DNA of 64,000 bases from Deltaproteobacteria bacterium (GTDB taxonomy: Bacteria > Myxococcota_A > Polyangia > Fen-1088). The translations under genes and the position numbers were made by a program. Of this stretch, positions 1 through 64,000 are shown in pieces (within the stretch, counting starts at the first letter, position 1; the number at the start of each line of letters is the position of its first letter). The notes beneath the pieces are model-generated. The model was not told the origin of the DNA. It searched no databases and was given only the letters and a program-made list of their open reading frames with translations. The stretch is from NCBI GenBank assembly GCA_033763315.1, contig JANRKS010000007.1:160001-224000 (forward strand), written 5' to 3'.

Positions 1-2404
1 CGCCCACGGCCCTGGCCAACGTCGATAAAGCTGGCATCCAGTCAGGGTGGGAGCGGAAACCAAGGTAAACCAACTCTTGTGCACGCCCCAGATTGGGCTT
101 GAGACCCAAGGCGTCGCTCAACTGCGCCAGTGACGTGGCGGCAGCGAAGCGCTCTTGTGACGGATCGGCCAGCGCGCCCGAAACCACGTCGGCCAGCGTG
201 CGGCCAAACAAACGGCCGGCTTTGCTAGTGTCGATCTTGTAGCCGCGGCGTTTGACTTCGGCGGCGATTTGCAGCGCGCGTTCATACGCCTGCGGATCGA
301 AGCTGCCATGCGCGCGCCGAATTTCTTCCTCGAAGCGCTTGCCCAGCGTGAACTCCGCGGCGCGCACCAACTCCTCGGGCAATTCTAAGCCTGCCTCTTG
401 CAACATATCCAAGATGCGTTGATTGCTCTCAAACATCGCCACATACTGCTGCGAAAACCGCGTGACGATGTTGCCATACACAAGTTCTGAGATGCGATGT
501 TGGCCCTCTTCCAAGATCGTCTCAAGGCCGAAATCCTCGGGGCCCATGGATTCCTGAATCAAGCGCAACAAACGCGGCAGCGTGGCGGTGCGATACGCGC
601 TCCAGATCTTCTGGGTGTTGTTGGTGAATGCCTGACCGCCTGGGTAAGGTTGGCACACGCAGTAAAAGTCCACGCCGCCCATGTGCACGGCCGCGAAGCC
701 CCAATCTGTGAGCCGCCCTGAGGGAATGTCTTCAAGCTCCAAACGCCCCGTGGCCAGCGTGAGACGGCCGTGGCGGTTCTTCTGAAACGAAGTGCGGCAA
801 TAGCGATAACCCGCCACACTGCCTTCGCCGGGTTCGTCCTCCACCAAGCTCATGATGCCCAAGTGTGCAGCCACTCGATGCATCGACACACGCAGCGGCT
901 CCACCCACTTGCGGTAAATCTCGGCGCCGTTGCCGTGCTCAGGCACGTTGCTCTTGGCCTCGGCCAACTTCTTCATGAAAGCCTCACGGGGGCTTTCGAT
1001 GCCCAACGCATCCATGTGATCGAACACCCGCTCGGCGTACTTCATGATCTGCACGGTCTCGATGCCCGATAGATCTGCGAAGAACCAGCCACAGCTTGTG
1101 TACATCAACATGGCGTTGCGCTGCATCTCCAGCAGCGACAACGCGCGTTCACGTTCGCGTGTCGTAAGCACACGCGCCTGATGCTGTTGCAGCCACGCTT
1201 CACGCGAGCGGCTGCGATCGAGAACCAACTCGATATAATCGTTGCGCGCTTGCCATGGATCCGTAAACAGCTCGCGGCCTTCGGTGTCGAAGCGTTCGGC
1301 AGCGGCGTCGCGCAAAATGTCCAACGCCTGCCGCAACGGTTGGCGCCACGCCTGGTTCCAGCCCTGTTGTGCGCCTGTATTGCAGCCACAATCGCGATAC
1401 CAGCGGCCCACGCCGTGCGCGCAACTCCACGCCGTGCCCTCACCGTTCGGCCCCGGCTTGATCATCGCCTCCATCGTCGGCGGGTTCTTCTCGATAAACG
1501 CACCATAGTTGGTGACCTCGAAGCCCTGGGCTTGCGCTTGGTGCACAAGCGCGTGCGCCAAGGCAAGTTCCGCAAACTTGGTGTGGTGGCCATAACTTTC
1601 GCCATCCGTGGCGATGTGAACCAACTTGGTCTCTGCGTTTGCGCCCATCGACAAGCGCGTGATCAGCGCTTGGCTTGAAGCCAGCGCACCCTCGAACGCA
1701 ATCGATCGCGACTTGGGCCCGTCATAGAAAAACAACGCAATCGATCGTCCAGATCCGTCTTTGTGAAAGTAGCGGTAGGGCATGGAAGGATCCACGCTGC
1801 CGTCGCCCACGTAGCGCCACGAATGCTGAGAAGATTTGCCGTCGTCGGCCAAGGGACGCACCTGCTCGGCTTGGTGCGGAGACAAAATCACGTAGACCAT
1901 GCCCTCGTCAATCAATGTGCCCAGCGTCTCATCGTTGCAGGCCGTTTCAGGCAACCACAACGATTCAGGCTTGCGGCCAAAGCGGTGCACGAAATCAGCG
2001 ATGCCCCAGCGCACCTGGGTGATCCTGTCTCGCTCGTTGCACAAAGGCAGAATCGTGTGGTTGTAACCTTGCGCGATGGCGCTCCCGTGGCCCCACCGCT
2101 GGGCGCTTTGGCGGTCGGCTTCAAGCACCCGCAAATACGTGGCCGGGTGCCGCGTCTGCAACCACGACAGCAGCGTCGGCCCGAAGTTGAAGCTCAAAAA
2201 TGAGTAGTTGTTGACGATCTTTTCGATGTACCCAAAATCGCCCACCACCCGGGCGAAGGCGTTCGGCCGATAACATTCGTGGTAAATGCGCTCGTTCCAG
2301 TCATGTTCTGGATAGGCGCTGGGCTCTCTGTCAACGTTGCCCGTCCACGGGTTTTCCCGAGGCGGTTGGTAAAAATGGCCGTGAATCACAAGCGCAGTCG
2401 ACAT
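1..2404 (-). CDS. DUF3536 / glycoside hydrolase family 57-like protein, 3' end runs off the window
   Basis: Not in the ORF track, consistent with no stop codon inside the window. Manual translation from ATG at 2404 gives MSTALVIHGHFYQPPRENPWTG...HDWNERIYHECYRPNA...SFNFGPTLLSWL, the typical DUF3536/GH57 N-terminus. The last ~40 codons before position 1 are open in the same frame (~800 aa in total). Confidence 0.9.
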   Translation of the reverse strand, partial: MSTALVIHGHFYQPPRENPWTGNVDREPSAYPEHDWNERIYHECYRPNAFARVVGDFGYIEKIVNNYSFLSFNFGPTLLSWLQTRHPATYLRVLEADRQSAQRWGHGSAIAQGYNHTILPLCNERDRITQVRWGIADFVHRFGRKPESLWLPETACNDETLGTLIDEGMVYVILSPHQAEQVRPLADDGKSSQHSWRYVGDGSVDPSMPYRYFHKDGSGRSIALFFYDGPKSRSIAFEGALASSQALITRLSMGANAETKLVHIATDGESYGHHTKFAELALAHALVHQAQAQGFEVTNYGAFIEKNPPTMEAMIKPGPNGEGTAWSCAHGVGRWYRDCGCNTGAQQGWNQAWRQPLRQALDILRDAAAERFDTEGRELFTDPWQARNDYIELVLDRSRSREAWLQQHQARVLTTRERERALSLLEMQRNAMLMYTSCGWFFADLSGIETVQIMKYAERVFDHMDALGIESPREAFMKKLAEAKSNVPEHGNGAEIYRKWVEPLRVSMHRVAAHLGIMSLVEDEPGEGSVAGYRYCRTSFQKNRHGRLTLATGRLELEDIPSGRLTDWGFAAVHMGGVDFYCVCQPYPGGQAFTNNTQKIWSAYRTATLPRLLRLIQESMGPEDFGLETILEEGQHRISELVYGNIVTRFSQQYVAMFESNQRILDMLQEAGLELPEELVRAAEFTLGKRFEEEIRRAHGSFDPQAYERALQIAAEVKRRGYKIDTSKAGRLFGRTLADVVSGALADPSQERFAAATSLAQLSDALGLKPNLGRAQELVYLGFRSHPDWMPALSTLARAVG

Positions 2405-2502
2405 TGGGGCGAGATTACCCCACGCGTGAACACTCGCCTACCCACGCGCCGCGAAAACACGCGAATTCACGCGCAATGTTTCGCCTTCACGGCAGTCAAA
2501 CC

Positions 2503-2537
2503 TTGACAGACACAGACCCAGGGTAAAAGGATGTCAA
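2503..2537. promoter_or_regulatory. Inverted TTGACA...TGTCAA in the divergent GH57/TetR intergenic region (possible -35 boxes or TetR operator)
   Basis: ttgaca at 2503-2508 and tgtcaa at 2532-2537, just upstream of the TetR start. No convincing -10 box. Confidence 0.3.
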
Positions 2538-2543
2538 GTTACA

Positions 2544-3224
2544 GTGTCAGGAGCCCACGAATTGTCAGCCGACGATAAAACCGAGAATTTGGGGCGACGC
2601 GAACGGCGCAAGCAACAAACACGGCGTGCGCTGCTTGACGCGGCCATGGAATTGTTCGCCGATCGGGGCCTTTACGCAACCCGCCTTGAGGACATCACCG
2701 AGCGGGCCGACCTGGGCAAAGGCGCCTTCTACAACTACTTCGAGTCGAAGGACGCGCTGATTGCGGAGCTCATTTCCGAGGGCGTCCAGCGCGTTTCCGA
2801 CAACCTCGAAAACATTGACCGCAGCGGCACTTTCAAAGAGCGCGTGGCCTTCGTGGCACAAGAACACGAACGCTTCTTTGACGAGCACCCCGAACAAATC
2901 GTTTTGTTCCACCAGGCGCGCGGCCTTCTGAAGGTGAAGTCGCAAGGGACAAGCCGCTTGCGCAACGCCTTCGCGAGCTATTTACTGATGATTGGCGCGG
3001 CTTTGTGGGGTCCCGAGTGCGTGGAGTTGGCCGGCGAGGTGGAAGAGCGCCGGCTGGACACCGCCACCGCACTGGTGGGTGCCATCGCCGGTTATCGTTC
3101 GTTCCGCATGGCTGTGGGGGCCCCGGTTAAAGCCGAGACCATCGTGGGCATGTTGACGTCCGGCTTGCCCGACGACGCGTCTGTGGGCTCTATCGTGTCG
3201 GTGAACGCGAAAAGGCCCGCCTAG
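2544..3224 (+). CDS. TetR/AcrR family transcriptional regulator
   Basis: RRERRKQQTRRALLDAAMELFADRG...TRLEDITERADLGKGAFYNYFESKDAL helix-turn-helix. Confidence 0.93.
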   Translation: MSGAHELSADDKTENLGRRERRKQQTRRALLDAAMELFADRGLYATRLEDITERADLGKGAFYNYFESKDALIAELISEGVQRVSDNLENIDRSGTFKERVAFVAQEHERFFDEHPEQIVLFHQARGLLKVKSQGTSRLRNAFASYLLMIGAALWGPECVELAGEVEERRLDTATALVGAIAGYRSFRMAVGAPVKAETIVGMLTSGLPDDASVGSIVSVNAKRPA

Positions 3225-3275
3225 GCAGACCCGACTAGAGACACAGCGCGGGCCCTGGCGTTAGGCTGCAGGCCC

Positions 3276-4103
3276 ATGAACGACGTTTCGTCTGTGTTTC
3301 CATTCGCGGGGGCCCTTGCCGCCAAAGTTGGGTTGGTCACCGGCGCATCGGGCGGCATCGGCCGCGCCTTGGCGCTGGGCTTGGCCCGTGCCGGTGCCGA
3401 CGTGGGCGTTCACACGTTCGATGACGTACCGGGCGGCGAGGAAACGGTGGCGCAAATCCAGGCGCTGGGCCGCAAGGCGTGGCTTGTCAAGGCCGACATC
3501 CGCAACGTGACCGAGATCAACGCCATGATTGAAGCCGTGCATTCACACGGCGGGCGATTGGACGTGCTGGTGAACAACGCCGGCATCACGGGTTGGAACG
3601 CCGCTTTGGATGTGACGGAAGCTTTGTGGGATCAAGTGATCGACACGAACTTGAAAGGCACGTTTTTTTGCACCACGGCGGCCGCTCGCAAAATGCGGCA
3701 AACAGGCGGCGGTTCCATCATCAACGTTTCTACGGTTGTGGCGCTCACGGTTATGCAAAACCTCACCGTGTATGCGGCAAGCAAAGCCGGCATTCAGTCG
3801 CTCACGCGGCAACTGGCGGTGGAGTTGGCGCCCTTTGGTGTGCGGGTAAACGCCATTGCGCCGGGGCCCACCCTGGTGCCACGGACGTTGGCCGACGATC
3901 CTGATTACGCCGCCAACTGGAGCCAAGTGATGCCGCTTGGGCGCGTGGCTGTTCCCGAAGATATGGTGGGCGCCGTGTTGTTCTTCGCCACGCAAGCCAG
4001 TGGCCTTGTGACGGGGCAATTGATCGCGATCGACGGTGGCATGACACTGCCCGGCCGCGTGCCGCAAGAAAGTTTGGATCGCGGTTTGGCCCGCAACAGT
4101 TGA
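3276..4103 (+). CDS. SDR family NAD(P)-dependent oxidoreductase (FabG/glucose-1-dehydrogenase-like)
   Basis: TGASGGIG, NNAG, YAASK catalytic motif, RVNAIAPG. Confidence 0.95.
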   Translation: MNDVSSVFPFAGALAAKVGLVTGASGGIGRALALGLARAGADVGVHTFDDVPGGEETVAQIQALGRKAWLVKADIRNVTEINAMIEAVHSHGGRLDVLVNNAGITGWNAALDVTEALWDQVIDTNLKGTFFCTTAAARKMRQTGGGSIINVSTVVALTVMQNLTVYAASKAGIQSLTRQLAVELAPFGVRVNAIAPGPTLVPRTLADDPDYAANWSQVMPLGRVAVPEDMVGAVLFFATQASGLVTGQLIAIDGGMTLPGRVPQESLDRGLARNS

Positions 4104-4110
4104 TCCGCCG

Positions 4111-4617
4111 TTAGTGCCCGCGTGCGAACAGCGCCGGTTCAGCCACGGGCTCAAGCGTGAGGCCCAAGCGCTGCGCCAACGCCTTCGCGTCGAACGCCTC
4201 GTTGTCCCGCTCTTCATCGCTGGCGCCGTGACGGCGCAGGAATTCAACCACAGTGCTGCTGGGCAGTGACACGATGACCGCTTGCCATAACACGGAGCTG
4301 CCTGCGAAATCGCGTGCGTTCACATCGGCGCCATAGGTGACCAGAAGGTACGCGAGCGACAAGTGCCGCTGACGGGCGGCGTGGTGCAAGGGCGTGCAGC
4401 CCGATTGGTCGCGCGCGTTCACGTCGGCCCCAGCATCGAGCAACAGCCGCACGGCATCGCAATCGGCGCCATCGACGGCCAAGTGAAGCGGGGTGCGGTG
4501 ATCTTCGTCGCGGGCTTCGGTGCTGGTGCCCCGGGATAGCAGCTTTGTCATCCAAGCCAGATCGCTAAAGGCGGTGGCGTCGAGCAGTTGTTGTTCCGGC
4601 GGGTACGGATGATCCAT
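4111..4617 (-). CDS. Ankyrin repeat protein
   Basis: TPLHLAV...LLLDAGADVNARD, TPLHHAA...GADVNARD. Start placed at MDHP (4617). Confidence 0.88.
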   Translation of the reverse strand: MDHPYPPEQQLLDATAFSDLAWMTKLLSRGTSTEARDEDHRTPLHLAVDGADCDAVRLLLDAGADVNARDQSGCTPLHHAARQRHLSLAYLLVTYGADVNARDFAGSSVLWQAVIVSLPSSTVVEFLRRHGASDEERDNEAFDAKALAQRLGLTLEPVAEPALFARGH

Positions 4618-4675
4618 TCGTCTTCGTTTGTGCCCTCGGGTGCCGATCGGGTCAAGAAAGTGATCAACGTCGTTA

Positions 4676-5878
4676 TCAAGCACGACGACTGGCTTTGGCG
4701 GCACGGTATGCACGCAGCGGCATCAGCGACGCCCCCACCGCCGTAAGCGTGCCCATCACCATCATCGCCGCCGTGGGCGACATGGTTTGCGGGTTTGCGA
4801 AACTTATGAGCCCAAGCACGGGTCCGACGACGTAACCCACGCCCACCAGCGCCTCGAACTTGCCACCCGCGTCCACTTGGGCTTGGCCCACGGACATGCT
4901 GTAGTAAAGGGAGGTGTAGTAAAGCACGCCCATGCCGCAACCGAACGCGGCCAGACCACAGACACACAGCCAGGCCCACGAAGCCACCAAAGCAACAGCG
5001 CTGCCCGCGAACAAGGCGACGGCACCAAACAGCAACGGCGGCCAGCGGCCGTGCCAAAATGAACTGCGCCACAAAACAATCAATGTCATAAACCGCGCCA
5101 CCATCCACGTCGCAGCCCATACGGGCGCCATCGTGGTGCTCATGCCGAGATCGCGCAACGCCGAAGGCAAAACGGGCGATAGGGCAGAGCAGATGATGTA
5201 TGAACACGGCAGCAGCCATGTGGTGGCACGCGCCAAATGAGGATACTCACGACCAACCGCCTCTTGCGACGAAGCTTCGTCGTGATGCGCGGGTTGTGGT
5301 GCAAAGCCGGCGACGATCAAACCAGACACAAGGTTGAACACAGCGCATAGGCCCAGCGTCGCAAGCACGTTCCACCGCGCCACCAAAGGCATCAGCAGCA
5401 GCGGCACGGCCACACTCGATGTCCACGTCAAGTTGTAGCGCCCCATGGCCTGTCGCATGGCGGCCCCGTGGCGGCCCGCGGTGAGATAGCTTTCCATCAT
5501 CGGCCACACCAACGCCGAGGTGACGCTGCCACCCAAGGCAGCGATCCAAAGCGCCGGCTCCCACATGGCAGCGAACAACAAGGGTACGCAGGCAAACGCG
5601 CCCCACGTCCACAAGGCACCGATCATCACCGCGCGCACCGAAGCCCAACGCGAGAGCTTTCGCGTCACAGGCCCCGACGCCAAAGCGCCGCCGATGTAGG
5701 CTACGCCCATCACGGAAGCCAACGCCAAGTTGCGCGCTGAAGAGAACGCAAAGGCACGTGCCGTGACGAAAAAGATAGCGCTCCAAAACGCACCGCCGCT
5801 GACCGAAGCCAAGAATGTGGCCGGCAGAAGTTTAGAAAGGGACGTCGGCCTCGAATTGGGCGGCGGCAAAGTGCTCAC
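4676..5878 (-). CDS. MFS-type transporter
   Basis: 400 aa, about 12 hydrophobic segments in two halves. Confidence 0.75.
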   Translation of the reverse strand: MSTLPPPNSRPTSLSKLLPATFLASVSGGAFWSAIFFVTARAFAFSSARNLALASVMGVAYIGGALASGPVTRKLSRWASVRAVMIGALWTWGAFACVPLLFAAMWEPALWIAALGGSVTSALVWPMMESYLTAGRHGAAMRQAMGRYNLTWTSSVAVPLLLMPLVARWNVLATLGLCAVFNLVSGLIVAGFAPQPAHHDEASSQEAVGREYPHLARATTWLLPCSYIICSALSPVLPSALRDLGMSTTMAPVWAATWMVARFMTLIVLWRSSFWHGRWPPLLFGAVALFAGSAVALVASWAWLCVCGLAAFGCGMGVLYYTSLYYSMSVGQAQVDAGGKFEALVGVGYVVGPVLGLISFANPQTMSPTAAMMVMGTLTAVGASLMPLRAYRAAKASRRA

Positions 5879-6045
5879 AAATTCCTTTTACTGTAAAACG
5901 AATCCGCCACGTCGGCGTTCGCGTCAACATATTGCACGCGTGCCTCGTTGCCCTGGCCCGCAGCAGGAACTGCCATCGCACGGGATGAGCGAACGATCGT
6001 TCGCTTTATGGCAAGCGTCCGGTGAATGTGTTAGCTGTGAGCTTG

Positions 6046-6270
6046 ATGCGTAGCCTGACACATGGGTTGGTGCTGGGTTTGCTGACCCTTGCAGGTGGCA
6101 GTGCCTGCGCCTTGAGGCAGCCTCCCCCGGTTTCGCCGGCCCGGCATCTGTGCCTCACCGACTGCGCGCGCGGCAAGGATCGGTGCTTGGTAGAGGCCCC
6201 CACGGCCTCGGCTATTTTCGCCTGCGACGAACGCGCCAGCGCCTGCGTCGCAAGCTGCCCTCACCCGTGA
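6046..6270 (+). CDS. Small Cys-rich lipoprotein
   Basis: Signal peptide with lipobox-like GSAC, then CX3CX6C...CX6CX3C. Directly upstream of the next lipoprotein gene. Confidence 0.6.
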   Translation: MRSLTHGLVLGLLTLAGGSACALRQPPPVSPARHLCLTDCARGKDRCLVEAPTASAIFACDERASACVASCPHP

Positions 6271-6278
6271 GTGTGAAC

Positions 6279-6977
6279 ATGTCGCATCCTGACTCCCTGC
6301 CAGCGGCAGCCATCGCGGCGTCTTTGCTTTTGATTGCCAGCTGCGTTCCAGCCGCCTACACCATTCCGAGACCCGACCAGCCTCACGCCATCGTGAAGAT
6401 GAGGCGGGTTTATCATGGTGCATCTGGCGAAACCCTCAGCGAGACAGCAGGGATCGATGGCCATCCGTTGTTTGCGCAGGCGAGGCCGAGCTCGCAGGCT
6501 GCGCCTGATACGGCGGTGATGCGTGTTCACCCTGTGGCGGCCGACTGGCAGTGGTCGTCGGTGTTCTGGCATGTGGAAATGCGCTGGGTCCAGGAGGCCT
6601 ACACCGTCTATACCTCGAGGCTTGTCTCCGAAACCAACTATCGCTCTGAATCCTATAGTTGCGGTAGTTACTCAAGTCGGGGCTACGCTTCGAGCACATG
6701 CTACCGATCTGTGCCGTACACAACGATGGTCACGAAGCAAGTGCCTGAAACCCACTATCGCACCGTCCAGCGCCCCGTCTCTGTGACGGATGCAGACTGC
6801 CCTAGAGCGTTTTCATTTCACCCCACCGTGAATGCGGTCTATCTGCTCGAATACAGCTACATGGGGCCAGGCGTGTGCTCAATCGCGTGCCTTATCCAGA
6901 GCTCAGACAGCGTGGGGGAAGCTCAAAACCACCCATGCTCTCCCGCCGAGTTCGGACCGCCTCGACGCCGCCATTAG
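6279..6977 (+). CDS. Hypothetical lipoprotein with Tyr/Thr/Val-rich extended segment
   Basis: LLLIASC lipobox. Start placed at MSHP (6279). Confidence 0.65.
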   Translation: MSHPDSLPAAAIAASLLLIASCVPAAYTIPRPDQPHAIVKMRRVYHGASGETLSETAGIDGHPLFAQARPSSQAAPDTAVMRVHPVAADWQWSSVFWHVEMRWVQEAYTVYTSRLVSETNYRSESYSCGSYSSRGYASSTCYRSVPYTTMVTKQVPETHYRTVQRPVSVTDADCPRAFSFHPTVNAVYLLEYSYMGPGVCSIACLIQSSDSVGEAQNHPCSPAEFGPPRRRH

Positions 6978-7077
6978 CCGATTGTATTTTGCAAACTCCA
7001 CTCGCTACGAATGCCGCAAGCGGCTTGAGCACCGGCGTTAGGGGAATCCCCAGTAAACTCACGAGCCGCCGCTGAGT

Positions 7078-8454
7078 TCACAGGTCCTTTCGCACGGTAA
7101 ACGAATCCGCCACCGCAGCGTTGCCGTCAACATACTGAACACGCACTTCGTTGTCATCGAACGTCAGCACAAGCGAGCCCAAGGTGGCAAACGAGACGGC
7201 CATCGCGGGATGGTTGAGCCCCATGAAGCGGCGACCAAGTTCTCCCGACGCGCCCGCCACCACATACACGGTGCCGCCGCGGGGGCGCGCCGCTTTGTAA
7301 AAAACAACGTTGTTGCCGCCGGTTGCCAATTGGTAGGCGTCTGAATAGGTGCCCGAAGCGCCGTAAAATCCTGCCAACAGATTCGACCGCTCATAATTGT
7401 GGCTGTGTCCCGATAACACCAAATCCACGCCGCCCGCTTCAAGCAACGGCACGATGTTGGTGCGCATTTCGATCATGGTGCGTTCGTGATCTGAATCATG
7501 CGTGCCGCGCGTGTAAGGCGGGTGGTGAAAGAACGCCACCTTCCATGTTGCGTGCGACGCTTGCAGATCTTGCACAAGCCAGCGCGCCATCGCGCCGTTG
7601 GCGCTTCGATCCGTCGCGTATGAATCCAAACACACAAAATGCACAGGTCCATGGTCAAACGCATAAAATGCTTCAGTGCCTGAAGGCACGCCCCCCGCCT
7701 CGCCATCGGTGGGCAACGTGAACACGTCGAAATACGCCGCGTGCCCCGGCGATTGAGATTGATCGTGATTTCCACGCGTGGGCCACAGCGACAAGCGCGC
7801 GATCAGATCCGCATACGTCTCGAACACGGCGGCCTGAAACTCAAGATCAGTGCCGGTGTTGTAGGCGTTGTCGCCCAACATCAGCCACACGTCCGGAAGC
7901 TGGTTGGCTACAAACCGCAGATAGGCGTCGCGCACGCTTCGGGCGCCAGGAGACGCGGTGCCGGCGTCGCCCAAAGCCCACACGCGGACCACAGAGCTTG
8001 CATTCGGCTCGGGCGCTGTATGAAACACCCATGGATTGGGCGCCCCGCTCACTTGCCCCGTTTGGGCGCCCAAACTGTATTCATAGGCTGTGCCTGGGTG
8101 AAGATGTCGCAACGTCACTTCATGTTCGGTGGTGGCCTGGGCAACAACTTCACTGTGCGTCGCCGTGGCGCCGGCGTCGGCATCCCCCACGCCAACCGCC
8201 GTAAAGTGAACGCCACTCTCGGTGGGCACGTCGGTGCGCCAACGCACGACAGCGCTGTGGCTGGTCACGCTTTGCAGGTATGGCCCACGCACCACCCGCG
8301 GCCCCGTATCGTTTTGCGCCCGCGAAGGCGGCTCGGTGACCTGCCAGCGCGCTGAACGCAGGTCGTTCACCAGCCAAAGCGTGGCGACCGCTGCCACAGC
8401 GGCCACCGCGACCAGCGCCAGAACCCTGCGCGCCCCCCGCGACAGACGAATCAC
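7078..8454 (-). CDS. Purple acid phosphatase-like metallophosphoesterase with FN3-like N-terminal domain
   Basis: RGPYLQ, GDAG, LGDNAY, GNHD, HHPPY and SGHSHNYERS motifs; N-terminal TM/signal. Confidence 0.92.
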   Translation of the reverse strand: MIRLSRGARRVLALVAVAAVAAVATLWLVNDLRSARWQVTEPPSRAQNDTGPRVVRGPYLQSVTSHSAVVRWRTDVPTESGVHFTAVGVGDADAGATATHSEVVAQATTEHEVTLRHLHPGTAYEYSLGAQTGQVSGAPNPWVFHTAPEPNASSVVRVWALGDAGTASPGARSVRDAYLRFVANQLPDVWLMLGDNAYNTGTDLEFQAAVFETYADLIARLSLWPTRGNHDQSQSPGHAAYFDVFTLPTDGEAGGVPSGTEAFYAFDHGPVHFVCLDSYATDRSANGAMARWLVQDLQASHATWKVAFFHHPPYTRGTHDSDHERTMIEMRTNIVPLLEAGGVDLVLSGHSHNYERSNLLAGFYGASGTYSDAYQLATGGNNVVFYKAARPRGGTVYVVAGASGELGRRFMGLNHPAMAVSFATLGSLVLTFDDNEVRVQYVDGNAAVADSFTVRKDL

Positions 8455-8713
8455 GCAATCACGTTCTCGCGCTCACTTGTGGCGACCCTTTGCATTCGGA
8501 CATGGTACATGGGCACAGCACCAGGTCGCCAGCCCTGCATCATGGCGGCGAACGGGATTCGCTGATAGGAGGATAAGAAGCGTTGCCAGGGGAGGCTTCG
8601 AGCTGGCTTGGCAAGGTCGAGCCACTTTCGAGTCAGGTGTGACCGATTCAGACGCGGGCGACGAACCCTGGCTGCCCTCGCAGTCATCCAAGGATTTGTC
8701 ATAAAAGCACCGC

Positions 8714-9280
8714 ATGTCGCAGCCCAACGAGACCCGTAACCCTTGGACCACGAGATCGATCGAAACACGTTACGAAAACCCGTGGATTCGAGTCGACCAC
8801 CACGACGTCCTCACGCCTGCTGGCACCGTGGGCATGTATGGCGTGGTCAATTTCAAGAACGTGGCGGTCGGCGTGGTGCCGATGGATGCAAACGGCAACA
8901 CGTGGCTCGTGGGACAGTACCGATACCCCCTGGGCCGCTATAGCTGGGAGATCTGTGAAGGCGGGGGGCCCATAGGCGCAGACGTTTTGGAATCCGCCAA
9001 ACGCGAGCTGCACGAAGAGCTGGGCATGCAAGCCGCCCGCTGGGACAAGCTATTTGAGATGGATCTCTCTAATTCGGTCACCAACGAACGCGCCGTGGTG
9101 TTTGTGGCGCGCGAGCTGACGATGGGCACGGCGCATCCGGAAGAAACCGAAGAGTTGGCGGTGCGCAAAATTCACCTCGCTCAACTTTACGAAGAGGTGT
9201 GTGCGGGCAAACACCGCGACAGCATGACTGTGGCGGCGGTGCTGCGTTTGCGGCTGATGCACCTGGAAGGAACCCTTTAA
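8714..9280 (+). CDS. NUDIX hydrolase (ADP-ribose pyrophosphatase-like)
   Basis: QYRYP...WEICEGG...AKRELHEELG Nudix box. Confidence 0.92.
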   Translation: MSQPNETRNPWTTRSIETRYENPWIRVDHHDVLTPAGTVGMYGVVNFKNVAVGVVPMDANGNTWLVGQYRYPLGRYSWEICEGGGPIGADVLESAKRELHEELGMQAARWDKLFEMDLSNSVTNERAVVFVARELTMGTAHPEETEELAVRKIHLAQLYEEVCAGKHRDSMTVAAVLRLRLMHLEGTL

Positions 9281-9286
9281 CGCCTT

Positions 9287-12200
9287 ATGAAAAGCCCTGT
9301 AGATCGCGCGATTTTGGTGCAAGGCGCCCGCCAGAACAACCTCAAGAACATTTCTGTTCGCATTCCGATCGGGGCCGTCACCGCCGTGACAGGCGTGGCC
9401 GGCGCCGGCAAATCGTCGCTCGCGTTCGACATTCTTTATGCCGAGGGCCACCGGCGCTATGTAGAAACGTTCAGCGCGTACGCACGGCAGTTCCTGGAGC
9501 GATTGGATCGCCCCAAAGCCGAACGCGTGGTGGGCGTATTGCCTGCTGTGGCGATTGACCGCACGGCGCCTGTGCGCACGTCACGCTCCACGGTGGGCAC
9601 AATGACGTCGATCGCGGACTACCTGCGGGCGCTCTACGCGCGCGCCGCCGTTTTGCGCTGTGATGTATGTGGCAAGCCTGTGCAGCGGGCAAGTGCGGAT
9701 GGCATTGCCACGCACTTGTTGTCGACCGCCGCCGGTCGCACGGCCTTGCTGACGTTCGTTGTCCCAAGTGGCAAGCTCAAGCCCAAGCTGATTCGTGAAG
9801 CGTTCGCGCGCAATGGCTTTTCCCGCGTGTGGGAAGACAACAACGTCGTCAAACTCGATGACGCCAAGCTCGCGCCTGCGGATGGGCAGCTTGTGGTGGT
9901 GCTTGATCGCGTGCGGCTGCCCTCCCCCGCCCAGCAAACGGATGACGATCGCAAGCGCTTGGGCGATTCCATCGAAGCGTCTTTGCGCTGGGGCCGCGGC
10001 GACATGGCCGTGCGCTTTGAAGGCGACAACAACGTGCAATCGTTTAGCGAAAGCTTGCGTTGTTGCGGCGTCACGTATGCCGATCCAACGCCCGCCACCT
10101 TCTCGTTCAACAACCCCGTGGGCGCTTGCATCACGTGCAAAGGCTTTGGGCGGACGATGGCAATCGATCCCAACCTTGTGGTGCCCGATCCGCGCCTTTC
10201 GATCAAAGAGGGCTGCATCAAACCGATGCAGTCGCCTTCCTATAAGGAATGCCAAGACGATCTTGAACGCTTCTGCAAACGCGCCGGCATCGATATGACG
10301 GTGCCCTGGGCCAAGCTGCCGGCGGCCTCGCAGAAGCGCGTGTGGCAGGGCGAGCCAGGGGCGCTCACCAATTGGAAGAAGCATTGGTATGGCGTCGATG
10401 GCTTCTTCGCGTGGCTTGAAGGGCGCAGCTACAAGATGCACGTGCGGGTGCTGCTCTCGCGCTACAGGCACTATCTGCCGTGCACGGCCTGCGGCGGCGC
10501 ACGCTTGCAGCCAGAGGCGTTGCGCTTTTCCATCGAAGGGCAAACGCTGCCGCAACTCGAGGCCGCCACAATCGCGAATGTGGATGCGTTTTTTGCCAGC
10601 TGGAAGAATCGCCCGCAGGACGCCGCCACAGCCTTGGTGCTGCAAGAGCTGACCTGCCGCTTGCGCTTCCTTGTGGACGTGGGGTTGGGATACCTCACAC
10701 TTGGCCGCCAATCGCGCACGCTCTCGGGCGGTGAAGCACAACGCGTGGGTTTGGCCACCGCGCTCGGCAGCGCTTTGACCAGCACACTTTATGTTTTGGA
10801 CGAACCATCGGTGGGTTTGCACGCGCGCGATGCAGACCGCTTGGTTGGCGTACTTGCGCGGCTGGCGGAAAAAGACAACGCCGTGGTGGTGGTGGAACAC
10901 GATCCGGTGCTGATTCGATCGGCCGACCACGTGATCGATTTGGGCCCCGGCCCTGGCCCCGAAGGCGGCGAAGTGATCTATGAAGGGCCCGTGCAAGGCT
11001 TGTTGGGCCACCCGCGCTCGCAAACAGCGCCCTACTTGCAGGGCCACGCGATGCGGCCGCAGCGTCAGCCGCGCACGCTCGACTTTAAACACGCCATCGC
11101 GATTGAGGGCGCCACCGAAAACAACTTGCAGAACGTGTCTGTGAAGGTGCCGCTTGGCGGCCTTGTGTGCGTCACGGGCGTCAGCGGCTCAGGCAAATCG
11201 ACCTTGGTGGATCAAGTGCTTTACCGCAACTTGCGACGACATCTCGGGCAACCCGAATCGGAATTGGGCGCCTGTGCTGGGTTGCAAGTGTTCTTGCCGC
11301 CAGGCAAGGCATTGCAAGACGTAGTGTTCGTGGATCAAACGCCGCTTGGCAGCAGTGGGCGCGTCAACGCCGCAACATACCTGGGTGTGTTGGATCCAAT
11401 CCGCAAGGTGTTCGCGAGTACCCAGGCGGCGAAGGACGCAGACGTAAGTGCGTCGGCCTTCTCGTTTAATTCGGCCGTGGGCGCGTGCCCTTTGTGTGGC
11501 GGCGCCGGCTTTGAAAAGATCGAATTGCAATTCCTGCCCGACGCGCACGTGCGCTGCCCTGCGTGTGATGGCAAACGGTTTCGTCCAGAAACGTTGGCGA
11601 TTAAATACGAAGGTTACGACATTGCTGAAGTGTTAAACCTTTCGGCATTGGAAGTCAGCGCGCTGTTCAAACATAACAAGCCGCTGGTGCGTGGCTTGGC
11701 ACCGCTCATCGATTTGGGCCTTGGCTACTTGCCGTTGTCGCAAGCGGCGCCGTCGCTTTCAGGCGGCGAATCGCAGCGGTTGAAGCTGGCCGCCTATCTG
11801 GCGGGTGCCACCACGGCCAAGCCGACGCTTTACATTCTTGATGAGCCGACCACAGGCCTTCACCCCGCCGACGTGGCGAAGCTGCTGCAAACGTTGGACC
11901 GTTTGGTGGCGGCGGGGCACAGCGTGGTGGTGGTTGAACACAATCTTCAAGTGGCTTGGGCGGCGGATTGGTTGATCGATCTTGGCCCTGAAGGAGGGGA
12001 TCAGGGTGGGCGCATCATTGCGCAAGGCACGCCGGAGGCTTTGAGCCAAACCAGCAGCGCCACAGGCGTGGCCCTGGCGCAGGCTGTACGCAAACAATCC
12101 AACACTGTGGCGCGCGCAAGCGAGGCGGCCGCAAAGTATGTGGTGTTCGAGCGGCCGATCGAAATCGAGGGCGCACGCGAGCACAATCTGAAGAACGTGG

Positions 12201-14725
12201 CGGCGACGTTTCCGCGCAACAGATTCATCGCCGTCACGGGCGCCTCCGGTTCGGGCAAATCCACGTTGGCGTTCGATGTACTTTACGCCGAGGGCCAACG
12301 GCGGTTCTTGGACTGTCTTTCCACATATGTGCGCCAGTTTGTGCGGCCTTTGGCACGGCCCGATGTGGATCGCGTCGAAGGTGTGCCACCCACCGTGGCG
12401 CTTGAACAAAAGCTGACACAAGGCTCGTCACTCTCCACCGTGGGCACAGCGTCCGAGGTATACCACTACCTGCGTTTGGTCTACGCGTGGTTGGGCACGC
12501 CCCATTGCCCCAAGTGTGGTCTGGCCGGCGAAGGCGTGGATGCCAAGGCCCTGGTGGGTCGCATCACGTCGCAGCACGAGGGCCGCGCCATCACGTTGCT
12601 GGCGCCGCTTATCCGCAAACGTAAAGGCGCGCACACCGAAGCGATGGCGGCCACCGTGAACCTGGGCGTCGCACAACTGCGCGTGGACGGCACCGTCCAT
12701 ATGGCCAAAGCGTTGCCCAAGCTCGATCGCTACCAAGTGCATGATGTGGAGGCGGTGGCTGCATCCATGACAGCCAAAGACTGGAAAGGCGACGGCGAGG
12801 CCACGCTCAAAGCGGCCGTGACGCGCGCCCTCGAACTGGGCGGCGGCCACATCATCGTGGCCAGCGGCGGTCTGGATCACCACTATTCAACGTTGCGCTC
12901 ATGCCCGAACTGCGGCTCGGGCCTGCCTGTTCCCGATCCGCGTTTGTTCACGTGGAGCCAGAAGTTCGGCGCGTGCCCCACGTGTGAAGGCAGGGGCACA
13001 ACGGAGCCGCATGACGAAGACGTTGATGAAAACAGCGAAACCTTCGTCGGCCGCGCCGAAACAGAGCCGTGCGTCGCGTGTGACGGCAGCCGCTTGGGTC
13101 CGGCCGCGCGATCCGTGCGGATCGCCAACGAACATATTGGCCAGGTGGCGGCGCGTTCGGTGCGTGCGTTGCAAACGTGGGTGAAGGACACTTTACGCGC
13201 CAACCTGCGTATTCCCGTCGAATTGCAAGAGGCTGTGTTGCCCGAGATCGAACGCCGTCTGCAAGTGCTGGATCAACTGGGCCTCGGGTACCTAACACTG
13301 TCGCGCGGGGCTCACACGCTTTCAACAGGCGAAGCGCAGCGCGTACGGATCGTGGCGCAACTGGCTTCGAACCTGCGCGGCGTGTGTTACGTCTTAGATG
13401 AACCAACGGTGGGTTTGCACCCGCGCGACGCCGCAGCGCTAACTGACGCTCTTTTGGAGCTACGCGATCGGGGCAACACTGTTGTTGTGGTGGAACACGA
13501 TGAAGCCGTGATTCGCCGTGCGGATCACATCATTGATTTAGGGCCGGGCGCTGGCCGGCATGGCGGGCACATTGTTGTGGCGGGCAGCCCGGCCACCGTG
13601 GCGGCAAACACGCGGTCCATCACGGGCGCGTGGCTACGCGGCCATGGCAACGTGCCACCACCTCCGCGCCGGTCACTGACCGATGGGCCGCGCCTCGCCT
13701 TGCGCGGAGCGAACTTGCACAACCTTTCCAATGTGAACGTCGATGTGCCGGTGGGCCGTTTGGTGTGCGTCACGGGCGTCAGCGGCTCGGGTAAATCAAC
13801 GCTCGTGCGGCGGGTGTTGTTCTCGGCCGTCAAAGCCAAGCTGCAACGCAAGAAATTGCCTGCGTGCGCATCGGGCCTCACAGGCACAGAGCACGTGGAT
13901 CGCGCACTTGTTGTGGATGAAGCGCCCATTGGCCGCACTCCACGGTCAGTGCCGGCCACCTACGTGGACATCCTGACACCGATTCGTTCGCTGTTTGCCG
14001 AAACACCCGACGCACGCGCCCGCGGTTTCAAAGCCAACCGCTTTTCGTTCAACGTCAAAGGCGGACGCTGCGAAAAGTGCGAAGGCCAAGGCCGTTTGAA
14101 AGTGAGCATGGCGCTGTTGCCCGACGTCTACATTCCGTGCGCCACGTGCAATGGCGCGCGTTTTAATCCCGATACGTTAGCGGTGCGCTACAAAGGCAAA
14201 ACGATCGCCGACGTGTTGGCGATGTCGGTGGAAGACGCGGTGGTGTTCTTCGAGAGCGCGCGTGCCATCGCGAATCCCTTGGCGTTCCTCAACGACATTG
14301 GCCTCGGCTACCTGCAGCTGGGTCAGCCCAGCCCCACGCTTTCGGGCGGAGAAGCGCAACGAATCAAGCTGGCGGCGGAACTTTCATTCTCCGGCCAAGG
14401 TCGGTCGTTGTTCGTGTTGGATGAACCCACCACAGGACTTCACATGGCCGATGTGGCAAAGCTCATCGCGGCTTTGCAAAAGCTTGTGGATCGCGGCGAC
14501 ACCGTGGTTGTGATTGAACACAACGTGGATGTGATCCGTGCCGCGGATTGCCTTATCGACATGGGCCCCGAAGGCGGCGTCGAGGGCGGCCAGGTTGTGG
14601 CGTGGGGAACCCCCGAAGAGGTGGCGGCGTGTCCGGCTTCACGAACCGCAGCTTTCCTTGGCCTTCACCCGCGGGTGGCACCAAAGAAGACAGCACGAAC
14701 AATGAAGCCACGCACCCTGCAGTGA
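9287..14725 (+). CDS. uvrA: Excinuclease ABC subunit A, tandem-fused double UvrA (1812 aa)
   Basis: Two complete UvrA units (GARQNNLKN..., GAREHNLKN...), four Walker A motifs, four LSGGE/LSTGE signatures, multiple CxxC zinc modules. Confidence 0.95.
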   Translation: MKSPVDRAILVQGARQNNLKNISVRIPIGAVTAVTGVAGAGKSSLAFDILYAEGHRRYVETFSAYARQFLERLDRPKAERVVGVLPAVAIDRTAPVRTSRSTVGTMTSIADYLRALYARAAVLRCDVCGKPVQRASADGIATHLLSTAAGRTALLTFVVPSGKLKPKLIREAFARNGFSRVWEDNNVVKLDDAKLAPADGQLVVVLDRVRLPSPAQQTDDDRKRLGDSIEASLRWGRGDMAVRFEGDNNVQSFSESLRCCGVTYADPTPATFSFNNPVGACITCKGFGRTMAIDPNLVVPDPRLSIKEGCIKPMQSPSYKECQDDLERFCKRAGIDMTVPWAKLPAASQKRVWQGEPGALTNWKKHWYGVDGFFAWLEGRSYKMHVRVLLSRYRHYLPCTACGGARLQPEALRFSIEGQTLPQLEAATIANVDAFFASWKNRPQDAATALVLQELTCRLRFLVDVGLGYLTLGRQSRTLSGGEAQRVGLATALGSALTSTLYVLDEPSVGLHARDADRLVGVLARLAEKDNAVVVVEHDPVLIRSADHVIDLGPGPGPEGGEVIYEGPVQGLLGHPRSQTAPYLQGHAMRPQRQPRTLDFKHAIAIEGATENNLQNVSVKVPLGGLVCVTGVSGSGKSTLVDQVLYRNLRRHLGQPESELGACAGLQVFLPPGKALQDVVFVDQTPLGSSGRVNAATYLGVLDPIRKVFASTQAAKDADVSASAFSFNSAVGACPLCGGAGFEKIELQFLPDAHVRCPACDGKRFRPETLAIKYEGYDIAEVLNLSALEVSALFKHNKPLVRGLAPLIDLGLGYLPLSQAAPSLSGGESQRLKLAAYLAGATTAKPTLYILDEPTTGLHPADVAKLLQTLDRLVAAGHSVVVVEHNLQVAWAADWLIDLGPEGGDQGGRIIAQGTPEALSQTSSATGVALAQAVRKQSNTVARASEAAAKYVVFERPIEIEGAREHNLKNVAATFPRNRFIAVTGASGSGKSTLAFDVLYAEGQRRFLDCLSTYVRQFVRPLARPDVDRVEGVPPTVALEQKLTQGSSLSTVGTASEVYHYLRLVYAWLGTPHCPKCGLAGEGVDAKALVGRITSQHEGRAITLLAPLIRKRKGAHTEAMAATVNLGVAQLRVDGTVHMAKALPKLDRYQVHDVEAVAASMTAKDWKGDGEATLKAAVTRALELGGGHIIVASGGLDHHYSTLRSCPNCGSGLPVPDPRLFTWSQKFGACPTCEGRGTTEPHDEDVDENSETFVGRAETEPCVACDGSRLGPAARSVRIANEHIGQVAARSVRALQTWVKDTLRANLRIPVELQEAVLPEIERRLQVLDQLGLGYLTLSRGAHTLSTGEAQRVRIVAQLASNLRGVCYVLDEPTVGLHPRDAAALTDALLELRDRGNTVVVVEHDEAVIRRADHIIDLGPGAGRHGGHIVVAGSPATVAANTRSITGAWLRGHGNVPPPPRRSLTDGPRLALRGANLHNLSNVNVDVPVGRLVCVTGVSGSGKSTLVRRVLFSAVKAKLQRKKLPACASGLTGTEHVDRALVVDEAPIGRTPRSVPATYVDILTPIRSLFAETPDARARGFKANRFSFNVKGGRCEKCEGQGRLKVSMALLPDVYIPCATCNGARFNPDTLAVRYKGKTIADVLAMSVEDAVVFFESARAIANPLAFLNDIGLGYLQLGQPSPTLSGGEAQRIKLAAELSFSGQGRSLFVLDEPTTGLHMADVAKLIAALQKLVDRGDTVVVIEHNVDVIRAADCLIDMGPEGGVEGGQVVAWGTPEEVAACPASRTAAFLGLHPRVAPKKTARTMKPRTLQ

Positions 14726-14764
14726 TCTATCCCCTCGAAGGCGCGTTTGATCACGTGTTCGACT

Positions 14765-14864
14765 CGGCAGGGTGAAATGAAATTCCCCCCCAAGACCGAC
14801 GGCACCAACTAAAAACGTGTGCATCGCGCGCCCAGATCGCTGAGGTTCAAAACCTGCGCCGTTC
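14765..14864 (+). repeat. Degenerate ~100-bp direct repeat, copy 1
   Basis: cggcagggtgaaatgaaattcccccccaagaccgacggc...gcatcgcgcgcccagatcgctgaggttcaaaacctgcgccgttc aligns by eye at roughly 80% with 22945-23042. Confidence 0.85.
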
Positions 14865-15375
14865 ACTCGTTCCGATTTACGAGCGACGCGCGCCAGAATC
14901 AACGCTGCTGGAAGGGGATACTGGAGCTCCTTGGAGAAAACGTCTTCGCGCCTACATTGGCGACAGCGCGGGCGCCGCCAAGCGACGAAGCCGACTGGTA
15001 GCAGGGTGTGTTGGCGGAGAGTCAATGGTGGCGAAGCAGGGCCGGCGATGGCCAAGGGATACGTCTGTCCCGTGGACTAAAATAGGCGCAGAATCCTTGT
15101 TTTCTCTGGGTGGAACGAAGTTTACGGAAGGGACGTTATCGGTCCCTTGAAGCGCTTTGCCTCAATGGTTGCCCTCATGACGCAGGCGCAAATGCAGCTT
15201 TGAAACGCCTATGCTCTTCATCGTCCTTTTCGCGTGGGTCAGATGCAGCTTGAGTCCCCGAGCTCTCATCTTCGTTCTTTTTCTTTCGCGACACATGCCA
15301 GGTTCGCGCGTCAAGTTGGCAACGGTTCAGGAATGAAAGGGCAAGGGAGCCCTCCGTAGACACAAGGAAAAGAAC

Positions 15376-16500
15376 ATGCACAGTAGATCAATTGCCAGAT
15401 TCTTATGCGGAGCGGCTTCGATTTCGATGCTCGGAAGTTTCTCCTTTCAAGCACAAGCTCGAACAGTGCAAGGCGTTGATCGCGACGGTGATGGACGAGC
15501 AGACGTGGCCGTTTACCGTCCATTAAACGCTCGATGGTTTGTCACGATATCAAACGGCGGTGAGAGCAACGAAGTATTTGGAAACAAAGGAGATATCGCT
15601 GTGCCAGGTGACTATGACGGTGACGGCAGAACAGACCTCGCGGTCTTCCATCCTTCGAATGGCTTCTGGTTCATCAATCACTCGTCGGGCATTGCACCGA
15701 AAGCCAAACAATGGGGGCTATCCGGGGATGTGCCAGTGCCAGCGGACTACGACGGCGATGGCAAGACGGATCTTGCGGTCTATCGTCCGTCTTCCGGCTA
15801 CTGGTACCTGATCAATTCAAGGAGTGGTCTAAGCGAATCACGTGGTTGGGGGCTTTCAGACGACGTACCACTTCCTGGCGACTACAATGGAGACGGACGT
15901 TTTGACTTTGCTGTGTACAGACCATCACTGGCTCAATGGCACATCCTGCTCAATGGAAGCGCACAGACGATCTTTTCAATATGGGGAGATGCTGGCGATG
16001 TTCCGGTGGTCGCAGATTTCGACGGCGATTGGGTAACTGATACGGCCATCTATCGCCCAAGGGATGGGTACTTCCATATCAAGCTTGCAAGCGGACTGCG
16101 CCAATACCGATTCGTTGGAGCAAACCAAATACCCATCGTCGGCGACTATGATGGCGACGGCAAGGCTGACCCCGCTGTTTGGAACACGCAAACCAGCCTC
16201 TTCACGATCAGCCTGATGGCAACGAACGTGATGAAGACGGAAGTCCTAGGGTTTAATGACTTCACGGAGTACGGCCGAGATGTCCCGCTTGTTTCCACTC
16301 TCTATGCTCAGCAAAGCGTTCCGAGGATCGCTTTAGCGCAAGGGACTTGGTGTTGTGCGTCCTGTAGCCCGGATGGCAAGACTTGCGGACTATGCCAGGT
16401 AAAGCCTGGTACAGGATTGTGTCCAACTGGGACCAAAACAAAAACCGGAGACTGCGAGTCGACGGATGATGGAGACTTTTTAGACCTGACTTGTAGATGA
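15376..16500 (+). CDS. Secreted FG-GAP/VCBS-repeat beta-propeller protein with Cys-rich C-terminal tail
   Basis: Signal peptide (AQA), six DxDGDGxxDxAVxRP-type repeats, 8-Cys tail. Visibly lower GC than the flanks. Confidence 0.88.
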   Translation: MHSRSIARFLCGAASISMLGSFSFQAQARTVQGVDRDGDGRADVAVYRPLNARWFVTISNGGESNEVFGNKGDIAVPGDYDGDGRTDLAVFHPSNGFWFINHSSGIAPKAKQWGLSGDVPVPADYDGDGKTDLAVYRPSSGYWYLINSRSGLSESRGWGLSDDVPLPGDYNGDGRFDFAVYRPSLAQWHILLNGSAQTIFSIWGDAGDVPVVADFDGDWVTDTAIYRPRDGYFHIKLASGLRQYRFVGANQIPIVGDYDGDGKADPAVWNTQTSLFTISLMATNVMKTEVLGFNDFTEYGRDVPLVSTLYAQQSVPRIALAQGTWCCASCSPDGKTCGLCQVKPGTGLCPTGTKTKTGDCESTDDGDFLDLTCR

Positions 16501-16715
16501 TCAACAATTCTCATCTGCCACAGAAATGTGGCTCAAGGTCGCTGCGACGATCTCTGCATGGGTCGCGCATCCCCCCTCAGAAACTGCAGTCGAGGTGTGG
16601 CCATTGACGGCCTGTCTCTCCTGACAAAAACAAGTGCGGCGGCAGTTTGTGCTGCGCATGGTTCTTAGCTCGTTTCTCACCACATTCAGAAGTTCTCAGA
16701 TCAAAGGTATCTCAT

Positions 16716-18683
16716 ATGAAGAAGACTCAATGGATTTTCACTATCCTTCTGATGGGGATTCCCTTCACTTTTACCTCGCTGGGAATCGACAAACCTACGG
16801 TAGCAGCAGAGCCGGCTGCTGCAGAACCTGCAGGTCCCTTTGAAAAAGCCTGGGCTGTCCTCACGAAACTCAAATCAGACCTCGATCCATGGATCGATGC
16901 GGCCAGCTATGCCAAAAAGTTGATTGAAAAGTTTTACGGGGTACCAACAGAAATCGAGCTAGCTCGAGATGAAATCATTGCCGAGATAAAGAACACCCAG
17001 ATTACACGGCTGGAAGGAACGATAATCGGAATGCTCAATAACTTCGCCGATGTTGTCCGTGATCCCAATAACATGCACAACAGCTTTCAGCTTAATCTCA
17101 TCAAATCTCAAGCAGATCTGGTGCTCGGCGAAATGCAATCGTTGATAGAAAGACGTGATTCGGTTTCTGTGAAAGAGCTTGCCGTCGCGAGCAATCTCGC
17201 CACAGCCGTTGGCGCTGCGGCCCGAAAGCTTCTTGGTATGGAGTCCGCGATTTCTCCCCTTCTCCAGCGACAGATGGATATGAACTATTCGGTTGTAGGT
17301 GTTGATTCTTACTATGTGAATAGGTCCGCAGTGCGAGACTCTGCGGGCTCCAGCTTGCTGTGGTCCGTGATCGATACGCCAGCGTTTTACTGTGATAGCA
17401 CGGAGGCACGGGCTGAACTTGCTAACAAGCGCATTATAACCCTACACTCCCCGCCAGGCGGAACGATCGCGAATGCCGTTTATTGCAAGCACAAGGATGG
17501 AAAGTGCTTCGCGTATTACAAGGACCCAAGTCCGATCGCAAATGGCCTTGCGGAGGGAGTGGGAAGTCCCAAAACAACATTTCCAATATGCTGGAAAGAA
17601 ACGCACTCGCGAGCATTGAGAGCCTTCGATGATAATCCGACGGTCAAGGCCATCAAAAAGGCGATGCAGCAATCATATTTTTCAGGATACAGGCCATCGG
17701 CGATATCAGGACCCTTCATCATTAGCGGATGTCTGTCAAAGGCGGCAAATTCAATTCTGGACTTCGACGGTGATTGCACGAGCGATCTCGCTGTTTACCG
17801 CCCAGGGTACACTAGTTCCTTCGAAGTTCTTCTGAGTCGGACAGCGAGCTTCAATTCCACCTCAATGCCTCTCGGTGGCTACAACGACCTTCCTGTCCCA
17901 GGGGACTACGATGGTGATGGAAAATCAGACGCCGCCGCTTATAGGATCGCAGACGGTCTGTGGTCGATAGCCCCTAGCTCCGGCGCTGCGCCGTACTCGC
18001 GGGCATGGGGGCTAGAAGGAGACACACCCGTTCCTGCTGACTACGATGGTGACGGAATGACCGACATCGCGGTCTACCGGCCTAGCAATGGCCATTGGTA
18101 TGTTTGGCCGAGTGGTGGTGGCGATAGATATGCGGTGCCATGGGGGCTGAGCACGGACATTCCAGTCCCCGGCGACTACGATGGCGACGCGAAAGCAGAT
18201 TTCACGATTTGGCGCCCAGGGGATGGCAATTGGCACGTGCGTCCTACATCAGGAGCGGCGCCATACGCAGTTCAGTGGGGGCTCCAAGGTGATCATCCAA
18301 TCCCACGAGATTTTGATGGCGACGGACGACTTGACTTTGCTGTTCGCAGGGACGGTCAATATGGCGTTTACGTAATGCCAAGTAACGGAGGAAGCAGATA
18401 CTTCGTGGCGTTTGGGAACCCAGACGACATTGCCGTTCCGGCTGACTTTGATGGCGATGGGAAGGCGGACCAGGCCGTTTGGCAAAGAGCCAAAGCATTT
18501 TGGTGGTACAAAAGGAGCACGGGAGGGGATCGAGTCCCCTACGACTCTAATTGGGGGCGCTCACCGCCTCCAAATTGGGAGCCCGTGAATCCGACTATCG
18601 GTCGACAATGGGGAACGAACCGAGATTTCCCCCTTGGTTCGCAGCTTCACGGAAACTTCTCCTGGGCCGGCGTATTTAGGTAG
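16716..18683 (+). CDS. Secreted protein: helical N-terminal domain plus C-terminal FG-GAP/VCBS repeats
   Basis: Start at MKKTQW with signal peptide; six PGDYDGDGxxD-type repeats in the C-terminal half. Confidence 0.88.
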   Translation: MKKTQWIFTILLMGIPFTFTSLGIDKPTVAAEPAAAEPAGPFEKAWAVLTKLKSDLDPWIDAASYAKKLIEKFYGVPTEIELARDEIIAEIKNTQITRLEGTIIGMLNNFADVVRDPNNMHNSFQLNLIKSQADLVLGEMQSLIERRDSVSVKELAVASNLATAVGAAARKLLGMESAISPLLQRQMDMNYSVVGVDSYYVNRSAVRDSAGSSLLWSVIDTPAFYCDSTEARAELANKRIITLHSPPGGTIANAVYCKHKDGKCFAYYKDPSPIANGLAEGVGSPKTTFPICWKETHSRALRAFDDNPTVKAIKKAMQQSYFSGYRPSAISGPFIISGCLSKAANSILDFDGDCTSDLAVYRPGYTSSFEVLLSRTASFNSTSMPLGGYNDLPVPGDYDGDGKSDAAAYRIADGLWSIAPSSGAAPYSRAWGLEGDTPVPADYDGDGMTDIAVYRPSNGHWYVWPSGGGDRYAVPWGLSTDIPVPGDYDGDAKADFTIWRPGDGNWHVRPTSGAAPYAVQWGLQGDHPIPRDFDGDGRLDFAVRRDGQYGVYVMPSNGGSRYFVAFGNPDDIAVPADFDGDGKADQAVWQRAKAFWWYKRSTGGDRVPYDSNWGRSPPPNWEPVNPTIGRQWGTNRDFPLGSQLHGNFSWAGVFR

Positions 18684-18765
18684 AACGTCGCCGACACCGT
18701 TGTGATTTGCTGTTGGTCGCCATTTGAAACCTACTCGGGGCCTCCATGTCAGGGGCCGATCTTTC

Positions 18766-19541
18766 GTAAGCGTTCAGGCCCCCGAAAAAGTTGTCAAAAT
18801 CGAATGCCTGACGATTTGCTAAGAAAGGGGATCGACAGCAGATCGCAAACGTGATCTACCTTGGTCGTTGGACGACAAGGCAAAGATCGCAGAGCTCACG
18901 GCGCAGCTGCTGGCCAAAGACGTAGTGATCGAGGAGCTGCGGCAGGAGATCGTTGAGCTCAAGGGTGTGGTGGCTGAGTTGAGGGCGCTGGTGGCCGATT
19001 TGACCGAGAGGCTTGGCCAGAACTCTCGCAATTCACACAAGCCGTCGTCAAGCGATGGCCCCGGCGCCACCAGGAATTCGGGCAAGCCTAAACACGGCTC
19101 CGATCGGAAGCGCGGTGGCCAAAAGGGCCACCGCGGCCGCCATCGTGAGCTGCTGCCCGCAGATCAGGTCGACGCTGTAGTGGATGTGTTCCCATCGCAT
19201 TGCGAGGGGTGCGCGGTGCGCGGAGCCGCTGCCACCGATTCCTGACATGCAAGCCGCACGCAGGTGACCGAGGTGCCACCAATAAAGCCTCACACGACTG
19301 AATATCGCCAGCATGCGGTGACATGCCCATGTTGCGCGCACTCCACGCGCGCCACGGGCGCCGGCATCATTCCAAGATCCCCGTTTGGCCCGCGTTTAAT
19401 GGCCCTGGTGGCCTTGCTTAGCGGCGTGTACCATCTGAGCCGCCGTCGCACAGTGCAGGCGCTGCACGACATCCTAGGCGTGCGCATTTCGTTGGGCGCC
19501 GTCAGCGCTGTTGAAGCACGTGTTAGTGATGCGGTTAAGCA
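18766..19541 (+). mobile_element. IS66-family element remnant (single-TnpC type), truncated
   Basis: Terminal GTAAGCGTTCAG at 18766. TnpC motifs: coiled coil, QNSRNSHKPSSSD, KRGGQKGHRG, CEGC...CPCC zinc finger, SPFGPRLMALVALLSGVYHLSRR. The DDE domain and right end are absent. Confidence 0.88.
18868..19541 (+). pseudogene. IS66 transposase TnpC pseudogene (frameshifted, truncated)
   Basis: A 7-bp tandem duplication gtgcgcg at 19209-19222 shifts the frame, and a second shift occurs near 19258. Similarity ends at ...VEARVSDAVK. Confidence 0.85.
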
Positions 19542-19570
19542 TAGAGCGTGTCCCAATGCGACGTTAGGAA

Positions 19571-19657
19571 CGCATCGACAGCAACGGCATCCTGCGCTTC
19601 GACATGATCAACGGCTTGGGCGAAACCGTGTACAGCTTGCAACTGGCTCCGCCATAA
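19571..19657 (+). pseudogene. Orphan C-terminal gene remnant (resembles the end of a PhoD/metallophosphatase-type protein)
   Basis: RIDSNGILRFDMINGLGETVYSLQLAPP* with coding-like codon usage right after the IS break. The family call is weak. Confidence 0.35.
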
Positions 19658-19686
19658 TTTCGGTGGGTAGAGCTGCGGACAGGGGT

Positions 19687-20028
19687 TCATGCCGTGACGA
19701 ACTCCCACGCGTGGAACAGCTTGGCTTCCTCCTTCGGCGAGAACGCCAAGAGCGGCGAGGCTTCGTGGTACGCGCTAAATCGAGCCGCGGCGCTGTTCGG
19801 ATCGAGCTGCCAATCCGCGCGATACTCTTTGCTGCCGCGGAGTAAACGCTCGAAGCGCAGTCGCGCCACAAGTAGTGCACTCATGCGCAACCCATCTGTG
19901 TTTATGGCGGCCAAAGCCGCGCGTAGCGGATGCTGGTCGTCCAACGCCTTGATCGCCGATGCAAGCGCGCCCTGCGGATCGCGCGCTCTCAGCACATGTA
20001 CAAGGATGTTTTCGTAGTCATCCATCAT
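19687..20028 (-). CDS. Small DUF692-associated partner protein (HvfC/DUF2063/SCO6045-like by position and motif)
   Basis: 12 bp downstream of DUF692. Helical, with an F-x-x-Y-x4-P...E-A-x-x-F-x-x-W ending reminiscent of MNIO partner proteins. Confidence 0.7.
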   Translation of the reverse strand: MMDDYENILVHVLRARDPQGALASAIKALDDQHPLRAALAAINTDGLRMSALLVARLRFERLLRGSKEYRADWQLDPNSAAARFSAYHEASPLLAFSPKEEAKLFHAWEFVTA

Positions 20029-20040
20029 AGATGGCTTCCT

Positions 20041-20928
20041 TCATGCCGCTTGCTTCACCACACACGATCGCAGGCGCCGCATTTCTTCTCGAAGCAGGCC
20101 CACGTCAGAGTCCGCGATGGTGCCCTCCATGCGTTCCAAAACGATCGCGCGCAAATGCGAGCATCGAGGCAATGCGACGTCGAGCAAACGCCACACCTCA
20201 GGCGGAATAGGGCCATCGTGGCCATCCAAACGCAGGCTGCGGCCGCCAGGCAGCCAACGTGGATCAGAATCAGTGCCGCCGGCCATATGGATTTCGATCA
20301 CTTGGTCAAGCGGCAGTGCTGCAAGGTACTCCTCTGCATCAAACCCAAGATTGCTGGCCATCGCGAACACATTCGCCAAATCCAACAACAGCCGCCGACT
20401 TGGGTTCTGCAGAACGCTGCGAATGAATGCCGGCTCATCCAACGGGTTGCCGCACACAAAATGCGATGCTGGGTTTTCGATGCCCACCACGGGCACAACT
20501 GTACTCATCTCATCAAGGCGCAAGCGAACGCATTCCGCTGCTTCCGCCGTCATAGGCAACGGCAACGGAAGCGCCGTATTCTGGCCTGCAGGCGCCGTAA
20601 TGCCCAGATGATCTGTGTACCAAAGAAACTGGAACAGGGCCTGATCACGGGCCATTGCAGCTCTCCACTGTGCGCGGCGATACACCTCCGCAGCGCTGCC
20701 ACCTCCGCCAACCGAATAGCCAACACCGTGGGCAAGAAACCTCTGCCCACTGCGCCTTCCCATGCTTAAGAACAAGGCATGATAGTCGTTCGTATGCAGT
20801 CGCCCTTCTACTTGCTGCCACAACGTTTCGGGTGCCACTTCAAAGATATCGGGCTCTTCTTCGAGGAAGGCCCCCAAGATGTCTAGCGTCGCTTCATCGG
20901 GTGGCAACACGAAGCCTACCGGGATCAT
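20041..20928 (-). CDS. DUF692 family multinuclear non-heme iron oxidative enzyme (MbnB/TglH/ChrH family)
   Basis: FEVAPE, HGVGYSVG, TDHLG, GIEN, LLLDLANV, EIHMAGG, DGH...PPEVW, VLER: the expected iron-ligand motifs in order. Confidence 0.92.
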   Translation of the reverse strand: MIPVGFVLPPDEATLDILGAFLEEEPDIFEVAPETLWQQVEGRLHTNDYHALFLSMGRRSGQRFLAHGVGYSVGGGGSAAEVYRRAQWRAAMARDQALFQFLWYTDHLGITAPAGQNTALPLPLPMTAEAAECVRLRLDEMSTVVPVVGIENPASHFVCGNPLDEPAFIRSVLQNPSRRLLLDLANVFAMASNLGFDAEEYLAALPLDQVIEIHMAGGTDSDPRWLPGGRSLRLDGHDGPIPPEVWRLLDVALPRCSHLRAIVLERMEGTIADSDVGLLREEMRRLRSCVVKQAA

Positions 20929-21737
20929 TGGTGTCCCTCCGGCTCGAGTCTTACGTTGAACGGAGCCAGCGGCCGGCCTGCGAAGAGCACGTTGTTATCT
21001 GCTGTGAAAACCAAACTTTCGGCTGAGCCCGTTTGCACAACACAACCGGCTTGATCAATAACCTCCACATTTCCGCTGGCATCAAGGCGGACGATGTTAT
21101 TGCCTTGCATGTGCAGGCCTACCCAAGCCGTAAGCTGTCGCGCCCGCTCGGAGGATGGTTCCTGCACCGGCTGAACCTCGCTGCTCACCGGCAAAGCAGG
21201 TTCTGCTTTCGAAAGCTCGACGAGAGCGAACGCAACATCCGCATTCTCAGGCAGCGCTGCCCATGCGCTCCGCATTAGCATCTGGGGCCCCTCAAGCTGA
21301 ACCGCATTGCCGAACCCCAGCGGCATCACGTGGCTGGCTGATAGTGCTTTCGCGAGTTCGGTCAACACCGCCGGCTGCGCGTCAACGAGGATGGCGTCGC
21401 TGCGAACGTCTTGGTCAATGACGAACCGCTGCAATGACAAAGCGGCCTCCTCTGCAGACGACGACGGTGCGTGCCAGGATGCTTTCCACACAACGCCACC
21501 TTGACCCCACAGGCGCTCGCGTTTTCCGTTAATCCTTGTTTCCACGGTGTCTTCGATCGGATCAAATTCCACCAGTAACCCCGACGTCACGGGCATCTGG
21601 TTTACCCATAAGGCTTCAGCTTTCCGCGTGGCCTCGTCCACGAGCACGTAGCTCGAGCCATGCATGGCAGCGTCGCCGCACCCAACGTGCAAAAGCAGCG
21701 CTGCGATCACCGGCAGGCAAACAATGTTCCTATTCAT
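20925..21737 (-). CDS. Hypothetical lipoprotein in the DUF692 operon
   Basis: MNRNIVCLPVIAALLLHVGC lipobox. Its stop overlaps the DUF692 start (ATGA), and its start overlaps the upstream stop. Confidence 0.75.
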   Translation of the reverse strand: MNRNIVCLPVIAALLLHVGCGDAAMHGSSYVLVDEATRKAEALWVNQMPVTSGLLVEFDPIEDTVETRINGKRERLWGQGGVVWKASWHAPSSSAEEAALSLQRFVIDQDVRSDAILVDAQPAVLTELAKALSASHVMPLGFGNAVQLEGPQMLMRSAWAALPENADVAFALVELSKAEPALPVSSEVQPVQEPSSERARQLTAWVGLHMQGNNIVRLDASGNVEVIDQAGCVVQTGSAESLVFTADNNVLFAGRPLAPFNVRLEPEGHQ

Positions 21738-22767
21738 TCGTTCCCCTTTCGTCCTGGGAGTCAAATGTTAAGAAATCGAGGATGCGCCGGCTGCGGGCTG
21801 GCACGTGGCCCATGCCGCAGGCGAACCCAAACATCGAATCATCCTTTTCACCAGGCAGCCATTCGATGTCCAAGCCACACCCGTTTGCTTGAGCCCAACG
21901 GCTTCCCGCAATACGGCGGTGGCAGAGCGCCATGCGCGAGGCCTCCGCCACGAGATGCGTCAGCCTGCCGCGTTCACTGCCCTGCGCGGCATAACTTTGT
22001 GCAAGCAGCGACGCGGCTGCCGCTAGAACCACATCGGCAAGCTGTGGGTTGGTTGCAACTTCGTTGGCTGTGATCGCCTGCGCCTTGAGAAACGTGTTCG
22101 CTCCGTTGTGGGTGCCCAGCTTGTTTCTTGCCTGATCCGCGCGCACCAGAAGCGCATCTTTGGATGGAGTCAAGCCTTTGTTCAGCAACTCTGTCAGTAA
22201 GCGAATTCGCAAAGAGATGAGCTCATCTTGTTTACGCTCCCGACGTGCGAATGCCGGGGCCCAGTCCTTCTCTGAACTATCACCTTCCAGCTCCACATCG
22301 TATGGGTCTGGTAAGGTGACATCAAGGTTTGTGGTGCGGGCAGGCAAGGCTTCAGTTTCGATGAGCACCATCAACGGATCGTTCGACGATGGCGGTGTTT
22401 GTGGTGCCAATCTGTTGATCGCGAACATCGGAGCACAAACAACCTCGCACAAACCGAGCAAGGCCAACGCTTCATCCCCGCCGTGGTTCAGCAACTCGCC
22501 GAACGCGTGAGCGCGCCCCCAATCGTGTTCTTTCGCAACGAAAACCAGCAGCGGCTTTCCCACTGCGGCTGCGCGTGCAAAGGCGGCTGAAAGAAGCTGG
22601 TCCCAACGCAGTGCTTGCATAAATGCCCGCGCTGGCTTTGCCTTGCCGCCAGGGCAGGCCTCATCAGCAAACGCTGCTCGAATCCAAATCGGAATCGCCA
22701 GCGCCGCCGCCGACTTAACAAACGCGCGGCGTGCAGCATGCCTTCCAAGTCGCTCCCTAGCCTTCAT
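21730..22767 (-). CDS. Tat-exported hypothetical protein with C-terminal GCG...CGMGH motif
   Basis: ARRAFVK twin-arginine motif, AFA cleavage site, GGAGGT RBS upstream, thioredoxin-like AFARAAAVGKPLLVFV segment without CxxC. Confidence 0.8.
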   Translation of the reverse strand: MKARERLGRHAARRAFVKSAAALAIPIWIRAAFADEACPGGKAKPARAFMQALRWDQLLSAAFARAAAVGKPLLVFVAKEHDWGRAHAFGELLNHGGDEALALLGLCEVVCAPMFAINRLAPQTPPSSNDPLMVLIETEALPARTTNLDVTLPDPYDVELEGDSSEKDWAPAFARRERKQDELISLRIRLLTELLNKGLTPSKDALLVRADQARNKLGTHNGANTFLKAQAITANEVATNPQLADVVLAAAASLLAQSYAAQGSERGRLTHLVAEASRMALCHRRIAGSRWAQANGCGLDIEWLPGEKDDSMFGFACGMGHVPARSRRILDFLTFDSQDERGTNE

Positions 22768-22944
22768 AGTGACCTCCGGTGAACGGGCCTACAATAGTGA
22801 AGAGACAACCGTTCGACCCTTCGGTTTCACTAGAAGGTCAAAATATGAGGAGCTACGATGGGCCTTTAATCGCTGGTGGCGGCCTCGTCAGTGGCAGTGC
22901 TGTTCGCACGCGATGGATATGGAGGGGTGCTGGAGGCACGGCGC

Positions 22945-23042
22945 CGGCAGGGTGAAATGAAATCCGTCCCAAGACCGACGGTATCAATTGAAACGAGTGC
23001 ATCGCGCGCCCAGGTCGGCGACGTTCAGAACCCGCGCCGTTC
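22945..23042 (+). repeat. Degenerate ~100-bp direct repeat, copy 2
   Basis: cggcagggtgaaatgaaatccgtcccaagaccgacggt...gcatcgcgcgcccaggtcggcgacgttcagaacccgcgccgttc matches 14765-14864. Confidence 0.85.
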
Positions 23043-23321
23043 GATCGGCGCAACTGAAGCTCGCCAAACCTTGCCACCCGGCCTTGCTTTGGCCCGAGCC
23101 CTCTGATCGCATGACGTACACCGAACTTCTATGGACATGCTGTTTCTGGTGCCTCTCTCGACCAGGAACTCGTCTTCGCCGCAGCGCAAGCAATCCTCAA
23201 GCTCATGATGTTGCTCCAGCTGCTCCCCAAGGGCTCGCCAGGGCGCGATGCCGGCACGAAGCGATCTTTGACGTCCCACGGGGATCGCGCCGATCCCATT
23301 TTGGGCTTGTAAGTGCGGCAA
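23025..23321 (-). CDS. Possible small zinc-ribbon protein (start uncertain)
   Basis: CLRC-x20-CTSC spacing typical of Zn ribbons. The stop lies inside repeat copy 2. Confidence 0.35.
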   Translation of the reverse strand: MPHLQAQNGIGAIPVGRQRSLRAGIAPWRALGEQLEQHHELEDCLRCGEDEFLVERGTRNSMSIEVRCTSCDQRARAKARPGGKVWRASVAPIERRGF

Positions 23322-23354
23322 TTGGGCCGTGCGCTTGTAGGCATGGCCAATGCA

Positions 23355-24029
23355 ATGAAAAGCAGCATGAAACGCATCGAAGCTCTTTTAATCGCCCTGT
23401 TATCATTCCCCTTGGTGGCTGCGGACGGCGGAGGCGGTTGCGGCGAGCATCAACCTGGAAATGGCGACTCAAGGACGTGGACCACCGGTGTGCTTCCGCA
23501 GGCGGAAGGCACGCCGCAACCAATGTCAGCACCGTGGCTCAGTGGACCCAATTGCTGGAAGGATTTAGTGGCTGCGGCTCAAGCTTGTCTGCGCACCCCG
23601 CAGGCCTTCGGCGCTTTTGATGAGCGTCGCCAAACATGCAGTCTTTCTGGCGGTGGTCGACTGGAATTGGCAGGGCCGATCTCGACGCCCGCCGAGGATT
23701 CTAGAATCTATGTCGCGACCGATTGGCGCCTGTGGGGACCGCACGGGCGTGTATGTGTCACGGGAAAGCTATTGGCGGCCAATCGTTCGGTGGTAGACGT
23801 CGAGGGAAAGTCCGCGTTGTTTGAAAGTTCCACACTGACGGCGTACGGTGTGACGTGCCCGGACGGACGTACGTTCCGAAATGACATCGACGGAGTGGAT
23901 CCCACTTTCGGCGCGTTGTGGCTTGCTGGAAGGGCACCAGGGGTGGTGTTCGAGTGCAAAGGCAAGACCTGTACGATGAGTCTAAAGGGCGGCGCGGCAG
24001 GGGATACGCCCATCGCCTCGTGCCAATGA
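23355..24029 (+). CDS. Secreted Cys-containing hypothetical protein
   Basis: Hydrophobic signal followed by ADGGGGC; several paired Cys. Confidence 0.7.
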   Translation: MKSSMKRIEALLIALLSFPLVAADGGGGCGEHQPGNGDSRTWTTGVLPQAEGTPQPMSAPWLSGPNCWKDLVAAAQACLRTPQAFGAFDERRQTCSLSGGGRLELAGPISTPAEDSRIYVATDWRLWGPHGRVCVTGKLLAANRSVVDVEGKSALFESSTLTAYGVTCPDGRTFRNDIDGVDPTFGALWLAGRAPGVVFECKGKTCTMSLKGGAAGDTPIASCQ

Positions 24030-24280
24030 GGGGCGGCCCCGGCCGCTTGTTGCGGGTCTTGCATCATTTGATTGTTGCGGTGGTTGCAGGCGCGACGGAG
24101 ATGGACTGCGCATCACAACTGCCAAATGGGCCACGAGCGTCGCATTTGCCAATCTGCCAAGCATGATTCGCCATTGATGATAGCAGCGCGACGCAGGCGT
24201 ATTTTTTGTGCTCACTATCTGGTCAGAACTGACTAGGCAAACGCACGGGCTTAGCAACGGCCCCTGCTAACATTATTTGG

Positions 24281-25348
24281 GTGCCACACGCAGTTCCCCG
24301 CGCACTTGTTCACTTCCACATATACCTTGCGTTCTTGGTTGCTTGCTCGTCAGGACCCAACGAACAAAGCGAGGATCATCCAATAGACGACGCGTCCGAC
24401 GACAACGGCGGGTCGATGGCTTCAGCCGGGGGCGCGGCCGGCCCACGGAACAGCGCTGGGGTTTCGGGGCAAGAGGGTGGAGACGGTGGGCACGCTGCAA
24501 GTGGTGGCGCTGCTGGTGCCAGTGGGATCATCGGAACGGGCGGCAACCCAGGCTCAGGGGGAGCAACCGCCAACACGGGCGGCCTGGCCGGGGGCTCAAC
24601 ACAAGCCCCCTGGCTAACGTTGCCGGCGCGAAGCGTGGGTTGTGGAAAGGCTGCCAAGGGCACCGGATCCTATGTGCGCCAAGATATGCAAGTCGCGGCT
24701 AAGGCCCGGGCAAACTTTCTTTGGCTTCCCTTAAATTACGACCCCACCAAAGCGCATGAGCTTCTAATTTCACTACATGGGACGGGCGGCGTGGCGCCGG
24801 GCGATGGCAAAGGGATCGAAACTGCGGCGGGCAACGAAGCCATCATCATGACACCGCAAGGTATTGATGGGATGTGGCAGCTGGGCGCTGACGGAGAAGA
24901 CGTTGCGTTCTTTGATGCAATGTATGCTTTTGCAACCGAGAACTTCTGCGTGAATCAGCAGCGTGTGTTTGTTACAGGCTTTAGCCTGGGTGCAGCGATG
25001 TCGAATTTGTTGGGCTGTGTTCGCGGCGACAAAATTCGCGGCATTGGTCCCCTTGCGGGATGGCAACCTGCACGACAAACGGATTGCCGTGGGCGGCCCG
25101 CCGCATGGTTTGCGCATGGAACGTCGGATGGCGCCGTTCCCATCGTTCAAGGAACGCGTTCCCTCGGTTTGCAGATGGTCCGCAACGGATGTGAAGCGGC
25201 CACCGCGCCAACGCCGCCGTCGCCTTGTGTTGCTCAACAGGGCTGCGATACGGGATCACCTGTTGTGTGGTGTGAAATTCCCGGAGATCACGGCACCCCT
25301 ATTGAATGGTCGGTGCCCGCGCTGTGGAAATTTTTCGCCGCCCTATAG
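24281..25348 (+). CDS. Lipoprotein esterase (PHB-depolymerase/feruloyl esterase, LpqP-like alpha/beta hydrolase)
   Basis: LVAC lipobox, Gly-rich linker, SVGCGK, LHG, TGFSLGA nucleophile elbow, HGTSD, GDH. Confidence 0.88.
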   Translation: MPHAVPRALVHFHIYLAFLVACSSGPNEQSEDHPIDDASDDNGGSMASAGGAAGPRNSAGVSGQEGGDGGHAASGGAAGASGIIGTGGNPGSGGATANTGGLAGGSTQAPWLTLPARSVGCGKAAKGTGSYVRQDMQVAAKARANFLWLPLNYDPTKAHELLISLHGTGGVAPGDGKGIETAAGNEAIIMTPQGIDGMWQLGADGEDVAFFDAMYAFATENFCVNQQRVFVTGFSLGAAMSNLLGCVRGDKIRGIGPLAGWQPARQTDCRGRPAAWFAHGTSDGAVPIVQGTRSLGLQMVRNGCEAATAPTPPSPCVAQQGCDTGSPVVWCEIPGDHGTPIEWSVPALWKFFAAL

Positions 25349-25932
25349 CGATCCATGCGGAAGCGACGCTATGTTGAAGGTTTTCGTTTCAGAGCAAACC
25401 ACCTGCCCGTCCTTATGGAGCTTCACCGTGGTGCCATCGTGGCGATCAAGGCGAGCAACCAAAGTGCAAAGGTGTTGCGCTGCATGAGGAAACCGCAGTG
25501 TTGGGCGTAGGTCGCTTCGCCATAGTGAAGTGGCCGCCGATCATGGGCTGCGTCCACCGCAGCCTCGTACTCATCCACGATTTGTGCGGTTCGCGCGAGG
25601 GTGCATGTGATCAGCAACGCACGCCCGCCTTAGGCGGTGACCACCACAGTGAAGCCCTTTCGGCAGCGGGGCCAGGCACTTATTTCGTTGGCTCCCCCGA
25701 CTTTCGTGCCGAGTTGCGCCGCAGGTTCGCCGGGATCCGCAACCTTCCTATGTCGTGACAGGCAACGCTGCCGTGCCTGGCACCAGGTTGTTTCAACTTG
25801 GCAAGCCTTGGGAACATCAGGGGAAGATCCAAAAACGTCTCCGTTCTTGTCGCTGTGGTCAAAAGCGCCGAATCGCGCCGCATGTGATTAGGCAGCGTGG
25901 TTGCGGCACCGGTCGGAACGGAAGGAGACAAC

Positions 25933-28293
25933 ATGGTACTTGCGAGGTTGAAGGCTTTAGCGAAGGTTGTTTCGCTGGCGGCGTTGCTATCCCCCATAGG
26001 TTGCGGGGACCAGCCGAGGCAAACGCCCGGCCAACCCGGCGAAACAGCTGCGTTGGCGTTGGCTCTGACGTTGCCGGACGGCAGCGACATTGCAAACGTG
26101 CAATACAATATTGTGGGTGGGCTTTTGCCATCGCCCATTTCAAACACGATTCCTGTGCCACAATCGAACTCGAAGATCACCGCCCTTGTTTCGGTGCCTG
26201 CAGGGAGCAACTACCTTTTGGCTCTGTTCGCGCGGTCAAACACTGGAACGACGTGTGAAGCGGAGGCAAATTTCAACATCGTCGCGGGCCAAACCACCAA
26301 CGTGGGTGTGGTGCTGGCGTGCCACGAAGGCCCTCGAAATGGAACGCTGGTGATCAACGGGCAACTTGATCAATGTCCTGTTATCTCGTCGTTGTCGGCG
26401 CAACCCATCTCAGCCGCTGTTGGTGAAAATGTATTCTTGAATTCAACTGCCTCAGACGCTGATGGCGATGCGTTGACGTACGCGTGGACGGCCATCGGTG
26501 GCACCCTTGCCAACCCAAGCGCCGCCGACACAACATTCACCTGCACATCGGCTGGAATGGCACAAGTTGCACTTACCGTCAGCGACGGCCGTCCCGCTTG
26601 CAACAAGCGTGAATCGTTTGCGATTGATTGTGTTTCAGGGGGCGTGGCCATCACAGCGCCTTCTTTTGCAGTGCTGTCCTCAGGCGTAACAGCCGCAGAA
26701 GCTGCGTTGCTAAAGGCGGCATTCAACTTGCCAGACCTCGCGGTAGACCAAAATGGCGTAGCGCGCTTTGCTGATGAAAACACATTCCTAGCTGTTCCAA
26801 CTCAGCCGTTCGCACAGTTGCCGACCAACGATCCACCCAACGAAGAAGGGCAACCGCCCCTGTATGAAGCCTTCAATTTTGAAGAAATCAAGAAGATCCA
26901 AGTGATCGAGCCGAGAGCCGCTGAGCAACTTGCAGCCAGGGCGCTGCTTTCATCTGACCTTTTGCCAGCAGGCGCGTTTCCGGTGTCGCAGCACACTCGG
27001 TTTGAAGCTGTTAGCAAAGACGGCGTGGTCTTGACAAGCCAGCCTATCGACACATCTGTCTCCTACGGATTCTTGTTGGGGAACTACAGCTTGGAAGGCC
27101 CAGGCGCGAAGATCCGCGTGGCATACGACGGCAGCGGAAAAGTCACGCAGTTCATCTTCTCGTCACGCAAACTTGCTCCTGGCCCTGAGGTTGCTGTTCT
27201 CAACAACGCTGACGCCGCAAAACGCTGTCTGGCATGGACAACACAACCGGGTACGGGAGAAGGCCGCGTGGCCAAAGCTTCGTTGGCCTATTTTGCGCCA
27301 CCACTTTCCGAGAAGGTTCAACAAATTGAGCCCAGTTTTCGGTGCGAGATTCGCGAGCGCAATGGTGCGGTTGGCCAGGTGTACTTCGTGCCGGCAAGCG
27401 TTTCCGCACGACCGCCTGTTTTCAATTTGCCGCAAGACCCGCGGCTGGGCGGCCCTAGCATGATGCCTACGCCAGCCGCGGCACGTCCCGTGGCCACGCG
27501 CGCCTTCGATCTTGCAAAAGATCAACCAAACAGGAGCCTTCTGTTTAGCCAGGCCACAACACCGTCGCCATCGCTCTCGGTCAGCAGGATTGATGTGGGT
27601 AGCGAAGGCACGGGCGTGTGCTCGGGCTTGCCGAACACCGTGGCGAACGTCCAAGGCTTTAATGCACGAATGGGGCTCGCCGGCGTGCCCACGCAGTTCA
27701 CATGGTTTGACAACAACGCATGGGAGGACGATTGGAAAGACCCATCGAAGGGCGGCAACGATTCAACGTGGGTCGACGATGTCGACATGACGTACTGGCA
27801 AGGCCACGGATGGCCCGATGGCTTCTCGTTTAGTGGCTGCAGCTCAAATGACGACAGCAGCTTGACGTACAACGACGCTGTTTGGGGCAACAAGGATGCC
27901 GAATGGATGTCGCTGTTCACATGCTTGGTGTTGAACACCGGCACTCCCGGCAACTACTGGTACCAGCGGTGGGGCCGCGCCTTCCACGGCTTGCACCAAA
28001 TCAACAGCTTCGAAACCGTGTCGTACCATAGCTCGCAACATGGCCAGATCTACGCTGGTTATCTGACTGGTGTTCCTTGGTTCTGGTGGATCAATCCAAT
28101 GAAGGTTCGTGTTGCTTGGGCGCAGGCGTCTATTGACGACCAACCCGCCTCGGTGATTTGGGCAACCATGGGACCCATCAGCAACGGCTCGTGGATGAAC
28201 TTCAACGACCACTTCTGGGGCAAAGGTGCGGTTGGGCCTGACATTCCCGCGAATCAGATCGCCGGGTACTGGCGAATCTTCGGCGGCTCGTAG
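25933..28293 (+). CDS. Lipoprotein with PKD/Ig-like domain and C-terminal DUF6345 (caspase/gingipain-like) domain
   Basis: AAGGAG RBS, PIGC lipobox, SDADGDALTYAW, DDVDMTYWQGHG...WGNKDAEWMSLFTCLVL...WGRAFHGLH. Confidence 0.8.
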   Translation: MVLARLKALAKVVSLAALLSPIGCGDQPRQTPGQPGETAALALALTLPDGSDIANVQYNIVGGLLPSPISNTIPVPQSNSKITALVSVPAGSNYLLALFARSNTGTTCEAEANFNIVAGQTTNVGVVLACHEGPRNGTLVINGQLDQCPVISSLSAQPISAAVGENVFLNSTASDADGDALTYAWTAIGGTLANPSAADTTFTCTSAGMAQVALTVSDGRPACNKRESFAIDCVSGGVAITAPSFAVLSSGVTAAEAALLKAAFNLPDLAVDQNGVARFADENTFLAVPTQPFAQLPTNDPPNEEGQPPLYEAFNFEEIKKIQVIEPRAAEQLAARALLSSDLLPAGAFPVSQHTRFEAVSKDGVVLTSQPIDTSVSYGFLLGNYSLEGPGAKIRVAYDGSGKVTQFIFSSRKLAPGPEVAVLNNADAAKRCLAWTTQPGTGEGRVAKASLAYFAPPLSEKVQQIEPSFRCEIRERNGAVGQVYFVPASVSARPPVFNLPQDPRLGGPSMMPTPAAARPVATRAFDLAKDQPNRSLLFSQATTPSPSLSVSRIDVGSEGTGVCSGLPNTVANVQGFNARMGLAGVPTQFTWFDNNAWEDDWKDPSKGGNDSTWVDDVDMTYWQGHGWPDGFSFSGCSSNDDSSLTYNDAVWGNKDAEWMSLFTCLVLNTGTPGNYWYQRWGRAFHGLHQINSFETVSYHSSQHGQIYAGYLTGVPWFWWINPMKVRVAWAQASIDDQPASVIWATMGPISNGSWMNFNDHFWGKGAVGPDIPANQIAGYWRIFGGS

Positions 28294-28300
28294 TCAATCT

Positions 28301-28332
28301 AAGGGGCTCGGCATTTTGCTGGGCCCTTTTTT
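28301..28332 (+). terminator. Rho-independent terminator
   Basis: aaggggctcggc-atttt-gctgggccct hairpin followed by a T-run, 7 bp after the stop. Confidence 0.8.
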
Positions 28333-28388
28333 GCGCGTCGCCATCGGCAAACGCCGCGGCTGTGCTCCGCCACAACGTAAGCGAACAA

Positions 28389-28530
28389 ATAGATCTGCGA
28401 GAGGTGTTGGCGAATGCCCTTCACACCAATGAACTTCTGCGCCTGTTTGCGGTTGTTCTCTTAGGGCTAGCGATTGGGCGATTTTCTGTGCGCGGCGTGC
28501 GCTTGGGTGTCGCGAGTGTGGGTGCGCTCG
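28389..28530 (+). pseudogene. N-terminal fragment of an AspT/YidE/YbjL-type transporter
   Basis: NELLRLFAVVLLGLAIGRFSVRGVRLGVASV resembles the first helices of the family; the rest is missing. Confidence 0.5.
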
Positions 28531-29095
28531 TCACCGTGGTTTGCTCGGGGTGGTATTGGGATTGGCGCCGAAGTCGTTTGTGCGAAGGCTCGCACATGGC
28601 CCTGCGGCAAGCCTGCATCCTCCGTTCACTGCCTGTGCCCGTACTGCGCCAAAGCGCGCGCGGGGCTAAGCGCGTGAGCCCAGCCGGGCGATAGCAGCAG
28701 AAGCGCTACCCATGCGTGCGTGATCAACGCCGGCGCTCATGCCGCAGTTTATCGCAGGGAAGGTGCAGGGGCGTAAGGTGTTGGCGGACGGGGGCACAGC
28801 AAACGCAAAGCGCACGCCGTTGCCTTCGCGCTTCCATTGGTGAGCCTACAGTCCCGCGCACTGTATTGTGGTCGGGTTTCCTGCTGTTTTTGGTGGCTTA
28901 TGATCTTGGACGGAAAGAGCATGTATGCGTGGCTGCTGGCATTCATGCCCAGAAACCATCGCGACAAGATGGCAACCACCGTCGATGAGGTTTCTGCTTA
29001 TCGGCCCGCTGAATCCAACCGTTGCCGCCACAGACGATTGTGGACCTTGCCATTGGACGTTGTGACGACGCGACGAACTGAGGTAGGCTGCGGGC

Positions 29096-30022
29096 ATGCG
29101 GGCAAGAACTCTGGTGTTTTTCTGGCCGTTGCTCCTGGCCTTGGCTTGCGAGAATGAGGGTGACCGACGACGTCCAGCCGTGGACGCGAGCGGCGCTGAC
29201 GAAGGCGGCGTGAGGCTCGACGGCTCCAACCCTTTTGTGGGTGGTGACGCGCAAGGCGCTGCTGCAGACGTAGCGCCCGGGGCCGGAGGCGCCGCCGTGG
29301 GCTCTAGTGGCGGCAGTGGCGGGGCCGGTGGTCGCGATCCCAATCTTCTCGGTGTCCGCATCGTGCACGCATCCACGAAGTACATCAACGACGCTCTCGA
29401 TTTTTGCGTTCAGATGGGCAATGGCGAACCCATCGGTCCGTACTTGGAGCAGGCAGGCGTGATCGGCGGAGTACCCTTTGGCAGCGTGAGTGCTGTCCGT
29501 TACGTACCTCGAGGCGCCAACCTCGTCATGCGCGCCGTACGTGCCAGCGGTACCGATTGCACCGGACCCTTGGGCTATCCTAGCCTGACTGGCCTTGGCA
29601 CCTATGACGAAGTTGATGTGGTGTTGTTGCTGAGCGACGCGGTGATCTCGAAAGGCCTTCAAGCCTTTCCAGCGGCTACGGCAAGCAAGGATACGCTTGC
29701 CTTCTACGACCTCCTGAACGACGTTGGCGCCGCGCCGAACCGCACGGCTTCGTTTGTACCAAGCGCAGGGCCAGCTGTTCCGTTTGTATACGGAATGCCC
29801 ATCACTGCTCTTGATGCGGCACAAAGCGGCCGAGTGGTGGTGACGTCGCCCGTATTGAGCCAACCTATCGAGCGTACCTACAAGCCCGCAAGCAATGGGC
29901 GCACGCTTATAATGCTCCTGGGGGCAACAAACGATGCGGCCGGCTGGAAGTTGGTTGTATGCGATTATGACGCTCCGGCCGTCGGCGGTGTTCTCAATTG
30001 CAGTGAAACGGTTCGTCGCTGA
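29096..30022 (+). CDS. Lipoprotein with Gly-rich linker and DUF4397-like domain
   Basis: ALAC lipobox; VRIVHAS...ALDFC...GVPFGSVSAVRYVP. Confidence 0.7.
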   Translation: MRARTLVFFWPLLLALACENEGDRRRPAVDASGADEGGVRLDGSNPFVGGDAQGAAADVAPGAGGAAVGSSGGSGGAGGRDPNLLGVRIVHASTKYINDALDFCVQMGNGEPIGPYLEQAGVIGGVPFGSVSAVRYVPRGANLVMRAVRASGTDCTGPLGYPSLTGLGTYDEVDVVLLLSDAVISKGLQAFPAATASKDTLAFYDLLNDVGAAPNRTASFVPSAGPAVPFVYGMPITALDAAQSGRVVVTSPVLSQPIERTYKPASNGRTLIMLLGATNDAAGWKLVVCDYDAPAVGGVLNCSETVRR

Positions 30023-30523
30023 TCGGTCCATCAGCAGGTCGTGACACAGTCGGTGGCTACTCCGCGAGCTGCCTCATGTTAAGCGCGCCGGGCGGCAGGG
30101 GGTCGTTTAACGCCGCTTGAGTTTCGGTTCAGCACAAACGTAGGAACACTAAACCCAAAAACCGGTGTGGTCACCGACATGGGCCAAGCCGTGGCCACGC
30201 GAGGCCACCGAAGCCGGCAGCGACGAAGCCATCGACACCGCCCTGAGCGAAAGCAGGTGGATATCAGTGCTCTCGGAACGGCCGACAAACCCTGCGGCAC
30301 CCGCATCGGCTCGCACGCTTGTGAAGCTTCCAAGCGTTCCAACCTAAATCCGATTTCCCTCGAGATTGTGCGACAGGACGACCGGAGCTCCGTCAGGGAC
30401 GGTGACACACATGGAAATGGCAGCCACACAAGCGGAGCGGCCACCTGCTCAAGCCACAGGCAGTTCGCAACGACGCCGCTCTTGCGTCTGACGTGGACCG
30501 GATCGTGAAGAAGGAGGAGAACT

Positions 30524-33370
30524 GTGAAGATTGAACCAATCATGCGAAAGAGTCGGTCGACTCGTTCGAGTTTGGCGACCACCCTGTGCGCAGCAACAAT
30601 GCTTACGGCCGCATGCCAGGGGCTCGAAGAGCCTGGCTACGAGGTAGCCTCCACCCAGGCGGTCACCTTCAGCGGACAGGACGAGCCGCTGCTCCCGACG
30701 GAGGGATTCGCGGCCTTCATCGATTGGCGGATGCAAGACACGTTCGTCGATTGGGACGGCGATGGACTGCCTGATCTCACGCGAGACTGGAACGGGGACG
30801 GCGTCATGGAAGAGTCGCCCCATCCCTCGCTGTTGACCGCCCGCGAGTGGACGGTCTGGCTGGACGGTTGCAAATCCGCTTCGACCACGGGGTACGTCAC
30901 CAGTTACCAATGGACGATCGAACTCCCCTCGGGGACCAAGGTGGTCAACAGCAAGCTTTGCGACACCGCAGTATCCTTGCCGGAAGGCCAATTCAAAACG
31001 ACGCTCGTATTGACGAACCAGCGAGGCGAGACCACGAGCACGTCTCGTTCTATCAAAGTCAGAAACTACCTGATTGTCGCCATGGGCGATTCTGTGTCGT
31101 CGGGCGAGGGCAACCCGGATCGACCGATCAGGCTCTTGCGCGGCCAAGATGGGTCACACAAGAACGCGCCTCCTAAATGGGCGGATCGGCAGTGCCACCG
31201 TTCCTCGTGGGCGGGCGCGGCGCAGGCAGCCGCGATGCTCGAGAGATCAGATCCGCGCAGCAGCGTTACGTTCCTTGGTCTTGGCTGCTCTGGGGCGAGC
31301 ATCTACGAGGGACTTATCGGCGAGTATGCAGGGCAAGAGAGGGTGTCGTCCTATCAAGAACACTGTGATCACCGGGGTGCCCACTGTACCACGACTCCGG
31401 TTTACTTCCCGTCGAAGCGGTCCCAGATTCGCGCGGCCGCGGCGACCGTCTGCGGCCCCGCCGGATGCTTGAATGCTCCGCGAAGGATTGATGCGGTGCT
31501 GTTGAATGTGGGCGCGAACGATGTTGCCTTTGGTGACGTCGTCAGGGAGTGCGCTGTGCCGTACGACACGTGGCCTCTTGGCAAAGACTGCGACAGGAAC
31601 GACGACCTCAAAGCGAAGGTCTCTCGTGGGCTGAGCCTTCTGCCGGATAGCTACCGGCAGCTCGATGTCACGATCCGATCGATGCTGAACCCGCGCGCAA
31701 TCCTGATCGCTGAGTACTTCGACCCGACCCAGACCACAAACGGCAACTGCCAGTCAATGGTGTTCAACGACGCTGTCGAGATCACGTACGACCGAACCGT
31801 CGATCCGATTCTGCCGTACACATTCGTGTGGCCAAACGTTACGGCCGCCGCGACGGCATTGAAGTGGATCACGAATCAAGATGACGGTCGCATCGATTTC
31901 AATGAAATCGCATGGGCGCGCGACAACGTCGTCAAGCCGCTGAACGACGTCATTCGAAACGCAGCTTCTGCCAACGGCTGGACTCACGTGGGAGGCATCG
32001 CTTCGGACTTCGCGAAGGCACACGGTTACTGCGCCGACGATCACTGGATCGTGCGTTACAACGAGTCCTTCGCCGCGCAGGGGCGCGAGGAGGGCACCAT
32101 GCATCCGAACCGCGTCGGCCACGCGGCGATTGCCAATCGCTTCCTCGAGTCACTTCGCCGAGTCCTCGGGCAGGTCCCCCTCGACCTGCCTGTGACCCCA
32201 GAGATCGTCGGGCCCACGATCTTCATTGGACCCGAGTACGGCTATGAGAGCGGCGGCTGGCGCGTGGGTCGCCATCCTCGCTTCCTCGCCGACATGAACG
32301 GCGATCAAAAGGTGGACATCATCGGGATGGCCGACGCGGGAGTGGTCGTGTCGCAGGGACGCACCGCGGGTTTCGGGCCGTCCCAGTTCAATCTCGCCCA
32401 GTTCGGCGCCGGTCCAGAAGGTGGCAACTGGGATGCGGTCCGCCACCCGCGACTCGTAGCTGACATGGATCGAGACGGGAACGCCGACATCGTGGGTTTT
32501 GCGGAGGCAGGTGTTCACATCGGCTACTCGAACAAGATCACCTTCGTCGATTCTTACGTGCTGGCCGCGTTCGGTGCGAGCGCCGGGGGCTGGGACGGCC
32601 TGCGACACCCGCGGGTTGTGGCGGATGTCGACGGTAATAACCTGCTGGACATCATCGGGTTTGCCGAGGATGGTGTTCATGTCTCACGAGGACGCGTGGG
32701 TCGGTCCTTTGACGCCCCGGTGCTGGCGTCCACGGCTTTCGGTGCCAAAGACGGCTGGAGCAGCCCACAGTACACACGATTGGTCGCGGACATCACTGGC
32801 GACCTTCGTGCGGACATCGTCGCTTTCGGGTACGCCGGAGTCACAGTGGCACTCGGCACGCCCGCTGGTACGTTCGGGGCTCCGTTCGTGACTCTGCCCA
32901 CGTTCGGCGGGTCCCCGGAGGCCGGGGGCTGGGATCAATCGACGCCGCGCATGCTCGCGGACGTGACCGGCGACGGGTATCCGGACATCGTGGGCTTCGG
33001 GAAGAACGGCGTGGATGTCGCCGTGAACCTCGGGGCGGGCAACTTCCAGGCTGCAGTCCGCTGGAGCAATACCTTCGGCAGCGGGGCCGCTGCGGGCGGT
33101 TGGGGATCGCAGCACCCGCGCGCGCTGGTTGACTTGGACGGCGACCGTAAGATGGACGTGGTGGGTTTCGGATACGAAGGCGTCGTGATCTCGCTCTCAT
33201 CTGGGTTGAGGTTCGGCCCGCCCGTGCTGGCTTTGCGGGATTACGGTGTCCAGGCGGCGTGGGACACCAGGAACAACCCGCGTCTCTTGGGTGATGCAAA
33301 CGGAGACGGTCGACCCGACATCGTCGGCTTCGCCTACGCCGGCACCATCTGGACGCCGTTCAAGCTGTGA
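30524..33370 (+). CDS. Lipoprotein: PKD-like + SGNH/GDSL hydrolase + seven PVL-type beta-propeller repeats
   Basis: AGGAGG RBS and TAAC lipobox. SGNH blocks GDSVSSGEG, CSGA, GAND, MHPN. Seven GW..HPRxxADxxGDxxxDIVGF repeats. Confidence 0.9.
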   Translation: MKIEPIMRKSRSTRSSLATTLCAATMLTAACQGLEEPGYEVASTQAVTFSGQDEPLLPTEGFAAFIDWRMQDTFVDWDGDGLPDLTRDWNGDGVMEESPHPSLLTAREWTVWLDGCKSASTTGYVTSYQWTIELPSGTKVVNSKLCDTAVSLPEGQFKTTLVLTNQRGETTSTSRSIKVRNYLIVAMGDSVSSGEGNPDRPIRLLRGQDGSHKNAPPKWADRQCHRSSWAGAAQAAAMLERSDPRSSVTFLGLGCSGASIYEGLIGEYAGQERVSSYQEHCDHRGAHCTTTPVYFPSKRSQIRAAAATVCGPAGCLNAPRRIDAVLLNVGANDVAFGDVVRECAVPYDTWPLGKDCDRNDDLKAKVSRGLSLLPDSYRQLDVTIRSMLNPRAILIAEYFDPTQTTNGNCQSMVFNDAVEITYDRTVDPILPYTFVWPNVTAAATALKWITNQDDGRIDFNEIAWARDNVVKPLNDVIRNAASANGWTHVGGIASDFAKAHGYCADDHWIVRYNESFAAQGREEGTMHPNRVGHAAIANRFLESLRRVLGQVPLDLPVTPEIVGPTIFIGPEYGYESGGWRVGRHPRFLADMNGDQKVDIIGMADAGVVVSQGRTAGFGPSQFNLAQFGAGPEGGNWDAVRHPRLVADMDRDGNADIVGFAEAGVHIGYSNKITFVDSYVLAAFGASAGGWDGLRHPRVVADVDGNNLLDIIGFAEDGVHVSRGRVGRSFDAPVLASTAFGAKDGWSSPQYTRLVADITGDLRADIVAFGYAGVTVALGTPAGTFGAPFVTLPTFGGSPEAGGWDQSTPRMLADVTGDGYPDIVGFGKNGVDVAVNLGAGNFQAAVRWSNTFGSGAAAGGWGSQHPRALVDLDGDRKMDVVGFGYEGVVISLSSGLRFGPPVLALRDYGVQAAWDTRNNPRLLGDANGDGRPDIVGFAYAGTIWTPFKL

Positions 33371-33406
33371 GCGCGTCTGCTTGATCCAGCGAGGCGCGCT
33401 CCACTT

Positions 33407-33472
33407 TTTATCAAGCTCTTTCGCGCAGCGAACGAGCGCCACGCCACAGCCCGGAACGATGCCCTCTTCAGC
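33407..33472 (-). pseudogene. Isolated groEL-like internal fragment
   Basis: Translates as AEEGIVPGCGVALVRCAKELDK, close to the conserved GroEL motif VEEGIVPGGGVALxR. Confidence 0.6.
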
Positions 33473-33480
33473 GAACCAGT

Positions 33481-33530
33481 AGAAGAAGGTTTCTGCGGGC
33501 CGCAGAAGAAGGTTTCTGCGGGCCGCAGAA
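33481..33530. repeat. Perfect 23-bp tandem duplication
   Basis: agaagaaggtttctgcgggccgc twice, plus a partial agaa. Confidence 0.95.
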
Positions 33531-33632
33531 AGCCCACCACGCCGGCTAGCGGCAGGACCGGTGCCCGGATAAAACCGCGTCTTGGGCCACTTGATGCTGC
33601 AGGATCTCCTCGTATCCGCACAACGCTCCATG

Positions 33633-33797
33633 AACCGCGCCAATCCCCACCTGCAACGTTGAGCCATCCTCGACCAACGCGGCCACGAGCTCAGCGATCT
33701 TCTGATCGACCTCTGTGGGCACAGCTTTCGGGGCATCCTGCAGCGGGCGATCCGTATGCATCAAGGCCGAGATGCGAGACAGCGGCACGAACGGCAA
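33633..33797 (-). pseudogene. Internal fragment of an acetyl-CoA hydrolase/4-hydroxybutyrate CoA-transferase
   Basis: FVPLSRISALMHTDRPL...TEVDQKIAELVAALVEDGSTLQVGIGAV motif; N- and C-terminal parts absent. Confidence 0.75.
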
Positions 33798-33818
33798 GGC
33801 CGAGCAAACAGCGGGTGA

Positions 33819-34592
33819 TCAGTTTTCAACGAACGCGCGTTCGATCACGTACTCGCCTTGATGATCGCTGTTGCCCTCGGAGAAGCCGCGGGTTTGCAAC
33901 ACGCTCAAGGTGTCTTTCAACATGCTGGGGCTGCCGCAAATCATCACGCGATCGTGTTGTGGATCTAGATCTGGGAAACCCAGGTCGGAAAACAACTTGC
34001 CGCTTTCCATCAAGTGGCTGATGCGCCCTTGGTTGCGGAATGCCTCGCGCGTGACCGTGGGATAATACCGCAACTGCTCTTTGACCTGATCGCCAACCAG
34101 TTCATGGTTGGGCAACTCGTTCTCGATGTAGTCTTTGTAGCCCAAGTCGCTGATCATGCGCGCGCCGTGGGCGATCGTCACATGCTCGAACTTTTCGTAC
34201 GTGGCTGGATCGCGGATGATGCTCATGAACGGCGCCAACCCTGTGCCCGTGCTCAACAAGTACAAGCGCTTGCCGGGGTGAAGGTTGTCCACCACCAACG
34301 TGCCTGTGGGCTTGCGGCTCACAAGAATCGAATCGCCCGGCTTCGTGTGCTGTAAGCGCGACGTGAGGCGGCCATCGGGCACCTTGATGCTGTAGAACTC
34401 CAGGTGCTCGTCGTAGTTGGCGCTCACCATGCTGTAGGCGCGCATCAGTGGCTTACCTTCCACTTCAAGGCCAATCATGACGAAGTGGCCATTCTTGAAG
34501 CGAAAGCTGGGGCTGCGCGTGGTGGTGAAACTAAACAGCGAGTCGTTCCAGTGGCGAACGCTTAGAACTTGTTCTTGGTTGATCAGGCTCAT
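33819..34592 (-). CDS. fpr: Ferredoxin--NADP+ reductase (bacterial subclass I)
   Basis: RAYS, GRLTSRL, STGTGLAPF, MICGS, C-terminal ERAFVEN. Confidence 0.95.
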   Translation of the reverse strand: MSLINQEQVLSVRHWNDSLFSFTTTRSPSFRFKNGHFVMIGLEVEGKPLMRAYSMVSANYDEHLEFYSIKVPDGRLTSRLQHTKPGDSILVSRKPTGTLVVDNLHPGKRLYLLSTGTGLAPFMSIIRDPATYEKFEHVTIAHGARMISDLGYKDYIENELPNHELVGDQVKEQLRYYPTVTREAFRNQGRISHLMESGKLFSDLGFPDLDPQHDRVMICGSPSMLKDTLSVLQTRGFSEGNSDHQGEYVIERAFVEN

Positions 34593-34631
34593 GCAACGGC
34601 TTCCTTAAAGTAAAGGTAGGCGACGCTTTCC

Positions 34632-34680
34632 TATCTGTATAACGGGATATTCAGATATAATCATTCGGCGCAGCCGATAT
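34632..34680. promoter_or_regulatory. Probable LysR (FinR-type) binding region between fpr and the regulator
   Basis: AT-rich dyads TATCTG...CAGATA and TATC...GATA in the divergent intergenic region. Confidence 0.45.
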
Positions 34681-34698
34681 AGGATTGGCTCGAAACCC

Positions 34699-35577
34699 AT
34701 GCGATACACGCTCCGTCAGTTGGAAGTCTTTTTGGCCGTGGCCCGCTTTGCCAGCGTCAGTCGGGCGGCCAAGGCCCTGTTTATGTCGCAATCAGCCACA
34801 AGCGGTGCGTTGGCGGATTTAGAACGCCAATTCAGCGTCCAGCTGTTCGATCGCGTGGGCAAACGGCTGGCGCTCAATGAGCTCGGGCAAGCGTTGCGTC
34901 CGCAGGCCGAAGCCACGCTGGAGCAAGCACAAGAGCTAGAACGGGCGCTGCAAACCCGCAATCCCGTGGGGCGCCTGCGGTTGGGGGCCACACTGACGAT
35001 CGGCAATTACGTGGCCGCCCCCTTGATGGCGCGGTTCTTGGCGGACCACCCGAACGCGCAGTTGTCGCTGGCCGTGGCCAACACCGAGCAGATCGCCCGC
35101 CAGGTGGCGAACTTTGAGATCGACGTGGGCATGATCGAAGGCGAGCTGCAGCATCCCGACCTGGACGTGGAGCCATGGCGCCAGGACCAATTGGTGGTGT
35201 TCTGTGCGCCTGACCACCCCTTGGGCCGCCGGCGGAACCTCACCGACGCGGATTTGGCCGCCAACGCGTGGGTTGTGCGTGAGCATGGCTCCGGCACGCG
35301 CCAGGCGTTTGACCGGGCCATGCACGGCCTGACCCTGCAAATCGCGCTTGAGCTGCAACACACCGAAGCCATCAAAAGTGCCGTGGCCTCGGGTATGGGA
35401 TTGGGTTGCCTGTCCGAATTGGCGCTGCAACAGGAATTTAGAAGCGGCACCCTGAAAGCCTGCAAGGTGCCCCAGCGGGATTTTCGCCGGCGTTTTTACT
35501 TTGTCTTACACAAGCACAAGCACCGCGGCACAGGGGCGCAAGCCTGGCTGCAGCTGTGCCGGCAACCGGCACTTTAA
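34699..35577 (+). CDS. finR: LysR family regulator, FinR-like
   Basis: MRYTLRQLEVF...QLFDRVGKRL HTH, GATLTIGNY, REHGSGTRQ. Divergent from fpr, as in the Pseudomonas fpr-finR arrangement. Confidence 0.8.
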   Translation: MRYTLRQLEVFLAVARFASVSRAAKALFMSQSATSGALADLERQFSVQLFDRVGKRLALNELGQALRPQAEATLEQAQELERALQTRNPVGRLRLGATLTIGNYVAAPLMARFLADHPNAQLSLAVANTEQIARQVANFEIDVGMIEGELQHPDLDVEPWRQDQLVVFCAPDHPLGRRRNLTDADLAANAWVVREHGSGTRQAFDRAMHGLTLQIALELQHTEAIKSAVASGMGLGCLSELALQQEFRSGTLKACKVPQRDFRRRFYFVLHKHKHRGTGAQAWLQLCRQPAL

Positions 35578-35643
35578 ACTTAAGCCCCCAACGCAAGCCG
35601 CCGACATGACCCTAGCGAGGCCTGTTCTCGCAGGCGTTCCTTA

Positions 35644-36846
35644 ATGACGGTCCTCATTGCCGACTCCGATCTGATCACACGCACCCTGCTTGAGAAGTCA
35701 TTGGGCGGCGGTGGTTACGACGTGGCGATCGCGGCCACGCCCGAAGAGGCCGAGCTCGTTCTACTCGGCAACACGCAGATCAACGCCGTTGTGGTGGACG
35801 GCAAAGTCAGCGGCGGCTTCGGCACACCGCTGTGCTCGCGTTTGCGGCAACGCGCCGGCGAGCGCCCTTTGTTTGTGATCATGATGATCCGTCGCGAGGA
35901 TGGATCCGATATTCGCAGCGCGCTTGAAAACGGCGCCAACGAGGTGATCAACAAGCCTGTCAACATAGATGAGATGCTCGCGCGTTTGGCCAACGGCCTG
36001 CGCATGCTTGAGGCCGAAGAATCGCTTTGGACCGCCCGGGCGTACTTGGCGGCGGTCATGGACAACTTAGACGTGGGTGTGATCATCACGGGCACCGACG
36101 GGCGCGTGGCGCAAGCCAACGAAGCGATCGCGCGCGTGGGTGGCGTGCCGCCCGAACACATCATCGGCCGTGAACGCAGCCACGTGTACGCGCATTGGCA
36201 GGGGCGCGATGATCGCAGCGCAAGCACGTTCATCCCGGGCCGCGAAGACGTCGACCTGCCGGGGCGCCAACGCCGCGTTTTGCGCGTGACGCGCGCGCTC
36301 TCGAAGCTGCCTTGGGGCGAGATCAGGATCGAGCTTTGCCAAGATGCTTCGAAGGAAATCCTTTACGACGAGTTCGTTGAGAAGTCGTCGCAAACCGACC
36401 CCGTCACGGGCGTGTTGAACCGGCAAGGCGGCGAAACAGCGTTGCGCAAAGCGCTCGATCGCTCACAGCGGCACAGCGAAGGATTGTCGGTGGGAGCTTT
36501 GCGCTTGGCAAACCTGCCAAGCACGGGCGGCCCCGCCGGCCCCGCGTTGGTCGATAAAGTGTTGCGGCAAGTGGCGCAGCTTTTGGTGAGGCTCACACGT
36601 GGCACGGATGAAGTGGCCCGCTGGAGCGCGGACGGATTCATTGTGGTGCTGCACAACGCGGCCAAAAACCAGGCGGATGTCGTGATCAAGCGATTGCAAA
36701 AGGCCGTCACGACGTTGCAGGTGGAAGGTGCCCCCAGCTTGTTGCTCGCGGTTGGCATCACTGAATGCGACAACGCCGCGAGCGTGGAAGAAGTCATTGA
36801 GCGCGCGTGGGCGAGCGTGGGACCGGCCACCACATTTGTTGGGTAA
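35644..36846 (+). CDS. REC-PAS-GGDEF protein with degenerate active site
   Basis: N-terminal receiver domain (KP), PAS, TDPVTGVLNR, RGTD I-site, RWSADGF in place of RxGGDEF. Confidence 0.85.
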   Translation: MTVLIADSDLITRTLLEKSLGGGGYDVAIAATPEEAELVLLGNTQINAVVVDGKVSGGFGTPLCSRLRQRAGERPLFVIMMIRREDGSDIRSALENGANEVINKPVNIDEMLARLANGLRMLEAEESLWTARAYLAAVMDNLDVGVIITGTDGRVAQANEAIARVGGVPPEHIIGRERSHVYAHWQGRDDRSASTFIPGREDVDLPGRQRRVLRVTRALSKLPWGEIRIELCQDASKEILYDEFVEKSSQTDPVTGVLNRQGGETALRKALDRSQRHSEGLSVGALRLANLPSTGGPAGPALVDKVLRQVAQLLVRLTRGTDEVARWSADGFIVVLHNAAKNQADVVIKRLQKAVTTLQVEGAPSLLLAVGITECDNAASVEEVIERAWASVGPATTFVG

Positions 36847-36961
36847 AATGTTGGGTAAAAAATTGGGGAATATCCCGGGCCATTTGCCGTAACAGCGGCG
36901 ATTCGGTGATCCAGTCAACGGGTGTACTTGAATCGTGAAGCGCCTGTGGTAATTGGGCTTC

Positions 36962-37867
36962 ATGTTTAAGTGGGCTTTGCTGGCTGGGGCCGCGTTGGTG
37001 TGGGCGTGCACGGTGCCTGCGGATGATCTTGGACCTGGTGTTGATGCCGACACAGGCACGATACAAACCGGGGGCACAGGCGGCGCACGCAGTGGGGGCG
37101 GCAACCAGGGCGGCAAGGGCATGGGGGGCGTCGTTGGCAGCGGGGGTCTAGCCGCAATGGGAGGGGCGCCCGGAATGGGTGGCGAGCTCGGCGGCGGCGG
37201 TGCCGCAGTCACAGGCGGTATCGGCGGCAGCGTTGCCACGGGTGGCACACCAGGTACAGGCGGCGTGGTTGCCACAGGGGGCACGCCCGGCACAGGCGGC
37301 AGCGTCGCCACAGGGGGCACGCCCGGCACAGGCGGCGTGGTTGCCACCGGAGGCACACCGGGCACGGGCGGCACCACACCAGTGTTGACCGACACCGCGC
37401 GCTTCAACTTCGAGACGAGCACACAAGGTTGGACCGATTTGGGCGTCGGCACCAGCCGGGAGCCCGGATTGGCCCCCGTTCGTTCATCCGATAGAGCCTA
37501 CGCCGGCGATTACAGTTTGCGGTATCCGATCGTCGTCACCAAGAACAACACCAGCGAACGCTTGGCTGGCGTGGTTGCCGGTGGCATCGGTGATTTGCCT
37601 CCCGGCAAGACCATCACGTTTCAGGTGTGGGTGCCGCCGGGGCATAAGATCACCACCTTGCAGGGCTTCGTGCAAACACGCGCCGCCAATTCATGGCAAC
37701 AAGATCAACGAACGGGAGAGCAAATCGGCACGGCCGCGTGGACGCAACTGAGCGTTCCCATTCCGCCATCGTTTGCAGGCCAAGATCCGCTTGAACTCGG
37801 CGTTCGCGTGACTGTGAACGGGCAGTGGTCAGGCGACGTTTACATCGATTCTGTGCGCGTGCAGTAG
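36962..37867 (+). CDS. Lipoprotein with Gly/Thr-rich repeats and C-terminal carbohydrate-binding-like domain
   Basis: VWAC lipobox; FNFETSTQGW...VYIDSV jelly-roll-like termini. Confidence 0.8.
   Translation: MFKWALLAGAALVWACTVPADDLGPGVDADTGTIQTGGTGGARSGGGNQGGKGMGGVVGSGGLAAMGGAPGMGGELGGGGAAVTGGIGGSVATGGTPGTGGVVATGGTPGTGGSVATGGTPGTGGVVATGGTPGTGGTTPVLTDTARFNFETSTQGWTDLGVGTSREPGLAPVRSSDRAYAGDYSLRYPIVVTKNNTSERLAGVVAGGIGDLPPGKTITFQVWVPPGHKITTLQGFVQTRAANSWQQDQRTGEQIGTAAWTQLSVPIPPSFAGQDPLELGVRVTVNGQWSGDVYIDSVRVQ
37223..37366 (+). repeat. Four 36-bp coding tandem repeats (GG[SV]VATGGTPGT)
   Basis: Seen in DNA and protein; S and V units alternate. Confidence 0.9.
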
Positions 37868-37870
37868 CGA

Positions 37871-39961
37871 CTAAGAACCGCTTTTCATGCGGTTCACGGC
37901 GTGGTTGGGTCGGCGGCCGCGGTTCGGACCGTGACGCAATTTCACCTTCTGTGGTGGGTGGCCTGCGGCCACACGGTATTGCTGCGGCTTGCGTTCCAAG
38001 CGCGGAAGATCCTGCAGTAAAGCGGCGTAATCTTCCGGTGAGACCTGCCGCTTCTCACGCACCAGCGTGTGCCATACAGCGCCTTCGTCACTGGCCGCTT
38101 CGGAGGCTTCGTCGAGATCGAACGCGGCTTCAAACACCAGGGGCTCGGCGCCCAAGATGCCGCCTTGGCCTTGGCCGGCGAAACGCCTGAACACATCAGG
38201 CCCGAACGCTTCGTAATACAGGATTGTATGCGCGGTCGATAAGGAGCCCGCCCACGGGTAACGACGCAGCAGCCACTTTGCCGAGAACGTCTCCACGGCT
38301 TCGTCGAGGGCCACCACCTCGTCGTCGCTTTTGGGTGGCGTTTGCTCTTCGTAAAACAAGCCGGTGCCGAATCGATCGCCCTTGACTTGCCACACATCAG
38401 TGATGCCAAAATTTGCAGGCGCTTGCGCCACCAGCGCACCGTGGGTGAGATCAAATTCGCCCACGATGAACGCCGCCACTGAAGATCGGTGTGCATCTAG
38501 AAAGCGCACGGTATCCAGCGCCTCTTCGTAGGTTTCGGTGGGAAAGCCGGTGAAGCACATGGCTTCGGCGGCGATGCCCGCCTCCGCGAGGTTCTCGATC
38601 ACATCGCCCACCACCGTCACGGGAGCGCCTTTGTCGATGAGGCTCAGCACGCGCTGGTTGCCCGTTTCCACACCGAGGGCACAGGCCACCGCGCCGCCTT
38701 CACGCAGGATGCGCGCGCGTTCGGGGGTGAGGTATTTCTCCGCCTTGAGATCGGTGGCCCAGCGCAACGGCGTGTGGGCCTCTTTGAGACCTTCGGCCAA
38801 CTTGACCAACGTTTTTGGCGCCACAGAATCCTGCGAAAGATAAAACGTGTTCGTGCCGTATTTCGCTGCCAGCCCGTTGAGATGTTCCACACACGTCTGC
38901 ACGCCGCGCTCACGGTAACTGGCGGTTCCCACTTCAGCCAAACCGTAATGGCAGAACGTGCATTTGCCCCAGTAACAACCGCGCGTGGGATCATAGGGCA
39001 GCACAAGCTGCGGCGTCAGATATAAGTCCAACGGAAAGCCATCGAAATCGGGCGCGGGCAGGCTGCGCATATCAACGCTGGCCTCCCCTGGCCTGTATTT
39101 CGCTCCCAACAACGGATCGCGATACACCACGTTGTTGATTGTCGACCACGTCTTGTTGTTGGCCACGCCGGCGTCAAACGCCTCACACATCCTAAGTAAG
39201 GTGTCCTCGCCCTCGAACACCACGGCCGTGTCGAAGGGCCCCAGCGCCGCCTGCAAATCAGGGCCCTTTTGGCGAATCAACAACTGCGTGATTGCGGGCC
39301 CACCCACCGTTAAGTGAATGTGTGGCAGCGCCGCCTTGATCTTGAGGGCGAAGCTATACGCAGGCTGCACTTGGCCCGGGAAACACACGGAAAGGCCCAC
39401 CATTTGCGGCTGCTCGCGGGCCAAGCGTGGAATCAGAACTTCATTCACATAGGCCGCAAACGGATCGCGTTGCGGGCTTGCGTCGGAGGCGATCTCCTCG
39501 GGCGACGTCAACGAAAACGGCGTGCGGTAGGCGGTAAAGTCGATCATCGTGGGTGAAAAAGCGGCCGAGATCACGCGCAGGCTCGCTTCGATTGTGTCCA
39601 CGGCGCGGCTATAGGCCTGCACGTCCAAGAACGCTTTGCGATCCCGCAACGTGCGCACAGCTTGCTCGATGCCTGAGGGCACCGCGTGCGCGTCGCCGCG
39701 CGCGTCCCACAAGCGCGTATAGAGCAACTGATCTGTATGTGAAAGCTGCGGCTGCGACTCAAGCCGTGCGATCTGCGCTTCGATCTTGTCGCGCGCCCCG
39801 GCCAGCGGCGCCGGCCGCAACCAGTGGTCATACGCCTCGATGTTGGCGTCGATGGGAACCACCGTGACGCCCGCGCGGCGCAAAAAGCCCGTTAGCATCG
39901 GCACAGCCAGGTAGGGGGCCGTGGGGTCACACGTGGGCGGGTAGATAAGGGCAACCTTCAT
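37871..39961 (-). CDS. B12-binding domain radical SAM protein
   Basis: PYLAVPMLTGFLR, VGLS...GG B12-binding segment, TRGCYWGKCTFC, GFPTET. Confidence 0.9.
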   Translation of the reverse strand: MKVALIYPPTCDPTAPYLAVPMLTGFLRRAGVTVVPIDANIEAYDHWLRPAPLAGARDKIEAQIARLESQPQLSHTDQLLYTRLWDARGDAHAVPSGIEQAVRTLRDRKAFLDVQAYSRAVDTIEASLRVISAAFSPTMIDFTAYRTPFSLTSPEEIASDASPQRDPFAAYVNEVLIPRLAREQPQMVGLSVCFPGQVQPAYSFALKIKAALPHIHLTVGGPAITQLLIRQKGPDLQAALGPFDTAVVFEGEDTLLRMCEAFDAGVANNKTWSTINNVVYRDPLLGAKYRPGEASVDMRSLPAPDFDGFPLDLYLTPQLVLPYDPTRGCYWGKCTFCHYGLAEVGTASYRERGVQTCVEHLNGLAAKYGTNTFYLSQDSVAPKTLVKLAEGLKEAHTPLRWATDLKAEKYLTPERARILREGGAVACALGVETGNQRVLSLIDKGAPVTVVGDVIENLAEAGIAAEAMCFTGFPTETYEEALDTVRFLDAHRSSVAAFIVGEFDLTHGALVAQAPANFGITDVWQVKGDRFGTGLFYEEQTPPKSDDEVVALDEAVETFSAKWLLRRYPWAGSLSTAHTILYYEAFGPDVFRRFAGQGQGGILGAEPLVFEAAFDLDEASEAASDEGAVWHTLVREKRQVSPEDYAALLQDLPRLERKPQQYRVAAGHPPQKVKLRHGPNRGRRPNHAVNRMKSGS

Positions 39962-40038
39962 GAAAGCGCCAGACTATAGCCGCAAGAGGCGGTGCGAGCC
40001 CGGACGTTCGCACCGCAAGGCCTGCTAAGCTCGGCCGC

Positions 40039-40569
40039 ATGCCCGGCATTGACCCTTCACGCACGTTTACGCCGCTATCACTCGCCATTTTGACGGTTTC
40101 CGACACCCGCAGCCCCGCCGAAGATAGGTCGGGTGACACCTTGCAAGAGCGCGCCGTGACCGCCGGCCACCACGTGGTGGCGCGTGCGTTGGTCACGGAC
40201 GACAAAGCCGCGATTGAGCAACAGGTGCGTGCGTGGATTGCGGATCCAGCGGTTTCGGTGGTGCTGGCCACGGGCGGCACGGGCATCACGGGGCGGGATG
40301 TAACGCCCGACGTTTTCGCCGCGCTGTATGAAAAAGACATCCCTGGTTTCGGGGAGCTGTTTCGCTGGTTGAGCTACGGCAAGATTGGGCTCTCCACGAT
40401 CCAATCGCGGGCCAGCGCGGGGGTGAGCGGAGGAACGCTGTTGTTCTGCTTGCCCGGGTCACCGGGCGCGTGCAAGGACGCCTGGGACGATATCTTGGTG
40501 TTTCAGTTGGACAGCCGTTACCGGCCTTGCAACTTTGCCGAACTGCTGCCGCGTTTACATGAACGATAA
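40039..40569 (+). CDS. moaB: Molybdenum cofactor biosynthesis protein B
   Basis: LTVSDTR, TGGTGITGRDVTP, STIQSRA, LPGSPGAC, QLDSRYRPCNF. Confidence 0.95.
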   Translation: MPGIDPSRTFTPLSLAILTVSDTRSPAEDRSGDTLQERAVTAGHHVVARALVTDDKAAIEQQVRAWIADPAVSVVLATGGTGITGRDVTPDVFAALYEKDIPGFGELFRWLSYGKIGLSTIQSRASAGVSGGTLLFCLPGSPGACKDAWDDILVFQLDSRYRPCNFAELLPRLHER

Positions 40570-40638
40570 CCACTTTGGTTTGAGCCGTCGGGGCGCCGCT
40601 CCTGTATTCTGGCGCCGGTCAAGGAATCGCTTCGCCTT

Positions 40639-42555
40639 ATGAAACAACTGCTGCAATCGAGTTTCGTGGTCTTGATGCTGGTGGTGTTGACGTGTTTGGC
40701 CGTGGTCAACACGTGTCAGCTCAACAACCTTGAAACGCAGGTGCTGCAAGTTCGCAAGGCGGTGGAAGAAGCCGGCAAGACGGGTGGGCACGCACAAAGC
40801 GCAGCGGGGCGGACAGACGACGCAGTTACGTCCGACGCCGAAGAAGCCGCAGCTCTGGCGGATCCCAACAACATATTGAAACGCGAGAACCGAAAGAAAG
40901 TCACGGCCGCACAGGTGGCGTGGGGCGGAACGTTGCGGCGGCAGGAGGGCCAAGATCCTCCAGGGTTCAACCGTTATGCGTCCAATAACGCCGCCGACTT
41001 GGCCGAATTCGTAAGGTACATGGGCGGTTACCTGGCGGAGCGTCATGTGGACGACCCAGACAAGTACGCGCCCCGGTTGGCGATCAAAATCACCACGCCG
41101 GACAATGGGCTCACCTATGACATCACCTTGCGTAAGGGTGTGATGTGGCCGGTGCCCGCCGTCGATTTTTCGAGCGGCCGTTACGATTGGCTCAAAAGCG
41201 ATCACGAAGTCACCGCGGATGATTTCGCCTTTGCGCTCGATATCATTGCCAATCCGCAGATCTCCGGCGGCGTGTCGGGTCTGCGCAATTACTTCGACGC
41301 GTTCAAGACATACGAAATCATCAACAAGCACCAGCTGCGTCTCAACTTCAAAGAACGGTTGTTCACCAATTTGGGAACCGTTCTTGAAGACCTTTTGCCT
41401 ATGCCTCGGTGGCTTTATATGTACGACGAAGACGGACGCAAGTTCGACAACGCCACGTGGGGCCTCAAGTTCAACGAACATTGGTTTAACCAGAAGTTCA
41501 TTGGCGTGGGCCCTTATAAATTTGTGGAGTGGGTGCCCGGTGTCCGCATTGTGATGGAGCGCAACGATCGCTATTTCGGTGAGCGGCCTGCGTTCGATCG
41601 AGTGATCACCTTGATCGTCAAAGATCAAACCGCGTTGCCACGTCGACTACGCGCCAAGGATTTGGACTACACGCACCTGCAGCCCGAGCAATACAGAACC
41701 GAGGTTTTGGAAGCCAAGGGCCCCATCTTGGGGCAAAAGGGAATCAAGCTGGGGCGAGTGAGGGAGCTCGGATATTTCTATCTGGGATGGAACATGGACT
41801 CGCCGATGTTTAGCGACAAGCGTGTGCGTCAGGCCATGACGATGGCGATGGATCGCGCATCGATTGTGAAGAATGTGTTCTCAGGGTTGGGCTCACTGAC
41901 CACAGGCCCCATCCCGTCTGCCAGCCCGTGTTACGACAAAACCATCAAACCCTGGCCTTACGATCTCAAGGCCGCCGCCGCCAAATTGGACGAAGCCGGA
42001 TGGAAAGACAGCGACGGAGATGGTGTGCGAGACAAGCTTGTGAACGGCAAACGGCAATCGTTTGAATTTCGCTTTGTCACGTATGGCAGCTCGAACGAAT
42101 GGACGACCGTGGCCAGCATCTATCGGGAAGCGCTGCTGCAGATCGGGATCAAGATGAACGCGCAGCCGCTTGAATGGTCCACAATGCTCAAGAAGTTAGA
42201 TGAAAGGGAATTCGACGCGTATTCCGCCGCTTGGGCCGTCGACTGGGACACCGACCTAATGCAGATTTGGCATTCCAAGGAAGCGGACCGGCCCAAAAGC
42301 TCCAACCGCATTGGATTCCGTAACAAAGAGGCCGATCGACTGGCTGAAGCTTTGCGCGCGGCGTTCGACCCGAAAGAGCGCGAAGCCTTGTGCCACCAAT
42401 TCCACCGGTTGGTGCATGAGGAGCAGCCCTACACTTTTATCTACGAGCGCGAGCGGCCGGTGCTCTATTGGGACTACATGAATGATCTCGAGTTTGCACG
42501 TGTACGCCCCCATAAAGATGTGCGCTTGTTTTCATTCAAGGAAGCCCGTCCCTAG
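40639..42555 (+). CDS. Peptide/nickel ABC transporter substrate-binding protein (family 5)
   Basis: LRKGVMW, TADDFAF, GVGPYKFVEW, DKRVRQAM, HEEQPYTF. Confidence 0.93.
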   Translation: MKQLLQSSFVVLMLVVLTCLAVVNTCQLNNLETQVLQVRKAVEEAGKTGGHAQSAAGRTDDAVTSDAEEAAALADPNNILKRENRKKVTAAQVAWGGTLRRQEGQDPPGFNRYASNNAADLAEFVRYMGGYLAERHVDDPDKYAPRLAIKITTPDNGLTYDITLRKGVMWPVPAVDFSSGRYDWLKSDHEVTADDFAFALDIIANPQISGGVSGLRNYFDAFKTYEIINKHQLRLNFKERLFTNLGTVLEDLLPMPRWLYMYDEDGRKFDNATWGLKFNEHWFNQKFIGVGPYKFVEWVPGVRIVMERNDRYFGERPAFDRVITLIVKDQTALPRRLRAKDLDYTHLQPEQYRTEVLEAKGPILGQKGIKLGRVRELGYFYLGWNMDSPMFSDKRVRQAMTMAMDRASIVKNVFSGLGSLTTGPIPSASPCYDKTIKPWPYDLKAAAAKLDEAGWKDSDGDGVRDKLVNGKRQSFEFRFVTYGSSNEWTTVASIYREALLQIGIKMNAQPLEWSTMLKKLDEREFDAYSAAWAVDWDTDLMQIWHSKEADRPKSSNRIGFRNKEADRLAEALRAAFDPKEREALCHQFHRLVHEEQPYTFIYERERPVLYWDYMNDLEFARVRPHKDVRLFSFKEARP

Positions 42556-42558
42556 CGC

Positions 42559-43980
42559 ATGCTCGCCTACGCGCTCAAACGCCTGCTGATGATCCCGCCC
42601 ACCTTCTTCATGGTGTCGCTGGTGATCTTCGTGGTGTTAAACCTGGCCCCGGGGCGGCCCGGCGAACAAGCCCAGTTAAGTGGCGAAAAAGCGGGCACGC
42701 AGCAACGCGAGAGCTACCGGATCTTCAAAGAGCAATTCAACCTTGATAAGCCCGTTTTGTTCAACACGCGCTTTGCGCTCACCGAAAGCGAAGTGAAGAC
42801 GCTGCTTGAAAATGCGTATGCACTGCGCCCCGCGACGAAAACGGCACAACGTCTGCACGCGCAGAACGAGCTTGAAGACACGGGAACTTACCTTGTGCGC
42901 CATTTGGTGTCGCTGCTTGGCCAGACGCCTGACGTGGCATTGGCGCGAGCCATCACCACGCAGCTCGTACAAGCCGCGCGTCGCCCATTGCGCCTCGACG
43001 CCCATGATCCAAACGCCACCGTCACCAACCGCACAATCGCCGCACAGAACGCCGAGTTCATGAATTGGACGCTGCCGGACAGCGCCACCGATGCCGAAGT
43101 ACACACCACGGCCGTGCGGTGGCAAAACTGGTGGCAGCGCAACCACGAAGACTTCGAATACGAAGGCAAGAAGCTGCGCCTGCTGTTCAGCGACACGCGG
43201 TTCTACAAATATTGGTCGAATGTGCTGCACTTTGATTTTGGCCAATCAACGCTCGATCGCCGCCCCGTGATGCCCACGATCGTATCGAAGCTGCGCTACA
43301 GCCTCAGCCTCACACTGCTCTCGGTTTTGCTGGCGTATCTCATCGCCATTCCGCTCGGCGTGTGGAGCGCCGTGCGACAAAATACCCGCGCTGATACCGC
43401 CATGACCGTGACCCTATTCGTGCTCTACAGTTTGCCCACATTCTTCGTGGGCACCGTGTTTCTACGTTTTTTTACTGAAGGCGATCCGGTGGCCTGGTTT
43501 CCCGCCGGCGATTTTGAATCCTACGACGCCGACCGCATGACCACCTTGCAACGCCTGCGCGACGTTGCTTGGCATTTGGTGCTGCCCATCGCCGCCTACA
43601 CGTTGGGCAGCTTAGCAGCCTTGTCTCGTTACGCGCGCACGGGCTTGGTGGATGTGATCCGCGCCGACTACATACGTACAGCGCGGGCCAAGGGCGTGCA
43701 CGAATTCGTGGTGATCGTAAAGCACGCAGCACGCAATGGCATGATCCCCATTTTGACGTTGCTTGGCAGCCTGCTGCCGGTCTTGGTTTCAGGCAGCGTC
43801 ATCATCGAGGTTATTTTCAACATCCCGGGGATGGGGCTTTACCTTTACGACGCGATTAACCTACGCGACTACAACGCCGTGATGGGCGTGCTTATGATGG
43901 CCAGCGTCTTAACGTTGTTTGGCATCTTGCTCTCAGATCTTTCATATGCGCTTGCGGATCCGCGCATCACTTTCGATTGA
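42559..43980 (+). CDS. Peptide ABC transporter permease (DppB/OppB-like) with large extracytoplasmic insert
   Basis: DYIRTARAKG, KHAARN, RDY, ADPRI. Confidence 0.93.
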   Translation: MLAYALKRLLMIPPTFFMVSLVIFVVLNLAPGRPGEQAQLSGEKAGTQQRESYRIFKEQFNLDKPVLFNTRFALTESEVKTLLENAYALRPATKTAQRLHAQNELEDTGTYLVRHLVSLLGQTPDVALARAITTQLVQAARRPLRLDAHDPNATVTNRTIAAQNAEFMNWTLPDSATDAEVHTTAVRWQNWWQRNHEDFEYEGKKLRLLFSDTRFYKYWSNVLHFDFGQSTLDRRPVMPTIVSKLRYSLSLTLLSVLLAYLIAIPLGVWSAVRQNTRADTAMTVTLFVLYSLPTFFVGTVFLRFFTEGDPVAWFPAGDFESYDADRMTTLQRLRDVAWHLVLPIAAYTLGSLAALSRYARTGLVDVIRADYIRTARAKGVHEFVVIVKHAARNGMIPILTLLGSLLPVLVSGSVIIEVIFNIPGMGLYLYDAINLRDYNAVMGVLMMASVLTLFGILLSDLSYALADPRITFD

Positions 43981-43983
43981 CGC

Positions 43984-45222
43984 ATGACCATCCAAGCCCA
44001 ACCAGCACCCGCCCCGCTTGATGATGCACCATCGTATTGGTCGATCGTGTGGGGGCAGTTCCGCAAGCGGCGACTTGCATACGGTTCGCTTTGGTGCGGC
44101 GTCACGCTTTTTGCTTTGGCGGTCGTGGCGCCCGCCGTCGCGGGCAATAAACCGTTTTTGTGGCGCGTTGACGCAGGCCCTTGGCAAAGCCCGTGGTTCA
44201 CCAGCCTGTTCGATCGCAATTTCTTCGAGAGCACTCTCGACATCTTTTTCAACTGCCTGCTGGTGCCGGGGGTGCTTGCGCTGCCGGCGTGTTGGTGGTG
44301 GTGGCGCCGCACGCACGCGCGCGCTCGTCGGCCCCGCGTCCGCGCGCGCCGCCGCTTTATGCTGATGGCCGGCGCCCTATGGCTGCTGGCTTTCATCGCC
44401 ATCAACGCGTTCGCCACGTCGTCACCCAAGGTGCTGCACCCGGCGCTCGCAGAGCAATTGCGGAGCGAAGGTCACAAGGTGCTCGCCGTTTACCCACCCC
44501 TTCCCTATTCTTTTCGCGACGTGGATTTGGACCAAGTCCGCGCGCCAGCCTCAGGCCAACACTGGTTGGGCACCGACGACGCCGGCCGCGATGTGATGGT
44601 GCGCTTGCTATTTGGCACGCGCATCTCATTGACGGTGGGCATCTTTGCCGTGCTGCTTTACATCGTGATTGGCACGGTCATCGGTGCGCTGTCAGGCTAC
44701 TTGGGCGGCTGGGTGGATGCGGTCTTTATGCGGCTGGTTGAAGTGGTCATCTCGATCCCAAGCTTGTTTCTAATCCTCACCGTGGCGGCGTTCATCGAGC
44801 AACGATCGATTTTTCACATCATGTTTATCATCGCCGCCGTCAGCTGGACCACTCCTGCGCGTTTGGTGCGCGCGGAGTTCCTACGTTTGCGCAACCTCGA
44901 TTTCGTATCCGCGGCGCGCGCGGTTGGGTATTCGGAGGCGCAGATCATGTTTCGCGAGATGCTGCCCAACGCGTTGGGTCCCGTCTTGGTGACCGCCACG
45001 TTCGGTGTGGCGTCCAGCATCCTGGTTGAATCCACCATGAGCTTTTTGGGCTTGGGCGATATCACGGTGCCTAGTTGGGGCCAAGTTCTCAACACGGGCC
45101 GAACCACCGGCATTTGGACCATGATTTTGGCGCCAGGCTTTGCCATCTTCGTCACCGTAAGCTTGTTGAACTTGATTGGCGACGGCCTGCGCGACGCCTT
45201 GGATCCCAAAATGCGCGCCTGA
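43984..45222 (+). CDS. Peptide ABC transporter permease (DppC/OppC-like)
   Basis: [32 protein letters not shown]. Confidence 0.93.
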
Positions 45223-45236
45223 GGCACGAAAAGAAT

Positions 45237-46217
45237 ATGCCGCTCCTCGAAGTCAAAAACCTCAAGACGCACTTCTTCACCGACGCAGGCGTGCTGCCAT
45301 CGGTCGACGGGATTTCGTTTGCCGTCGATGCGGGGGAGACTTTAGGCATTGTGGGCGAAAGCGGTTGCGGCAAATCCGTGACGGCCATGAGCATATTGCG
45401 CCTCATTCCTGAACCGCCAGGGCGGATCGTGGGTGGCGAAGTTCTGTTTCGCGGGCGCGACCTCACGAAGCTGCGTTTGCCAGAATTGCGCAAGATTCGT
45501 GGCAACGACATCGCGATGATCTTCCAAGAGCCGATGACGTCGCTCAACCCTGTCTACACAGTGGGCAACCAGATCGTTGAAGCGATCGTGTTGCACCAGC
45601 GAAAATCAGCCGACGAAGCCCGCGCGCTGGCGATCACCATGCTCGAACAGGTGGGCATTCCCGAACCTGCCACGCGGATCGATGAGTATCCGCACCAAAT
45701 GAGCGGCGGCATGAAGCAGCGGGTGATGATTGCGATGGCGCTGTCGTGCAACCCTTCGCTGCTCATCGCAGACGAACCCACCACTGCGTTAGACGTCACG
45801 ATTCAGGCGCAAATTCTCGAGTTGCTCGCCCGCATTCAAAAAGAGCGCGGCATGGCGGTCATGTTGATCACGCACGACTTGGGAGTGGTGGCGCAAGTCT
45901 GCCAACGCGTGGTTGTGATGTACGCGGGACAAGTGGCAGAAACGGCGCCCACGGCATCGCTGTTCGCAAAGCCCGCGCACCCTTATACGTTGGGCCTGAT
46001 GGGCTCATTGCCCAACCGCGTACCTCGCGGGCAGCGCCTGCCCACCATCAGCGGCAGCGTGCCGAGCCCGCAGAACTATCCTTCAGGGTGCCGCTTTCGC
46101 AACCGTTGCAACTTTGCGACCGATGTGTGTGCCACGCCTGCCCCCGAAATCACGCTAGGCCCTGCGCACACAGCGTTCTGCCATCACCCTCAAAGCGCGG
46201 ATGCCGCCGGTGTCTGA
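45237..46217 (+). CDS. Peptide ABC transporter ATPase (DppD/OppD-like)
   Basis: [28 protein letters not shown]. Start placed at MPLLEV. Confidence 0.95.
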
Positions 46218-47247
46218 CGTCAAGCCTCTTCTCGAGGTCAAACACCTGACCAAACATTTCGATGTGCACAAGGGCGCGTTTCGCCGCCACGTGGGCACAG
46301 TGAAGGCTGTAGACGACGTTTCATTTACGTTAGAGCGTGGCCAAACGATTTCGCTCGTGGGGGAAAGCGGCTGCGGCAAAACCACCACCGGGCGCGCGCT
46401 GTTGCGCCTGATCGAGCCCAACAGCGGCGAAGTTTGGTTCCGCGGTCTGAACGTGCCCTCACTTCGCAAAGCCGAACTGCGCAAGTTGCGGCGCCACATG
46501 CAAGTGGTGTTTCAAGATCCCTATTCAAGCTTGAACCCACGCCAGACCATCGGCGAAATCATTGGCACGCCGATGGTGATGCACGGCCTTTGCACACGCA
46601 ACGAAATGGATGAGCGCGTACAAGATGTGTTGGTTCGCGTGGGTTTGCAGGCGGCCTATATCTCGCGGTACCCGCATGAGTTCTCGGGCGGCCAACGCCA
46701 GCGCATCGGCATCGCCCGCGCCGTGGCGCTGCAGCCTGATTTCATCGTGTGCGACGAAGCCGTATCGGCGCTTGATGTGAGTTTGCAAGCGCAGATTGTG
46801 AATCTTCTGCTGGATCTGAAACAGGATCTTGGCCTTTCGTACATTTTCATCGCGCACGATCTGTCGGTTGTGCGTCACATCTCTGATCACGTCGTGGTGA
46901 TGTACTTAGGGCAAGTGGTGGAAAGCGCGCCATGCGACGAACTGTTCTCCCGCCCTTTGCATCCGTATACGCAAGCCTTGCTTTCGGCCGTGCCATCCAC
47001 AGACACAAAGGCCAGCAAGCAACGGTTCGTTTTAAGCGGCGATGTGCCGAGCCCCCTTCACCCGCCTTCGGGCTGCCGCTTTCGCACCCGATGCCCCCTC
47101 GCCGAAGCGAAGTGTGCTGAGCCGCCGCGGCCGTTGGTGGCGTTCGGTCGCCACGAAGTGCGGTGTGTGCACTATGAACACGGCGCCTCACCCGCAGCGC
47201 CCGTAAGCATCGAGAAACCTTGTAACGACGCAGATAGCAAGGCTTGA
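46201..47247 (+). CDS. Peptide ABC transporter ATPase (DppF/OppF-like)
   Basis: [31 protein letters not shown]. Confidence 0.95.
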
Positions 47248-47320
47248 CGGCCCGTTCCAGCCTGTCGCGGCATCTGGAGATGTCTTAAGTTTCCGCTGCA
47301 AACCCGCCGATGTCAGCGGC

Positions 47321-49156
47321 ATGGCTACCGGCCCCGCTGGAAGCTCGTCCGTACGAGGAAAACGCTTTGGTCGCTACCGATTGCTAGAAGTCATCGGTCG
47401 CGGTGGCATGGCCGAGGTGTATCGTGCGGTGGCGCAAGGGCCGGGCGGTTTTCAACGCCAGTTCGTGCTCAAACGCATCCGCGCGGAGAAGGCTGAGTCA
47501 GCTGACTTCGTTGATATGTTCATCAACGAGGCGCGCATCTCGGCGATGTTGGAACATCCGAACATCGTGCAGGTCTACGATTTCGGCGAAGTCGACGGCG
47601 ATTACTTTTTGGCGATGGAGTATTTGCGTGGACGCGATCTGCTGACAGTGATGCGGCACTTGCGTTCAACAGGCCGCGATCTACCCATCGGGATCGCGGC
47701 GTTTGCGGTCAATGAAGTGGCACGCGGCTTGGCCTACGCGCATGGGCTTTCCCAGGCGGGCAAGGGGCTCGACATCGTTCACCGCGACGTAACGCCTTCG
47801 AACATCATGCTGCTGAAAACGGGCGGCGTGAAGCTGCTCGATTTTGGCATCGCCCGCGCGGCGATGAAACTGCGCTCCACAACACCAGCAAGTGGTTTGA
47901 TCAAGGGCAAATTCGCCTACCTTTCGCCTGAGCAAGTGCGCGGCAAACCCATTGATGGTCGATCGGATATCTTCTCGTTGGGCGTGGTGTTTTGGGAGTG
48001 CTTGGTGGGCCAACGGTTGTTCTACGACAACAACGATCTTCAGACGATGCGCAACATCGTTGAAAAGGACGTGCCTCCACCGTCTTTGGCGCGTCCTGGC
48101 CTGCCGCCAACCCTCGACGACATCGTGCTACGCGCGCTCGATCGAGATCCAGCCAGGCGGATTCCCTCGGCCCAAGCGTTGGTAGAGTCGTTAAGCGGTT
48201 ATCTCAGTGGCACGCGCTTTCAAAGCGATAGTGTCGCGCGGCTTTTGGAAGAGGTATTCGGCACAGACAGCTGGAATGAAGAGCCGCTGCCTGAGATGTC
48301 GATCACGCCCATTCCTCCGCCGCCGCCCACGCCGCGTTCGTTGATCGCGCAAGCACGAGCGGGGCGCACGACAGCTGAGCGTGCCGAAGAAGACGCAGGC
48401 TACAGCGTGGTGAGCTCCGTGCGGCCCCTGCCAGACCTCCGCCCCAAAACAAAGCTGCATGCCGCCGCAGCCGCCGTGGCTGGCACATTGATTCTAGGTG
48501 GTGCTGGTTTCGCGTTGCGATCCAAGCCTGCCCCGCACGCATCAACGCCCGTCGCTGCCGTGGCGCCCGCGGCGCCCAGCCCTGCCGTGCCCGTCCCCGC
48601 GCCAGCGGCCGCCGTGCCTGCCCCTGCGCCAGCGCCCGAGGCGCCCACGCCTGTCACGTCTCCTCCGTTGCCCCAGAAGCCAGCGCCGCTCGCTGTGGCA
48701 CACGCAACGAAGCCGGTAAACGCCGCGAAGCTCCCCGTGGCCGCCAAGGCAAAGTTGGCGCTGGCGCCGCCTGCACCCGCGCGACGTGCAGAAGATGTGG
48801 CCGCCGCTCGTGAAGCGCGCCTGCGCGGTTTGCAAGCGCTCGACAATGGGCAGATGCAACGAGCACGCACCGCCCTTGAAGCCGCCTTGGTCGACTTGCC
48901 GAATGACGCCGAGGTATTAAGCGGACTTGGCGAAGCGGCGTTCGAACTGGGTGACTACAAAGGCGCACGTAACTACGCGCGCCGGGCGATCGGCCTCGGC
49001 CCGCGCGCGATCAAAAACCACCTGCTGCTGGGCGACGTTTGTTTCAAAATGGGGCTGCTGCCAGAAGCGCTGGAAGCCTACAAAAGCGCGGCAGCGCTCT
49101 CACCAAACGACGCCAGCATCCGCACACGCCTTGCGCGCGTGGAAGCGAAGCTTTAG
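47321..49156 (+). CDS. Hanks-type Ser/Thr protein kinase with TM, Pro/Ala linker and C-terminal TPRs
   Basis: GRGGMAEVY, HRDVTPSN, DFGIA, YLSPEQ; TPR helices at the C-terminus. Confidence 0.95.
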   Translation: MATGPAGSSSVRGKRFGRYRLLEVIGRGGMAEVYRAVAQGPGGFQRQFVLKRIRAEKAESADFVDMFINEARISAMLEHPNIVQVYDFGEVDGDYFLAMEYLRGRDLLTVMRHLRSTGRDLPIGIAAFAVNEVARGLAYAHGLSQAGKGLDIVHRDVTPSNIMLLKTGGVKLLDFGIARAAMKLRSTTPASGLIKGKFAYLSPEQVRGKPIDGRSDIFSLGVVFWECLVGQRLFYDNNDLQTMRNIVEKDVPPPSLARPGLPPTLDDIVLRALDRDPARRIPSAQALVESLSGYLSGTRFQSDSVARLLEEVFGTDSWNEEPLPEMSITPIPPPPPTPRSLIAQARAGRTTAERAEEDAGYSVVSSVRPLPDLRPKTKLHAAAAAVAGTLILGGAGFALRSKPAPHASTPVAAVAPAAPSPAVPVPAPAAAVPAPAPAPEAPTPVTSPPLPQKPAPLAVAHATKPVNAAKLPVAAKAKLALAPPAPARRAEDVAAAREARLRGLQALDNGQMQRARTALEAALVDLPNDAEVLSGLGEAAFELGDYKGARNYARRAIGLGPRAIKNHLLLGDVCFKMGLLPEALEAYKSAAALSPNDASIRTRLARVEAKL

Positions 49157-49161
49157 CGCGG

Positions 49162-50553
49162 CTAGGCCACCAACCCAGGTATGAGGCCCTTCGGCAGCGA
49201 AGGATCGCCGAAGTCATCGATGGGCCCGCCAGCGCTCGAACGCACGCCGGCGGCCGTGATCAGCGTGTTAAGCAACTTGTTGTTCATCACTTTGGGCAGA
49301 TCTAAGAATTGGCCTGTCTTCAAGTAGCCGCCCGCGCGGCCCGCAATGATGTACGGCACGTTCTTGTACTGATGGTATCCATCGCCCAGTTGGTTGGCCC
49401 ACGCGGCGAAGCCCAAATCCAAAAGGGATCCCATGGGCGTTTTTACCGCACCCATCTTGCCTATCAACATGCCGAAGTGACGCAGATGAATGCGATCAAT
49501 TTGATGGTGCATCAAGTCCGCCCCATCGATCGGCGTGCCTTCCGTGCCGTCGCCGTTGATGCGATGAGAAATGTGATGGTAGCTGGGCAGCTTCACGCCG
49601 TTGACCGTGTAGCCGATGCCATCCGTGCCATCGCCGTTCTGAATGAACACCACCCGGTGCTGACCTGAAGCCAACGCGAACACCGCCAGATCGAACTCAA
49701 GCGCCAAAACTTTAAGGCGGTTACCATCGGTGCCTTGCTGCCCATCCACCGACTTGAGGTCTGCCACGGTGGCTGCCGGGAGCTCTTTGACCATTTGCTG
49801 TTCGATGTCACGAACGCTGGCCAGGTGCATGCTGATGCGCTGACGATCGGCAGACGACAAAGTCTTGTCGCCCAGCAACACGTTCAACTCGCCTCGCACA
49901 AGATCATTGACGCTTCTGCGGCGGTTTAACACAAGCTCTTGAGCCGCCCCAGCGCCGCCCGTCATGCTGACGATCTTCGAATAAGCCGTCCATGGATTCG
50001 CTTCGGCTATGATCAGATCTTTTGTGCCACGAAACGAGATGTGATCGTTGATATAGCCATACTTTGGCCCCGCATAAAGCGCGAATGGCTCCTTGCCAGC
50101 CAGCGCCTGCGAGATTCGATAGTCAGCCGAAGGCCCCATCGCCAACGATTTGTTCTTGGCGGGATCCGCAGATACCTTGGCGGCCGTCAACAACTGATTG
50201 CCGCCACCGCTGTGGCCGCAGCCGTTGCCATCAAAGGCCATGCTAACGCCACGAATGATGTTCAGGTAATCGGCATACGCGGCCAGCTCGCTCACAGCGC
50301 GGCCCGAATCCGCCATCATCGATGCCGTGGTTAACGCGCCTGCCTTCGTGGGCCAAAAGCGCTCAGGTTCGTTGCCAAAACCAGGTTGCTGTTGCACACC
50401 GTTCATGTCCACCAGAAACACCGCGTAGCCCGGCGCGGGGCCCGCAGCGCGTGCGGTCTTTGGCATGAACGATTCAAGCAGTGGCAGGCCCAGGGCCACA
50501 CCGGTGCCACGCAGGAAACGACGACGATCCAAAACAGAATTCTTGATGGTCAT
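49162..50553 (-). CDS. DUF1552 family Tat-exported protein
   Basis: DRRRFLRGTGVALGLPLLESF, HLASVRDIE, YHHISH, GRAGGYLKTG. Confidence 0.9.
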   Translation of the reverse strand: MTIKNSVLDRRRFLRGTGVALGLPLLESFMPKTARAAGPAPGYAVFLVDMNGVQQQPGFGNEPERFWPTKAGALTTASMMADSGRAVSELAAYADYLNIIRGVSMAFDGNGCGHSGGGNQLLTAAKVSADPAKNKSLAMGPSADYRISQALAGKEPFALYAGPKYGYINDHISFRGTKDLIIAEANPWTAYSKIVSMTGGAGAAQELVLNRRRSVNDLVRGELNVLLGDKTLSSADRQRISMHLASVRDIEQQMVKELPAATVADLKSVDGQQGTDGNRLKVLALEFDLAVFALASGQHRVVFIQNGDGTDGIGYTVNGVKLPSYHHISHRINGDGTEGTPIDGADLMHHQIDRIHLRHFGMLIGKMGAVKTPMGSLLDLGFAAWANQLGDGYHQYKNVPYIIAGRAGGYLKTGQFLDLPKVMNNKLLNTLITAAGVRSSAGGPIDDFGDPSLPKGLIPGLVA

Positions 50554-50572
50554 AGGTTTTCCCTCGGCAGGT

Positions 50573-52294
50573 TTACAGGGCCGCCCGGAACATGAACGCT
50601 TCGCTCGTCACAAGCTCAAGCATCGATTCTTTGATGGCTTGCGACTGCGACAGCGAAGCGTTCGCCACGCGGTTCACAAGGAAGGCGTCGGCCTCCTCGG
50701 GGCGGCGTCCGAACAAATACTCAAGCCACGCGCCAGTCAAGCATTGGTGTACGCTTTGGCTTTTCGCCAGCAAGGCAACAAATTCGACGCTTGATTTCCA
50801 CGAGCGTTCGACGCCGTCAATCTCAAGGCTGCCACTGTCATCAATGGCCGCGCCATTGTCTAACGTGCGGTATTTCCCGATGGCATCAAACTTCTCGAAC
50901 GCAAAGCCCGCTGGGTTGATCAAAGTGCCGTGGCAAGGACCGCCGCACGTGCCCGGGCCCGTGTGAGCCGTCACGCGCTCGCGGTTGGTCTTGCCTCCCG
51001 TCGGGGGCACAGGGGGAACGTTCTTCGCCGGTGGTGGCAAGTTGGTACACATGACGTTGACGTGAACAAACACGCCTCGGTGAATCGAATCGATTTCCGT
51101 TCTGTGCGCGTTGGACGCCAAGAATCCGGGTTGGGTCAACAAGCCCGAACGTTGTTTGGCGTCAAGATCCACCTTCTTGAATTCGTCCGTGAAGGTTCCG
51201 GAAAGACCGTAGACCTTGGCAAGCCGCTGGTTCACAAACGTAAACGGAGCCGTCAATAGGTCTGCCTGGCTGCCCGTGGCCTGCGACACGATTTCACTGG
51301 TAAAGCGCAACGTTTCTTGCCGCATATCCGCGCCAATGCCCGCGACGAATTCGGGCACTTTCGCCGCGTCTTTGTCGATCCCGTCATAGGTGTAAAGCCG
51401 CAGCAACTGCGTGTAAAAGTCATTGATCGCGTCTTTGCCGCCCGTGCTTGAAAGCAAACGTGTGGCGTGTCTGCGTACCTCGGCGCGCACGTCCGCGACG
51501 TTGCCTTGCAATTTGCCGTCAGCCGCCGCCGCCAACAGTTCGCTGTCGGGCATCGTGTTGGCCAAGCCGTACGAGATCCGCGATGCCATCTCCCACCCAG
51601 TCAATGGCACCTTGCCATCCACAACCTTGTTTGTTTGGCCCACTTCAATGCGGTAAAGGAAATGCGGTGATTGCAGCATGGCCTCAATCACCGCACGCAT
51701 GCCCAACACGCTGGCGTCGCCCGCGCCATAGAGCGCTGACCCCTTTGCAAACAGGGCTGCGTAGCGATCCACTTCTTCGGTCGTCAGGGGCCGACGAAAC
51801 GCGCGGCGGCCAAAAGCTTCGATAAATGGCTTGGGCTGCACGGCACCCGTGGCACCACTTGGTTTCAATTTGGCCAACAAGGTGGCGTCCGATGACACCT
51901 TCGCGGCCAATGCCTCGGATGCGATTTGATAATCGTTAAACAAACCGTCCGTGACCTGCAGGGCGCCACCGGCGTTATCGAAACGGCCATGAGACGCGTC
52001 GCCGGTGAACGTTGAGGTCAGGCCAGGGGCCTTGGGCAACCCGAGCAGATCCCGCGTGGTGTTTTCCCACTGCTTGTGCGACAAGCGAGCAAACTTGGAT
52101 GTGGCCACAACCGCGTCGGCACCATCGGATGGCGCCCCGCCGCTGGAGGCTCCACCGCGTGCGCCGGAGCCGGTTCCACCTTGGCCCGTTGAGCCACCGT
52201 CATCAGCCTCGGGAGAATCACCTAAGCCGACGCTGCCCGTACAGGCGGAGCCCAGCCATCCCAAAACCAAAAGGGACACGTTTGCGTGCTTCAC
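50573..52294 (-). CDS. DUF1592 family (DUF1587/1595/1592/1588/1585) lipoprotein
   Basis: RLSHKQWENTTRDLLG, RRAFRRPL, LQSPHFLYRIE, RSGLLTQ, CGGPCH...GFAFEKFDAIGKYR. Confidence 0.92.
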   Translation of the reverse strand: MKHANVSLLVLGWLGSACTGSVGLGDSPEADDGGSTGQGGTGSGARGGASSGGAPSDGADAVVATSKFARLSHKQWENTTRDLLGLPKAPGLTSTFTGDASHGRFDNAGGALQVTDGLFNDYQIASEALAAKVSSDATLLAKLKPSGATGAVQPKPFIEAFGRRAFRRPLTTEEVDRYAALFAKGSALYGAGDASVLGMRAVIEAMLQSPHFLYRIEVGQTNKVVDGKVPLTGWEMASRISYGLANTMPDSELLAAAADGKLQGNVADVRAEVRRHATRLLSSTGGKDAINDFYTQLLRLYTYDGIDKDAAKVPEFVAGIGADMRQETLRFTSEIVSQATGSQADLLTAPFTFVNQRLAKVYGLSGTFTDEFKKVDLDAKQRSGLLTQPGFLASNAHRTEIDSIHRGVFVHVNVMCTNLPPPAKNVPPVPPTGGKTNRERVTAHTGPGTCGGPCHGTLINPAGFAFEKFDAIGKYRTLDNGAAIDDSGSLEIDGVERSWKSSVEFVALLAKSQSVHQCLTGAWLEYLFGRRPEEADAFLVNRVANASLSQSQAIKESMLELVTSEAFMFRAAL

Positions 52295-52354
52295 GAACCC
52301 TAAGTGTTCACGAAGTCAGAATGTGGCTCAACCCCGGACGGGCTGATCGACAGC

Positions 52355-53032
52355 CTAGAGCCGCTCGAATTGGATATGGTCTATCCAAACATCGAACTTT
52401 TGGTCCAAGGCAACGTGGAATTGAACGATTTCGTCGAGTTTAAAGCTGGCTGGCGGCACGCCCCAGCCCATCTGTCGTAGATCCGCAAACGGCAAAACGA
52501 AGCGCTGCCAGCGACCCGTGACAGCCACACCCGTGCCAAAGTTATCAACGCAGGAGGTGCAGCGGCCGTTCCAAGCCGTCTCCATGGTGGACACGCTGGC
52601 TCTGAACGTGCGCGGACGTGTGTCGTTGGGCGACAGCGCCATATAAAACGAAATGGCGTTCCACCCGGAACCGTTGAAAGGCGAAGGATGCGGAGGGGCC
52701 GCGAAGAAAACACTGGCAGAAGCTCCCCACCCGGTCTGACCCGTCGTGGAAAGGTGCATCGCGTATTTGCCCAACGCCGCGCACGTGTTGGATACAGAGG
52801 CCGTCGGCTTGGCGCTGTCATCATCCCAAATTTCCCAATTGCCGCCCAAGCCGCCTGTACGGCCCGTCAGATTGTCGCCGTCTTCAAGATCATCGATGAT
52901 CAGATAAGCTTGCGGTTGCGGAGGCAATTGCACGTTCGGCAACGGACACGCGGGCGATGCTGTCAATGTTTCTACTGTCGATGGCTCGCAAGCCGCGAGG
53001 CACAACAGCCCCAGAATCACGACCGACCTCAT
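52355..53032 (-). CDS. Lipoprotein with carbohydrate-binding (CBM11-like) domain
   Basis: LAAC lipobox, IIDDLEDGD, WQRFVLPFADLRQMGWG, FDVWIDHIQF. Confidence 0.75.
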   Translation of the reverse strand: MRSVVILGLLCLAACEPSTVETLTASPACPLPNVQLPPQPQAYLIIDDLEDGDNLTGRTGGLGGNWEIWDDDSAKPTASVSNTCAALGKYAMHLSTTGQTGWGASASVFFAAPPHPSPFNGSGWNAISFYMALSPNDTRPRTFRASVSTMETAWNGRCTSCVDNFGTGVAVTGRWQRFVLPFADLRQMGWGVPPASFKLDEIVQFHVALDQKFDVWIDHIQFERL

Positions 53033-54009
53033 CGCGATAGGGCCTCAATCGTTAGAACTGCCGCCGCGCCCAACTGCCCCACAGCGCCCACATCGCGTTG
53101 TGCATGAGCGATGCGGGTCTCGGAGAAATTCGCACCGCCGGATAGATCGAGTCCACCGCGCAACCACGAAGCCAGGTTCACGCCAGCCCGTGCATGACTG
53201 TAAATGCCAAGCTCCGTAAAGGTTTGGTCGCGCGCGATGACGGAGCTGTTGGCGAAGCCCTCCACTTGCCAAATCTGCCACAAAAGCCCCACACCCACGG
53301 CAGCAAACCAACGCGTAAACGTGTGGTCAACACGCACGCCCAAAGCCAGCCCCCAGGGCGTGGCCCGGGTGGTGCCCTCCAGGGTATGCAAGTCACTCGT
53401 TTGCCAGGGACCTTGCAGCAGCAACTCGGGGCCCACACCACGCCACAAAGACCAAGCCGCTTCCACGCGAAGAATAGGTACCGCAGGAAAGCCACCACGT
53501 TGTTTGAATACGCCGGCGCCAGCGCCCAAGAGGAACGCAGGCTTTGAAGCGGATGCCGGCTCAGCCGCGGCGGCCTGGTGAACATCGGCCACGGCCCCCG
53601 GTGATGTCGCGGATTGCCCCTGCAAAGCGGCGCGCACCAATTCCGTTGTCTGCAACACAACCATCGCCACATCCGGTCCATCAGGCCGCTCGTCGACCAC
53701 CAAGTTCCTCACCATCGGTCGACCATTGGCGGTTTCGTCCAACCACAGTTCAACGCCCTTGCCCGAGGGCAAAGCGCGCACAACCGACAAGCAACCGTCT
53801 TTGCGCGCAAGCGCGTCCAAAGGCTCATCCGAAAACGTTTGCGTTCGCGTGGCCAGGCCCGCCGTTGCAAGCTCCGCCAACAGCCGTGGCGAGAACATGT
53901 CTGCGCCTGCGCCTGTGTTCGTGATCAACAACACATCACAGCGCGGTTGCGCCCACGCATTCCCCGTACACAGGGATAAGGCCACCCACAAAAGCGCGCT
54001 ACGAGCCAT
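53029..54009 (-). CDS. Secreted hypothetical protein with probable C-terminal beta-barrel
   Basis: Signal peptide (AWA) and amphipathic beta-strands in the C-terminal half. Stop overlaps the next start. Confidence 0.65.
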   Translation of the reverse strand: MARSALLWVALSLCTGNAWAQPRCDVLLITNTGAGADMFSPRLLAELATAGLATRTQTFSDEPLDALARKDGCLSVVRALPSGKGVELWLDETANGRPMVRNLVVDERPDGPDVAMVVLQTTELVRAALQGQSATSPGAVADVHQAAAAEPASASKPAFLLGAGAGVFKQRGGFPAVPILRVEAAWSLWRGVGPELLLQGPWQTSDLHTLEGTTRATPWGLALGVRVDHTFTRWFAAVGVGLLWQIWQVEGFANSSVIARDQTFTELGIYSHARAGVNLASWLRGGLDLSGGANFSETRIAHAQRDVGAVGQLGAAAVLTIEALSR

Positions 54010-54059
54010 CAACTTGGCGATTATACGCTGCGTGTGGCCTTCACAGTGGTGTGCAATGA

Positions 54060-55250
54060 CTATTGACTTAACAAACGTCTCGCCAAGCCCGCGTAAGGGC
54101 CATTCGGAAAGCGCGCCAAATAAGCGCGCGCGTCGTCGTGAGCCGCCGCTTGGCTGCCCGAATCTGTGAGGGACATTCGTTGGCGCGCCTGCAATAGCCG
54201 GCCCCACGCGTCTCCCACGAGAGCCCCCTGCGGGTTATCGGCCAAGTAGCGAGTGAAATGCAAAGCGGCGGCCTCATAGTTCTGATTTTGATCGAAGGCG
54301 AGACGTCCCAAATGAAAGGTCGCTAACGCGCTTTGAGGTGAGTGAGGAAAGCGTTTGTTCAAGATGCCCAAGGCTTGCTCGGCCGCCGTCACATCGCCCG
54401 CCAACCGGGCGGCGTCCCCCAGATCCAAAAGTTCGGCCGCGCTTGCTGTTCGGCAAAGACCCACAAATCCAGCGGCCTTCGCGTGAGCCAAAGCCTCTTG
54501 GTATCGCCCCGCCTTTGCCAATTGCCACCACAGATTGTTGGCCATCGCTACGCGCTTGGGGCTGGCGGGCATAGGCTCACTTTCTGGCGTACGCGTCGCA
54601 GCTGCTTTTGCCGCTTCAAATGCCACAGGTGCCTCATCACACAGGGCCACCAAACGCTGTGGCGCCACCATCTTGCGCGCGTCTTTTAAACACGTGCCCG
54701 TGACGGTCACAGATCCTTCCACCAACACCACTTCCATGCGCTGCTGCTCGGGCTGCCAATCCACTGAGAAACGCGTGCCCGTGACGTTGACGGCAAAGGG
54801 CCCCGCCTCCACGGCCCACGCACGGCCTTTGCCCTTTTGAATGGCAAGCGCAGCGTGCCCTCGATGCAATTGCACGCGCGCCTTGGTTTTTCCGAACTCT
54901 GCCACACGCAATTGGCTGCGCGGATCAAGCTCAATGCGGCTGCCTTCATCGAACCGCAATGGCAAGGGGCGCGCCTGTGTTTCGAGCAACGCGCCCACTT
55001 CACCGGGCACCTCGCCCGCCACAAAGCCAACGGTGGTGCGTGCACGCCGCAGCGGCATCCACGCCAACGCCAAAACAACAACCGTGGCGGCAGCGCCAAC
55101 CAAGACAAACGCCGGCGAACGCCGCACGGGCCGGTGAACTTGACGTAGAAAGGCCGCACGTCCCGCACGCGCTGCCTCTTCAGAGGGCACGGCCCTCGCC
55201 ATCGCGTCGTTCACCGCCCCACCCAGTTGCTTTAAGCTTTCAGTTCCCAT
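54060..55250 (-). CDS. FecR-domain anti-sigma factor with C-terminal TPR
   Basis: TM helix, VEAGPFAVNVTGTRFSVDW...EGSV FecR motif, YLARFPNGPY TPR end. Confidence 0.88.
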   Translation of the reverse strand: MGTESLKQLGGAVNDAMARAVPSEEAARAGRAAFLRQVHRPVRRSPAFVLVGAAATVVVLALAWMPLRRARTTVGFVAGEVPGEVGALLETQARPLPLRFDEGSRIELDPRSQLRVAEFGKTKARVQLHRGHAALAIQKGKGRAWAVEAGPFAVNVTGTRFSVDWQPEQQRMEVVLVEGSVTVTGTCLKDARKMVAPQRLVALCDEAPVAFEAAKAAATRTPESEPMPASPKRVAMANNLWWQLAKAGRYQEALAHAKAAGFVGLCRTASAAELLDLGDAARLAGDVTAAEQALGILNKRFPHSPQSALATFHLGRLAFDQNQNYEAAALHFTRYLADNPQGALVGDAWGRLLQARQRMSLTDSGSQAAAHDDARAYLARFPNGPYAGLARRLLSQ

Positions 55251-55864
55251 CGCTCCCCCTCTTCAATAAACGCGCGCAAGCGTGGGCTCTTGTGAGCCAC
55301 AGCTAAAAAGCGTGCTTCCGCCTTCGCCAAGCGCCGCTTGAACGTCGCCAAAGAAACCTTCATCGAGGCCGCAGCCTCGGCCAGCGGCAAGCCATCAATC
55401 AATCGCAGCGCAAAGGCCAAGCGCTCGTCCGCGGGCATGGTGTTCAACACTGCGTAAACCTCTTGCAACGCTTGTCTGACGTCATCGGCCACGGGCAAGG
55501 CGACTGTGGGTTGTACTTGCACGGGCGAGAACACCGAAAGCCACTTGCGGCGCGCCCGGCGGCGCAGACACGCCCGCGCCGTGAACACCGCAATCGTGGT
55601 AAGCCACGGACCGAGGCGCGACGGGTCGTCCAAGGAACGGATGTCAGCCAACGCATGAATGAACGTCTCTTGTAGAAGGTCGGGCGCTTCGGCATCGGGG
55701 CCCAACGTGCGCGTGATCGTGCGGTGCACGCCCTGGGCGTAACGGTCCCACAACGCAGCGGCCGCACCCGGGTGTCGCAGACGCAGCGCGGCCACGAGGG
55801 CGTGATCGTCCCCCGAAAAGCGCAGGGGTTCGACGTTGTTGGGGGTGTTGCGCGCCAAGGACAT
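55232..55864 (-). CDS. ECF RNA polymerase sigma factor
   Basis: DLLQETF...WLTTIA region 2; ERLAFALR...SLATFKRRL region 4. Confidence 0.92.
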   Translation of the reverse strand: MSLARNTPNNVEPLRFSGDDHALVAALRLRHPGAAAALWDRYAQGVHRTITRTLGPDAEAPDLLQETFIHALADIRSLDDPSRLGPWLTTIAVFTARACLRRRARRKWLSVFSPVQVQPTVALPVADDVRQALQEVYAVLNTMPADERLAFALRLIDGLPLAEAAASMKVSLATFKRRLAKAEARFLAVAHKSPRLRAFIEEGERWELKA

Positions 55865-55932
55865 AAGCTTAAACTGTCCTTAGTGTCCGCGAGCCGCGAA
55901 AACCGGCTCACCTCCCCTCTGACGGGGCGTCT

Positions 55933-56343
55933 TTAGGCTGGGAACGCCTCAGCGGCCGCGCTCAGCCGTGCCAATTCGTCGGCCTGGATCTCACGCTCGC
56001 CCATGAAGGCAATGCCCACCACCGCACGCACGCCGCCTTGCGCGTCGTGAATCGGTATCGCCACGGCGGCGTTGGCGTTCACCGCTTTGGCCCCTGGACG
56101 CACGTCACCTGAGGCGTCGTCTTTGAGGTTGCACGTTTGCACGGGCTTATCGCGTTCGAAGGCCAAACCCGCCATGCCTTTGCCAAATGGGATCACTTGC
56201 GTCACCTCGACGACCTTAGGTGGAATGTTGACGGAGGCTTGCATGCGCAACATCTGGCCGTCCCGCACGTGCACGGTGCCTGCAACGCCGCCATGGCTTG
56301 TGAGAAATGACGACAGCCATGCATTGGGATCGAAGGTGCTCAT
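55933..56343 (-). CDS. Stand-alone GAF domain protein
   Basis: IPFGKGMAGLAFERDKPVQTCNL, VAIPI...VRAVVGIA. Start placed at MSTFDP. Confidence 0.85.
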   Translation of the reverse strand: MSTFDPNAWLSSFLTSHGGVAGTVHVRDGQMLRMQASVNIPPKVVEVTQVIPFGKGMAGLAFERDKPVQTCNLKDDASGDVRPGAKAVNANAAVAIPIHDAQGGVRAVVGIAFMGEREIQADELARLSAAAEAFPA

Positions 56344-56393
56344 GGCCTGGCAGTTTGACACAAAATCGCAAGCCGCTGCTATGGTCGTGGCGC

Positions 56394-57020
56394 GTGGCCC
56401 AGCCAACAAACACTCCCAAGAGAGAATGGCGAAAGATCGTGGCTGTGGTGCTGGCCACACTGGCGATCCCGATCATTCCTTTCCTCGTGGTGGGCGAACT
56501 GCCGGGACAACAGTGGCTAGAAGGCCACAGCGCGCGTGGCTTGGGTGTGGGCGGCACCGGTGCGGTTTTGTTGGCGATGGATGTGCTTCTGCCGATCCCG
56601 TCGAGCCTCGTGGGCACGCTCATGGGTGCGCGGTTGGGGGTTGCCGCGGGCTTCGCTTGGGTGGCTGCGGGACTGATCGTGGGTCATCTGATCGGCTTCG
56701 CGCTCGGGCGTTTGTGGCCCGCGCGGTTCGCGCCCACTGTGGCACAAGCGCCCACGGGTCTTGCGGTATTTCTTAGCCGCCCGGTGCCCGTGTTTGCTGA
56801 GGCCGTGGCCATCGCGGCGGGTGCGGCTCGCTTGCCGCTTGGCACATATGTGTTGTGGTGCGTGTCAGGTGATGCGCTTTACGCGCTGGTGTTGGCGGCC
56901 AACGGCGCGCAGTTTTTACCGGAAAACATGGTGGTGTGGGCGTTGTTGCTGCCGATGGCTTTGCCCGTGATTTCGTGGCTGGCGTGGCGCGTGTGGCAAC
57001 GTCGCAAACGCGCAAATTGA
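56394..57020 (+). CDS. VTT/DedA (TVP38-like) membrane protein
   Basis: DVLLPIPSSLV and SRPVPVFAEA motifs. Start placed at a GTG. Confidence 0.8.
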   Translation: MAQPTNTPKREWRKIVAVVLATLAIPIIPFLVVGELPGQQWLEGHSARGLGVGGTGAVLLAMDVLLPIPSSLVGTLMGARLGVAAGFAWVAAGLIVGHLIGFALGRLWPARFAPTVAQAPTGLAVFLSRPVPVFAEAVAIAAGAARLPLGTYVLWCVSGDALYALVLAANGAQFLPENMVVWALLLPMALPVISWLAWRVWQRRKRAN

Positions 57021-57063
57021 TCGCGATTGCAGCGTAGAGAAGCGCCAGCACGGTGGCTACAAT

Positions 57064-58467
57064 GTGAAGGTGGATTCACACGCTGCCTCGCAAGCTTTGG
57101 TTGCAAAATACGATCGCCCCGGCCCGCGATACACCAGTTATCCAGCCGTTCCCGCGTGGCAAGAAACGTTTGATCACAAAGCCTACGAGACACGCTTAAA
57201 CGCCCATGCGGTGTCGCCTGCGCCAGCGCCACTCAGCCTTTACGTGCATTTGCCATTTTGCCGCAAACGCTGCCTTTACTGCGGTTGCAACGTGGTGATC
57301 AGCAACAAGCAAGACATCGTGCTGCCATATCTCGATGCGCTTCTTCAGGAGATCCGCATGGTGGCCGATCGGCTGGGCACCGCGCGGCACGCAATGCAAC
57401 TTCACTTTGGCGGCGGCACGCCCACCTTTCTCACGCCCGCTCAACTGCAGCACTTGGTCGGCGCCCTTGAGGCATCATTTGATTTTGTGGCTGGCGCCGA
57501 ACGGTCGGTGGAGGTGGATCCGCGTGTGACCACCGCAGAGCACCTGGCAACGCTGCGCGCTTTGGGTTTCGATCGCATTTCGATGGGCGTGCAAGATCTG
57601 GATGATGAAGTGCAAGTGGCGATCGGCCGCGTGCAACCCGCCGAACAAACACAGCGCTTCTTCGAGGATTGTCGCGCCGCCGGCTTTGCTTCGATCAACG
57701 TCGACTTGATTTACGGCCTGCCCCAACAAACCCCAGCCAGCTTCGATGCCACCATCGCCACGGTGGGCGCGTGGCAGCCCGATCGCATTGCGCTGTTCAG
57801 CTACGCGCACGTGCCACACATGCGGCCTCACCAAGCCAAAATGCCTGTGGGCTTGCTTCCGAGCGCCAGAACAAAACTCGGCCTTTATGTCAACGCCGTC
57901 GAGGCATTCGAACGCGCCGGCTATACGTGGATTGGCCTCGACCATTTCGCGAAACCCACAGATGAGTTGGCCACCGCCCACGCGCAACACACCCTGCGCC
58001 GAAACTTCATGGGCTTTACGACAAAGCCGGAAACAGATGTTGTGGCGTTCGGCCTATCGGCGATCAGTGAAGTGAACCACGCGTACGCGCAAAACGATCC
58101 GCACCTGCCCGGCTACCGCCGCCGCATTGAAAGTGGAACGCTTGCCACCACCCGTGGCGTGGAATTGACGCGCGATGATCAGATCCGGCGTGACGTCATC
58201 ATGTCGCTTCTGTGCACGAACCAAGTCAGCGCCGAGGCGATCGAACGCAAACACCACATCAGCTTTGCTGAATACTTCGCCGCCGAACATCAAGCGCTTG
58301 ACGCTTTGATGGGGGATGGGTTGCTCACGGCAAGCGCGGCTGGCATCCAAGTGACCCGCAAGGGCCGATGGGTGCTGCGCAACATCTGTATGGTGTTCGA
58401 TGCGCATTTGGCCCCCACGGCACAGCGAGCACGCGGCGCCCAACCCCAGTATTCCCGGACCATATAG
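57064..58467 (+). CDS. hemN: Oxygen-independent coproporphyrinogen III oxidase
   Basis: KYDRPGPRYTSYP, YVHLPFCRKRCLYCGC, GGGTPT, IGLDHFA, RNFMGF. Confidence 0.95.
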   Translation: MKVDSHAASQALVAKYDRPGPRYTSYPAVPAWQETFDHKAYETRLNAHAVSPAPAPLSLYVHLPFCRKRCLYCGCNVVISNKQDIVLPYLDALLQEIRMVADRLGTARHAMQLHFGGGTPTFLTPAQLQHLVGALEASFDFVAGAERSVEVDPRVTTAEHLATLRALGFDRISMGVQDLDDEVQVAIGRVQPAEQTQRFFEDCRAAGFASINVDLIYGLPQQTPASFDATIATVGAWQPDRIALFSYAHVPHMRPHQAKMPVGLLPSARTKLGLYVNAVEAFERAGYTWIGLDHFAKPTDELATAHAQHTLRRNFMGFTTKPETDVVAFGLSAISEVNHAYAQNDPHLPGYRRRIESGTLATTRGVELTRDDQIRRDVIMSLLCTNQVSAEAIERKHHISFAEYFAAEHQALDALMGDGLLTASAAGIQVTRKGRWVLRNICMVFDAHLAPTAQRARGAQPQYSRTI

Positions 58468-58503
58468 AGCCGCCGGGTCGGTTTGCAGGTAACCTTGCCA
58501 ACC

Positions 58504-59751
58504 ATGAACCTGGTGTGGTTTGGCCTGTGGTGGGTGGCGCGCACGGTAGGATCGCCGGCAACGGTGGAACCTGAATTGTGTTTGAGGGGCGGCCAGGTGG
58601 TTGATCCAGTGGCGCACACCGTTGTAGCCGCCGACGTGCGCATTGCCGGCAGCAAGGTGCAGCAGGTGAAAGCAGGCGCGTGCCGCAAGGACAGCCTGGA
58701 TGTGCAAGGCGCCTTCGTGCTGCCCGGCTTCGTCGATGCGCACGTTCATTCGTGGGGCAACCCCTCGCCTGTTGCCGAAGCAGACGACGAAGAGTGGGGC
58801 GATGAAAAGAACGCGCAACGCATGTTGCAGGCCGGTGTGGTGGGCTTTTTGAGCATGACCGGTGAGCCTGAGGATCTGGCGCTGCGCGATCGCGTGCGTG
58901 CGTCGCCTGCCCACGCGCAGATCGTGTTGGCCTCGCCCACAGGGTCTTATGAAAATGGTGATCGGCAAGCGCGTGCACGCATCCGTGCGATGGCGGCCAC
59001 GAAGCCCGATTTCATCAAGCTGTTCGCCGGCGGGCCACAGCTGGCCACAATGATGGACGAAGCCAAAACGATGCGTCTGCCAACGGTGGTGCACATCGCT
59101 TCGTGGCCAGATGCCTTGGTGGCCATTGAAGCCGGGGCCACGGCGATCACCCACTTGGAAGATGAAGTGGTGATCCCTGACAACGTTGTGCAAGCGATGC
59201 TCAAACACAAAACGGTATCGATACCCACCATGGCTGTTCAATGCGATATGGCCATGCTCGCCCAGCCGGCGGCGCCCGAAGCCGCGTGGTTGCGCGATCC
59301 GTTGCTCGCGCGCGTGGCAGGAAAACGCGTGCTTGCCCAATACACAAAACCCGAAGCGTGGAGTGCACGCACGCGGCGCACGATCGAGTGGCAAAGCGCG
59401 GGCTGTAAAGCCAACGATTTTGCTTCCATCAAAAAGTTAGTGAAGGCCGGGGTGCCCATTGTCGCCGGATCGGACACGGGCAACTTGGGCACATTCCAAG
59501 GGTACTCCTTGCACCGCGAGATGCACTTGCTGGTGCAAGCAGGGCTATCTGTGTGGCAGGCGCTGGCGGCTGGCACCACTTCCGCGTCACGTTTTTTGGG
59601 GCTGCCCTACGGCGTGCGTGTGGGCGACGAAGCCAGCTTGGTGGTTTTGGATCGCTCGCCACTGGCTGACATCCGCAACACAACGACCATTCGGCACGTC
59701 ATTCGTCACGGGCGGCTCGTGCCCCGCGGACCAGCCGTCTTGCCAAGATGA
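58504..59751 (+). CDS. Amidohydrolase family protein
   Basis: PGFVDAHVH, IKL, VH, THL, AGSDTGN. Confidence 0.9.
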   Translation: MNLVWFGLWWVARTVGSPATVEPELCLRGGQVVDPVAHTVVAADVRIAGSKVQQVKAGACRKDSLDVQGAFVLPGFVDAHVHSWGNPSPVAEADDEEWGDEKNAQRMLQAGVVGFLSMTGEPEDLALRDRVRASPAHAQIVLASPTGSYENGDRQARARIRAMAATKPDFIKLFAGGPQLATMMDEAKTMRLPTVVHIASWPDALVAIEAGATAITHLEDEVVIPDNVVQAMLKHKTVSIPTMAVQCDMAMLAQPAAPEAAWLRDPLLARVAGKRVLAQYTKPEAWSARTRRTIEWQSAGCKANDFASIKKLVKAGVPIVAGSDTGNLGTFQGYSLHREMHLLVQAGLSVWQALAAGTTSASRFLGLPYGVRVGDEASLVVLDRSPLADIRNTTTIRHVIRHGRLVPRGPAVLPR

Positions 59752-59775
59752 ACTTGCGTTGGCATGGTCTAACCT

Positions 59776-60588
59776 ATGTCTTCACCTTCGCCGCTTTCGC
59801 AGCCTGAGCCTTGGAACCTCGTGTCCCCGGGTTACGTGGACATCCTGTTGCCCGAGTTTACGAAGTACGCACGCAAAGCCCTGGAACAAGTGGCACCGGC
59901 TGAGACCGCACACGTGTTAGACGTGGCCACGGGGCCAGGCACATTCGCGCTTTTGGCCGCAGCGCAAGTGCAGCAAGTGACGGGCATCGATTTTGCGCAT
60001 GACATGTTGAACGCCGCTCGCAAACATGCCGCCGAGCAAGGCTTGCGCAACGTTGAATTTCACGAAGGCGACGCGCAGACGCTGCCGTTTCCCGACAACA
60101 CCTTCGACGCTGCCTTTTCCATCTTTGGCCTCATTTTCTTCCCCAACCGAATTCAAGGTCTCAAAGAGATGCGCCGTGTGCTCAAACCGGGCGGCAAAGT
60201 GGGCCTCACAAGCTGGGTGCCGTTCAAAGAGGTGCCGTTGATCGAAGCCGTGTTCACTGTGATTGCTCAGCATTTGTCCACGCCCTTTGGCAGCGACGGG
60301 CCTCCGCCCTTGGGCACGCCGGAATTGATTCACGAAGAATTTAGCGCCGCCGGTTTTGCGAACGTCGACGTCAAGCGCATCGAGAACACGGTGCACGAGC
60401 CATCACTGCACGCTTACTGGGAATCCATGGTTCGTTCCACCGCACCACTCACGCTGCTGCGCAAACGCCTGGGTGACGGATGGGCCGCCTTCGAGCAACG
60501 CGTGTTTGCTGATCTGCAGCAGCGCTTCGGTGCAGGGCCGGTGAGTGTAACGATGCCCGCGTGGCTCACTGTGGCCAGCAATCCGTAA
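59776..60588 (+). CDS. Class I SAM-dependent methyltransferase
   Basis: VLDVATGPG, GDAQTLPFPDNTFD, RVLKPGG. Confidence 0.92.
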   Translation: MSSPSPLSQPEPWNLVSPGYVDILLPEFTKYARKALEQVAPAETAHVLDVATGPGTFALLAAAQVQQVTGIDFAHDMLNAARKHAAEQGLRNVEFHEGDAQTLPFPDNTFDAAFSIFGLIFFPNRIQGLKEMRRVLKPGGKVGLTSWVPFKEVPLIEAVFTVIAQHLSTPFGSDGPPPLGTPELIHEEFSAAGFANVDVKRIENTVHEPSLHAYWESMVRSTAPLTLLRKRLGDGWAAFEQRVFADLQQRFGAGPVSVTMPAWLTVASNP

Positions 60589-60593
60589 GCGCT

Positions 60594-62144
60594 TCACATC
60601 ACCGCGCCAAGCGGCCACGGCGCAAACTCGGCTTCACCCATACCAAGCAGTTCGCTCTTGGTGCGTTCGCCACTGGCCACGCGTACGATGCGTTCAAACA
60701 CGCGCTGACCGCACGCCTGCAGCGTGTCCGAGCCATCCACGATGCCGCCACAGTTCTCGTCCATGTCGTCTTCCATCCGCTGGTAAAGCGCCGTGTTCGT
60801 GGCCAATTTGATCGAGGGCGTTGGCACACAGCCATATACGGAACCGCGCCCGGTGGTAAAGCAAATCAAGTTCGCGCCCGCGGCCACTTGGCCCGTGGCT
60901 GAAACGGGGTCATAGCCAGGGCTATCCATAAAATTGAAACCGCGCTTCACCAAAGGCTCTGCATATCGCAGCACATCCACCAAGTTCGTGCTGCCGGCTT
61001 TCGCGACGGCACCAAGCGACTTTTCCAAGATGGTGGTAATGCCGCCCGCCTTATTTCCGGGCGAAGGGTTGTTGTCCAAGCTGCCGCCGAATTTGTCCAC
61101 GTAGGTTTGCCACCACGCCATCAGATCCAGCATTTTTTGCCCCACTTGTGGTGTCACCGCCCGACGGGTCAGCAGATGCTCGGCGCCATACGCTTCGGGT
61201 GTTTCGGATAAAATCACGCTGCCGCCATGGCGAACCAAAATGTCTGAGGCCACGCCCAAGGCAGGGTTGGCAGTGATGCCTGAGTACCCATCCGAACCAC
61301 CGCACTGCAAGCCAACGGTCAAGTGAGACAAAGGCACGGTGGTCCGTTGTGCTTGATTCGCTTCGGCGAGCAACTCTCGCACGGCCGCGATGCCACGCTC
61401 GATCGTCTTGCGTGTTCCGCCTTCGGTTTGAATGGTTAGTGTGGGCATGGTCGGGCGCGCTTGCGCCAACCGTCCCAGGCGCACCAACTCTGAAACCTGG
61501 TTCACTTCGCACCCCAAGCCAATCACCAACACGGCGCCAAAATTGGGATGCTTGACGTAGCCCGCCAGCGTACGCCGAAGCGTGTCCAGATCGTCGCCGG
61601 TGCCCGCCATGCCACAACCGGTTTTGTGCGTAAGAGCCACAACGCCATCAACGTTGCCAAAACCCGCCAGGGCTTTGTCGCGATCACGAAACGCGTCGGC
61701 CACCATCCGCGCCACCGACGCCGAGCAATTGACCGACGTCAAAATGCCAACGTAGTTGCGCGTGCCGGCACGGCCGTCGGCGCGCAGAAAGCCCTGGAAG
61801 GTCCCGGGTTCGGATGCAAACGCTGTGGGCTTCACATCCGCCGAGAAAGCCCAGTCGCGATCAAGTTTGGCAAACGCCACATTGTGGGAGTGCACATGAT
61901 CGCCAGGCACAATCGCCGCGCTGGCAAAGCCGATCACCTGGCCATAACGGCGCAACGGCTCGCCTTCGCGCACAGGGGCGGTGGCCACCTTGTGACCCGC
62001 CGGAATGTCGGCGCGCACCATCACCTCGCGCCCCTCGTCCCCAAAGGCGTCGCCAACCGATAAGGCGACGCGCGCGACCACCACGTTGTCCACGGGGGAA
62101 AGACGCAAGATCGAAGGCTTTTGGTTTTCCATGGTCAGGCTCAT
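60594..62144 (-). CDS. uxaA: Altronate dehydratase family (UxaA/GarD) protein
   Basis: SAF domain, GTRNY, CGGSDGYSGITANP, NPSPGNKAGG, FTTGRGS. Confidence 0.88.
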   Translation of the reverse strand: MSLTMENQKPSILRLSPVDNVVVARVALSVGDAFGDEGREVMVRADIPAGHKVATAPVREGEPLRRYGQVIGFASAAIVPGDHVHSHNVAFAKLDRDWAFSADVKPTAFASEPGTFQGFLRADGRAGTRNYVGILTSVNCSASVARMVADAFRDRDKALAGFGNVDGVVALTHKTGCGMAGTGDDLDTLRRTLAGYVKHPNFGAVLVIGLGCEVNQVSELVRLGRLAQARPTMPTLTIQTEGGTRKTIERGIAAVRELLAEANQAQRTTVPLSHLTVGLQCGGSDGYSGITANPALGVASDILVRHGGSVILSETPEAYGAEHLLTRRAVTPQVGQKMLDLMAWWQTYVDKFGGSLDNNPSPGNKAGGITTILEKSLGAVAKAGSTNLVDVLRYAEPLVKRGFNFMDSPGYDPVSATGQVAAGANLICFTTGRGSVYGCVPTPSIKLATNTALYQRMEDDMDENCGGIVDGSDTLQACGQRVFERIVRVASGERTKSELLGMGEAEFAPWPLGAVM

Positions 62145-62254
62145 TTTATAGCACTATAACACCGCCGCTGCCGACCCGTTTTTAGGCTGAAAGCTTAGCT
62201 GGCCAAACGGCGCTCATGGCCACTGTGGACGGTGCCTGGTAAATCTAGTCGACT

Positions 62255-64000
62255 TTGTACACCAAGGTCGTGGAAGCCATCCGTCGCGCCGCGCCGCCCG
62301 CCATCTGGGGCCGCGGCGTCAAGCTGTGCCGTGACGGCGAAGGCGTGGTCCTGGAATCGCAAGACAAGGACGAGCTGGTGCTGCGGGTGCGCGCGCCCGG
62401 CGTAACCGTGGCCCCGACGGTTGTGATTTACCCGGGGGAGCTTGAGTGGGACTGCGACTGCGAGGGACGCATGCGCCCTTGCGAGCACATAACCGCTGCC
62501 GCGATTGCGCTGTCACAGACCGACGGGCAACCGGCAGCCATGAAAACCGCCAACACCACCGGCGGTCGCCTGGTCTACCGCTTCACCAGCAGCGAAAACG
62601 GCTTGATGGTGGAGCGCTTCATTGCCAACGCCGCGGGCGAAGAGAAGCCGCTCGTCTCGTCATTGGCCGCGATGTTGTCAAAACCAAGCGAAGCCTCGCT
62701 CGTGCACCCAGAAGAGCCCGACCTGCGCGCAGACCGCGTGCTTGAAAGCCGCGCGCGTGGCGTGTTGGCGGCGGACCAGTTGCGTGCGTTGATTGCCATC
62801 TTGGCGGACGCCCCGCGCGTGTTTTTGGATGGCAATGCGGTCAGTGTGTCAGCCGAGGAAGTCCTGCCGTTTGCCACCATCAAGGATGAAGGCCACGACG
62901 TGGTGTTGACGATCGCCGCGGATCCCCGCGTGAAAAAGGCCGTCGCCACCGGCGTGGTGTTGTGTGCCAGTCCACCGGAGGTCGGCACCACCGGCACGCT
63001 GGCGCTCGTGGGCGAATCCGAACTGTGTGGCGCGCGTTTGCAGAACCTTCCCTCAGTGCAGCGCTTTTCAGTGGCAGCGCTCGGCGAGTTGAAAACGAGG
63101 ATCGTTCCTGATCTGGAAACGCGCATGAAGGTGCAGATTCAAAGCCAGCGCCTGCCACGCGTCACCCGTGATCTGGCACCGCGCATTCAGATCGAACTTA
63201 ACCATTTGGGCACGGGTCTAAGCGCGATGGCCACGTTGGTGTATGGCGATCCGCCCTGCGCGCGCATTGATGAGGGCCGCATGGTGCACCTTTCGGGGCC
63301 CGTGCCCGTGCGTGATGAAGTGGCTGAACGCAAACTGCTGCTGCGCTTGCGCGAAGAGCTGGACCTTTTGCCAGGCCGCCGCGTGCAATTTCAAAATGAA
63401 GACGCCACACGCTTTGCAGCGCGTTTGGCGCGCTTTCGTGGCGAGCTTAAGGGCGACGCCGCTCGCGAGTTTTCTTCGCGCTACAAACTGGTGCCGCGGT
63501 TGTTGGCCTCTGCGCTGGGCGCACAACAAGACGGCCCCCCGCAACTTTCATTTCAGATGGCCTTCGACGTGGTGGGTGCTGAACGCGGCGGCGACACAAG
63601 CCGCCAGGTGGATGCCCCTTCTGTGTTGCGGGCCTGGGAACAAGGCTTGGGCCTCGTGCCACTTCAAGGTGGAGGTTTTGCACCTTTGCCGCTCGATTTT
63701 CTAGAGAAGCACGGCGCGCGGTTGGCGGCGTTGCTGGCTGCACGCGATGACCGCGGACACGTGGCGGGGCATGCCTTGGCGGATCTGGCGCAGCTATGCG
63801 ACGATCTGAACGCGCCCAAACCCGCGGCGCTCAAACGCCTCACACCGCTGTTCGAAAGCTTCGATCGTCTGCCACCGCCGCAATTGCCCAGCGATTTGCA
63901 AGCGACGCTGCGCCCCTATCAGAAGCAGGGCGTGTCGTGGTTGCAGTTCCTGCGCACGGCGGGCCTCGGTGGCGTGCTTGCCGATGACATGGGCTTGGGC
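62255..64000 (+). CDS. SWIM zinc finger + SNF2/DEAD-box helicase, 3' end runs off the window
   Basis: Not in the ORF track. Manual translation from TTG at 62255 gives [14 protein letters not shown] (SWIM), and the same frame ends [12 protein letters not shown]...[11 protein letters not shown] (SNF2 motif I). Confidence 0.92.

Follow-up and report, generated by a model that had tools for sequence, protein, structure and literature searches.

Multinuclear iron oxidases (MNIOs) are yielding new peptide chemistry at a growing pace, and an MNIO (DUF692) operon that lacks an apparent short precursor peptide raises the question of which molecule its enzyme modifies. We analyzed such an operon in a 64,000-nucleotide stretch of DNA (hereafter the window) from a Deltaproteobacteria bacterium. 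An earlier note on the window had proposed that the substrate is an exported protein of 345 residues encoded by the first gene of the operon. Using an ORF listing and the raw sequence, we found the four minus-strand ORFs, here called A to D, exactly where the note had placed them:

21730..22767, minus strand: gene A, ORF of 345 aa, exported protein, proposed MNIO substrate
20925..21737, minus strand: gene B, ORF of 270 aa from ATG (279 aa from an upstream TTG), signal peptide, imperfect lipobox
20041..20928, minus strand: gene C, 295 aa, DUF692-type MNIO from a separate clade, without signal peptide (PF05114)
19687..20028, minus strand: gene D, 113 aa, all-helical, predicted minimal MNIO partner subunit without an RRE-type domain (AF2 model)

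The raw sequence also reproduced the junctions between these genes: A and B overlap by 8 bp (ATGAATAG), B and C share an ATGA, and 12 nt separate C from D. B is translationally coupled to A and C by these overlaps. A carries a signal peptide, while C and D do not, and the ORF list held no peptidase, exporter or short Cys-rich ORF within the operon.

The assignment of C as a DUF692 enzyme with intact ligand-type motifs was borne out by the Pfam model PF05114 (MbnB_TglH_ChrH), which scored it at 122 bits (cut-off 25; E 2.9e-35; 121.9 bits in the genome-wide search). H67, D106/H107, E151, D183, N186, H214, D235/H237/D238, and E265, candidate iron ligands of the TIM barrel in view of the MbnB and TglH structures, were invariant in 24 members of the C clade, and the candidate metal-ligand positions aligned with conserved positions of TglH (PDB 8hci). 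NCBIfam models scored C at 99.5 (BufB), 98.8 (HvfB), and 97 bits (ChrH), with cut-offs of 310 to 600 (600 for ChrH). The ChrH model gave 99.5 to 121.6 bits on five other clade members, in alignments that ended at model positions 264 to 286 of 363. In an unrooted tree of 66 MNIOs from three groups (24 from the C clade, 27 enzymes adjoining CPACGMG, and 15 canonical enzymes), a branch with an SH-aLRT of 86 separated the C clade from the other enzymes, and the clade was not nested among the CPACGMG-linked ones. Such a tree is as compatible with a sister relation of the clade as with its absence. Its mean tree distance was 3.3 to 3.6 to the MNIOs adjoining CPACGMG peptides and 3.8 to the canonical MNIOs. 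Membership of C in the ChrH/DybH/MelH subfamily was not supported by sequence, given the ChrH score far below the cut-off and the position of the clade apart in the tree. The other MNIO of this genome has its own oxazolin-type precursor and a DUF2063 partner.

We found 66 homologues of A. Among 29 related loci, 24 had the order A (one to six tandem copies), C, D, an association that agrees, on comparative genomics, with the role of A as MNIO substrate and with the co-occurrence of A and this enzyme clade that the note had put up for checking. The loci with this order derive from records of Myxococcota and Planctomycetota, the Minicystis rosea chromosome among them, and from one MAG labelled Acidobacteria. 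Four of the five exceptions lay at contig ends (L010, L017, L026, and L027, where the contig stops within an A-like ORF or no more than 100 bp from one), and the fifth, L030, was a partial N-domain match only. A MAG labelled Pseudomonadota contributed a single locus, L010, with a contig that ends inside its A gene. Of 401 genomes in the phylum, 13 contained A, 13 contained D, and 12 contained both. In the A-only genome (G187) the MNIO was cut by the contig end directly after A, and the D-only genome (G135) held decayed remnants of C and D and no A. Besides A, C, and D, no gene was conserved around the cassette in the related loci, including any copper, redox, DoxX, or DUF2063 gene. We also found no conserved ORF of 18 to 75 aa within 700 bp of the cassette and hence no conserved short precursor, as had been claimed.

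No Pfam or NCBIfam model matched D. Its AF2 model (pLDDT 97) was entirely helical, and comparison with 48,161 chains by VIA-align ranked three known MNIO partners first: MbnC (7dz9_C, Z 6.0, rmsd 3.2, 80 residues aligned), TglI (8hci_C, Z 4.8, rmsd 3.7, 109 aligned), and NGO1945 (3dee_A, Z 4.7, rmsd 2.5, 64 aligned), with a second MbnC chain (7tcr_C) at rank 10. Since these Z-scores are low (4.7 to 6.0), the weight rests on the ranks. Furthermore, three of the 24 loci (L007, L021, and L028) had C and D joined in a single reading frame. Together, the fusions and the predicted fold support D as the partner subunit of the MNIO, the role that the earlier note had suggested for it. A PME-type 1 identity (DUF2063 plus RRE, approximately 250 to 260 aa) was rejected for this all-helical protein of 113 aa, which has no DUF2063 signature; Pfam DUF2063 matched 1 of 23 D homologues (E 0.16), and hhalign of D against a DUF2063 protein gave a probability of 0.24%. 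Nor did D show sequence similarity to the C-terminal extension of ChrH-type enzymes, the hhalign probability against the extension of 32 CPACGMG-linked enzymes being 0.39%. D fits the description of PME-type 2 partners, of which one example has 115 residues (PMC12452194): its gene directly follows the MNIO gene, it has no DUF2063 signature, and in its predicted structure it is similar to the helical N-domain that MbnC, TglI, and NGO1945 possess. However, PME-type 2 partners have been linked to substrates without signal peptides (PMC12452194), whereas A has one, of the Tat kind, and D is without any RRE-like part.

A was likewise without a match among Pfam and NCBIfam models, and its family comprises 972 clusters (50% identity, E<=0.001, among 1.84 billion representatives). 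The following parts of A could be delimited:

22666..22767, minus strand: Tat-type signal peptide, residues 1-34 (motif conservation)
22273..22620, minus strand: thioredoxin-like alpha/beta domain, residues ~50-165 (AF2 model, structure search)
21922..22263, minus strand: variable helical region, residues ~169-282 (alignment, model secondary structure)
21769..21912, minus strand: Cys tail, residues 286-333, proposed modification site (conservation)

The Cys tail follows the pattern GSRW-x5-C297-G-x19-C317-G-M-G-H-V-P-x4-R-R-I-L-x-F, and the C-terminal sequence that the earlier note had quoted proved exact; Cys297 lies in NGCG and Cys317 in ACGMGH. The two cysteines are 20 residues apart, and the sequence around Cys317 reads G-F-A-C-G-M-G. 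Every one of the 55 locus copies had the anchor Cys of CGMG, and 49 also had the upstream Cys. Among 202 database relatives of A, 199 kept the anchor Cys, and C-G-M-G was near-universal. Five of the 55 copies had CPxCG[M][GA], the motif published for ChrA and MelA1, and the distant upstream Cys was missing from these same five, so that two cysteines always seem to be required. The position of His321 was variable, with F, M, Y, R, S, T, and others found there. Two orphan A-like paralogues, located far from any MNIO, kept the Tat signal and the fold and had no Cys tail; as both come from one genus, they count as one event, not two. These observations support the view that the GCG and CGMGH cysteines form a conserved, MNIO-linked element.

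The signal of A consists of RRAF at residues 13-16 (RRAFVK, 13-18), a hydrophobic stretch with a conserved Pro26, a c-region that contains Arg30, and the cleavage motif AFA at residues 32-34. R13 and R14 were each at least 90% conserved in 30 homologues, and 192 of 202 relatives had an RR-hydrophobic motif before residue 61. Of 30 relatives, Pfam TAT_signal matched five, at a best E of 0.0039, and it did not match the A of the window itself. The genome encodes TatC (203 bits). A is thus likely to be exported via a Tat-type signal, as had been proposed, a call that rests on motif conservation. Tat exports folded proteins, post-translationally, which would explain why A does not need the larger partner of MNIO substrates with Sec signals.

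The AF2 model of A (pLDDT 86) had 3fk8_A as its best VIA-align match (Z 7.4, rmsd 3.0, 114 residues aligned; a Z below 8 may mean a mere common arrangement), and nearly all of the 50 rows obtained were thioredoxin folds. Foldseek returned nothing at E<=0.001, the ESM Atlas gave Thioredoxin_2/7 leads (0.79 to 0.82), and Pfam Thioredoxin_7 matched 1 of 30 relatives (E 0.023). The thioredoxin-like domain has conserved GKPLLV and FGELLNHG motifs and an invariant Cys111. The CxxC active site is absent; its position reads K-E-H-D-W-G-R-A, with Cys there in none of 30 aligned relatives. A resembles Thioredoxin_7 and DsbD-gamma-like periplasmic proteins in cell-envelope export and in the predicted fold of residues ~54-200, but differs from them in the missing CxxC, the extra helical region, and the Cys tail. 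The helical region is mostly deleted in relatives of approximately 250 aa, e.g., the Minicystis rosea protein. In the model, the tail forms beta-strands packed into the fold, with high confidence except for residues 311-320, and access by an enzyme would therefore have to come before folding. The N-terminal domain was conserved as strongly as the tail, suggesting that A is more than a peptide carrier.

Gene context and conservation, on which the overall case for modification of A rests, support A as the likeliest substrate of the MNIO. We consider it probable that A, C, and D constitute a protein-modification cassette in which C and D act on the C-terminal tail of A before export. C would be the cytoplasmic MNIO and D its small helical partner, and together they would target Cys317 of C-G-M-G plus the second cysteine, Cys297. 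A, folded around its thioredoxin-like core, would then be carried across the inner membrane by its twin-arginine signal, which is probably cleaved after AFA34.

The earlier note held that no characterized MNIO pathway matches this architecture, a statement that has been outdated by the MelA1/MelH/MelHc system (PMC13056109, PNAS 2026). MelA1, from a Melainabacteria MAG, is a secreted 34-kDa TPR protein that ends in CPACGMG, has a signal-peptidase-I type signal by SignalP, and is modified (-4 Da) only by MelH, a member of the ChrH/DybH MNIO subfamily, and the small, separately encoded helical MelHc together (PMC13056109). Both systems have a secreted protein of >30 kDa as demonstrated (MelA1) or putative (A) substrate, with a C-G-M-G near the C-terminus and a second Cys, a small separate helical protein that the MNIO needs (MelHc) or would need (D) and that is fused to the enzyme in relatives, a substrate gene directly upstream of the enzyme gene, and an enzyme without a signal peptide. 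In contrast to MelA1, with its TPR architecture and signal-peptidase-I signal, A has a Tat-type signal and a thioredoxin-like fold. The CPACGMG of MelA1 is at the very end, whereas in the A family 18 to 45 residues lie between the motif and the C-terminus, with V-P-x4-R-F-L-x-F right behind the motif. The cysteines of the A family are usually 17 to 31 residues apart, and the C clade is separate in the tree.

The likeliest chemistry would be the four-electron oxidation (-4 Da) of the ChrH/DybH/MelH type, an idea that we hold at slightly less than an even chance. The sulfur of the first Cys would be linked to the second Cys and a hydantoin built from the C-G-M-G backbone, and the ring closed in A would span approximately 20 residues instead of 4. 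An unlikely alternative keeps the same cassette and substrate and assumes bufferin/oxazolin chemistry, in which Cys317, and perhaps Cys297, would be converted to a 5-thiooxazole or an oxazolone-thioamide and, with Met319 and His321, would make A a periplasmic copper-binding protein. C scores about as well for BufB and HvfB as for ChrH, published Cys targets are also found in C-G contexts such as EGKCG (PMC12452194), Met and His come after the Cys in A, and the products of the bufferin and oxazolin systems are exported and bind copper (PMC12452194). These systems (BufA/B/C and HvfA/B/C) likewise use an MNIO and a partner on conserved cysteines of exported products, with few core genes and with precursor genes that can be multiplied beside one enzyme pair. 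However, they have Sec signals, many cysteines, DUF2063+RRE partners of approximately 260 aa, and often DoxX (PMC12452194), while the A cassette has a Tat signal, one to three conserved cysteines, a partner of 113 aa that is not of the DUF2063+RRE type accompanying bufferins, and no DoxX. DoxX, copper, and DUF2063 genes were not conserved in the loci, His321 is not conserved, and five paralogues have the full CPxCGMG motif. Furthermore, the invariant unit C-G-M-G comprises the residues consumed in the ChrH/DybH reaction (PMC13056109).

It is improbable that A is not the substrate at all, i.e., that it is a periplasmic thioredoxin-like accessory or receptor protein with cysteines that bind metal or form a disulfide unmodified, while the MNIO and D act on a peptide encoded elsewhere or on a small molecule. 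Such a role would suit a well-folded, two-domain protein with a strongly conserved N-domain and a tail integrated in the predicted fold. However, no other gene or small ORF was conserved, A is tandem-amplified like RiPP precursors, and its tail bears a motif known from substrates on which MNIO action has been proven. The Cys tail was lost exactly where the MNIO is absent, and C and D had decayed in the genome that lacks A. As C and D are cytoplasmic and A is exported, it is difficult to see how they could work together without modification. That the cassette of this genome is a recently acquired, possibly non-functional passenger on a small island, as the direct repeats bracketing 14764-23042, the downstream IS66 remnant, and the unique B wedged between A and C could suggest, is very improbable given that none of the four ORFs is broken, D is not truncated relative to 22 homologues, A, C, and D keep every invariant residue, and the stop/start overlaps argue for co-translation.

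Thus, the A-C-D operon most likely represents a large uncharacterized relative of MelA1-type protein modification, judging from sequence comparison. The Tat signal, the thioredoxin-like fold, the embedded motif with a distant Cys, and the separate enzyme clade would be new compared to MelA1, and whole-protein modification by an MNIO has itself been shown only recently, for MelA1 in 2026 (PMC13056109). The A family would be an unnamed, large substrate family (972 clusters in Myxococcota and Planctomycetota, without a Pfam or NCBIfam model). Tat is never mentioned in the text of the 2025 MNIO landscape paper, whose rule is that substrates with Sec signals pair with large DUF2063 partners. As no signal masking would be needed, a Tat signal together with a minimal partner fits the logic of this rule and widens it. 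The same clusters also contain a natural motif series from CPxCGMG to C-x17-31-CGMG, from which rings much larger than the four-residue macrocycle known so far would be expected. More speculatively, and rather doubtfully, C and D could, instead of decorating a peptide, build a covalent Cys-derived macrocycle or heterocycle that joins two cysteines approximately 20 residues apart in the folded thioredoxin-like A, replacing the lost CxxC with a redox or metal site. If so, the result would be an MNIO-made protein-derived cofactor in a family of roughly a thousand sequence clusters, Tat would be the sole way out of the cytoplasm for the completed, folded protein, and recognition would be by the folded domain of A itself rather than by a leader peptide bound by an RRE.

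Finally, B did not share the conservation of its neighbors. The earlier note had described it as a lipoprotein on which modified A may dock. B has a signal peptide; its candidate lipobox, L-L-L-H-V-G-C, is imperfect because of the His at -3. Pfam and NCBIfam models gave no match for B, the ESM Atlas contained no usable look-alike, and tblastn detected no homologue in the 29 related loci. Without a relative in any locus, the docking idea fails, and sequence comparison marks B as a lineage-specific insert or passenger gene outside the conserved cassette. As to the local setting, the direct repeats around 14764-23042 are approximately 100 bp long and occur in only two copies in the genome, and the segment between them holds low-GC FG-GAP genes, the operon, and the IS66 remnant, which lies just downstream of the cassette.

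The operon comprises four ORFs, which were read from the raw sequence at these positions of the window:

21730-22767, minus strand: A, an ORF of 345 aa, the Tat-type exported protein proposed as substrate
20925-21737 (from its ATG), minus strand: B, an ORF of 270 aa, the putative lipoprotein
20041-20928, minus strand: C, an ORF of 295 aa, the MNIO (DUF692) enzyme (PF05114, 122 bits, E 2.9e-35)
19687-20028, minus strand: D, an ORF of 113 aa, the proposed partner of C

The tight coupling described in the earlier note was confirmed, with an overlap of 8 bp between A and B, an ATGA overlap between B and C, and a gap of 12 nt between C and D. A, B, and D gave zero matches in Pfam or NCBIfam. A promoter/terminator scan of 19300-23400 found sites no more numerous than in shuffled sequence, and a run search for expression listed no RNA run, only two DNA metagenome runs with 5-9% of words.

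A word-indexed search yielded 66 homologues of A, and a profile search found relatives in 972 clusters (50% identity) at E<=0.001, 837 at E<=1e-10, and 502 at E<=1e-30; among the matches listed, the relatives were 229-357 aa long and none had a family name. Scanning one genome for each species gave 29 loci: from Myxococcota MAGs (Polyangia and others), the chromosome of Minicystis rosea, and many MAGs of Planctomycetota, along with one MAG labeled Acidobacteria and one labeled Pseudomonadota. In 24/29 loci, a C homologue (43-56% identity) and then a D homologue came after A in the same orientation, mostly with overlapping or almost touching stop and start codons, and one to six A copies stood in tandem ahead of a single C-D pair. 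The exceptions were L010, L017, L026, and L027, where the contig stops inside an A-like ORF or within 100 bp of one, and L030, a partial match to the N-domain only. This co-occurrence of A homologues with the DUF692 clade of C, which had been proposed as a check, is strong comparative evidence for A as the probable substrate. B is inserted between A and C and coupled to both through stop and start codons; a homologue of it was found in 0/29 loci, and the suggestion that A docks on this putative lipoprotein fails. The search for an identity of B ended without a family in Pfam or NCBIfam, and its Atlas structure rows all had TM <0.35.

The linkage was also seen in reverse. Among 401 genomes sampled from the phylum of the window, A was present in 13, D in 13, and both in 12, at adjacent coordinates. 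The genome with A only (G187) has an MNIO directly after the A copies, truncated where the contig ends, and the genome with D only (L035, G135:C127) carries a decayed cassette, matching C residues 216-276 with one in-frame TGA and with a broken D; the A query did not find an A-like gene there. Low-scoring MNIOs of the phylum were considered as clade members lacking A and were rejected, as the four that were checked had <=34% identity to C versus 43-56% within the clade; A and D were absent nearby. When all ORFs of >=70 aa were clustered, no other shared ORF occurred in more than about five loci, barring shadow frames of A, C, and D, and this clustering revealed no conserved copper, redox, or transport gene near the cassette. 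The earlier note had named a short precursor elsewhere as speaking against A. Outside coding regions, no conserved ORF of 18-75 aa was found within 700 bp of the cassette, the only exceptions being two near-identical loci. Searches for the tail as a short protein of its own (30-188 aa, query residues 262-345 of A) and for fused A forms of 624-2000 aa (alignment query) returned no candidate; both were word-limited and therefore weak.

A 30-sequence alignment and an AF2 model (pLDDT 86, pTM 0.82) divided A into four parts:

Part 1: twin-arginine signal, with RRAF at 13-16, a conserved Pro26, Arg30, and AFA at 32-34
Part 2, residues about 50-165: alpha/beta domain resembling thioredoxin-fold proteins
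Part 3: variable helical region, missing in relatives of ~250 aa
Part 4: C-terminal tail, with G-S-R-W, Cys297 in G-C-G, a loop, Cys317-G-M-G, and V-P-x4-R-F-L-x-F

The best structural match of the domain was 3fk8_A (Z 7.4, rmsd 3.0, 114 aligned), nearly all matches listed were thioredoxin folds, and the Atlas leads for A agreed with this fold; Foldseek against the PDB found nothing at E<=0.001. The thioredoxin-like domain has no CxxC site in the alignment. Invariant columns of the N-domain and tail were P72, L74, G90, C111, P131, G288, W291, C297, E302, C317, G318, M319, G320, R328, and L330.

The anchor Cys of the tail, within C-G-[MTR]-[GAS], was kept in 55/55 full-length A-like ORFs from the loci and the window, while the upstream Cys was present in 49/55 and a third Cys just before RFL in 16/55. 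These counts exclude six of 61 A-like ORFs, namely two truncated by contig ends (L010, L026), one tailless (L017), two L030 fragments, and one overlapping (L021). Among database relatives, the CGMG Cys was found in 199/202, the others being one SGMG and two with unrelated tails, and it lay 18-45 residues (median 22) from the C-terminus. These comparisons argue strongly for the proposal that the two tail motifs hold the cysteines likely to be modified. CPPCGMG, CPGCGMA, or CPPCGMA occurred in 5/55 copies (L013, L017, L021, L025, L029), which lack the distant upstream Cys, so that each copy of A seems to offer two Cys, either three or 17-31 residues apart. Across the sequences compared, the Cys tail was shown to co-vary with the enzyme. 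Two stand-alone A-like paralogues of one genus, L036 (G038:C146) and L037 (G192:C87), are located elsewhere in their genomes, with neither an MNIO nor D in the surrounding ~3 kb; the Tat signal, the thioredoxin-like and helical parts, and G-S-K-W are all retained in them, and their Cys tail is gone, the end reading ...GSKWIIPATEG...

The role of D as the MNIO partner likewise holds on strong comparative evidence. C and D form a single reading frame in L007, L021, and L028, and the AF2 model of D is all-helical (pLDDT 97). When this model was compared with 48,161 chains, the first three ranks were MbnC (7dz9_C, Z 6.0, rmsd 3.2, 80 aligned), TglI (8hci_C, Z 4.8, 109 aligned), and NGO1945 (3dee_A, Z 4.7, 64 aligned), with a second MbnC (7tcr_C) at rank 10; the Z values are low, yet ranks 1-3 are MNIO partner proteins with solved structures. 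Other searches were negative: D is unnamed in Pfam and NCBIfam, Foldseek against the PDB gave nothing at E<=0.001, the best hit of a PDB profile search was a TetR-type regulator (E 0.069), and hhalign gave 0.24% against the genome's own DUF2063 protein and a probability of 0.39% against ChrH-type C-terminal extensions. Antoine et al. 2025 (PMC12452194) describe PME-type 2 partners as short proteins encoded after the MNIO gene, with neither the DUF2063 signature nor an RRE domain. Being short, placed after the MNIO gene, and matched in its modeled structure to MNIO partners, D fits this type. Complex prediction for C, D, and A residues 262-345, for which no controls were folded, gave 0.09, 0.60, and 0.19 in three runs against a mark of 0.32.

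Against the curated MNIO equivalogs of NCBI, C scored 99.5 (BufB), 98.8 (HvfB), 97 (ChrH), and 54 bits (ApyH), against cut-offs of 310-600, which leaves C outside all four. Across 24 clade members its ligand-type His, Asp, Glu, and Asn residues do not vary, and they can be aligned with TglH. Among 80 metagenome loci with CPACGMG followed by a stop codon, 59 had an MNIO just downstream, with 22-35% identity to C; 55 of these MNIO ORFs were complete and 53 distinct, 48 being long (with a C-terminal extension) and 5 short. A quick maximum-likelihood tree of 66 rows (24 clade members, 22/48 long forms, 5/5 short forms, and 15/30 canonical MNIOs of the phylum) placed the C clade on one side of a branch with SH-aLRT 86. 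By mean tree distance, the C clade lay 3.3-3.6 from the enzymes linked to CPACGMG and 3.8 from the canonical MNIOs, versus 4.8-5.1 between the latter two groups. ChrH was the best NCBIfam match for 2/5 further clade members, never near the cut-off and never past model position 286/363. Because the tree, the distances, and the ChrH scores and alignments keep C apart, we assign it on sequence to a third MNIO clade, whose likeness to the ChrH subfamily lies in substrate motif and architecture, the sequence comparisons having shown no membership of that subfamily.

Antoine et al. 2025 already proposed that MNIOs modify proteins (PMC12452194). In that account, most MNIO substrates have Sec signals and are paired with DUF2063-type partners, which are large and might mask the Sec signal, and signal-less substrates are paired with PME-type 2 (PMC12452194). 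The words Tat, twin-arginine, Planctomycet-, Myxococc-, and thioredoxin are all absent from its main text, as is 'Minicystis' from the searched part of its supplement (PMC12452194). PMC13056109 (PNAS 2026) is the closer precedent. It describes ChrH/DybH-type MNIOs that act on a CPACGMG (CPxCGxG) motif in a four-electron oxidation to a macrocycle and hydantoin, in which the second Cys and the backbone of Gly-Met-Gly are used. A helical bundle of ~7.8 kDa forms the C-terminal part of these enzymes; Cyanobacteria encode it separately as a small protein, MelHc. The substrate MelA1, secreted and of 34 kDa, is a TPR protein with CPACGMG at its end, and its change of -4 Da required both MelH and MelHc (PMC13056109). 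This system overturns the claim that no characterized pathway matches the operon. Small Myxococcota/Planctomycetota clusters are mentioned in the similarity network of PMC13056109 and left undescribed. A literature search on MNIOs with Tat export, Planctomycetota, Myxococcota, or Polyangia found no paper describing the A family. Taken together, the interpretation in the earlier note is partly supported: its ideas on substrate, partner, and Cys motif stand on strong comparative grounds, and those on the lipoprotein and on the lack of a known pathway fall.

Among the MNIOs next to CPACGMG-ending genes, the short forms (L039, L041, L072, L095, and L115; 5/53, 289-328 aa) have no C-terminal helical extension and so fit the split form of MelH/MelHc.

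In sequence, C and D have no signal peptide and A has one. C and D would form a complex in the cytoplasm and oxidize the tail of newly made A, which would then fold and be exported by the Tat system, with its signal probably cut after AFA34. The Tat system exports folded proteins post-translationally; there would thus be no race with Sec, a minimal partner may suffice, and masking of a Sec signal would be unneeded. The tail of A has C-G-M-G, as does the MelA1 motif CPACGMG. The likeliest chemistry, held with somewhat less than even confidence, would be that of ChrH/DybH enzymes, which here would produce a ring of about 20 residues. The main alternative, formation of a thiooxazole or oxazolone-thioamide as in bufferins and oxazolins, seems rather unlikely; for bufferins, PMC12452194 reports a loss of mass per Cys and absorbance at 305 nm.

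The genome has a second MNIO on another contig (L001, G000:C8:153994-157773; 365 bits to PF05114). Upstream of it lies a 108-aa signal-peptide protein of KGSCKGKDGCKG repeats (L001:1056-1382), an oxazolin-like precursor, and downstream a 293-aa DUF2063 protein. Since this MNIO has its own precursor and DUF2063 partner, the cluster is, judged by its genes, a separate and complete system of the oxazolin/bufferin type.

A pair of direct repeats of ~100 bp (14764-14880 and 22945-23042, 85% identical), with no further copy in the 7.6-Mb genome, delimits 14764-23042 (about 8.2 kb), a segment that contains two FG-GAP genes, an IS66 remnant, and the MNIO operon and may be a small acquired island. The FG-GAP genes have a GC of 0.52 at 16-18 kb versus about 0.60 elsewhere. 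The IS66 remnant, a broken transposase 3' of D on the plus strand (18868-19245 and 19264 to about 19560), matches the DUF6444 N-terminal part (E 2.4e-15) and, weakly, zf-IS66 in a second frame (E 0.0037). It ends about 130 bp from the D stop codon; shortening of D by this element was rejected, as the alignments of D homologues cover residues 5-108 and the homologues stop at comparable lengths. Just upstream of A, a 98-aa ORF at 23025-23321 on the minus strand has two CxxC pairs (CLRC...CTSC) and no Pfam match; it is not conserved upstream of A in other loci, overlaps ORFs of the plus strand, and is doubtful as a gene. Further along, a 355-aa weakly esterase-like protein (24281-25348) adjoins a 798-aa protein on the plus strand (25897-28293) that has a PKD/Ig-like domain and, at its C-terminus, matches DUF6345 strongly (E 5.6e-76).
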